Below, piece by piece: positions 1 to 38,112 of a DNA stretch of 38,112 nucleotides. The notes below the pieces were generated by a model that was given only the letters and a program-made list of their open reading frames with translations, searched no databases and was not told the DNA's origin. Made by a program: the position numbers and the translations under genes. The DNA is from a virus (lineage: Duplodnaviria; Caudoviricetes), in the IMG/VR virus record IMGVR_UViG_3300037478_000244, positions 1-38,112 of that record; one strand, given 5' to 3'. Position 1 is the stretch's first letter. Each line of letters opens with the position of its first letter.

Positions 1-877
1 CGTGCATCACACTGGTCGCCTGCACCATCCGCTCGTAGTCCTGCTCGCCGAGCCAGCCGCCGGTGATCCGCGTCGCCGGCACTTTCGAGAGCTGCGACAG
101 CAGGCGGAACTCAAGCTGCCGCCGGCGCATCTCCAGCGAGAACACGACGACGCCGGCGCCGTGCATGGCCGCGTGCGCGCCGGTGTTGAGCACGAAGACG
201 GTCTTCCCGATCGACGGCCGAGCTGCGACGACGATCAGATCGCCGCGCTGCCAGCCGCTCGTCAGCTCGTTGATGCTGGCGTAGCCGGTCTCGATGCCGG
301 TGACCTGGCCGCGGAGCTTGTCGCGCGAGGCGATGTCGTCGAGCATGTCGCTGAGCGTGTCCTGCAGCGGCCGCAGCCGATCGCTGGTCTCGCCTTGTTG
401 CACGTCGAGAATCGTTCGGTCGGCGCGGGTCGCGATCTGATCGATCGGCACTTTCGTGTCGTACCCGTCATCGACCATGCGCTCGCCAGCATCGATCAAC
501 AACCGACGCTGCGCCAGCTCCTTCACGATCATCGCGTAGTGCTCGACGTTCGTGGAACGCGGGACGCCATCGGTCAAGGCGCTGATGTATGCCGGGCCGC
601 CGACTTCGTCCATATCGCGGCTGCGCACCAGCTCTTGGTTGAGCGTGACTAGGTCCACCTCGCGGCGCTGCTCATCGACTAGGCGCACGCACGCGGCGTA
701 CACCGCCTGGTGTGCGCGACGGAAGAAGTCATCGGGATGCAGTAGCCGCTGTGCTTTCGGCAGCGCCGTCGGGTTGAGAATGATCGCGCCGAGCACGGCG
801 CGCTCGGCTTCCAGGTTGTGCGGACGGACGCGGTCTTCGACTGGGAGCGGCGGTGGGACGCGACCGCGGCCGCTCAC
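1..877 (-). CDS. dnaB: Replicative DNA helicase DnaB, N-terminal part (runs off the window's left edge; missing from the ORF track)
   Basis: Manual translation from GTG at 877 (GTGA overlap with the upstream stop) gives PHNLEAERAVLGAII, PDDFFRRAHQ, GGPAYISALTDGVPRSTNVEHYA, Walker A DLIVVAARPSIGKT and VVFSLEM, all canonical DnaB motifs. Confidence 0.95.
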   Translation of the reverse strand, partial: MSGRGRVPPPLPVEDRVRPHNLEAERAVLGAIILNPTALPKAQRLLHPDDFFRRAHQAVYAACVRLVDEQRREVDLVTLNQELVRSRDMDEVGGPAYISALTDGVPRSTNVEHYAMIVKELAQRRLLIDAGERMVDDGYDTKVPIDQIATRADRTILDVQQGETSDRLRPLQDTLSDMLDDIASRDKLRGQVTGIETGYASINELTSGWQRGDLIVVAARPSIGKTVFVLNTGAHAAMHGAGVVVFSLEMRRRQLEFRLLSQLSKVPATRITGGWLGEQDYERMVQATSVMH

Positions 878-1356
878 CGGGCCCCCGCGCGGACTTCGTC
901 GAGCTGCTTCCGCGTGTGCTCCTGCTCGGACCCGCACCGCGGGGTGTGTATGCACCCGACGACGTACGTCGACGGGTTCCCGGTCGTCAGCTTGTTGATC
1001 GACGCGCAGAAGATCGGCAGCGAGTACTTGCCCTCGACGATGAACCGCTCGGTCTGCCGGAAGTACGATCGTACGCGCGCCGCCACTTCCTCGACGGGCA
1101 GCGTCTTGAGGATGCGCTTTAGGCTGGCCATGTCCTTCGCGCCATTGACGACGTACTGCTCGCCGGGGAACTTCCGCTTCCAGTGCTCGACGAAGTAGTC
1201 AAGGATGCGCTTCGCATTCTGGCCGATCGTGGGCTCCGCTTCGATGAGCGCGCGCAGCTCGGCGAGCAGCTCGGCGCCCTTCGCCTGGTGCGCGTCGAGC
1301 TTGCCGAGTAGCTCCAGGGTCTTCGCCTGCGTGATCGTGATCCCCTTAGTCAGCAT
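874..1356 (-). CDS. Hypothetical replication-associated protein (possible helicase loader/initiator)
   Basis: ATG 1356 with GGAGG at 1362-1366; translationally coupled to dnaB; function inferred from position only. Confidence 0.6.
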   Translation of the reverse strand: MLTKGITITQAKTLELLGKLDAHQAKGAELLAELRALIEAEPTIGQNAKRILDYFVEHWKRKFPGEQYVVNGAKDMASLKRILKTLPVEEVAARVRSYFRQTERFIVEGKYSLPIFCASINKLTTGNPSTYVVGCIHTPRCGSEQEHTRKQLDEVRAGAR

Positions 1357-1366
1357 TAGATCCTCC

Positions 1367-1680
1367 GTGATCTGTACAGCCCCCCGACATCTTTTTCCCA
1401 CCGCGCAGGAAAAAGTGCAGACCCGAACCCGCCTACCCGACGGCGGTGGGGACCGGGCGCGGAGATGTCGGCAGCGCGCTTCCCGGGACGTTTACGGCCG
1501 AGTGTTGGGGGTTGCGAAAACGAAGGGGGGCTGAGCTAGAATGGAGCCCTGCGCCGCTTCGCTGTTCACGCCAGCGACTCGGTTTTCGGCCGGCCGGGGT
1601 TCTACGCCCCGTGCCGGCCGTGTTGTTGTACGCCAGGTGGTTGATCGAGATCAAGCACCTGCACCAGGACGGTGCAGGTC
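1367..1680 (-). ncRNA. Structured intergenic region / candidate leader RNA upstream of the replication genes
   Basis: No convincing ORF; many inverted repeats (see findings). Confidence 0.4.
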
Positions 1681-2173
1681 ACTTCTTGTTGAACTCGGGA
1701 CGCCAGTCGTAGCGGCGCTCCGACACGAACTCGTTCAGGTTCGACTGCGCCAGCGCCAGCCGCTCCTGCAGCAGCGCGTACTGGTCGCGCTCCCCGGGCG
1801 TGAACCGGCGGCAGACCTGCTCGCCGAATGGATGCGCGCCGAGCTTCTGCTTCTTGCCGTCGACTGACGTCACCAGGAGATCGCGCGTGCGATCGCTGAA
1901 GCCGCGCAGGGTGAAGTCGATCGCCTCCGTCCCGCGCGAATAGTCCCCGGTCGCGTAGCGATCCGACTTCGTGCTGATGCCGATCACGGTGACGTCGACT
2001 GGCTTGGCGGCGCTGCTCTTCTTCAGCGACGCCGTGATCTTCTCTTCCACCTCGACCAGGGTCTTACCGCTCACGCTTCCGTGCTCGCCGGCGTCCGCGC
2101 TGAACGTGCCGTTGCTGTCGACTTCGAACTCGACGTGTGTCCCGTAGATCGTCTGTGTTTTCAGTTTCGCCAT
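1679..2173 (-). CDS. Hypothetical protein (MAKLKTQ...)
   Basis: ATG 2173 preceded by CAACGGAGG; protein-like composition. Confidence 0.75.
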   Translation of the reverse strand: MAKLKTQTIYGTHVEFEVDSNGTFSADAGEHGSVSGKTLVEVEEKITASLKKSSAAKPVDVTVIGISTKSDRYATGDYSRGTEAIDFTLRGFSDRTRDLLVTSVDGKKQKLGAHPFGEQVCRRFTPGERDQYALLQERLALAQSNLNEFVSERRYDWRPEFNKK

Positions 2174-2435
2174 GACTGCCTCCGTTGATGACTGCCAGGG
2201 TCGCGCCGGCGTCGACGTCGACCGTGCCCTGCACAACCAGGTACGCCCTGGGATGGTCCGACTGGGGTCCGTCGTACCGAGAGTCGCAGCGGCCGCGGAT
2301 CTCGAACCGCTGCACCACCACGTAGTGCCCGAGCCACTGCACCGCCCACACGCGGCCGTCGGGACGGCTCAGCGCGTCGCGGCCGTCGATGTGGATCCAG
2401 ACTTCGCCAGGGAGCTGCGGGCGCTTGTGTGTCAT
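2064..2435 (-). CDS. Hypothetical protein
   Basis: Fills the gap in the operon; the C-terminal tail overlaps the next gene by ~110 nt. Confidence 0.5.
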   Translation of the reverse strand: MTHKRPQLPGEVWIHIDGRDALSRPDGRVWAVQWLGHYVVVQRFEIRGRCDSRYDGPQSDHPRAYLVVQGTVDVDAGATLAVINGGSHGETENTDDLRDTRRVRSRQQRHVQRGRRRARKRER

Positions 2436-2448
2436 CGCGCCCGAGACT

Positions 2449-2964
2449 CTACTCGAAGTACACGCCGATCGGGTCGTGATGACCCGGCCAGCACGCGACC
2501 GCGCGCACCGCGAACGTGTCGACGACCTGGGCGCCGAACAGCTCGACGAGCTTCTCGCGGCTGTGCTGGCGCTGGATCAGGTCGACGATGCGCTGCGCGT
2601 CGCCTGGCGTCGGCTGCATGTACCGGCCGTTCGTCGGGCCGGTGATCGTACGCATACCGTCGCGGCCGATGTGCGTCGCCACGAAGCGGACGACGTGACG
2701 CTCGGCGGCGCGGCGGTTGGCCAGGTGCTCGTCGCCGGTCTCGGCGTACTGGCGCTGCTGCGCGTCCAGCTCGGTCGTGCGACGCACGTCAGTGAGGATC
2801 ATCTGCGCCAGCTCGCCGCACTCGCTCGCATCGGCGGCGCCGGCGCGGACCTGATCGGCGACCTGGTCGCAGATCGCGAAGCTCTCGTGTTGGATGCGCG
2901 CGATCCCGTTGACGTAGAGGGTCCAGTACTGGCCCTCCTGCTTCAGCTCGACAGCCACGATCAT
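2449..2964 (-). CDS. Hypothetical protein
   Basis: ATGA overlap with the upstream gene, GGAGG RBS. Confidence 0.7.
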   Translation of the reverse strand: MIVAVELKQEGQYWTLYVNGIARIQHESFAICDQVADQVRAGAADASECGELAQMILTDVRRTTELDAQQRQYAETGDEHLANRRAAERHVVRFVATHIGRDGMRTITGPTNGRYMQPTPGDAQRIVDLIQRQHSREKLVELFGAQVVDTFAVRAVACWPGHHDPIGVYFE

Positions 2965-3194
2965 GACAACACCTCCAGGGTGAGCACCTCAAGCGGGAAG
3001 CTCGACACCTCCGCCGGCACGCGGCTCGTGGTGAGCCGCAGGCCGTTGGCGACGCGGAAGCCGTCGAGCCAGGCCAGGCGGCCGCCGAGCAGCGCGTAGC
3101 TGGTCAGCGTGTAGATCTCGCCGCCGGCGACGAACGACGATCCGTGCTCGACGGGCACGACGACGAGCGGGATGACGACGCCCTGGCCGCTCAC
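2961..3194 (-). CDS. Small hypothetical protein
   Basis: GTG 3194 overlaps the stop of the upstream gene (GTGA); coupled on both sides. Confidence 0.55.
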   Translation of the reverse strand: MSGQGVVIPLVVVPVEHGSSFVAGGEIYTLTSYALLGGRLAWLDGFRVANGLRLTTSRVPAEVSSFPLEVLTLEVLS

Positions 3195-3418
3195 TGGATC
3201 ACCACCAGGCCGTCGTTCTCGATGCCGAAGAGAATGTCGCCGATGTAGCGGTGCTCGATGACGACGCCACCCGCCCACCGCTGTGCGTCGGCCGGCAGGT
3301 TCTGAAAGATCCACTCGTACGCGGCTTGCGAATGCGGGTGCAGGATGTAGATGGTGCCCTCGTTCTGGACCACGAAGTCGGGCTGAACAGACGCTTGAAC
3401 CGAAGTGCCACTCGCCAT
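3191..3418 (-). CDS. Small phage early protein of unknown function (DFVVQNEGTIYILHP...IEHRYI)
   Basis: ATG 3418 after GGAGGTTACG, directly downstream of a promoter. Confidence 0.8.
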   Translation of the reverse strand: MASGTSVQASVQPDFVVQNEGTIYILHPHSQAAYEWIFQNLPADAQRWAGGVVIEHRYIGDILFGIENDGLVVIQ

Positions 3419-3437
3419 GGCGTAACCTCCGCCGACC

Positions 3438-3470
3438 ATTATCCGGCCGGCGGGGACTTCTTGTCAAGAA
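3438..3470 (-). promoter_or_regulatory. Sigma70-type promoter PA with palindromic operator TTCTTGACAAGAA
   Basis: -35 TTGACA (3462-3467), 18-nt spacer, -10 GATAAT (3438-3443), RBS just downstream. Confidence 0.8.
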
Positions 3471-3471
3471 C

Positions 3472-3690
3472 TCACACCTCGACCCGGTTCGGGACGTAGT
3501 CGCCGCAGGCGCAGTCGTTGACCGTGCAGACGCGCAGCCCAGTGCGGTGCGGCTGATGCTGCGCGCTTGTGTGCCCGCACGTGTCGCAGGCGTCCTGCAC
3601 CGCCGTGTAGGCGTACTCCAGCTCCGCGCGATACAGGTTGACGGCGCGCCGGCGCAGGGCGCGCTCCCTGGGACTGATCCATCTCGCCAT
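3472..3690 (-). CDS. Small Cys/His-rich (zinc-finger-like) protein
   Basis: ATG 3690 after CAACGGAGG; CDTCGH...H...C...CAC pattern. Confidence 0.65.
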   Translation of the reverse strand: MARWISPRERALRRRAVNLYRAELEYAYTAVQDACDTCGHTSAQHQPHRTGLRVCTVNDCACGDYVPNRVEV

Positions 3691-3790
3691 GGTGGCCCTC
3701 CGTTGAATGCGACGGGCCCGGCAGCGTGTAGCCACCGGGCCCGTCTTCCGCGGGCGTCTCAGCGCCGGCGGGGTCTATGCCTGACTGGCG

Positions 3791-4582
3791 TTAGACCGCG
3801 AGCAGCGGTTCGGGCTGTACCGCCACCACCTCGCCGTCGACGATCTCGCCCGTTGCCTGGGAGAAGAGCCGGCCGAGGGCGACCGTCGCTCCGAAGCGCC
3901 GCACCGGCGTCAGGTCGCGCATGGCGCGCGTGAACGCATTGTGCAGCCCCCACAGCGTGCGCTCCAGGGTCTCCGGGGTGTTGGCCTGAGTCGGCCGGAA
4001 GTAGAACTCGTCGACGTCATCGAAGAGTCGCGACGGCACGACGCCGGCCGCGAAGGCATCGTAGATGATCTGCTTCGCGACGACGTCGCGGATCTGCTTC
4101 GCCTGCAGCCGCGCGATCTCCAGGTCGTACGCCGTCGCGTGCTGCAGGAACTTGTCGAAGCCGCGCGCGATCGCGTCCGCGAGATCCAGGCCGGTGGTGT
4201 TCTTGCGCTGGATCGCGAACTCCGATCCGCTGAGCGCCAGGTTGTCGCAGACGAAGACGCTCACGCCGGCGACCGCGCGGATCGCCATGCTGGTGTCGAC
4301 CGCGTTGCGGAAGCCGAGCGCCAGCGCGCGCTGCGTGTTGGTGCCCTGCAGGTTGATGATGCCGAACAGCGCGTTGCCCTTCGCCCCGAGCGCGAACTGC
4401 TCACGCTCGATCGCGTAGCCGCGGATCGCGATCTCCTGGCGGAGCCCGTCGATCAGCCGCGCGTGCGGGACCGGCTTGTGATGACGGCCGAGCGCCACCG
4501 GGAGCGGCAGCGCCGCGATCTCGTTGTAGCTCGCCAGCTTCGACTCGAACTTCGGGTTGTGCAGGATCAGGTCGCTCGCCAT
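3791..4582 (-). CDS. DUF932-family protein
   Basis: ATG 4582 after GGAGGTTACG; motifs GFRNAVDTSMAI...VFVCDNLALSG and TLWGLHNAFTR typical of DUF932. Confidence 0.8.
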   Translation of the reverse strand: MASDLILHNPKFESKLASYNEIAALPLPVALGRHHKPVPHARLIDGLRQEIAIRGYAIEREQFALGAKGNALFGIINLQGTNTQRALALGFRNAVDTSMAIRAVAGVSVFVCDNLALSGSEFAIQRKNTTGLDLADAIARGFDKFLQHATAYDLEIARLQAKQIRDVVAKQIIYDAFAAGVVPSRLFDDVDEFYFRPTQANTPETLERTLWGLHNAFTRAMRDLTPVRRFGATVALGRLFSQATGEIVDGEVVAVQPEPLLAV

Positions 4583-4608
4583 GGTTCGTAACCTCCTGCC
4601 GGGGATGC

Positions 4609-4644
4609 AAAAAGGCCCGGCACCACCGAGTATGGGGCCGGGCC
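4609..4644 (-). terminator. Rho-independent terminator overlapping promoter PB
   Basis: Stem GGCCCGGC/GCCGGGCC (4614-4621, 4637-4644) followed by TTTTT on the - strand. Confidence 0.6.
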
Positions 4645-4660
4645 GACTTCTTGTCAAGAA
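4629..4660 (-). promoter_or_regulatory. Sigma70-type promoter PB with palindromic operator
   Basis: -35 TTGACA (4652-4657), 17-nt spacer, -10 CATACT (4629-4634); TTCTTGACAAGAA at 4648-4660. Confidence 0.8.
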
Positions 4661-4683
4661 CTTCTTCCGCGTCCGGTAGCGCG

Positions 4684-4953
4684 TCAGTCGCCCTGCCGGT
4701 CGATGTCTTCGAGCAGCGTCGCCAGCTCCTCCTGTACGGCCTGGAGCCGGCCCTCCATCTTCTGCCATTCGGCCGTCGCCACACGCAGCGCTGAGCCCGC
4801 CTGGCCGGCGTCCTGCGGGTAGTAGTCGCGCCCGTTCGGGCAGACCCCCTGGAGCGCCCGGCGCGCCTCTCCCAGGGCGCTGTAGGCGGTCCTGGCGGCC
4901 TCCAGCAGATCAGCCTTGCCGGTGCCGTTGAGGTGGACGGTCGGGGCCCTCAC
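4684..4953 (-). CDS. Small hypothetical protein (PTVHLNGT...PNGRDYYPQ)
   Basis: GTGA coupling to the upstream gene; coherent protein sequence. Confidence 0.75.
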   Translation of the reverse strand: MRAPTVHLNGTGKADLLEAARTAYSALGEARRALQGVCPNGRDYYPQDAGQAGSALRVATAEWQKMEGRLQAVQEELATLLEDIDRQGD

Positions 4954-5348
4954 TTGGCACCGCCCTTCTGGCGGCCCTGGCGGGCCCTGGCGCGACGCAG
5001 GGCCTCGGGGTTCCCGATGGCCTGCCCCCGCAGCCGGCGCGTCTCCAGGCCCCGCCGAGCCGCCCGGCGCCGGCTCCTGGCGGTGAGCTGGTCCCGGTGC
5101 CTGGCCAGGGTGGCGGTGACCTGCGCCGGCAGGACGAACCGGGTGCCCCCGGTCGCGTCGACGCGCTGGATGAAGACCCGGTCGCTGCCGTCGTCGAGCC
5201 GGTACGTCTCGATGACCCAGGTCTCCGTGTTGCCGTAGAAGTCCCGCGTGTAGACCGTCGACCCAGAGCCGATCGACTCGGGGTTGTCCTTCACGCGGCG
5301 CAGCTCCTGTGAGAACGCATCTTGCGGGATCGGTGTGTCAGTCGCCAT
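4950..5348 (-). CDS. Hypothetical protein with basic C-terminus
   Basis: ATG 5348 after CAACGGAGG. Confidence 0.75.
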   Translation of the reverse strand: MATDTPIPQDAFSQELRRVKDNPESIGSGSTVYTRDFYGNTETWVIETYRLDDGSDRVFIQRVDATGGTRFVLPAQVTATLARHRDQLTARSRRRAARRGLETRRLRGQAIGNPEALRRARARQGRQKGGAK

Positions 5349-5526
5349 GGTGTGTACCTCCGTTGGTGGTTGATGCCCGCCTCGCCGCGGGCGCTTTGAG
5401 CACGTGACCTGGTTCCGTGGAGCCACCGCCCGTGCAGTACCGCTCGTGACAGTCGGCGCAGCACCCGTTCGTGCAGCGGCCGGTGGCCATGGACGTCGGC
5501 GCTTGACAGACGACGCAGGGGCGCAC
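5338..5526 (-). CDS. Small Cys-rich protein
   Basis: CVVC...CTNGCCADCH...C; fills the operon gap. Confidence 0.5.
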   Translation of the reverse strand: MRPCVVCQAPTSMATGRCTNGCCADCHERYCTGGGSTEPGHVLKAPAARRASTTNGGTHHGD

Positions 5527-5528
5527 CG

Positions 5529-6539
5529 CTACACGACCTTCGTGTCGCGCTTCACGCGCACGCCGGGCCAGCGGTTGACGATCGGCTCCAGGTCGCGCGC
5601 GTACTGGTTCATCTTCACTAGGTCGATCATCAGCACGTCGCGCGGGATGCCGAGCTTTCCGTCGAAGACCGCCGCGATGAACGCCTCGGGGTCGGTGATC
5701 TCCGCGCTGCGCGTCGTGCGCTCGGTCGCGCCGGCGGCCTTCCGCACATCCGGCTTCACTTCGACCTGCTCCGTGATCAGCGGCTCTGCGCGCACCGCCC
5801 GCTGCTGCGCGCGGATCGCCGCGGCATCCTTCAGCGCTTGGATCGCCTTCTCGATCTTCACGGTCATCATCAGCCGCTGCGCCTGCTTCGCCGCGTCTTT
5901 GTAGCCAGCGAACTGCGCGGCACGGATCGCGTTGTCGGTGCGGAGGTACTCGTCGACGAACCGCCGCTCGCGTTCGCTGAGATCCGGTGACTCCGCTTCC
6001 TTCCGCAGCGCGATGATCTCCAGCTCGGCCAGCTCACGGTCGCGCTGCTCCTGTGCCTCGCGATCGATCCGCTCCTGCTCGCGGCGCCGCTCTTCTTCCG
6101 CGCGCCGGCGCTCGGCCGCAGTGTAGTCAACGTGGAGACGGTTGCCGATCGCGGATGCTTCGGTGAGCGCGTTGATCCCGACGTCGCGCTTCGCCGTCGC
6201 GCGTCGGTGCAGTCGATGGAGCAGCGCGGCTGGACCAGGCGCGGCCGCGTTGCCGTTCCAGTGTTCCTCGATCGTCTTCTTGCCCTGGTTGTAGCGCTGA
6301 ATGGTGTGTTGCAGGGCGGCGTCTTCGTCGCCGTTCTTCGGGAGCTTCAGCTTCTGCGCTTCGGACAGGAGCTGCAGCGCGCGGGTCTCGTACTTGTTGG
6401 CCGTCGTGATGAACTCGGCGGCCCTCTTCAGCCAGGCGATCAGGCCGGCGCCGACTGACTGCACGAAGTCGAGATCGAACTTCTGCTCAGCCGGCGCCAG
6501 CACGTCGTCGCGTTGAACCGTTGTCGTCTTCTTCGCCAT
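5529..6539 (-). CDS. Coiled-coil protein (Gam/Gp157-like recombination-module protein) with an internal terminase-small-subunit-like HTH
   Basis: ATG 6539 after promoter PC and GGAGG; long charged coiled coil; LSERERRFVDEYL...NAIRAAQFAGY segment; C-terminal ...WPGVRV. Confidence 0.6.
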   Translation of the reverse strand: MAKKTTTVQRDDVLAPAEQKFDLDFVQSVGAGLIAWLKRAAEFITTANKYETRALQLLSEAQKLKLPKNGDEDAALQHTIQRYNQGKKTIEEHWNGNAAAPGPAALLHRLHRRATAKRDVGINALTEASAIGNRLHVDYTAAERRRAEEERRREQERIDREAQEQRDRELAELEIIALRKEAESPDLSERERRFVDEYLRTDNAIRAAQFAGYKDAAKQAQRLMMTVKIEKAIQALKDAAAIRAQQRAVRAEPLITEQVEVKPDVRKAAGATERTTRSAEITDPEAFIAAVFDGKLGIPRDVLMIDLVKMNQYARDLEPIVNRWPGVRVKRDTKVV

Positions 6540-6560
6540 TGCGGATAACCTCCGCCGGCG

Positions 6561-6590
6561 ATGATACGAGCTGGCGCGACTTCTTGTCAA
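6561..6590 (-). promoter_or_regulatory. Sigma70-type promoter PC with partial operator
   Basis: -35 TTGACA (6585-6590) followed by AGAAGTC as in PA/PB, 18-nt spacer, -10 TATCAT (6561-6566). Confidence 0.8.
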
Positions 6591-6594
6591 ATAG

Positions 6595-7212
6595 TCAGCG
6601 TGTGACCTGCCCTGTCACACGCGGGAGCGTGAACAGCTCGCCGTAGGTCCGACACCTCGACACGTTCGCGTTGTCGCGATAGGTCACCGGCAGCTCGATG
6701 CCGCCGATCACCTCGGGCGCGTCCGGGTGCAGCACGAGCAGCGCGATCGCCCCTGCCACGGGATCGCCGCCAGCGTCGATACTGAGCTGGTGATACACGC
6801 GGCGCAGCAGCGTCGCGCGATCCACCGGCGGAGCCGGTTGCTGCAGCTCGCGCTCCGCCCACTCTGCGACACCGACCGCGTCGCGGATCGCGTCGTCGCG
6901 CGTGTCGCCGACGCCGATAACCAGGCCGTCGTAGTCGGAGACGCCGGTGTTCAGCCACACTTCCCAGTGTCCGTCAGGATCTTCGACGAGGTGCAGCTCG
7001 GGTTGTCCACGATCCGGGTGCGGGATGCGCTGCCGCGTTTCAGGATCGCCGTCGTCGCCGGCGAGGACGCGCTGTTTGTAGCGCTCGCGTGTCTGCTGTC
7101 CCCAGGGCCCACGCGCCGCCCTCGGCCTGAACTCGATCGGCGGTTGCGGAAAGCAGCGTCCGCACTCCGGGTCGCCGCACACGCACGGTTCGTTCGTTCT
7201 CGCCATCGTCAT
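6595..7212 (-). CDS. Hypothetical protein with N-terminal CxCxxxxCxxC
   Basis: GGGAGG RBS; ORF track. Confidence 0.7.
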   Translation of the reverse strand: MTMARTNEPCVCGDPECGRCFPQPPIEFRPRAARGPWGQQTRERYKQRVLAGDDGDPETRQRIPHPDRGQPELHLVEDPDGHWEVWLNTGVSDYDGLVIGVGDTRDDAIRDAVGVAEWAERELQQPAPPVDRATLLRRVYHQLSIDAGGDPVAGAIALLVLHPDAPEVIGGIELPVTYRDNANVSRCRTYGELFTLPRVTGQVTR

Positions 7213-7280
7213 ACCTCCCGTGGTTCGCCTGACTGGTGGCCCTCGCTACCACGGGGCGAGGGCCACCATGTTCGACTAGT

Positions 7281-7499
7281 TCATTCGACGTTCGCGGTGA
7301 AGTCTTCCTCTGTGCATTCAGCGTAGAAGTTGTATACCTCCGGCTCCATCGTGTACGTGCGACCCTCTGCCATTGCCTCGTTGATCCCGTCGCGGATCGC
7401 CTGGCAGAGCTGGGCCTTCGTGGCTTCCGCGCCAAACATTGCCGCCGCGATCGCCGCGAGCAGCGCCATGGTGAAGATCAGTACGGGTAGCATGTTCAC
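7281..7499 (-). CDS. Small protein with N-terminal hydrophobic helix
   Basis: GTGA coupling, GGAGG RBS, MLPVLIFTMALLAAIAAAMFG. Confidence 0.6.
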   Translation of the reverse strand: MNMLPVLIFTMALLAAIAAAMFGAEATKAQLCQAIRDGINEAMAEGRTYTMEPEVYNFYAECTEEDFTANVE

Positions 7500-8038
7500 A
7501 CCTCCATTGATGCCAGCTCAGTGAGTACGTCTTCCGCCCAGTCGTCGGGAGCGGCGCCGACGCCAGGGGCGGTCTCGATCCAGATCGGACGCCATCGCCC
7601 GATCTCCGAAAGCAGGTTCTGCGCGAACTCGCGACGCTCAGGTGTCCAGCCCGGCATCGCCAGGATGTCGATCTCCCACCGCACCGGCCCATCGAAACCG
7701 CGATCGGTCAGCGGCACGTGTCGCAGCGTCCCCTTGTGTCGACTGAAGGGCGCGTCCTGGTGGCGCCACTTGCAGAGCAGCGCCATCAGCGCCGTCGTCG
7801 ATCGATCGCCGGTCGGGTTGCCGCCCATGCCGCGGTGCTGCGCGTGCGACACCTCGGGCCAGGCTTTCATCGTCATCCCGAGTCGCCGACACCCGCACCG
7901 CGGGAACCGGCAGACCTTGTCGCGCTTGCGCACCTCGGCCGCGGCGTCCTTCACGACCTTCTTCCGTCGACGGCGCCGGCGGTTGCGCTCGCGGCGCAGC
8001 GCGTCGCGGCCGCGCTTCCACAGGGGCTCGGCGCTCAC
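7496..8038 (-). CDS. HNH-like endonuclease
   Basis: GTG 8038 coupled to the nuclease gene; RKRDKVCRFPRC...EVSH..HRGMGG...LLCKWRH fits a zinc-binding HNH layout. Confidence 0.65.
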   Translation of the reverse strand: MSAEPLWKRGRDALRRERNRRRRRRKKVVKDAAAEVRKRDKVCRFPRCGCRRLGMTMKAWPEVSHAQHRGMGGNPTGDRSTTALMALLCKWRHQDAPFSRHKGTLRHVPLTDRGFDGPVRWEIDILAMPGWTPERREFAQNLLSEIGRWRPIWIETAPGVGAAPDDWAEDVLTELASMEV

Positions 8039-8616
8039 CGCACGTACCTCTTGATGATCCGCCGCGCTTCGTGGAAGTCGCGCTCGTCGAGGTGCCGATC
8101 GATCCGATAGCGGCCGTCGGGTTTCACGTACTCGACGTAGCGGTGGACGTACTCCGCGGGCACGCCGGCCTCCTCCTCGATCACGAGCGCCTGCAGCGCG
8201 GTCTGGATCGCGTGACTCTTGTCGATCTGGCCGCTCTTCACTTCCCACACCGACAGCGCGTCGTACACCAGCGCGACGCGATCGGGCCGGCCGCCGAAGC
8301 GCAGCTTCGAATGCACGAACGGCGTCTCGATGTGGCGCCAGGTCGGCTTCACGATCTCGGTGCAGACGACATGCGCGAGCAGGTACGGGCGGAACTGGCT
8401 CATACAGTCGTCCGGGTCGAGCGCTCGCAGGTCGTACTCCGCGGTCAGCCGATGCACGGCGCGGCCGCGGGCGCTGTGCTCTTCCTCAAACCAGCGCTCG
8501 TTGGTCCAGCCAGAGACGGTCAGCAGCTCCGTGATGTGCTTGAACGTCCCGCCGTCGAGATCGAAGTAGATGTGCTGCTCCGCGTCGAAGCGGAAGCTCG
8601 CCTGCGTGCTCGCCAT
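8035..8616 (-). CDS. PD-(D/E)XK (Cas4/RecB-like) exonuclease
   Basis: GRAVH, IE...GRPD...WEVKSG...IQTALQ motifs; near ERF. Confidence 0.8.
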   Translation of the reverse strand: MASTQASFRFDAEQHIYFDLDGGTFKHITELLTVSGWTNERWFEEEHSARGRAVHRLTAEYDLRALDPDDCMSQFRPYLLAHVVCTEIVKPTWRHIETPFVHSKLRFGGRPDRVALVYDALSVWEVKSGQIDKSHAIQTALQALVIEEEAGVPAEYVHRYVEYVKPDGRYRIDRHLDERDFHEARRIIKRYVR

Positions 8617-8647
8617 GTCACCTCCGGCCGGGGAGTCTACACCCCGT

Positions 8648-8911
8648 TCAGTGCAGCGTGATCAGCTTGCCGCCTTCGCCCTCGGCGGGCTCACCCTGCA
8701 GGAACGGCACCATCACCTGGTTGATCAGCGCGGTGCGCTCGCCCTCGCCGATCTTGTTCATCAGCTCGCGCACCAGGCGGAGCATCGCGAACGACGCCAC
8801 GACGGCGCCGACGCCCTCCTGGTTCGCGCGCAGCAGCACCTCGGACAGCTTGCGCTGCAGCGCGGTCATCTCCTCGAAGTCCTTCGGCCCGTACGTCGGT
8901 CGGCGTGCCAT
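8648..8911 (-). CDS. Hypothetical protein
   Basis: TGATG coupling to the ERF gene. Confidence 0.7.
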   Translation of the reverse strand: MARRPTYGPKDFEEMTALQRKLSEVLLRANQEGVGAVVASFAMLRLVRELMNKIGEGERTALINQVMVPFLQGEPAEGEGGKLITLH

Positions 8912-9909
8912 CAGCCCTCCTGTCCTGGTTCACGCACGATCGACGGCGGCAGCGCACCTGGCGCCTCGATCGCTTTGCAGATCTCGTCGTAGTCCTTCCG
9001 CTGGATGTCCCGCGAACTGGTGTACCCGTACTTGTCGAACAGCCAGTCGCGGATCGTCTGCTCGTTGCGGCCGCTATTGCGGATGATCGTCCACAGCCGT
9101 TCGAGCTGGCCGGGCTGCTGCTTCGAGCCGCGGCTGATCGGCCGGCTGTCGCCCTCGGTGCGCGCGCGGTGCAGCTCCTCGCCCTTCCGCGTCGAGCTGC
9201 CCGGCTGCGGCCCGCGGCTCGGGTCCATCTCGCCGGCGGCCTGGCCGTCGTCGTCGCCGTCGTTCGGATCTTCGGAGTCGATGCCGAGCAGCGCGATCGT
9301 GGTGTACCGCTTGCCGTACTGGCGCGCGCTGCCCCACGACTGGATCAGGTTCTTGTGCCCGGTGTCATCGCGGTCGACCGGGCCGAACGTATCCTCCTCG
9401 CGGTGGCCGGCGCGGTGCGCGAGGATGCCGACGACCGTGAGCTTGCCGCTCTCGACGACGTTGCGGTGGCGGATCGAGAACCCGTACTTCGCGAGGATCG
9501 GCCGCACGACCTTCGTGATGTCGACGCCGCGCGCGTACGGCGTGCGCCGCAGCACCGTGCCGGGCTCGTCCTTCTTCGTGACGACGACCATGCCGCGCTT
9601 CGTGATGATCGGCAGCTCGCCCTGCATCGCCGCGTACGCATCGTCGAACGCGCGGCGGGCGCTGATCGTGATGATGCGCTCGTTCGCATCGATCAGCGCG
9701 TTGATCTTGGCGACGTCGACACCCGGGTCGCGCGAGATCTCGATCAGCTTCGCGACGATCGACTCTTCGCCGGCGGCCGCGCGCGACTGCCGTTGCAGCT
9801 TCTGCTCCGCCTCGCGGTGGAGCACGATCATCGCGCGCGTCGGCGCCGCCTTCGGACGCTTCCGCCGTGCCGGACGCTGCCGGCGCTTCGGTACCGTTCT
9901 CTTCGACAT
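8911..9909 (-). CDS. ERF-family single-strand annealing protein
   Basis: AYAAMQGELP.I.K, VRPILAKYGFS, L.H..GH.E, QSWGSARQYGKRY...ALLGI..ED..DG are ERF signatures. Confidence 0.88.
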   Translation of the reverse strand: MSKRTVPKRRQRPARRKRPKAAPTRAMIVLHREAEQKLQRQSRAAAGEESIVAKLIEISRDPGVDVAKINALIDANERIITISARRAFDDAYAAMQGELPIITKRGMVVVTKKDEPGTVLRRTPYARGVDITKVVRPILAKYGFSIRHRNVVESGKLTVVGILAHRAGHREEDTFGPVDRDDTGHKNLIQSWGSARQYGKRYTTIALLGIDSEDPNDGDDDGQAAGEMDPSRGPQPGSSTRKGEELHRARTEGDSRPISRGSKQQPGQLERLWTIIRNSGRNEQTIRDWLFDKYGYTSSRDIQRKDYDEICKAIEAPGALPPSIVREPGQEG

Positions 9910-9980
9910 GGCTTGATCCTTCTGGTAGGCTTGACGTCGTTCCGATCGTTGCTCGCCAGCGACGTCGTAACCTCCGTTGA

Positions 9981-10014
9981 GCCCGCGCGGCCTCGCCTCC
10001 GCGCGGGCGTTTTT
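9981..10014 (+). terminator. Terminator-like hairpin, U-tract on the + (antisense) strand
   Basis: 10-bp stem GCCCGCGCGG/CCGCGCGGGC then GTTTTT. Confidence 0.5.
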
Positions 10015-10255
10015 ACGTACGCACCCTGGGCACGACGCCCTTCACGCGGCCGCGCTCATGCGCCACGTGTTCGATGCGAGCAAGGTACTCAAACAGATCA
10101 CCATCGCTGACCTGCGCGGGTTTGAGCCCGGCAGCTTCCGCCGCACGAGCGCGCGCGTCTTCCATGAACTTGCCGCCCTTCGTGGTGGTCAGCCCCTGAT
10201 AGCGACACTTCGGATCCTTTTGGCCGTAGATCGTCGGCCGTCCCATGCGGGCCAT
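10013..10255 (-). CDS. Small basic putative DNA-binding regulator
   Basis: First gene after promoter PD; GGAG RBS; MGRP start and a beta/helix/helix pattern reminiscent of ribbon-helix-helix proteins. Confidence 0.55.
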   Translation of the reverse strand: MARMGRPTIYGQKDPKCRYQGLTTTKGGKFMEDARARAAEAAGLKPAQVSDGDLFEYLARIEHVAHERGRVKGVVPRVRT

Positions 10256-10333
10256 CAGCTCCGCTCCAGTCTCGTGGCTATACGGTGCAGCGCTGCTGTG
10301 ACAAGCCAGGTCACCAGGCAGCCGAGGAACAAG

Positions 10334-10390
10334 TTGTCAAGATCTGGCACGCGGACCAGCGTAGGGCCCGCGTGCCTTCTTGTCAAGAAG
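10334..10390 (-). promoter_or_regulatory. Promoter PD at the late/early boundary with perfect operator CTTCTTGACAAGAAG
   Basis: -35 TTGACA (10381-10386), 17-nt spacer, -10 TACGCT (10358-10363); second TCTTGACAA at 10334-10342. Confidence 0.75.
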
Positions 10391-11984
10391 TGACGTCGTG
10401 GGCGTTGAACAAGCTCGCTGCCGCCTCTTGTACAGGCCCGAGTAGCGCCGTGTCGCACGACAGGCCGGCGTCGAGGTGCAGGGTCGCGCCGGCGATGCCG
10501 CGCTGGCGGTAGGCCCGGATCAGCCGGCGCGCGAACTCGGGATCGGCCAGCCGCTGGTGTCGCGGCTGCTCGGCGATCCCCATGGTCTCGTTGTCGATGA
10601 CCGGCTTGCCGGCGATCACCTGGTGCTGCGCGAGCGTGATCGCGTTCTCTTCCGGCGTGCGGCCGCGATCGCTGTGGATGGTGACGTACTCGCCGCCATC
10701 GATCTCGCGCAGCTCGCCGCCATGCGATCCCCACGACACCGGAATATGCGCCGGGCAGAGCGCGCGCAGCTCGCGCAGGAATGCGACGTCGGTGGTGAGG
10801 TGGACGTGGTGCTGGCCGCCGTGCGCATTCTCGTTGACCAGCTCGATGCCGGCGACATTGTCATGACTGCCGCAGACGTGACCGATCTCTGCGACGTAGG
10901 CGGCCATGGCGTCGCGGTCGAGATCGTAGTTGTCGCCCTCGGCCGAGGTGTCGACCAGGATCGTGACTTCCGCCCACAGCCCGCGCACGTGCATCGCTTC
11001 GAGCGTCGGCGGCAACCACATGATCCCCTCGGACAGCTTGCGCGGGTTGCGATGCACGCTCGCCGGCACGATGCGCCCGACGTTGAACCCCTTCTTCGCC
11101 AGCCAGTCCGCGAACCGCGGGTTGCGATCGCGGCCGATGCGTACCGGCAGATCGAACGCCGTGCAGCCGCGCCACGAGAAACGCACGCCGGTGCGCTGGA
11201 TGACGAACCGCTTGTCGACGACGACCAGGCGCTCGGGCACCTGGCGCGGCGGGACCGGCTGGCCGGCGCCGACGAGCTTGATCTGCTCCTCGACCGCGCG
11301 ATCCATCAGCGGGTCCATCTGTTCGAGCGGCGGGTTCAGCCAGACGCCGATCGCCAGGTCCATCACCGTCGGGTTCAGCCGCACGGTGTGGTTGCCGATC
11401 GTGCGCGCTTTCCGGTAGCGATCGCCGTGGCTGAGCGCGCGCTGCAGGATGTGCGGCCACAGCGCGTCCTGCTGCTCCTTCGTGAGCGTGTCCCACTCGG
11501 GATGCACGAGCTTCTGCTCCAGCGTCACACGCGCGGCCGCGGCGGCGTACTGCGCGAACTCCTCCGCCGGCAGGATCGCGTCGCCCGGCGGCTCAGGCTC
11601 GCCAGGTTCAGCCGGCAGCGGTGGCGGCTGGATCGGCAGCAGCGGGTGCGGTGAGTGAACCGGGCCCCACCCGTGCCACTGCGCGGTCGCCGGCCCGCGC
11701 TCGCCGGTGTGACGATCGCCGGCGCTGCCGAGAATATCGGTCTCGCCGACGAGCTGGCCGCCCTCGGCGAGCAGCAGGGCGTCAACGCTGAAGCGGAAGC
11801 CGGCGAGCACCGCGTGGTTCTGGTGCTCGTGCTTCTCGATCAGGCGCACGCCGGCGTCGCGATGTTCCCAGGCGACGCGGTTCGTGAGATCGCCACATTG
11901 GTCGGCGTCGAGCGTGTCGCCGTAGATCCGGCGGTACACCTCGCGCCAGCGTTCGACCGACCCCTGCAGGTTCAGTTGCGCCAT
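10383..11984 (-). CDS. Multidomain protein with C-terminal clan GH-A TIM-barrel glycoside hydrolase (lysis region)
   Basis: ATG 11984 (TGATG coupling); GFNVGRI, IELVNE (acid/base), YVTIH, KPVIDNE (nucleophile), GATLH. Confidence 0.7.
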   Translation of the reverse strand: MAQLNLQGSVERWREVYRRIYGDTLDADQCGDLTNRVAWEHRDAGVRLIEKHEHQNHAVLAGFRFSVDALLLAEGGQLVGETDILGSAGDRHTGERGPATAQWHGWGPVHSPHPLLPIQPPPLPAEPGEPEPPGDAILPAEEFAQYAAAAARVTLEQKLVHPEWDTLTKEQQDALWPHILQRALSHGDRYRKARTIGNHTVRLNPTVMDLAIGVWLNPPLEQMDPLMDRAVEEQIKLVGAGQPVPPRQVPERLVVVDKRFVIQRTGVRFSWRGCTAFDLPVRIGRDRNPRFADWLAKKGFNVGRIVPASVHRNPRKLSEGIMWLPPTLEAMHVRGLWAEVTILVDTSAEGDNYDLDRDAMAAYVAEIGHVCGSHDNVAGIELVNENAHGGQHHVHLTTDVAFLRELRALCPAHIPVSWGSHGGELREIDGGEYVTIHSDRGRTPEENAITLAQHQVIAGKPVIDNETMGIAEQPRHQRLADPEFARRLIRAYRQRGIAGATLHLDAGLSCDTALLGPVQEAAASLFNAHDVTS

Positions 11985-12142
11985 CACACCACCCAGGCGA
12001 GCAAGAGCCCGATGATCACGAAGAGCAGCGACCACACGACCAGTGATCGCCAGGGCGCGCCTTCGGTCTGCGCCGCATGCACGATCAGCAGTACCAGCGC
12101 CACCAGGAAGCACACGAGCTGCAGAGTCGCCTGCGTCATCAT
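11984..12142 (-). CDS. 52-aa two-TM membrane protein (holin/antiholin-like; below the ORF-track cutoff)
   Basis: MMTQATLQLVCFLVALVLLIVHAAQTEGAPWRSLVVWSLLFVIIGLLLAWVV; coupled to both neighbours. Confidence 0.75.
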   Translation of the reverse strand: MMTQATLQLVCFLVALVLLIVHAAQTEGAPWRSLVVWSLLFVIIGLLLAWVV

Positions 12143-12414
12143 CGGTTCTTCTCCTCGTTCAGCGCCGACGCGGCGCGTTCGTCGAACAACGTCTCGCGCA
12201 GGACATCCGACGTCTCGCGCTCGGCCGCGAGCGTCACGCGCACGTTGCGCTTCTGCACGTAGCTCCCGACGATCCCGATCAGCGCGATGATCGCGCCGAC
12301 CGCCGTGTCCAGATCGCCGTCGGTGAGATCACCCGTGGCCACCAGGTACGCCCCGGCGCCCGTCAAGAGGTGTCGCACGACTCCGAGTGTGACCGCTTTG
12401 TTGAAGGCCGTCAT
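12139..12414 (-). CDS. Putative holin (Pam3-gp28-like)
   Basis: ATG 12414; VRHLLTGAGAYLV..G...AVGAIIALIGIVGSY.QK two-TM pattern in the lysis cassette. Confidence 0.7.
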   Translation of the reverse strand: MTAFNKAVTLGVVRHLLTGAGAYLVATGDLTDGDLDTAVGAIIALIGIVGSYVQKRNVRVTLAAERETSDVLRETLFDERAASALNEEKNR

Positions 12415-12893
12415 TGCTGTGTCTCCCGGTGGTTGTTGAACGCGACGGCGCATGTGAAGCTCGCGGTGGCCGTCCACGTGATGCCGGTCCACATCCTGGT
12501 GCGCGGGCCCTGGTTACGCAGCAGCCAGCGGATCCCTTGTTTCCCCACCTGGATGCCGGCCTTCGCGAACGTCATCGCGACCGCGTTGTGGCTGAAGCGC
12601 TGGAGCGCCGGGTTGCGCTCGACGAGGATGTTGGCGCCGATCCCGAACAGTGTCGTCGCCAGGTCAAGTGCGGCGCACACGTTGTCGCCGATGAACGTCC
12701 AGCGCTCGAAGCGCTCCACGGCGCGCGGCGCCTGCTTCATGCACAGGCCCCACTCCACGACCACGCACGGCGGGGCGAGCACGCCCTGCGCCTCGATGAC
12801 GCGGCGCGTCTCGGCCCGAATGTCGATCTCCTGCGCAGTCGCCGGCGTCGAGCCGACGAGCATGATCAGCGGTACATACCAGTACGTACGCAT
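12411..12893 (-). CDS. Exported/membrane protein in the lysis cassette
   Basis: ATG 12893 (TAATG coupling); signal peptide MRTYWYVPLIMLVGSTPATA-Q; hydrophobic C-terminal segments. Confidence 0.65.
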   Translation of the reverse strand: MRTYWYVPLIMLVGSTPATAQEIDIRAETRRVIEAQGVLAPPCVVVEWGLCMKQAPRAVERFERWTFIGDNVCAALDLATTLFGIGANILVERNPALQRFSHNAVAMTFAKAGIQVGKQGIRWLLRNQGPRTRMWTGITWTATASFTCAVAFNNHRETQQ

Positions 12894-13318
12894 TAGTAGC
12901 TCCAGATCCAGGGCCGGGGGTGGCGCCCTCCGACCGGTAAGTCGTCGAGGTGCAGGAAGCGCTGCGCGAACGGGGTGGACGCTCCTTGGCTGACGCCGAT
13001 GCCTGTGAACCCCAGGCCCTGCGCCAGCGCGATCAGCTCGGCCGCGTGTGACCCGTAGACGCGCACATCGACGGCGCGGGCGGTGGTGTGCGGGCCGTCC
13101 AGCCAGGTCTTCGACACCTTCACGTTGTACTCCGGCGTGCGATACCCGCTGTTGACGATCAGCGGCCGGTCGAACATGGTCCGCAGCATCTGCAGCCGGT
13201 CCAGGAACTCCGTCTCGACCACCAGGCGCCCGGTCCCCTTGCACGCCATCTCGCGGGGCGTGAAGTTGGCCCAGGACCAGTCGTCCGCATCGCTGAAGTG
13301 CGCATAGACACGTCGCAT
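12893..13318 (-). CDS. Endolysin, peptidase M15A (Zn D-Ala-D-Ala peptidase fold)
   Basis: NFTPREMACK, SGYRTPEYN, H...AVD, FLHLD motifs; ATG 13318. Confidence 0.9.
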   Translation of the reverse strand: MRRVYAHFSDADDWSWANFTPREMACKGTGRLVVETEFLDRLQMLRTMFDRPLIVNSGYRTPEYNVKVSKTWLDGPHTTARAVDVRVYGSHAAELIALAQGLGFTGIGVSQGASTPFAQRFLHLDDLPVGGRHPRPWIWSY

Positions 13319-14223
13319 CAGGCCAGCTCTCCGATCAGGTTCGTGATGACGGCGGTCAGGTTCGTGGTGCTCACCCACGTGCCGCCCGTCCGCGGCTTGA
13401 ACGCGAGCCAGTTCGACGCGGCGCGTAGGATAGCTTGTCCGCAGTCCTGCGTCGAGAACCCGTCTTCGCTGTACACGCTGAAGCCGAACGAGTCCACCCC
13501 GCCGAGCGTGATCGCGGCGGGCATCGCGATCCGCAGCTCGGTCGGCGTGGCGCTCACGCTCGATGCCGTGATCGCCACCTTCACGTGGACCAGCTTGCCG
13601 AGGATCGCGTACTTGAAGTACGCCAGGTCGCCGCTGTCGACCGTCCAGGTGCCGCTCTGCGCGGTGAACGTCAAGTCGCCGTGCGCGACCGATGTCCAGG
13701 GCAGCTCCGCGGCCGCCGCTTCCGCGAGCTGCACCGCCCCGAACCCGAGCGCCGTGCCGCTGCGACGCAACACCTGGTGATCGCTGCCGGCGGTGATGGC
13801 GGCCAGGTCCGCGAGCGCGTTCGTCGCGTTGCCGAGTAGCGACAGCGCCGCGAGCTGGACGAGGTTCGCCAGGGCCAGCCGGCCGCTCACGGCCGAGACC
13901 GCGTTGCCGAGATCGACCGCGCCGAACCCGAGGTTCCCGCCAGCCCGGCGCAACACTTCCCCGTTGTTGATGCTGCTGATCTCGCCGAAGTTACCGGCGC
14001 CCGCCGAGCGCCCCACGACCGACGCCCCGTTGACCGCCGCTTCGATGTTCGCGAACGGTAACCGCCCAGTGACATCGGCGGCCAGATCGATCGGCAGAAT
14101 GCCGCTCTCGGCGATCTCGACGATGTCGCCCGTCATCGTGCGCGCAAGCGGCGTGTGGTCTTGGACGCGCGCCGGCGCGGTCACGCTACCCGACGGCGGG
14201 CGACGGCTGCGGCCTCCTCGCAT
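13318..14223 (-). CDS. Tail fibre/spike protein
   Basis: Gly/Ala-rich shaft with repeat (G/H)(E/Q)VLRR.G..LGFGAV.L twice; C-terminal Y.ILGKLVHV..I receptor-binding-type domain. Confidence 0.7.
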   Translation of the reverse strand: MRGGRSRRPPSGSVTAPARVQDHTPLARTMTGDIVEIAESGILPIDLAADVTGRLPFANIEAAVNGASVVGRSAGAGNFGEISSINNGEVLRRAGGNLGFGAVDLGNAVSAVSGRLALANLVQLAALSLLGNATNALADLAAITAGSDHQVLRRSGTALGFGAVQLAEAAAAELPWTSVAHGDLTFTAQSGTWTVDSGDLAYFKYAILGKLVHVKVAITASSVSATPTELRIAMPAAITLGGVDSFGFSVYSEDGFSTQDCGQAILRAASNWLAFKPRTGGTWVSTTNLTAVITNLIGELA

Positions 14224-17200
14224 CAGCGCTCCTGCGGCGGTGCGCCGAAGAGCACCGCGAACGGGTTCTCGGTTTCGTCTTCACTGAGTGCGACGAGCCC
14301 CTCGACGCTGCGCTGCATCTGGTTCGCCGGGTACCGGAAGATCACGCCGGCGGTCTGGTTCAGCGCCTTCAGTAGCCCGCCGTCCACCTCGCCCTGCGCC
14401 ACCTGGCCGCCGAGCTTGTAGACCTGCTGCAGCAGCCGCGCGCCGGCCGGGCCCTCATATCCGCGGTTCGACGATCGCAGCAGCCCGCCCAGTTCGCGCA
14501 GCACGATCATGCTGTTGAGCGCGCTGCCGCCCATCTCGGCCAGCACGTCCTTCGACAGCTCGAACAGATCGTCGTCCTCGTCGCCGCTGCCCTTCAGCAG
14601 CCGGCTGAGCACGATCGTCGCGAGCGCGGGGAAGAAGTAGATCAGCGACAGATCACCCAAGAACCGCGCGGTGCTGATCGGGCTCTTGAACGACGTCTGG
14701 TGGTACGCGCGCGCGGTCTGCCCGAACACCGTCGAGCCGTAGGTGTAGAACACCATGAACAACCGCGCGACATCGCCACCGCGCTGCACCTTCGACAGGT
14801 CGACGGTCTGCCCCCCGCCCTGGCTGTCGCGCACCGCCTGGTCGGCCAGCGCGATCGCCTCGTCCTCATTTTTGCCGGCCGCGCGCGACTTCTCGTACTG
14901 GCCGATCCAGGTGGGCACGTCGGCGACGCGCTGCGCCAGGCCGATGTGCCAGAGGAAGCTGTCGACGATGTTCTGCTGCGTGACGCGATCCGCGCTCACA
15001 CTCCGCACCAGCTTGTCGAACCAGCTCGCCTCCTGGATCTTGTTGCGCAGGTCGTTGATGTCCTGGCTCTGCGTCGTCGCGCGGTGCGCCATGAACGGGG
15101 ACACCGACCGGATCCACGCGACGGTGTTCTCCATCGTCGCCGCGTCGCGCATCCAGCGGAACATGCCGCGCATGACCCACGACGGCCCGACGCGCGCGGC
15201 GCCGTTGAACAACCCGAGCGGCTGCTGGATCGCAGTCCACAGGTTCAGCCCGAGCGCCGAGATCTGCGCGCCGGTCTTCGCCCAGGCCGCCCACTGGTCG
15301 ACGAGACTACCGCCCGGACGCTTGCCGACGGCGATGTCCTGCAGCGCGTCGGTGAACTGCCGGTACATCGGGTCGCCGCCGACCGCGTGGATCGCGTTGC
15401 TCACGTCGTCGTCGCGCAGCAGCCGACTGACGTCGATCAGCACCTCGTGGTGTGTCAGGTCGTGGAGTACCTGGTCGAGGTGGTTGAAGAGCACGCCCAG
15501 TTCGAGCCGCACCGGCAGCTCGACATGGTCGAGCCGGGTCTTTAGGTGCCCGCGTCGCGTCGTCGATCGGATGTAGGCGCCGGCGAGCTGCAGCTTGGCT
15601 TCGCTGGTGATCTCGTTCGTCCCCGGCGCGGCCGCCAGGCGCCGATCGTACGCGAGCGGATAGTAGCCCCCGCGGAAGCGGCCGTGCTTGGTGTCGACCG
15701 GGACCGCCTCGACCTTCTCGGGACGCAGCCCGGTGACCCGGTACGTCTTGTCGCTGATCTCCTGCCAGAAGCTGTCGACGAAGTCCCAGGTCTCTTGCAC
15801 GAACTCCCAGTCGTTGCGGTCGAGCGTGTCGAGGATCGCCTCGACCTGCGGCCGCGACCAGCGGCGCTTCGGATCGCTGAGGATGCGATCGCGCGACGTC
15901 TCGTTGCCCCAGTTCAGCGCCACCGAGAGGATCGCTTCGCGCGAGAGGCTCGCATTGATCGCCGGGATGAAGACCTTCTGGTTCCACCGCGCCAGCGCGC
16001 GGCCCGGATAGTGGCGCCGCAGGATCTCGTCGTACCGTGTGCCATCCTTCCGCCGGCGGTCGACTTCGCGGTCCTGCGCTTCGTTCAGCGGCCGGACCAC
16101 CAGGCTCCACATCGGCCCACCGTCGACGTAGCCATCGAGCCGCTGCGCCAGCTCCGCGACCTTCGTGTGCGACGCGAAAATGTTGGCGACGTTGAAGCGC
16201 CGTGCCTCGGCTCGGCGGAACTCCAGCGGCTGCGGCTGGACGGGGTTCTTCGTGACGATCGACTGCACCAGGCCGTCGCGCGCCGTCTCGTACTCCCGCT
16301 GCTCCTGCTGCGCGAGCAGCGTGTTCTTCAGCCGCGCCAGGTGCTCGATCTGCTTCAGTGTCTCGCGCAGCTCGCGGAGGCGCTCGACGGGCACCTGGCG
16401 ATAGTTCGTGCGCTGCGCCGCCTCCAGCACATCCGCCGGCACGTCGATGGGGAGCCCTTCGCGCTGGCGGGCGGCCACCCACTCTACTAACGTCTGGCGC
16501 CGATCGAGCGCCTTGTTACTGACACTCTGGAACTCGAACTTATTCAACAGCGCGTTGACCTGCGCCTGGTAACTCTCGCCGGCGCGCCCGAGCCGGGCCT
16601 GGGCCGGGCGCTGCGCGAGTCGCTTGGCGTACTTCTCCAGCGCTTCGGTCTCTTCGATCGCTGCCTGCGCCGCGCGGTGCATCGCCACCGCCATCCGCTG
16701 CTGCGCTTTGAACGCGACCGCCTCCTCGAACTTCCCGGCGGCCATCGCCTCGCTGGCTTCGCGCGCGGCCTTCTGTGCGGCCTGCCAGTAGAGCAGCGGC
16801 CGGATCTCGCGCACGGCGATCTTGCCGATGCGCTCGGTGGCGATCGCGTTGAGCTGCGCCGTCGGCACGAGCGCCCGGATCGCGGTGCGCACGGCGCGGC
16901 GGGCGCTGCCTTCTTCGGCGGCCGCCTGCGCGCGGGTCGCGGCGACGATCGGCCGGGCCCGGCGCGCGGCCGCACTGAGCGCGCGCAGCTCGGCGGTCAG
17001 CACCTCCTGGTACGCGCCCTCCTGGACCGCCACGCGGGCCTGCGCCTGGAGCGTGCCGTCGATGCGCAGGTCGCCGTACTGCTGCTGCATCCGCCGATCG
17101 GTCTCGGCGGTGACGACGGTGTCGAGCTTCTCGGTGGTCGCCGCCAGGACGGTCAGCAGCTCGTCGCCCGAGCTGAAGCCGGTTAGGTGCGCCACCTCGT

Positions 17201-20200
17201 CAACGTCGAGTCCGTCGTCGACGCTGTAGACGTACGGCCGATGCGTCGGCAGCCGCTCGTTGCCGTACTTCTCAACGATCGACGCCTTCGCGATCTTGAT
17301 CGGCGCCGGGGCGTCGCTGCCGTCGGGCAGTTCACCCCGCTGCAGCAACAGCAGTGCGGCGTAGTCTTTGCGCCGGCGGATCTCGCCTTCCACCTCCGTG
17401 CGCACCTCCGCCTTGCGGGCCTTCCACCAGGTGGTGCGCTCGCGCTGCAGCTCGCGGACGAGCCGGCGCGTGATGCGCTCCTCGGCTTCGTCGTGCGCGG
17501 CGCGCAGGGTCGCCAGGTAGCCCTGCCACTCGATCGGGCCGATGCCGGCGATCTCGAACGCTTGCTCGGGCGTGGCGAAGATCGGCGTCAGCCGCGCTTC
17601 CTTTTTCGCGGCCGCGATCGCGTCGGTGCCGGCGACCAAGCGATCGAAGACTTCGACGATCTCCGGACTCAGGTCGATGTGCAGCGCGGCGATCGACTCG
17701 TACACCTTCGACAGCCAGGTGCGGAACCGCTGGAACGCGCCAGCCATCTCGGGCACCGGCGCCCGGCCGCGCAGCAGATACGCTTCGAACGCGCGCGCGA
17801 ACTGCTCGTGCTGCTCGGTCCCGACCTGGTCGCGCGTCGCGACGTTCATCCACTTCAAGATGCGATCGAAGTCGTCGACGAGCGTCTTCTGGCCGTCAGT
17901 CCACGTCGACGGATCGCCGCGACGGATCCGGTCGGTCAGCTCTCCCATCATGTGCAGATAGAGATGGCCGGTCTCGTGCAGGAACGTCGAGAGGTTCGCC
18001 TGCGCGAAGAACTCGACGCGGATGCCCGCGCGGTTGATCGTGATCGCGCCGCGCTTGGCACTCGCCTCGACCGCGGGTGTCGGGGGCAGCTCCTCCTGGA
18101 AGAGTGTCTGCCCGGCCAGCGCGGCCTCACGCACCGCCGGCGTCAGTTCGAGGAACGGCACCTCGGCGACGCCCGGCTCGTCGCGCACCTGGATCTGTGT
18201 CGTCGCGACGCGCGCGCCACTCTTCTTCACCGCCGGCAGCTTGTTGACGACGTTCGGGAAGTCGACGTCGTAGAGCTTGGCCAGCCCCTTGCCGCCCACG
18301 TCGAGCTGCTCCTGTTCGATGCGGCCCTCTTCGGTCGTGAGGATCTGCCGCGCCAGCTCGTCACCGACCACGTCGCTGAGCTTGCGGCCTTCGATCTGCT
18401 GCCATTCATCGGACCCCGTGATGATGCCGTCCGCAGACACGTACACCGGATACATGGGCTGTCCCCCGCGTTTCGGGTAGAGCTTCACGTACCGCGTGCC
18501 CGTCGTGCGCCAGGCCGTCCACGAGATCTTGTTGAGCTGCTTCGACAGGCGGTACCGATCGCGCTGCATCTGCCCGGCGGTCCACGCGACCCCGTCGACG
18601 CCGAGATCAGCCGCGTGCCGGATCGCCCACTTGAACGCCAGCTCGCGCCACTGCTGCTGGAAGAGCTGCGGCATGTTGTCGAACTCGGCCTCGCCTGGTG
18701 GCTGCACTTCTTCGAGGAACAGCACGCGCCGCTCGGTGACGACATTGGTCGGCAGCGTGCCGGCGAGCGCCGTGCGTAGCGCGGCGATGCGGTTGTCGAG
18801 ATCGCGGAGCTGCCGCTGCCGGCGCTGGTCGTACGCGACCCCGACGCGGCCGCTGCCCTCCATCAGGTTCCGACGCTCCGCTTCGGCTGCGTCGAGCCCG
18901 GCCTGGACCTGCGTGAGCGGCGCCTTCGTCGGCTGGCGCGTCTCGACGATGCGACGCAGGTTGAAGCGCAGGCGCACGATCGGGTTCTCGATGTCGCGGT
19001 ACTGGTCGTGGCCGTCGCGCCAGATCGCCGCCTTGACGTCGCCCTGCTTCAGCCCGGCGGCCGTTAGGAACACCTCGCGATACGTGTCCGGGTCGGCGTG
19101 TTCGCCGTTGTTGAGCTGGTAGTCGGCGTACTTCACGCGCGCGCCTTCGCGCTCACCCTGCAGCTCGTCTTCGGCGATCGTCCGCGCGTGCGCGTGGCTG
19201 ACGCTGTTGCGCACCTCGATGTACCAGTCGCGCTGCATGATCTCTTCGAGGTGATCGCGGAACCGATCGGCGGCTTCCTGCGCCTCGTCGAGGGTGTCGA
19301 ACTCTTCCTCGTCGACTTTGTAGACGGTGGCGCCGGTCTCCTCGTCGAGGTTCTCCTGGATCGGCACGTAGACCGCCTCGGGGCCGTAGCCGCGGTCTTC
19401 GAGTTCCTGCACCTTCTGGTTGACGAGCGCCGCGTGGATCGTGTCCGCGCGCTCGTTCACCTCGCGCTCCGTATACCCGTCCGTCGTGAGCGTCACCCAC
19501 GTCACCGGCACGGCATGCTGCCGCAGGTACCCGAGTACCTCGTCGCGGGTGTAGGGCTGTGTGTCGGTGAGCGCCGAGACGTCGGTGAGCAGCAGCTCCT
19601 GCTCGTTCACGCCGAGCTTGCTGCCTTTGATGATGTTCTTCCAGTCGCGGCCGCTGGCGCGCGTCTGCTTCGCGGTCTCGACGGTGCGGATGACGCGGGA
19701 GTAGGCCCAGGACGCCGCGGTGGGCGGCGCGGCGGCGTCCTGGAAGAGAACTATGCCTTGGTCGTCGTCGACTTCGATCGCGCTGCTGACAGTCGCTGAT
19801 GGACCAGGGCCCGTTCCTGGGGCGTCGCGTCCCGGCCCGTCAGGTGCTTGTACAGCTTCAGTACCTGGTCCGCGCTCGGGAGCCCCTTCGGGAGCAATAC
19901 TCTGTCCGGCTTCGTTGACGACGGCACCTGGCCCTCCTGGTCCCTGCCAGGTCGGTCCATGGACCCACCCGACGGGGTAGTCGATAGTAACAGAGTTCTT
20001 GTCAAAAAGGTCGAAGTACGCGATCTGCTCGTGCTTCCGGCCGATCGCCTGCGCCTGCTTCTTCGAGGTGACCACCCGGCTGATGTCGAGGTACACCTGG
20101 TCGCCGTCGACCCAGGCGCCGAAGTGGTTGCCCTCCTGCAGCAGCAGATCGGCGTGCGCGATGACGTAGTCGGCCAGGGCCTGCGGGGTGACGTCGTTGA

Positions 20201-23200
20201 TGTGATGTACCGCCGCCGCCTCGGGATAGACGGCCAGCGCGAACCCCTTCACCGGTGCGACGCCTTCGAGGATCGAGTACGTGAACCCGCCGCCCTCGCG
20301 GAGCTGCGCCAGCAGGTTCTGGTACGGCTCGCGGTTTACCGCTTCCCGCGCTTTGCGGACCCAGTCGAGCCGCCGAGCTGAACGGAGAAGGCTTGGTGTA
20401 ACCGGGACAGCTTCTCGCGGCGTTGGATCGCCTCCTGCCGCCGCAGCGTCGAGATCGAGATCAGCGTCGAGATCAGATCCGATGTCACTTTCGAGGATCG
20501 AGAGAACCGGGCCATAGCCTGCTGCCTCCAGGATCGTGCGCACCGGCGCGTCGCGCGTGATGAGCTGCGCGAAGTCCGGGGTCGAGGTGATCGCCGCGTC
20601 GCTGATCAGGCCCTGCTTGAGGATCGCTTCCGCGGTCGTCCCCTCGGCCTCCGCCAGCTCGTACATCGTCTTCGCCCACGACCAGACGGTTTCCTGCACC
20701 TCCGCCGGCGTCCAGGTCTCGCCGCTGATCCGCGTGAGCCGATCGGCGACGCGGCGGATCTTGGCGGCGTGCGCGACGTGCGCCGACTTCGACAGCCCGC
20801 GGCCGAACACCGCGTGCATCGTGCCGGCGAAGACTGTCATCCAGGCGTCCGTGGTGACCTGCTGCTGATGTCCAAGCAGGTTCAACATGAACGGGTTGAC
20901 CTTCGGCCCGCTGAGCTGGATCGTCGTCGCGTCTTCGGTGGCCAGCGCGCGCACCGTGTTGGGTATCCACGACGGCAGCACACTGTCTTTGCCTTCGCTC
21001 TGCTGGACACTGCGATCGAGGATGCGCCGGATCTTGGCTTCGCTCGTGGGGCGTCCCTCCGCGACCCAGTTCGCCCACGTGTTGACCGCGTTGTACAGGT
21101 TCGCTTCGACGCTGGTCTTCGGCGACAGCGCGGCCAAGAGTGCCGTGAAGCGCGGCGCGTCGACGTCGCCGAAGAGCTGCCGGATCGCGGCGCCGCTGCG
21201 CTGGTACCACCCGCGTTTCGCTTTGCCGGCCACCGCGGCCGCCATGTAGTCGGCCTCGCCCGGAAGATCGCTGAAGACGTCGAGCACGCGCGTCATCACG
21301 TCGCGGCGCAGGCCGGCGCGCTCCTCGGGCAACAGGTGCGGGGCGATGCGCTCGAACCCGGCCGGCAGGGCGATCGCGTCGCCGGCGGCCCGGGCCCGGT
21401 GGAACAGCACCACGCCCTCCGCGGCGGTCCTGGTGGCCTCCTGGGCGGCCTCCGTGGGGTCCGCGGGCTCGGCAGGGGGGGCGGTCGCCTGGGCGCCCTG
21501 GACCGCCGCCAGAGCCGCCCGGACGCCATTCCTGGTGCCCTGCGGGCCGATCTGTAGGTTGTAGGTGTCGAGCAGCGCCATCGGGTCTTCCCCGGCGCGC
21601 TCGGCCAGGTTCGTCACGACCTGCTCGACGCCGGCCGCGTACGTGTTGGCCACCTGGAGCGCGTCGGCGTTCGCGCTGGCCACCATCGCGTGGAAGCCGG
21701 CATCGGCGACGAGCGTCGCCAGGATCGCCTGACGCATCGGGGAGCCGGCCGCCTCGGGCGTCTCCGTGCCCGCGGCCGCGGCGCTCACCGCGTCCTGGAT
21801 CGACGCCGCGAGCTGCTGCTGTTGCTCGCGCATGCCCTCCAGCTCGACCGCCGTCGGCTCGTCGGGCGTGAGTCGCACGTTCTGACTGAAGAACGCATGA
21901 TGCTCGCTCGGCGCGATCTGCGCGGCGTACTGCCCGATCGGGATCGCCAGGTCGGCGCCGCTCGCGCGCGCGGTCTCGTACGCGGTCGCATCGCCGGTGA
22001 GTTCGAGCGCCTTCTGCGCCGGGTCTTCGCCGCGCGCCTGGAAGTACCGCGTGAACTCCTCGACCGGTGCATACACCGTCGACGTCGGCGAGCCCTCGGC
22101 CATGTGCTGCACCAGCTCGCCGAACTTCTCGGGCGATCGCTTGGCCACCGGTGACTCGGTCGCGCGCTCCGCGATCCGATCGAGCACGGTCTTCGCGCTG
22201 CGGGCCATGCCGGTCTGGATGCCGATCATCGTCAGCGTCGCGATCGTCGTCTGCGCCGCGGCTGCCGGGCGCTCGGCGATGTAGTCGCTGAACGTCTTGT
22301 GCGCGTTGCTCGGCAGGACCGCCCAGTCGTTCAGATCCTGCAGCACGGTCGCGATGTTCTCGCCCACCAGCTCGGGGAAGAGCTGATGGACCATCGTCTG
22401 CACGATCGGCGCCTTCATGCCGACGTCTTTCAGCAGCCGCGTCAATGGAATGCGCTCGGTGACCGCCTCGATGACGCCCTGCGCGGCCGCGTACGGGACC
22501 GCGCGATCGACCGGGACGCCCTGCTGCCGCGCTTCGGCGTACGCCTCGCCGCTGGTCACCGCCCCGAGCAGCGCGAGTGACGCGCCTGGGCCGGCGGCGA
22601 CACCGACCAGCAGCGACGGCGCCGCCATGCCGATCGACTCGATGCCGCTGTACATCGCCTGCTCGACAAACCCCGCGCCGACTTGCTCGCCGCGGAACTG
22701 ATCCTGCATCGCCTCGGCGACATCCGCGGCGCCCTTCGCGAAGTGCGCGAGCGGCGCGCCGGGCACCAGGCCAAACGGCGTGGCCACGATCGGCGAGACT
22801 TCGCCGAGCTGCTGCACCAGGCCCCACACGCCGCGGCCGAACCCCTGGACGCCGGCGACCAACGAGCCCCCGACATTGCGATGGATGCGAATGATCCGTT
22901 CGAGTGCGGTGAGATCCTCGACGTCATCGCGCACGATCGCCGCGTGGTACGGATCGCGCGCCACCCACGAGGTGAGCGCCGGCGCCGTGTCGCGGATCTC
23001 CTGGTACGGCGTCTCGGTCAGCCGCGCGCGCTTGACCATGTCGTCGTAGTTCCGCTCGACGACCGGGGCGGGCACGCCCAGGCGATGTGACAGCCGCAAG
23101 ATGTCCGCGGCCCGATCGGGCGCCAGCGGCGCGCTGTCGATCTCCGCCTTCCTGAGCGTGCGCTGCTCGGCCTGGCGATCGCCGTCGAGCAGCGCCCGCG

Positions 23201-23324
23201 CGGCCTCGAAGGTCGGCGAGCGAGGCGACGGCGGCGGCGGTGGCGGGATCGCCGGCTGTTGCAGCGGTGGGGTCTGCTCGTCTTCCTCGACGGGCAGGAT
23301 CGGATCGGGCACGCCGAACGCCAT
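14223..23324 (-). CDS. Giant (3033 aa) ejection/internal virion polyvalent protein: HhH-GPD-like, possible SAM-lyase-like, GNAT-like and zincin (HExxH) domains
   Basis: Position after two internal virion genes (T7 gp16-like slot); ANLSTFLHETGH...HEQFARAFEAYL zincin; SGPK...VTTD HhH motif. Confidence 0.85.
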   Translation of the reverse strand: MAFGVPDPILPVEEDEQTPPLQQPAIPPPPPPSPRSPTFEAARALLDGDRQAEQRTLRKAEIDSAPLAPDRAADILRLSHRLGVPAPVVERNYDDMVKRARLTETPYQEIRDTAPALTSWVARDPYHAAIVRDDVEDLTALERIIRIHRNVGGSLVAGVQGFGRGVWGLVQQLGEVSPIVATPFGLVPGAPLAHFAKGAADVAEAMQDQFRGEQVGAGFVEQAMYSGIESIGMAAPSLLVGVAAGPGASLALLGAVTSGEAYAEARQQGVPVDRAVPYAAAQGVIEAVTERIPLTRLLKDVGMKAPIVQTMVHQLFPELVGENIATVLQDLNDWAVLPSNAHKTFSDYIAERPAAAAQTTIATLTMIGIQTGMARSAKTVLDRIAERATESPVAKRSPEKFGELVQHMAEGSPTSTVYAPVEEFTRYFQARGEDPAQKALELTGDATAYETARASGADLAIPIGQYAAQIAPSEHHAFFSQNVRLTPDEPTAVELEGMREQQQQLAASIQDAVSAAAAGTETPEAAGSPMRQAILATLVADAGFHAMVASANADALQVANTYAAGVEQVVTNLAERAGEDPMALLDTYNLQIGPQGTRNGVRAALAAVQGAQATAPPAEPADPTEAAQEATRTAAEGVVLFHRARAAGDAIALPAGFERIAPHLLPEERAGLRRDVMTRVLDVFSDLPGEADYMAAAVAGKAKRGWYQRSGAAIRQLFGDVDAPRFTALLAALSPKTSVEANLYNAVNTWANWVAEGRPTSEAKIRRILDRSVQQSEGKDSVLPSWIPNTVRALATEDATTIQLSGPKVNPFMLNLLGHQQQVTTDAWMTVFAGTMHAVFGRGLSKSAHVAHAAKIRRVADRLTRISGETWTPAEVQETVWSWAKTMYELAEAEGTTAEAILKQGLISDAAITSTPDFAQLITRDAPVRTILEAAGYGPVLSILESDIGSDLDADLDLDAAAAGGDPTPREAVPVTPSLLRSARRLDWVRKAREAVNREPYQNLLAQLREGGGFTYSILEGVAPVKGFALAVYPEAAAVHHINDVTPQALADYVIAHADLLLQEGNHFGAWVDGDQVYLDISRVVTSKKQAQAIGRKHEQIAYFDLFDKNSVTIDYPVGWVHGPTWQGPGGPGAVVNEAGQSIAPEGAPERGPGTEAVQAPDGPGRDAPGTGPGPSATVSSAIEVDDDQGIVLFQDAAAPPTAASWAYSRVIRTVETAKQTRASGRDWKNIIKGSKLGVNEQELLLTDVSALTDTQPYTRDEVLGYLRQHAVPVTWVTLTTDGYTEREVNERADTIHAALVNQKVQELEDRGYGPEAVYVPIQENLDEETGATVYKVDEEEFDTLDEAQEAADRFRDHLEEIMQRDWYIEVRNSVSHAHARTIAEDELQGEREGARVKYADYQLNNGEHADPDTYREVFLTAAGLKQGDVKAAIWRDGHDQYRDIENPIVRLRFNLRRIVETRQPTKAPLTQVQAGLDAAEAERRNLMEGSGRVGVAYDQRRQRQLRDLDNRIAALRTALAGTLPTNVVTERRVLFLEEVQPPGEAEFDNMPQLFQQQWRELAFKWAIRHAADLGVDGVAWTAGQMQRDRYRLSKQLNKISWTAWRTTGTRYVKLYPKRGGQPMYPVYVSADGIITGSDEWQQIEGRKLSDVVGDELARQILTTEEGRIEQEQLDVGGKGLAKLYDVDFPNVVNKLPAVKKSGARVATTQIQVRDEPGVAEVPFLELTPAVREAALAGQTLFQEELPPTPAVEASAKRGAITINRAGIRVEFFAQANLSTFLHETGHLYLHMMGELTDRIRRGDPSTWTDGQKTLVDDFDRILKWMNVATRDQVGTEQHEQFARAFEAYLLRGRAPVPEMAGAFQRFRTWLSKVYESIAALHIDLSPEIVEVFDRLVAGTDAIAAAKKEARLTPIFATPEQAFEIAGIGPIEWQGYLATLRAAHDEAEERITRRLVRELQRERTTWWKARKAEVRTEVEGEIRRRKDYAALLLLQRGELPDGSDAPAPIKIAKASIVEKYGNERLPTHRPYVYSVDDGLDVDEVAHLTGFSSGDELLTVLAATTEKLDTVVTAETDRRMQQQYGDLRIDGTLQAQARVAVQEGAYQEVLTAELRALSAAARRARPIVAATRAQAAAEEGSARRAVRTAIRALVPTAQLNAIATERIGKIAVREIRPLLYWQAAQKAAREASEAMAAGKFEEAVAFKAQQRMAVAMHRAAQAAIEETEALEKYAKRLAQRPAQARLGRAGESYQAQVNALLNKFEFQSVSNKALDRRQTLVEWVAARQREGLPIDVPADVLEAAQRTNYRQVPVERLRELRETLKQIEHLARLKNTLLAQQEQREYETARDGLVQSIVTKNPVQPQPLEFRRAEARRFNVANIFASHTKVAELAQRLDGYVDGGPMWSLVVRPLNEAQDREVDRRRKDGTRYDEILRRHYPGRALARWNQKVFIPAINASLSREAILSVALNWGNETSRDRILSDPKRRWSRPQVEAILDTLDRNDWEFVQETWDFVDSFWQEISDKTYRVTGLRPEKVEAVPVDTKHGRFRGGYYPLAYDRRLAAAPGTNEITSEAKLQLAGAYIRSTTRRGHLKTRLDHVELPVRLELGVLFNHLDQVLHDLTHHEVLIDVSRLLRDDDVSNAIHAVGGDPMYRQFTDALQDIAVGKRPGGSLVDQWAAWAKTGAQISALGLNLWTAIQQPLGLFNGAARVGPSWVMRGMFRWMRDAATMENTVAWIRSVSPFMAHRATTQSQDINDLRNKIQEASWFDKLVRSVSADRVTQQNIVDSFLWHIGLAQRVADVPTWIGQYEKSRAAGKNEDEAIALADQAVRDSQGGGQTVDLSKVQRGGDVARLFMVFYTYGSTVFGQTARAYHQTSFKSPISTARFLGDLSLIYFFPALATIVLSRLLKGSGDEDDDLFELSKDVLAEMGGSALNSMIVLRELGGLLRSSNRGYEGPAGARLLQQVYKLGGQVAQGEVDGGLLKALNQTAGVIFRYPANQMQRSVEGLVALSEDETENPFAVLFGAPPQER
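19751..19927 (-). CDS. Overprinted +1-frame 58-aa gene nested in the giant gene (nested ORF B)
   Basis: AGGAGG at 19933-19938, 5 nt before GTG 19927; the host frame shows A/T-rich third positions here; product MPSSTKPDRVLLPKGLPSADQVLKLYKHLTGRDATPQERALVHQRLSAARSKSTTTKA. Confidence 0.65.
   Translation of the reverse strand: MPSSTKPDRVLLPKGLPSADQVLKLYKHLTGRDATPQERALVHQRLSAARSKSTTTKA
20336..20515 (-). CDS. Overprinted +1-frame 59-aa gene nested in the giant gene (nested ORF A; not in the ORF track)
   Basis: GGAGG at 20525-20529, 9 nt before ATG 20515; GC3-rich codons in the +1 frame; product MARFSRSSKVTSDLISTLISISTLRRQEAIQRREKLSRLHQAFSVQLGGSTGSAKRGKR. Confidence 0.6.
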   Translation of the reverse strand: MARFSRSSKVTSDLISTLISISTLRRQEAIQRREKLSRLHQAFSVQLGGSTGSAKRGKR

Positions 23325-25162
23325 CAGCGCACCGAACCCTGAGCGAGCATGCGCAGGTACAGGCCGACGATCGCGTCAGGCGTCGGCGTGCGCTTGGCGG
23401 CCGTGAGCGCCGCGCTGAGATCGATGACGTCCTGGCGCGGGATGCGCGTGACCGCGTTGCCGCCGATCTCGCCGCCCAGGCGCGAGCGCACTTCCGCTTC
23501 GAAGCGGATCAGGCTGGCGTCGTCGACGGTGCGGCCGACACTGCGCAGCGTCTCTTCGAGCACGCGCCGGCGGCTGGTGCTGATGTCGCCGGTCTCGATG
23601 CGCACCAGCGGCTTGGTCGTCGAGCCCCACAGGCTGCCCTTCACCTCGACGTTTTCGCTGAGCAGCCGGTCGAGGATGCTGCGGATCTCCTCGTTCGCCA
23701 GCTCCTTGCCGGTCGCGCGCTGCAGCTCCTCGACGCGGCGGTCGAGCATCGCGCGCGTGAGCGCGATCGCGCGGCCGTCGGCGCTGTCCGGTTTGGCGCG
23801 CGGGTCGAACCCGTGCAGCAGCATCGTGTCGTCGAACAGCTCCTGGCGCGTGCGGAACGATCCGGTCTTCGCGTCGATCTCCTTCCGGTCGCCCTTCTTC
23901 ACCGACACCTGGAGATCCATCATCTGCTCCAGGTCGGCCGACGACAGCACGCCGGCGTACTTGAGCAGGTTCTCCTGGACGAACGTCGCTTCGTCGTCGA
24001 CCGACATCAGCTTCAGCCGATAGAGCGTCGCCGGGTCGGTCTTCACCGCGATGCCCTGCGCCTTGTGCTCAGCGTACGACTTCAGCGCGCCGGCTTCGCC
24101 CGGGTCGAGCTGTGCCCAGTCGGCCGGCGGAATGTCGGTCCAGCGGCCGGTACGATCGATGATGTTCTTGCTGTTCACCATGATCGTCTCGATGCGCTCG
24201 CGATCGCGGGCACGGCGCACCTGGTCCTCGTGTTCGAGCGACTGCAGCACGCGATCCTCCAGCTCGCCCGAGTACTTCTCGCGCGCCGCCTTGCGCTGCT
24301 TCTCCAGCGTGTCGAGCGTCGGGTCGCCGAGGATCGTCGTGAGCGCCTGCTGCGTCTGCTCGCGCACCGTGCCCTCGGCCAGCGCCTTCTCGATGCGCTC
24401 CAGCGACGGGCCGGCGATCTGATCCTTCAGCTCCTCGAAGTACGCCTGGGCGCCGGCGGTCTTGCCCTGCGCGAGTAGTCGGCCGATGACGCCCTCGTGG
24501 ACCTGCGTGCGCAGCTCGGCGATCGCGGCCTCTTGCGCTTCGGGCCCGAGGCGCAGCCGCGACGCGCTGGTGCGGATCACTTCTTCGCCGAAGGCCAGGG
24601 TCTCGCCGACTTTCCGCGGATCGTTCGCGTTGGCGATCGCGGTCGACCGCACGTTCTCCAGCGACGACTTCACTTCACCCGCGTAGTACGCCTGGGCCTC
24701 GTCGAACACGTAGCGCTTGACCGACAGGTCCATCGACGTGCGCTGCTGCGCGAGCCAGCGCGACCACATGGCGCGCTGCCGATCGTTCGAGAGCCCGGTG
24801 CCCAGTTCACTGGCGTTGCGGGTGAAGACGTCGCGGAACTCGTCGGGCAGCGCCTGCGCGTCCTTTCCCTTCTTGGTGTACGCGCCGCTGTCGGGATCGA
24901 ACTGCCAGGCGTTCAGCCGCTCGGTGAACCGGTTGCTGGCTTCGAGGAACGCGGCTTCGTCGGCGGCCTTCTGTTCCTCCTGGATCATCCCGAGCGCGAT
25001 GTTGGTGCCCTGGATGGCGACGCCGGCGATCGTCTGCGCCGTCCGTGCGCGCTCCTCCTCGACGCCAGCGCCGAGCGACAGCGCGGTGGGCGCTGCGGTG
25101 CGACGCGCGCCGGGGAGCCCGCGTAGCGCGACTTGACGTTGACCGTAACGGACGACTGGCAT
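23324..25162 (-). CDS. Internal virion (ejection) protein, T7 gp15-like slot
   Basis: Helical 612-aa protein, MP.V.Y..RQV start, synteny. Confidence 0.75.
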   Translation of the reverse strand: MPVVRYGQRQVALRGLPGARRTAAPTALSLGAGVEEERARTAQTIAGVAIQGTNIALGMIQEEQKAADEAAFLEASNRFTERLNAWQFDPDSGAYTKKGKDAQALPDEFRDVFTRNASELGTGLSNDRQRAMWSRWLAQQRTSMDLSVKRYVFDEAQAYYAGEVKSSLENVRSTAIANANDPRKVGETLAFGEEVIRTSASRLRLGPEAQEAAIAELRTQVHEGVIGRLLAQGKTAGAQAYFEELKDQIAGPSLERIEKALAEGTVREQTQQALTTILGDPTLDTLEKQRKAAREKYSGELEDRVLQSLEHEDQVRRARDRERIETIMVNSKNIIDRTGRWTDIPPADWAQLDPGEAGALKSYAEHKAQGIAVKTDPATLYRLKLMSVDDEATFVQENLLKYAGVLSSADLEQMMDLQVSVKKGDRKEIDAKTGSFRTRQELFDDTMLLHGFDPRAKPDSADGRAIALTRAMLDRRVEELQRATGKELANEEIRSILDRLLSENVEVKGSLWGSTTKPLVRIETGDISTSRRRVLEETLRSVGRTVDDASLIRFEAEVRSRLGGEIGGNAVTRIPRQDVIDLSAALTAAKRTPTPDAIVGLYLRMLAQGSVR

Positions 25163-25174
25163 CAGCGTCTCCGA

Positions 25175-25768
25175 TCAGCGGGCGACCGACGGGTTGTTCG
25201 TGCGCGGCGCCGACCCGGTGGTGCGGCCAAAGCCGTAGCGCAGCCCGATCAGCGACGTCGCGGTCCCGAGCGCCGTCGACGCGGCACCCACGTACGCCTG
25301 CTTCGCCCGTTCGCCGGCGGCGCGTTCGAGCATCACGCCTTCCTGGCGGGCGATGACGCCGCGCTGGCGCAGATCTTCAGCTTCGACTTTGAAGCCCCAG
25401 GCTTCGCGCGCCGCGTTGGTGCGGATCGTCAGCGCGTCCAGCTCGCCGAGGTACGCCGCGTCGGCCTGCACGTCGAGCGACGATCCGAAGCTGACGTCGA
25501 CGTTGCTGGCCGCGAACCCGGCGCGCTGCGCGGCGATGATGCCCTTGACGCCCTGGCGGAAGCGGGCCTCCTCTTCGGCGCCGCGGGTGATCGCATCGGC
25601 CGCCTGCAGGTCGGCGACGTTCGCGTTCCAGTCAGCCAGGTCCGCTTGGGCCTCCGCGGCCGCGCGCTGAGCCTCGCCGGCTTTCTTCTCAGCTTTCCCA
25701 CCCCGGACTTGGTTGAAGATCCCCAGGCCCGCCGAGACGCCGAGCGCGATCGCCGTGAACGCCGCCAT
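25175..25768 (-). CDS. Internal virion (ejection) protein, T7 gp14-like
   Basis: Hydrophobic N-terminus, Ala-rich, QRAGFAASNVDVSFGS.LD motif typical of these proteins. Confidence 0.8.
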   Translation of the reverse strand: MAAFTAIALGVSAGLGIFNQVRGGKAEKKAGEAQRAAAEAQADLADWNANVADLQAADAITRGAEEEARFRQGVKGIIAAQRAGFAASNVDVSFGSSLDVQADAAYLGELDALTIRTNAAREAWGFKVEAEDLRQRGVIARQEGVMLERAAGERAKQAYVGAASTALGTATSLIGLRYGFGRTTGSAPRTNNPSVAR

Positions 25769-25769
25769 G

Positions 25770-26108
25770 TCAGTGCCCTCCTCGATCGCGCCGTTCCTTC
25801 TGGCGCTCTTCGCGGATCTGCCGATCGCGATCGCTCTCGTAGCGCGGCCACCCCTCGATGTCCATGCGGCGATGCAGCGACACGATCAGCGCGTTCATCT
25901 CGCGGTTGGTGGCCGAGTTCTCCACGTGCGCCGCGGTCGACTCTTTCAGCGCGGTCGTCAGCATCGCCGCGGTTTCTTTCCACAGCTCGGTGTACGAGCG
26001 CACGTCGCGCCGGTAGAAGTAGAACAGCAGGCCGGCGATCGCGCCACCCACGCCGAGCGACGCCAGGAACTTGATGAACTCGTTGTCGAACACGACACCA
26101 CCATCCAT
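25770..26108 (-). CDS. Single-TM membrane protein, BhlA-like holin candidate
   Basis: FLASLGVGGAIAGLLFYFYRRD followed by a coiled coil. Confidence 0.6.
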   Translation of the reverse strand: MDGGVVFDNEFIKFLASLGVGGAIAGLLFYFYRRDVRSYTELWKETAAMLTTALKESTAAHVENSATNREMNALIVSLHRRMDIEGWPRYESDRDRQIREERQKERRDRGGH

Positions 26109-26124
26109 CTTCTGCGCACCTCGC

Positions 26125-28344
26125 TCACCCACCCACTTCGGCAAGCGGAAGCACGCCGAGAACCGTCAGGGGGAGGGCCTGATCTTGTCTGATAAAGACG
26201 CGCATGGGTTTCTCCCATCGCGCCTTGAGGTTCCACTCGATGATGCCGCTGTACTCGTCGCCCACGGCATCGAACTGCGAACGGGCCACCGGGGTGAGCT
26301 GTGCAATGGACGGGCCGATCTTGAACGTCGTGTTGCTGCGGTCGACGACGAGACTCGCCCCCTGCGGTCGCTTCACTTTATCCCGGAGCGACGTACCGGG
26401 AGAGTCGACGTCGAGCGTCTCGATCTCGGCCACGATCGGCACGCCGACGTGGACGTTGGTCGCCTGGACGCCGAACGACACCTCGCCGGCGCTCACCGTG
26501 CGGCGGCCGACGTAACTGCCGTCAGCCACGACGTCGACTTCGCGGCCTTCGAGGTGGTCCAGGCCCGAGACGCTGGAGACCGCGGCGCCGCTGTAGCTCA
26601 GCCCGCTGTCGACGAAGAACGCATCGGTGTCGAACGCCGCCGGCAGGAACGCGCGCGGTTCGATCCGCTCGATGTAGCGCTTCGACCCGCCGCCGATCGT
26701 GCGTCGCACGATGACGTACACCGCGTCCTGGCCGGGCTCGGGGATCACGCAGACGTCTTCGAAGTCATCGCCGCCGTCGGTGTCGTGACGATGCCAACCC
26801 ATGATCTGCTGCTCTTTCAGGTACGTCAGCCCGAGCAGCCCGCCGTCGCTGCGCACGCACCACAACGTCGAGTCGGGCGTCTGCGCGTAGTCGGCTGAGA
26901 CAAACGTGAACCCGTCGAACAGGTGCGACGCGAAGATCGTCAGGTCTTTCCCGGCCAGGCCCTCGACCTGCTGGCTGAACTCCAGGTCGCGGAAGATCGA
27001 GTCGCGCGCCTGCAGGTAGAGCACCGAGTTCCCGACGACGACGGGACGCACCGCCTGCGAGATCCCGACGTAGGTCTCCTGGTCGAGCGGCAGGTTGCTC
27101 GGCGTGAGCGGGACGCCGGGCGCGGTCGTCAGCCGCCACTCGCCGCCGTCGGTCATCAGCAGCAGGTTCTTCAGCGCAACAATGTGCCGCACCGCGTGAT
27201 CGTTGTTGCCGGCGATGCGGAACGTGAGCGGATCATCGTCCTGCAGCGGTGAGCTGACGTTGTAGTTGTCCGGGAACCCGACGCGCGACGCATAGACGGC
27301 ATCAGGGATCGCGCGCGTGTTGGCCAGGAACCGGCGCTGCTGGTAGTACGCCACTGCGCTCGGGCGCTCGTCGGTCGTCGCGAAGAGCGTGCGCGCGCCC
27401 GCCGGCGTGATCGAATAGTCAGGCACCAGGCCGATGTCGCGGAAGACGCTCGCGCCGGTCACCGTGCCGATGAAGCCGTACGTCCCGTTGCCGGCGTCGT
27501 CTTTGTAGACGTAGTACTCGGGGCTCGGGTCACCGGTCACCGGTGGCGTGAGCACGTCGGCCCAGTCGATGACGTGCGGCGCCGCGGGGGTGGCCGGGTT
27601 CGCGTTGTTCTCCACGACCTGGGCCGACGGCAGCGACTCCTCGAAGCTGTCCGGGTGCGCGGCCGTGACCACGTAGCCGACCCGCAGCCCGCCGCCCGTG
27701 CCGCCCGGGGTCAGCACGACCATCTGCGGCGCCGCGACCTTCGGCGCGGTCGCGAGCTTGACGATCGCCCACCGCGTCAGATCCTGGAACACCAGATCGT
27801 GGACGTCGAAGTCGGGATGCACGAACGTGAGAATGCGGCCGCTCTGCGCGTAGTTCACCGTCTTCGGACTGGTGAACGGGTGCGGCACCTCCAGGATCGA
27901 GCCCGGCATCGCGTACCAGAACATCGCGTTCGGCGGCTGCTGGTTGGTGTGCGCGGCGATGCAGTAGTAGTTGACGCCGCCCTCGACGACGATGTCGCCG
28001 ATCTCGTACGCCGTCGCCATGTTCCAGGCCGCGACGCCCACGAGCGTGATCAGCGCCCCGCCCTGGTAGAAGCGGAAGTACCCGATGCCCATCTCGATCA
28101 GGATCGACTCTGCTGGCTCTTCGTGCGTGTAGCGGATCAGCCGCACGTGGAAGCTCGTCGTCTTCGCTTCGTTCGCGAACCGGGTGCCCGATCGGTTCGA
28201 CACGCCGCCGTGCCGATGGACGACGAAGTTGCGGCACGTGCGCAGGCCGATCTGGTACTGCGCCAGGTCCGCACGCGCGGCCAGCGTGGGCGCCAGCTCA
28301 CCGCCGGCGAAGGAGCGGATGAAGATCGTTTCGGGCGCCGCCAT
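26125..28344 (-). CDS. Tail tubular protein B (nozzle)
   Basis: SFAGGELAP.L.AR.DL..Y..G...CRNF.V..HGG..NRSGT.F start, PSAVAYYQQR, WHRHDT, FVDSGL motifs. Confidence 0.9.
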   Translation of the reverse strand: MAAPETIFIRSFAGGELAPTLAARADLAQYQIGLRTCRNFVVHRHGGVSNRSGTRFANEAKTTSFHVRLIRYTHEEPAESILIEMGIGYFRFYQGGALITLVGVAAWNMATAYEIGDIVVEGGVNYYCIAAHTNQQPPNAMFWYAMPGSILEVPHPFTSPKTVNYAQSGRILTFVHPDFDVHDLVFQDLTRWAIVKLATAPKVAAPQMVVLTPGGTGGGLRVGYVVTAAHPDSFEESLPSAQVVENNANPATPAAPHVIDWADVLTPPVTGDPSPEYYVYKDDAGNGTYGFIGTVTGASVFRDIGLVPDYSITPAGARTLFATTDERPSAVAYYQQRRFLANTRAIPDAVYASRVGFPDNYNVSSPLQDDDPLTFRIAGNNDHAVRHIVALKNLLLMTDGGEWRLTTAPGVPLTPSNLPLDQETYVGISQAVRPVVVGNSVLYLQARDSIFRDLEFSQQVEGLAGKDLTIFASHLFDGFTFVSADYAQTPDSTLWCVRSDGGLLGLTYLKEQQIMGWHRHDTDGGDDFEDVCVIPEPGQDAVYVIVRRTIGGGSKRYIERIEPRAFLPAAFDTDAFFVDSGLSYSGAAVSSVSGLDHLEGREVDVVADGSYVGRRTVSAGEVSFGVQATNVHVGVPIVAEIETLDVDSPGTSLRDKVKRPQGASLVVDRSNTTFKIGPSIAQLTPVARSQFDAVGDEYSGIIEWNLKARWEKPMRVFIRQDQALPLTVLGVLPLAEVGG

Positions 28345-31300
28345 CTAGCGCCCTCGGATCCAGTCGGGATCGAGCTGCGGCGGTTCCTGCTGCTGCGCGC
28401 GCGCGTTCATCGTCCGGGCGCGCTCGACGGTCTGCGCGAACATCGTCCAGCAGTCGGCCGCGGTCATTTTATTGCGCGACAACCCGGGCGCCAGCTTCGA
28501 GGCGAGCAGCCAGGCGAACGCGAGCTTGAACAGATCATCGCCGGCGGTGGCGACGCAGGTCGATCGATACGTGTACTCAAGCTGCACGCGCACCGGGGCG
28601 GCGAGTGTCGGGGTGTACGTCGGGTCGGTGTAGTTCGACACGAGGCGCCGACCGGCCGTGTCCGGGCCGTGCAGGCGGAACGGCGGCGGATCGGGATCGG
28701 CGCGACGGCCGTACTCCGGTCGCACCAGGCGCCGCGGGAACACCATATCGCTCGGCGCGCGCCACGAGTACCGCCAGTCCTGGTTGAACGGCACCGTCTC
28801 GGTTCCTGACAGCCACTGCAGGTCGGCGTACTTCGTCGCGAAGTCCCAGGGGAACTCGCGCAGCGCTTCGTTGGCCGTGTCGGCGTAGAACAACCGGCAG
28901 CCGTACGCCTGCGGCGTGTTGTCGGTGACGATGTCCACGATCGGCTCGGTGATCCCGATGAACGCGAGCGCCTGCTGGCAGATCTTCTGCGACTCGGTCG
29001 GACACTGCTCGAAGTCGCCCCCGCCTGGTCCAGGCGGCTCCGGCCCGCCAGGACCGCCTGGCCCTGGCTCGGGTGGCTCGACAGGCTCGGGCGGCAGCTC
29101 GGGACCGGGCGGCGTCGGCCACTCGGGCGGCGGGATCGGGGTGACCGGCTGGTGCTCACAGTTCACCGACCAGCCGCCGTTGCCGGCCGTGTCGCAGCCG
29201 ACGATGACGAAGTAGTCGAACTGGATGCCGTTCGTGTTGAGCGCCGACCCGACGGTGAACGTGTCGATCCCGCCGGCGGTGATCCCGGTCGCCGCGTTCG
29301 AGGTGCCCGGGTTGACCTGCGTCGACGTCGTGCCGGTGTGACTCGGGTCGCGCTGGAAGCCGGCGCCGTTGTGCGGCTGCACGTAGACGAAGATCGGCCG
29401 CTTGCCGCCGGTGCCGAACGTGATCGTGCGCGAGGCGCTGCCGTCGCCGGTGTACGTCCCGATGCGCACGACGCGCTCGATGCCCGGGTCGGCTGAGCCG
29501 TCGTTCATGCGGAACGCGCAGAAGTGCGACTCCTCGCCAGCGTGGTGGTACGCGCTCTTCGTCGTGATCGATCCCTGCGCGACGCTCACCGCGGCCGCGA
29601 TCTTCGTCAGGTTGACCGGCGAGATCTCTTCGGCGCCGTGCCCGATGCCTTTGAAGTAGTGGTTGATCGTCGCGGCGCCGCTGCGCGTGAACCGATGGCC
29701 CCACAAGACCTGCGGCAGGAACGTCGGCACCCACAGCGACGTGACCTGGTCGACCGTGCCCTTGTGCAGCCGATCGTGGAACGACAGGCAGAACCGCATG
29801 CCCGGGTCCATGAACGCGATGTACTGGTAGTCGACGCCGGCGGCGTTGCTCGATGCATCGCTGCCCACGATGCGCGCGACGAACTCGCCAAAGAACCCGT
29901 CAACGGGGTTCGGCGGATCGAACGGCACCCACGACGGCACGAGCCACGCCTCGGGGTCGTAGGGCTGCTGCATCCCCTTCGTCGGCGAGTACATGCCCGA
30001 GAACCAGTGCGCGCCGTTGTCGTGGTTGCTGACGCGACGGACCCACAGCCAGGACACCGGGGCGTTGAAACGCAGTTCCAGCGACGTGGCGTTGCCCGTG
30101 TAGATCCCGCTCTTGATGATGACCGGGCTGATCGGGGCGGCGCCGTGCCGCGACCACGGCGAGTCGAGCATGAAGTGGTTGTGGAGCCCCGTCGGCGGAT
30201 CGGGTGGCGTGATCGGGATGCCGGCCTCGGGGATGATGTCCTCTTCGCTGAAGACGCCGAGCATGACCGCGGTCGCCTGCAGCGACTGCACGTTCGCATT
30301 GGTGCCGACGTTGGCCTTCGTGTACCGGGCGAGCAGACCCGTGAGCTGCTCCGGCTGCGTCAGCGCGCTCGGCAGGTAGCCTGCGATCTTCCACGCCAGC
30401 GACACTCCGTCATTCAGCACCAGGTCGACCATCGCGGCGCCGTTGATGCTGTAGCTCAGCGTGCCGTCGTCCGGGTCCGCGGTGACCGAGCTGAAGACCC
30501 CGAAGACGATCGCGATGACGCCGCCGTTGATCGCGTGCGGATCTTTGGCGACCTTCTCCCAGTCGAGTGCGGCTTCAAGCTGACTGAGCGCCGTCGTCGA
30601 CTGATGCGTCGTGCCCGGCGTGAGCGCGTTGATCGCCGGGAGCTGGCGCAGCTCGTCGATGTCCCCCGGCCAGGCGACCGCGTCGTGCCCGGGCCCGTAG
30701 GCGATCGGGTCGAGGCGCACGAGCTTCGAGCCGTTGAGGAAGTCGAGCCCCTGGAACGTCCCCGGATAGTCGGCGCAGGTCCAGTCGTCGAAGTGCGCCG
30801 AGACGATCGGACTCGTGACGCCCGGGTTGCCGAGATCCGAGTTCCGCAGGAACCCGGCGCCGCCCAGGCCGTTCGAGGGGAAGCCGGTAATGGTGACCTG
30901 GTGGACCCCGTTGATGAACAGCCGCAGCTCGCTGCCGGCGCCGCTCTTCACGAACACATCGAACTTCCACCACTTGTCGACGGTCGGCGTGGTCACCGTC
31001 GCGACGGCCATCTGCGTCCGCACGTTGGACAGGTCGACGTTGTAGATGCCGATCTGCCCCGACGGGAGCTGCGCGAGCGCGACGCCCTGCGAGGACGACA
31101 CCGTGAGATGGATGCGCCAGAACTCGTACACGTCGCTCGGCAACACGCGCGGGCGCATGTAGAACCGCTGCCAGACTTCCGTCGGCATGATGCCGGTCTG
31201 GATCTCGTCGGTCGCGTGCGTCTTGACGCTGCCGCCGGCCGGGTTCGTGCAGATCAACCCGAGCCCGCCCGGATGGCGCGATGCCTCGGCGCTGACGTTG

Positions 31301-31818
31301 TCGGCGAATGCCCCCGTGCTGCCGCCGGCGCCCGCGGTCGGCACCTCGAAGCCGTCGGCGAACATGAGCTTCTGGATCGGCGGCGCCCCCGGGCCGACGG
31401 GCACCCCGCCTTCGGTCGGCTCGACCGGCGTGTACACGTAGCGCCCGCGCCAGGTGATCTGCACCTCGAAGGTCAGCACCACATTCCAGAACGTCGCGCC
31501 GATGGGCAGCGTCAGCTCGTCCTGGTCGAGCGGCGGGAACGTCTGCGCGAGATCGGTGATCCAGGGCGAGGCGATGTACGGCGCCAGCGGCTTCTGCGTG
31601 CCGACGGGCACGATCGTCGCGCCAAACTCGATGGCCGCGCGCTGCGGCGAGGCGAAGAGCGATCCCGCGAACGGTGGCGACCCGAGGGGGAGCGTTGGAA
31701 ACGAGACCAGGTCGCCGTTCAGATCATTGCGGGGAACATTAACGCGGCCAGCCTCGGCCTGGAGCTGCGCCACGAGAGCCTTGTCGCTGAGATGGATCTC
31801 GTAGTCGATAAAGGGCAT
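28345..31818 (-). CDS. Tail tubular protein A (adaptor) fused to a ~930-aa N-terminal beta-rich extension
   Basis: C-terminal ICQQALAFIG...CRLFY...LREFPWDFATK...F..AFAWLLASKLAP is the gp11-like adaptor; Pro-rich linker precedes it. Confidence 0.8.
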   Translation of the reverse strand: MPFIDYEIHLSDKALVAQLQAEAGRVNVPRNDLNGDLVSFPTLPLGSPPFAGSLFASPQRAAIEFGATIVPVGTQKPLAPYIASPWITDLAQTFPPLDQDELTLPIGATFWNVVLTFEVQITWRGRYVYTPVEPTEGGVPVGPGAPPIQKLMFADGFEVPTAGAGGSTGAFADNVSAEASRHPGGLGLICTNPAGGSVKTHATDEIQTGIMPTEVWQRFYMRPRVLPSDVYEFWRIHLTVSSSQGVALAQLPSGQIGIYNVDLSNVRTQMAVATVTTPTVDKWWKFDVFVKSGAGSELRLFINGVHQVTITGFPSNGLGGAGFLRNSDLGNPGVTSPIVSAHFDDWTCADYPGTFQGLDFLNGSKLVRLDPIAYGPGHDAVAWPGDIDELRQLPAINALTPGTTHQSTTALSQLEAALDWEKVAKDPHAINGGVIAIVFGVFSSVTADPDDGTLSYSINGAAMVDLVLNDGVSLAWKIAGYLPSALTQPEQLTGLLARYTKANVGTNANVQSLQATAVMLGVFSEEDIIPEAGIPITPPDPPTGLHNHFMLDSPWSRHGAAPISPVIIKSGIYTGNATSLELRFNAPVSWLWVRRVSNHDNGAHWFSGMYSPTKGMQQPYDPEAWLVPSWVPFDPPNPVDGFFGEFVARIVGSDASSNAAGVDYQYIAFMDPGMRFCLSFHDRLHKGTVDQVTSLWVPTFLPQVLWGHRFTRSGAATINHYFKGIGHGAEEISPVNLTKIAAAVSVAQGSITTKSAYHHAGEESHFCAFRMNDGSADPGIERVVRIGTYTGDGSASRTITFGTGGKRPIFVYVQPHNGAGFQRDPSHTGTTSTQVNPGTSNAATGITAGGIDTFTVGSALNTNGIQFDYFVIVGCDTAGNGGWSVNCEHQPVTPIPPPEWPTPPGPELPPEPVEPPEPGPGGPGGPEPPGPGGGDFEQCPTESQKICQQALAFIGITEPIVDIVTDNTPQAYGCRLFYADTANEALREFPWDFATKYADLQWLSGTETVPFNQDWRYSWRAPSDMVFPRRLVRPEYGRRADPDPPPFRLHGPDTAGRRLVSNYTDPTYTPTLAAPVRVQLEYTYRSTCVATAGDDLFKLAFAWLLASKLAPGLSRNKMTAADCWTMFAQTVERARTMNARAQQQEPPQLDPDWIRGR

Positions 31819-31882
31819 GGGCGCTCACTCCTCGAAGCGCGAAGGCCCGGCGCGCAGACCGGACCCTCACACCGCTGCCGCG

Positions 31883-32245
31883 TTACTGCGTGACCTGGTC
31901 GTCGTCGTCGTCCTCGTCCGGGTGCGGGTTTCGCGTCGCTGTCCCCCCGAGGATGCGATCGTGCTCGCGATCGAGCGCTTCCTGCGCGCCGGTCTCTTTC
32001 AACGGCGTGCCTCTTCCCACCACCTCCATCCAGCGGTGGCTGAACTCCGCGCGGGTCTTGATGAAGAACACGTCGCCCGCGCGGCGGCGCTTCAGGTCAT
32101 AGAACCCCATCTGCGTCGCGCGCACTCTGATGCGCCCGGTCTCTGCTGGTTCGGTCACCGCGCGCCCGGCGGCCGCGGCAGTCCGCTGTGTGCGCTGTGC
32201 GCCCGGCGACCTGGGCGTCTTCTTGCCTGCTGTGGTCTTGGCCAT
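31883..32245 (-). CDS. Hypothetical virion-associated protein
   Basis: GAGG RBS; IRVRA...GFY...RR.GDVF motif; position after the capsid genes. Confidence 0.75.
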   Translation of the reverse strand: MAKTTAGKKTPRSPGAQRTQRTAAAAGRAVTEPAETGRIRVRATQMGFYDLKRRRAGDVFFIKTRAEFSHRWMEVVGRGTPLKETGAQEALDREHDRILGGTATRNPHPDEDDDDDQVTQ

Positions 32246-32256
32246 TGTGCCCTCGT

Positions 32257-32294
32257 GAGAAAAGCCAGGGCGCGGGGTTGAGGCGCGCCCTGGC
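32257..32294 (-). terminator. Rho-independent terminator after the capsid/cement genes
   Basis: 11-bp stem GCCAGGGCGCG/CGCGCCCTGGC followed by TTTTCTC. Confidence 0.65.
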
Positions 32295-32314
32295 GACGGT
32301 CAGCCTGTCGTGTG

Positions 32315-32743
32315 TTAGACGACGAAGCCCTTCGCGTACGCGAGCGCCTGGATCGAGAACAGCGACTGCGCCGTGAGCCACGCGGTGCCGGAGATCGTGC
32401 CGCCGGCCGTCGCGGTGCGGATGCCGACGAAGCGCTGACGCGGTCGTCCCGGCGGGAACGCGACGAAGATCGAGAAGCCGGCGACCGCATCGGCGAGCGG
32501 AATGCTCACCGACGCTTCGACGAGGATGCCCGCGGTGAGCGCCGCGTCGGTCGCGGAGATCACTTCGAGCGTGGTGGCCGCGACCGTGGCCGCGGTCGTG
32601 ACGACGAACCCGAAGCCGAGCGGCTCACCGGTGCCGACCTGCCGCTTCGGGGTGACGTTGCCGAGATCGACCGAGTCGGCCGACACGGCGCCGGCGCCAA
32701 ACGCTTGCGCGTTGGACACGCGGCCGAATGCGTCGAGATACAT
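32315..32743 (-). CDS. Capsid cement/decoration protein (Bbp16-like)
   Basis: MYLDA...SNAQA...S.DSVDLG......G.GEPL motif; directly after the major capsid gene. Confidence 0.85.
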   Translation of the reverse strand: MYLDAFGRVSNAQAFGAGAVSADSVDLGNVTPKRQVGTGEPLGFGFVVTTAATVAATTLEVISATDAALTAGILVEASVSIPLADAVAGFSIFVAFPPGRPRQRFVGIRTATAGGTISGTAWLTAQSLFSIQALAYAKGFVV

Positions 32744-32779
32744 GAGCGTCTCCTCTGAAAGAAACCGAACCCTGGAACC

Positions 32780-33871
32780 CTACGGGATGAGCGCTTCGGT
32801 GTTGAGGATCGCATCGACGATCCGCACCGGCGTCATTCCGAACATCAGGACGCGCTTGCCTTCGACGTTCTCGTACGTGAGCCCGCCGCCGGCCGTCACA
32901 TCCGTGCGGAACTGCTTGCGCAGGAAGCGGCGCACGCGGCGGTTCATGTAGAACACGCGGCGCCCGAGTTCGTTCGGGATCGTCTCTTCGGCTTGCTCCA
33001 TCATGTCGATCAGGTCGGGCGGCATCGCCCCGGCCAGCTCGCTGACGTCGATGTTGCCGATCCGCACCGCGTAGCGGTAGTCCTTCACCGCCAGGCCCGC
33101 CTTCCACTGCCAGCGCTCCTGGAATGCGCGCATGCGGTTGCCGCCGACACCCGCGGTCGTCTCGACCGTGGTCTCGCCGTAGTCGTCATGCTGCAGGCCC
33201 GCCGCGCTGCCCTTCGGGAAGATGCCGCAGATCGTCTCCTCATCCCATGCCACGAGCCAGATCGACGTGTTGTCCGCACCCGCACCGCCGGCCTTGATGA
33301 CGTTGTCGGCGAGCGCGCCGGTCGCGACGTTGTAGCGCGGGGTCAGGCCGGTGAACTCCTCCGGCGCCAGACCCGCGTTGCCGTAGAACAGCGTCGACGC
33401 CATCTCCTGGTTCATCGCTTCCAGGAACGCCTTCGCCTCCGACAGGCGGAACGATCCCTCCGAGCCGTTCAGCTTCGCGAGATCGACGTCGACTTCCGAC
33501 CAGGCTTCGAGGATGCCGGCCTGCTCGTCGATCTGCGCCGTCGTCGACTTGCTCGGCGTGATGCCCTGGTTGAGTAGACGCCAGGCGGCCGCCGGCAGCG
33601 CCGTGCGCACCGTCGTGCGGTGGCCGGTCGGCAGGTTGCCTTCCTTCCACAGCATGTCGGTGAGGATCGTGTTCGTTTGCATGAGCAGCTCGACGATCCG
33701 CGCGATCTTGCCGTCGGGGTCGAGCCGCTTGGCCCAGTCGGCGAGCGTCAGGGCGTTCACCGACAGCGCCGCCGCGAGCGTGATCTCGCCGCGCGACCCG
33801 ACGAGCGCCTGCTCGACGGTGAACGCCACGAGCGCCACGAGGACGCAGTAGATCAAACGGAAGTACTTCAT
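32780..33871 (-). CDS. Major capsid protein (BPP-1 Bbp17-like) with hydrophobic N-terminal leader
   Basis: LTLADWAKRLDPDGKI..IVELL.QTN.IL.DM...EGN.PTGHRTTVRT.LP, DNTSIWLV.W, GIFPKGS.AGL; ATG 33871 with GGAG RBS. Confidence 0.92.
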   Translation of the reverse strand: MKYFRLIYCVLVALVAFTVEQALVGSRGEITLAAALSVNALTLADWAKRLDPDGKIARIVELLMQTNTILTDMLWKEGNLPTGHRTTVRTALPAAAWRLLNQGITPSKSTTAQIDEQAGILEAWSEVDVDLAKLNGSEGSFRLSEAKAFLEAMNQEMASTLFYGNAGLAPEEFTGLTPRYNVATGALADNVIKAGGAGADNTSIWLVAWDEETICGIFPKGSAAGLQHDDYGETTVETTAGVGGNRMRAFQERWQWKAGLAVKDYRYAVRIGNIDVSELAGAMPPDLIDMMEQAEETIPNELGRRVFYMNRRVRRFLRKQFRTDVTAGGGLTYENVEGKRVLMFGMTPVRIVDAILNTEALIP

Positions 33872-33906
33872 CGGTCCAGACTCCGCTTCTGGTGCGCGAG
33901 CCCCGA

Positions 33907-34539
33907 TCACTTCTTGCCGTACAGCACTTCAGCGGTCGACTTCTCTTCGCGACCGCCGCCTTTGCCGCCGGCGTCGGGTTTGTCCTCGCGGACCTGCTTG
34001 CCGAGCCGCGCGAACGCGCGGATCAGCGCTTTGTGGTTGCCGTAGCGACTGGTTTCTAGCAGCGACATGATGGCGTCCGCTTCTTCGCGCGGGCTGCCCT
34101 TCAGAAACGCTTCCAGACCCTTGTGCGCCAGACCCAGGGTGTCCTCGTACTTCGCACCGCCGATCTCGCGATCGGCCTTGGCCTCTTTCGTGAACTGCTC
34201 ACCGATCGCATCCAGCGCCGACTGCTCGTCGTCGAGGATGCCCTGGAGCTGTTCATTCGAGAACCCGAGCTTCTTCCCCCGCTCTTCATGGCGGGCGATG
34301 TACTCGTCGCTGAACAGTGCGTCGTCCGGGCGCTTCAGCTCGTACTTGTCGGGAGCCTTCGGTTTCGCATCTGCGTCCCCGGCCTTGCTCCCTTTGTCTT
34401 TGCCCTCGTCGCCGGACTTGTCGTCTTTCGTGTCGTCCTTCTTCGCATCGTCCTTCGCCGCGTCGTCGGTCTTGCCGAGCGCGGTTTTCTTGTCGTCGGA
34501 GTTCGGTTGACCCTGATCCGACTTCTTGTCGTCAGCCAT
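33907..34539 (-). CDS. Capsid scaffolding protein
   Basis: Acidic/Lys-rich N-terminus, APDKYEL, GNH.ALIRAFARLGK..ED, AEVLYG C-terminus; upstream of the capsid gene. Confidence 0.8.
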   Translation of the reverse strand: MADDKKSDQGQPNSDDKKTALGKTDDAAKDDAKKDDTKDDKSGDEGKDKGSKAGDADAKPKAPDKYELKRPDDALFSDEYIARHEERGKKLGFSNEQLQGILDDEQSALDAIGEQFTKEAKADREIGGAKYEDTLGLAHKGLEAFLKGSPREEADAIMSLLETSRYGNHKALIRAFARLGKQVREDKPDAGGKGGGREEKSTAEVLYGKK

Positions 34540-34930
34540 TGGTCGTTCCTTCCTGCGTGTCGGCGCGGGCGGTGTGGCTCGCGTCGATCTCTCCCTGCTC
34601 GGTGGCTTCGCGGGCCCGTGCTTCCCGCTCCATCAGCAGGTACTCGTCCGGGCAGGTCGTCACGAGCTGCGCGATCAGCTCGCGGCCGACGTCACTGCGC
34701 CCGATATTGAAGTACGTCCGCGACCCGTTGTTGTCGAACGGGCTCGCGTAGACGCCGCAGTCGCCGATGTGCTCCCACATGAACTCGCGGCCGGCGTACG
34801 TCTTCATCACCGCGGTCAGCGCCGCGCCTTTGCGCTGCAGCCGGCGCCGTTCGAGGCGAGCGGCGTGCTTGACCTGTTGCGGGTCCGCGGCGTTGCGCAC
34901 CGCGGCGTGTTGCTGTCCCGTCGGCTTCAT
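34532..34930 (-). CDS. Bbp19-like protein
   Basis: VM.T..GR.F.W.....CGV....F.......FN.G...VG..L pattern between portal and scaffold. Confidence 0.75.
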   Translation of the reverse strand: MKPTGQQHAAVRNAADPQQVKHAARLERRRLQRKGAALTAVMKTYAGREFMWEHIGDCGVYASPFDNNGSRTYFNIGRSDVGRELIAQLVTTCPDEYLLMEREARAREATEQGEIDASHTARADTQEGTTNG

Positions 34931-34933
34931 CAG

Positions 34934-36697
34934 CTACGCCCCGACGCCCGAGAGCACGCGATCGAGCACGGTGTCGCCCTGGCCGATCGGGATCTGCCCG
35001 ACGCCCTGCGCCGCGCTCGCGAGATCCTTCGCGGTCGCCGCGCTCTGCGCCATGGCGGCCTGCTGCGCTTCGGCGGCCGCGGCTTCCTCGGCTTCCTCGG
35101 TCGGCACGACGGTGTTCGGGTCGACGCCGAGCATGTCCGCGTAGTTGTCGGCCATGCGCATCACGTCGATCTTGTGGCGCAGCTCCGGGTGCGGCTCGTA
35201 GAGCGGCAGCATCGTCTGCAGGAACCGGTCCTGGCCGACGACGCCGACCAGCTTCTGCGCCTGGTGCATGATGCTGATGTACTCGACGCGCAGCGTCACG
35301 CCCTGCAGCTCCTCGGGCGGCGGCGGAATGAGCCCGGCATCATCCATCAGGTCGTAACAGCGATCGATCAGCGGATCGTGCAGCTCGTCCTTCGAGCGCT
35401 CGATGACCGGCCCGAGCGCAAGCAGCTTCTCTTCGTGGCGCTCCTCGACTTCGCGCGCGGTGATCGGCTGGCTGCCGCGCTGCGGGTCGCTCTGCGCCAG
35501 CATCAGGAACAAGTCTTCGTAGTACGCGCGCTGGATCCGGTACTGCACCTCGCGGATGTCCATGACCAGGTGCTCGAAGTTGATCCCGATCTCGTGGATC
35601 GAGCGCAAGCCGCTCATGCCCTCCCGCTGGTCGACGTAGGTGACGTCTCCGGGGAGCAGCGACGTCTTCTGCGTCTTCAGGGCTGTCGGCCCGACCAGCG
35701 GGGGGTCAACCATTTTCGCGAGCGCCTGGGCCTTCTTGCGCTGCATGAGCTGGAGCTGCTTCGCGTCGCCGAGCGCGATCATGCCGGGGCACTCCGTGCC
35801 GTACGTGTCTTCGCCGGTGATGTCCCACCGCGGCGCCAGGATCGGGAACGAGCGGAACCCGGACTCGCGCAGCACGCGGTCGCGTTGGTTGCCGTTCTGC
35901 CGGTCAACGTTGCGCTCGAAGTGGCAGCTCGTCCACGGCAGGTACTTGGCGTCGAGCCGCTCCGGGTCGGCTTCCGGGTTCGGCGCGATCGCGTGCATCA
36001 TCGGGATCGTGTGCTCGGTCGTGCCCTCGTCCCACAGGGCCTTCACCTCGGGACTGATGTGCTCCCAGGCGATGTCGTCGCCGACGTCGACCGGCTGTCC
36101 GTCGGGCCCGCCGTACTGCTCGACGATCTGCCGCACGGTCAGCTCGAACTCGCGAATGAACACGCTGGCGCGGCCGCGGCTGTCGAGCGCGAGTACGTAG
36201 CTGCCGATCGGGTACGTGTAGCAGCGCATCAGGTCGCGCGCATCCTCGATGACACACATCGCGGCCGTCCCGAACGTCCCCAGGTCGCCGTAGACGATCG
36301 GCAGCGCGTTGTACAGGTTGCTCTGCGCGAAGACGGCCGACATCCGCTGCGTCACTTCGTGCAGCCACTGCTTCACGGGCCCGAACTTCGCCAGCTCGGG
36401 GTCCGGTGTCCCGAGCTTGAACCAGGGGCGCGCCGGCGAGGTGAGCCCGGCGTGCATGCCGCTCTGCAGGGTGCGGTGCGCGAAGCTCGCGGTCGAGTCG
36501 ATGATCGACTGCCGGCGTTTGTCGCCGCGGTTGCGATCGGAGCTGGTGAACCGCACGCGCTTCGGGGAGATCCACTCGCCGAGTTCGCTCCAATGCGCAT
36601 CGTACGAGCTGCGGTCGCTGCGCAGCATCGTGAAGAGCGTCTCGTAGTAGTCCCGCTTGCTCTTGCCTCCGTACGGGGCGTAGGTGCGGCCAGGCAT
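34934..36697 (-). CDS. Portal protein (head-to-tail connector)
   Basis: IDSTA..A...L.SGM..GLTSPARPWFKL, SNLY, DL.TFGTA, TAREV.ER.EEKL..LGPV. Confidence 0.95.
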   Translation of the reverse strand: MPGRTYAPYGGKSKRDYYETLFTMLRSDRSSYDAHWSELGEWISPKRVRFTSSDRNRGDKRRQSIIDSTASFAHRTLQSGMHAGLTSPARPWFKLGTPDPELAKFGPVKQWLHEVTQRMSAVFAQSNLYNALPIVYGDLGTFGTAAMCVIEDARDLMRCYTYPIGSYVLALDSRGRASVFIREFELTVRQIVEQYGGPDGQPVDVGDDIAWEHISPEVKALWDEGTTEHTIPMMHAIAPNPEADPERLDAKYLPWTSCHFERNVDRQNGNQRDRVLRESGFRSFPILAPRWDITGEDTYGTECPGMIALGDAKQLQLMQRKKAQALAKMVDPPLVGPTALKTQKTSLLPGDVTYVDQREGMSGLRSIHEIGINFEHLVMDIREVQYRIQRAYYEDLFLMLAQSDPQRGSQPITAREVEERHEEKLLALGPVIERSKDELHDPLIDRCYDLMDDAGLIPPPPEELQGVTLRVEYISIMHQAQKLVGVVGQDRFLQTMLPLYEPHPELRHKIDVMRMADNYADMLGVDPNTVVPTEEAEEAAAAEAQQAAMAQSAATAKDLASAAQGVGQIPIGQGDTVLDRVLSGVGA

Positions 36698-36703
36698 CGA
36701 CCG

Positions 36704-37153
36704 TCAGTACCCGCCGCCGACGAGTGCCGTCTTGCGCAGCACCGCCGTCGGGTTCGGCGCACCGCCAGGTCGCAGCCGGGTGAGCGCGGAGCTGCCGGCG
36801 CCTCGCTTCCGCACGCGCAGGGCGGCGGCGCGCGCAGCGGCCGCGGCATCGGCCCCGAGCGCCGGCGGGGGCTCCGGGATCGCGGCGCCGATCAGATCGG
36901 TGCGGGGGACCGCGGTGCCGGTCTGCTCACGGCCCTGGCGCGGACGGGAGCCGCTGCGATCGCGGCCGAACGGCCCGGGCCGCGGCGCCCCAGGCTGTTG
37001 ACCGCTGGCCGGCGGGCGCCGTCGACCGAACGCGCCACGAGGCGACGGGTCAGCGGCCGCCGGCGTGTTGCCGGTCGCGCGAGCGGAAGCGGAGCTGCCG
37101 GTACGCTTTGCCACGTCGTCACTGCCTCCGAACAGCGCGCTGAAGACGGCCAT
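36704..37153 (-). CDS. Small basic low-complexity protein before the portal
   Basis: GAGG RBS; ends KTALVGGGY like small pre-portal proteins of this phage type. Confidence 0.55.
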   Translation of the reverse strand: MAVFSALFGGSDDVAKRTGSSASARATGNTPAAADPSPRGAFGRRRPPASGQQPGAPRPGPFGRDRSGSRPRQGREQTGTAVPRTDLIGAAIPEPPPALGADAAAAARAAALRVRKRGAGSSALTRLRPGGAPNPTAVLRKTALVGGGY

Positions 37154-37649
37154 CGAGATCGCCCTCGCTCACCTCGATCACCTTCGGCTCCGTGCGCGTG
37201 GGCCGAGCCAACATCCGCATGAACGCGGTCTCGACTCTCGTGTACTGCCGCTTGCGTTCGAGTAGGACGCCCACCGGGCTGTCGGCGGGCGCGAGCATTT
37301 TAACCAGAACCGCCCCATTAGTGGTAGCGAACTCTTCCATAGCATCGAGCAGCAGCGTACCGACGCCGCTCGGACGCGCCGGTTTCTCGACGAACCAGAT
37401 CACTTCTTCGAGGTACGGCCAGCCGGTCAGCATGTGCTCAACGATCACGCCCGCGATCATGCCGACGACGCGATCGGTGTCGTCGACGGCGCACCAGATC
37501 GCCCCGCGCTCGACCACGACGTCGAACAGCCGTTCGAGGTGGCCCGGCTTCGGCGGGAACATCATCCCGTACGGCGTCAGCTCCAGGAACTCGCGCGTGA
37601 GTTCGAGCAGCCGCTCGCGATCGCCAGGTTCTGCAACGCGGATGATCAT
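37119..37649 (-). CDS. GNAT-family acetyltransferase
   Basis: MIIRVAEPGD, VVGMI, WFVEKPARPSGVGTLLL..MEEFA...GA acetyl-CoA-binding motif. Confidence 0.85.
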   Translation of the reverse strand: MIIRVAEPGDRERLLELTREFLELTPYGMMFPPKPGHLERLFDVVVERGAIWCAVDDTDRVVGMIAGVIVEHMLTGWPYLEEVIWFVEKPARPSGVGTLLLDAMEEFATTNGAVLVKMLAPADSPVGVLLERKRQYTRVETAFMRMLARPTRTEPKVIEVSEGDLDGRLQRAVRRQ

Positions 37650-38112
37650 CAGCCCTCCACATCATCGAGTGTCGTGGCGCGGCCGATGCCGGCGCGCTCG
37701 CGACTGCTCTGGCGCGCGTCAGGATCATCCATCGTGCGCGCACGTGGGCCGCCACGCACCGACGACATCGACGCCGACGCCGGCATGTCGGGGATCGCGA
37801 ACGTCTGCATCAGCGCGTCGGCCTTGTCCGGGGAGCGCCCGAGCCGCGCCTTGATCTGATCCTTCGGCTCGATGACGAACGCGCCCTGGTCGAACGTGTA
37901 GGTGATCGCGGTCATCTCGCCGATCAGCTCGCGGTCGTCGGGGAGCTTGCCGCCGCGCTTCAGCCACTTCGAGCCCTCGATATACATCTCCGCGCGCCGG
38001 TTCTTGTAGCGCGGATGGTTCGCCTTCGCGTGGTAGACGAGCGGCAAGTACGGGATGCCGGCGACGTCGAGCTGATCGATCACGCCGTGGCCCCAGTGCC
38101 CGGTGTCGTCGA
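37649..38112 (-). CDS. Terminase large subunit, C-terminal nuclease domain (partial)
   Basis: DDTGHWGHGVIDQL, Y.N.RAEM, IE.KD.IK.RLGRSPD.ADAL..TFA. Confidence 0.92.
   Translation of the reverse strand, partial: DDTGHWGHGVIDQLDVAGIPYLPLVYHAKANHPRYKNRRAEMYIEGSKWLKRGGKLPDDRELIGEMTAITYTFDQGAFVIEPKDQIKARLGRSPDKADALMQTFAIPDMPASASMSSVRGGPRARTMDDPDARQSSRERAGIGRATTLDDVEG

Follow-up and report, generated by a model that had tools for sequence, protein, structure and literature searches.

Two small genes, ORF A and ORF B, are nested out of frame within the giant polyvalent protein gene of the window, the 38,112-nucleotide stretch of viral DNA analysed here, and each accompanies one particular domain of the giant protein. 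ORF A and ORF B are almost certainly real genes, and selection acts on both +1 frames at the protein level: for ORF A this is seen in an excess of open frames, in substitutions among 27 pairs of relatives and in matches to a held-out profile, and for ORF B in motif conservation across its different forms. Profile, substitution and locus counts indicate that each gene is tied to one domain and that the pairs move as two-gene cassettes. The likely role of the small proteins, to which a probability of about 0.5 is given, would be to bind and restrain the preceding domain while the virion-bound giant protein is made.

The giant gene (14223–23324, minus strand; 3033 codons) encodes an LPD22 domain (aa 64–151), DUF7178 (domain A), a phrog_17808-like domain (domain B) and a phrog_9880 core. 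It is preceded by a T7 gp14-like gene (25175–25768) and a 612-aa gene (23324–25162), and this position suggests that its product is likely the third of the ejection proteins in a virion module like that of BPP-1. As a multi-domain protein with an LPD domain inside a virion gene module, it belongs with the polyvalent proteins. Gene-wide GC3 is 0.90, and all 40-codon windows starting outside codons 880–1200 reach at least 0.80. The preliminary description had pointed to two segments with A/T-rich wobble positions, and the sliding GC3 plot that it proposed confirms them: there are two dips only, coinciding with ORF A (main-frame GC3 0.53) and ORF B (0.51). Its account of the +1 frames is equally accurate, as they are 58–59 codons long, favour G/C-ending codons (GC3 0.80 for ORF A and 0.81 for the 58-aa form of ORF B) and have strong ribosome-binding sites (RBSs; GGAGG 9 nt before ATG and AGGAGG 5 nt before GTG, respectively). 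No other alternative-frame ORF of at least 40 codons in the whole giant gene combines GGAGG or AGGAG with an ATG or GTG start. Open +1 stretches of 59 codons are by themselves ordinary in this gene, whose +1 frame has 57 stops over its 3033 codons; the signal lies in the coincidence with the GC3 dips and in conservation, not in openness of the frame. Contigs of sequencing run X4 match the window at 20269–20510 and 19574–20116, those of run X5 at 19808–20188 and those of run X6 at 19771–20099, all with 0 differences, and relative L001 is identical over the domain A region; the nested arrangement is therefore not an assembly slip.

ORF A (20336–20515, minus strand) encodes 59 aa, and its RBS (20525–20529, minus strand) lies within the main-frame EAAGYG motif. 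It had been thought to start where domain A ends; instead, it overlaps the C-terminal loop of domain A, modelled with low confidence, and the last conserved helix, which is well predicted (model residues 308–325, giant aa 977–994). Homologous loci were fetched through domains A and B, so that solo copies of either small gene are poorly sampled. A held-out profile of the ORF A family, whose core consensus is LxxKQxRLLxxL, matched the +1 frame in 58 of 74 domain A loci, the main and +2 frames in 0/74 and controls in 0/792. A further nine loci scored <8 bits, and seven (L050, L077, L155, L172, L174, L179 and L181) clearly lack ORF A. All 157 profile matches in the fetched loci fall at the DUF7178 end, and within these loci ORF A is confined to the end of domains of this DUF7178 clade. 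The copy in the window is a diverged family member, scoring 13.4 bits with the held-out profile and 9.5 bits in another profile scan, a value reached by 1 of 500 shuffles.

Comparison with synonymously recoded sequences demonstrated that the +1 frame is open for at least 35 codons in 70/74 domain A loci (41.5 expected), and open with an ATG in 59/74 (14.2 expected). At the anchor Tyr in the start region, 41 of 63 loci use TAT, where 17.1 would be expected. Among homologues the start shifts between the anchor TAT-G and a site ~13 codons further upstream, in most cases accompanied by an RBS of its own. The co-occurrence of +1 ORFs, complete with start and RBS, with the same domains, a check proposed in the preliminary description, thus exceeds chance. 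Among close relatives compared in 27 pairs, domain A shows 0.087, 0.055 and 0.322 substitutions per site at main-frame positions 1, 2 and 3, and the linker holding ORF A shows 0.159, 0.086 and 0.137. Substitutions in this linker are shifted away from the main-frame wobble positions.

Domain A (20340–21317, minus strand; aa 670–995) matches Pfam DUF7178 (PF23802) with E 1.2e-9 and 38.8 bits, above the curated cut-off of 27. Its structure model (pLDDT 92.6) has an OGG-like HhH-GPD fold: the comparison with MjOgg gave Z 11.4, rmsd 3.8 and 182 aligned residues, a Z-score below the caution level of 13 for helical folds, with the top 17 rows all from the one OGG family. In Foldseek, SsOgg ranked first (E 0.11, prob 1.0). 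Residues Lys808 (20901–20903) and Asp826 (20847–20849), after the predicted hairpin, are K and D in 72/72 aligned sequences and form the predicted catalytic pair. An 18-residue Lys–Asp spacing is characteristic of EndoIII and Ogg. Domain A resembles the OGG2/AGOG 8-oxoguanine glycosylases of the HhH-GPD superfamily in its fold and in this invariant pair 18 residues apart, but differs in having 9–13% identity to them, in being phage cargo and in a C-terminal extension that contains ORF A. Clusters matched in the ESM Atlas were viral ones, either unnamed or DUF7178, and a PDB sequence search matched neither domain A nor domain B. Domain A is accordingly described as a predicted DNA glycosylase/lyase, whose OGG-like activity might damage replicating DNA. 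The uracil-DNA glycosylase inhibitor Ugi is an acidic DNA mimic. The ORF A family is basic (55/70 members net positive) and so is not a mimic of that type.

Domain B (19983–20303, minus strand; aa 1008–1114) is an α/β domain with 2341 relatives at E 0.001 and with invariant or near-invariant Gly, Trp1071, Asp1080 and Gln1100. Both small genes had been placed behind enzyme domains; for domain A, fold and Lys/Asp bear out HhH-GPD as a prediction, but domain B has neither fold nor profile support as an enzyme. Structural comparison gave no clear match for domain B. A resemblance to SAM lyases was not supported: Pfam gives no match, comparison with T3 SAMase yielded Z 3.0 and rmsd 6.7 over 88 aligned residues, profile–profile probability was 26% across 20 columns, and a pattern search of the loci for SAM-lyase stretches found none.

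ORF B (19751–19960, minus strand) reads as 58 aa from GTG 19927 (19751–19927) or as 69 aa from ATG 19960. The GTG favoured in the preliminary description is served by the AGGAGG at 19933–19938 (minus strand), but the ATG is a second possible start, and its counterpart in relative L002 has an RBS. The family consensus is KPxLxL...LYxxLTGRxPTPEE, and the copy in the window scored 37.7 bits against a profile built from four other proteins. Searches of Pfam and PHROG with the ORF A and ORF B families matched no family in more than 2 members. ORF B lies behind 25 of 59 domain B loci (15 nested in the +1 frame, 8 free-standing and 2 fused in frame), with none in upstream (0/53), reverse (0/59) or distant (0/51) controls. 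An out-of-frame shadow of ORF B follows 39/87 domain B proteins and was absent upstream (0/88) and from domain A linkers (0/120). Its motif is conserved across nested, free and fused forms, and main-frame GC3 drops in 15/15 nested cases. In the fetched loci ORF B occurs only behind domain B; the pair takes three forms: an ordinary operon of two genes, an arrangement nested within polyvalent, MuF or portal polyproteins, and a fusion. The claim that each cargo domain travels with its own small partner gene is thereby upheld for both families.

No ORF B was detected in 34/59 domain B loci. Cargo-type hosts account for 17/25 loci with ORF B and 15/34 without (p 0.11), a comparison in which the motif pattern missed several tags. 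Inspection by eye, made after the fact, found ORF B with 0/7 minimal genes that consist of domain B alone. A domain B tree built on 57/59 rows (without L186 and L247) largely lacks resolution, and hence gives no order of events for the free, nested and fused forms.

It is proposed that the giant gene captured cassettes of a domain gene followed by a small gene, and that the domain lost its stop codon. The giant reading frame would then continue, in frame −1, across the small gene, yielding a linker rich in G/A/P/D/E/R. The small proteins would start from their own RBSs on the same late mRNA and so would be produced together with the giant protein, yet as separate chains. Their targets would be the predicted DNA glycosylase/lyase (A) and the putative effector (B), and they would stay behind when the giant protein is packaged, such that the delivered domains would be free in the next host. 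Direct binding of each small protein to its neighbouring domain is probable; inhibition of that domain is about an even call. According to the available text on MuF toxins (PMC12226406), a downstream immunity gene encodes a product that occludes the active site. The toxin–immunity analogy first drawn for the window is partly sustained, in that ORF B is a separate downstream gene in 8/59 loci, but partners are missing elsewhere and fusions exist. Counting against strict immunity are the in-frame fusions of ORF B, the domain B loci with no detected ORF B and the seven domain A loci without ORF A, the situation named in advance as contrary to the idea; six of these seven have a full domain A, and all six retain Lys and Asp.

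The strongest alternative, though a somewhat unlikely one, is that the partners bind their domain but act positively, as a completing strand plus helices, a folding aid, an activator or a packaging adaptor, possibly carried in the virion. In-frame ORF B fusions (L256 and L224 among the 59 loci; P0136, P0180, P0186 and P0202 among 159 proteins) fit a completing or activating part or an accessory subunit as well as an inhibitor, and further strand-plus-helix tails, fused or free, were seen by eye behind domain B in L210, L227, L230, L272, L201 and L231. Cas11d, produced from an internal start, provides a precedent in the available text of PMC10327210. However, the domain B model folds confidently without ORF B (pLDDT 91.9), the domain is found by itself in compact genes, Rhodococcus phage Madraxi gp108 being one, and 15 of the 25 ORF B copies are kept in another frame although simple fusion is possible.

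It is less probable again that the small genes have functions of their own and are mere co-travellers from captured operons, with no physical link to the domains. Loss of the partners in several clades is consistent with this, as is locus L142, where the nested small gene looks unrelated to its upstream domain. Against it, the ORF A and ORF B profiles match only behind their own domains in the fetched loci, across host polyproteins and in three arrangements including fusion; 8 database matches of ORF B come without genomic context. A programmed +1 frameshift by which the giant protein would finish within ORF A or ORF B, recreating the fused form, is very improbable: fusions of domain B with ORF B do exist and the +1 frame of the window is open upstream of both starts, but in many homologues a +1 stop lies 4 codons before the ATG, starts with RBSs are conserved and switch between sites, and free-standing copies require their own start. 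The reading in which Gly/Ala/Pro/Asp-rich linkers of a GC-rich gene give rise to such ORFs through composition alone is already largely refuted, since synonymous recoding does leave many frames open (for ORF B, 10.8/15) but does not account for conserved +1 motifs, suppressed third-position change, conserved starts with RBSs or free-standing ORF B genes.

The nested cassettes have partial parallels in known systems. In the embedded spanins Rz/Rz1 of phage lambda, one small gene lies entirely within a larger one, in its +1 frame, and other phages have the two genes apart. Unlike Rz1, the two window ORFs have no Cys and no lipoprotein signal, and they lie within a 9-kb virion gene rather than a lysis cassette. 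Rpn toxin–antitoxins, in the available text of PMC10327210, have a small protein whose translation begins inside the gene of a DNA-acting protein, which it inhibits; there, RpnS corresponds to the C-terminal part of RpnL in the same frame and works in host defence, whereas the window partners are phage-encoded, of unrelated sequence and in the +1 frame. MuF toxins such as Apk2 with its immunity protein IapK, as described in the available part of PMC12226406, share a virion-associated carrier, a cargo domain and a small partner gene directly after it, and domain B–ORF B itself also occurs in MuF and portal fusions. In Apk2–IapK a separate immunity gene follows a C-terminal toxin; in the window, by contrast, the cargo domains are internal, each putative partner lies out of frame within the carrier gene and two cassettes stand in series. 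The polyvalent proteins of Iyer et al. 2017 (PMC5512222) are likewise large multi-domain proteins of virion modules with LPD22, exchangeable cargo and predicted injection; its main text has 0 occurrences of 'overlapping', 'glycosylase' or 'self-protection', and its available passages do not mention nested partner genes. A literature search found no description of this nested-partner arrangement, and a search for cultured phages found none with either domain–ORF pair or with this giant-protein clade.

The two cassettes provide two defined domain–partner pairs bearing on how polyvalent proteins with toxic virion cargo could be built without harm to the producing cell. The linkers of such giant proteins are unannotated genes, not neutral spacers, and a GC3 dip with an RBS offers a route to finding the partners of cargo domains whose function is unknown. 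Should ORF A inhibit domain A, an HhH-GPD enzyme would have a small protein as its regulator. More tentatively, polyvalent and MuF/portal polyproteins may grow by swallowing effector–inhibitor operons, each inhibitor kept out of frame behind its effector, so that every GC3 dip would mark a toxic virion-delivered domain and its inhibitor; if so, the cassettes would hold the inhibitor of a new effector fold and, for an HhH-GPD DNA glycosylase, the first inhibitor that is a small protein. Host polyproteins also contain MuF, portal, zeta toxin, ART-PolyVal and Acb1 domains. At locus L055, domain A carries a nested ORF A, and domain B then ends the gene, with ORF B as a coupled separate gene.

Two small genes, ORF A and ORF B, lie nested in the +1 frame of the giant virion-protein gene; they are real, conserved and unannotated, and each is tied to a specific cargo domain. 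The 38,112-base virus record (68% G+C) carries on its minus strand a BPP-1-like virion module that comprises a head-tail connector, Bbp19, GP7 capsid, Bbp16, tail proteins, a T7 gp14-like internal protein, a 612-aa gene and the giant gene itself (14223–23324, minus strand, 3033 aa). The giant protein contains LPD22, DUF7178 (domain A; aa 695–882), a phrog_17808-like domain (domain B; 1011–1115) and a phrog_9880 core. Its ejection is suggested by the position of the gene and by the injection predicted for polyvalent proteins (PMC5512222). Elsewhere in the window, a 1157-aa gene (28345–31818, minus strand) matches tail protein family phrog_394 over its last 213 aa, with no family match for the first 944 aa, and a GNAT acetyltransferase gene (37119–37649, minus strand) heads the virion module.

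The GC3 of the giant gene is 0.90 overall and drops in just two places, to 0.53 and 0.51, which coincide with ORF A (20336–20515) and ORF B (19751–19927). The preliminary description had reported a wobble switch in these two linkers and strong ribosome-binding sites (RBS) on both +1 ORFs, and both observations held: these are the giant gene's sole alternative-frame ORFs of at least 40 codons with GGAGG/AGGAG plus ATG/GTG. An open frame alone is weak evidence, because the +1 frame holds 57 stops in 3033 codons. Both linkers were matched exactly, in part, by contigs of three other runs. ORF B has two candidate starts, GTG 19927 or ATG 19960; the homologous locus L002 retains both start codons, with an RBS solely at the ATG.

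Three collections queried with an alignment of 38 DUF7178 regions supplied loci for ORF A: 80, 80 and 17, the first two being the best 80 of 321 and the best 80 of 335 matches. A set of 181 loci was reduced to 76 at <80% identity and, with the truncated L178 and L180 excluded, to 74; one of these, L005, duplicates the window's own locus. Across these loci, which are related and hence not independent events, the +1 frame is open for at least 35 codons in 70/74 (41.5 expected from synonymous recoding). An open frame is combined with an ATG in 59/74, versus 14.2 expected and 3.9 elsewhere in the genes. A conserved main-frame motif, EAGYG, encodes the RBS and start of ORF A. The Tyr of this motif is encoded by TAT in 41 of 63 cases (17.1 expected); loci with TAC often rely instead on an ATG ~13 codons upstream. 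GC3 is lower in the linker than in the domain in 71/74 loci. In 27 close pairs, third-position change per site falls from 0.322 in domain A to 0.137 in the linker and first-position change, equivalent to +1-frame wobble, rises from 0.087 to 0.159, a shift in line with the selection on ORF A that had been anticipated.

Held-out ORF A profiles, each built without the tested locus and its close kin, scored at least 8 bits in the +1 frame of 58/74 loci, in the main and +2 frames of 0/74 each, and in 0/792 control stretches; the window's ORF A scored 13.4 bits and that of L002 26.9 bits. The +1 peptides share the core LxxKQxRLLxxL. The proposed co-occurrence of the +1 ORF with domain A is seen in these 58 loci; the opposing case, a domain kept with its partner missing, occurs in seven of the 74, from which ORF A is clearly absent. 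No free-standing ORF A was found; 157/157 profile matches in the loci fetched lie at a DUF7178 end.

The model of domain A (pLDDT 92.6) resembles the OGG2/AGOG/OGG1 glycosylases (best Z 11.4, rmsd 3.8, 182 aligned), a family that fills the top 17 rows of the structure search. Lys808 and Asp826 are invariant in 72/72 aligned domain A sequences, at the spacing of EndoIII-type glycosylase/lyases. The HhH-GPD-like label first given to domain A was thus apt. Its supposed boundary was not: the last helix follows a loop, so ORF A overlaps the domain's end instead of starting after it. Mycobacteriophage Kimona carries a compact, solo DUF7178 gene without a C-terminal extension and without ORF A.

Domain B has 2341 relatives and a confident structure model, with invariant Gly, Trp and Asp and a near-invariant Gln; the structure search gave no clear match (best Z 4.3). 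A SAM-lyase assignment was not supported by profile comparisons. From 108 matches, 59 domain B loci were retained at <80% similarity, the window's copy included, and an ORF B profile was built on P0136, P0180, P0186 and P0202 alone, four proteins whose tail lies in frame. This profile detected ORF B within ~140 bases behind domain B in 25/59 loci, and in 0/53 upstream, 0/59 reverse and 0/51 distant controls, as the suggested co-occurrence would have it. The 25 comprise 15 nested +1, 8 free-standing or stop-start coupled and 2 fused arrangements. In L055, a 693-aa gene holds domain A with a nested ORF A and ends in domain B, followed by a separate ORF B gene. Among the 29 of 35 long hosts scanned, those of nested ORF B include MuF and portal fusions, with zeta toxin, ART-PolyVal, PARP-like, Acb1 and topoisomerase domains. 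Among 159 domain B proteins, 87 have at least 55 downstream residues, and in 39 of these an out-of-frame shadow of ORF B follows the domain, some of the 39 possibly having contributed to the profile; none was found in 88 upstream stretches or 120 domain A linkers.

Divergent strand-plus-helix sequences missed by the profile also lie behind domain B, free in L201, L231 and L184 and fused in L210, L227, L230 and L272; given these, an ORF B-type partner may be commoner than 25/59. In the giant proteins P0009, P0016 and P0017, an ORF B core-like motif, LTGE.PT.EE, occurs in frame ~60 aa after domain B. Many cargo domains in domain B loci have a short tag in front of them, for instance PRD..G.W or GSGNFGH.GRPG; these are possibly packaging or processing signals.

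What the locus adds is a one-to-one partner-domain tie, seen free, nested and fused. These forms are consistent with the capture of a cassette of two genes, the first of which would have lost its stop codon; the domain B tree did not give the order of free, nested and fused events. On the best functional reading, the partners would inhibit their cognate domains during late expression. Such a role is plausible, and is proposed by analogy with cognate inhibition by small partners in MuF toxins and IapK (PMC12226406) and in Rpn (PMC10327210). The partner-domain tie agrees with the original toxin-immunity proposal; partner loss in several lineages and the existence of fused ORF B forms count against it, as do the basic character of ORF A, unlike a DNA mimic, and the lack of a significant association between ORF B presence and cargo-type hosts. 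The main alternative is that the small proteins are positive or structural subunits of their domains. A literature search that covered few subscription papers found none that deals with DUF7178 or with overprinting in polyvalent proteins.

Beyond ORF A and ORF B, a scan of the same giant genes for an RBS, ATG and 35 codons within a GC3 dip returned 28 ORF A matches and a further 17, exclusively in +1 and never in +2. Of the 17, two form pairs that recur behind other domains, and at least two were already known, one as ORF A and one as ORF B. L155 (host ORF aa 1519) and L181 (aa 308) share another nested +1 family behind a different, unnamed domain, in a clade without ORF A. L159 (aa 470) and L170 (aa 621) have in common a second such family, likewise nested in +1 and equipped with an RBS and an ATG. 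Nested peptides in L072 (aa 1155), L074 (aa ~1354), L120 and L177 are alike by eye, with the pattern KP..E.F....EF.EA...W. Nested +1 ORFs located N-terminally in the giant protein of L011 (aa 526) and L014 (aa 435) have a long hydrophobic stretch and are possible membrane peptides. L053 has a nested +1 ORF (aa ~760; GC3 0.97) immediately behind an InPase domain, and L142 has a small basic gene nested in a linker (aa 310), which resembles a common phage protein.
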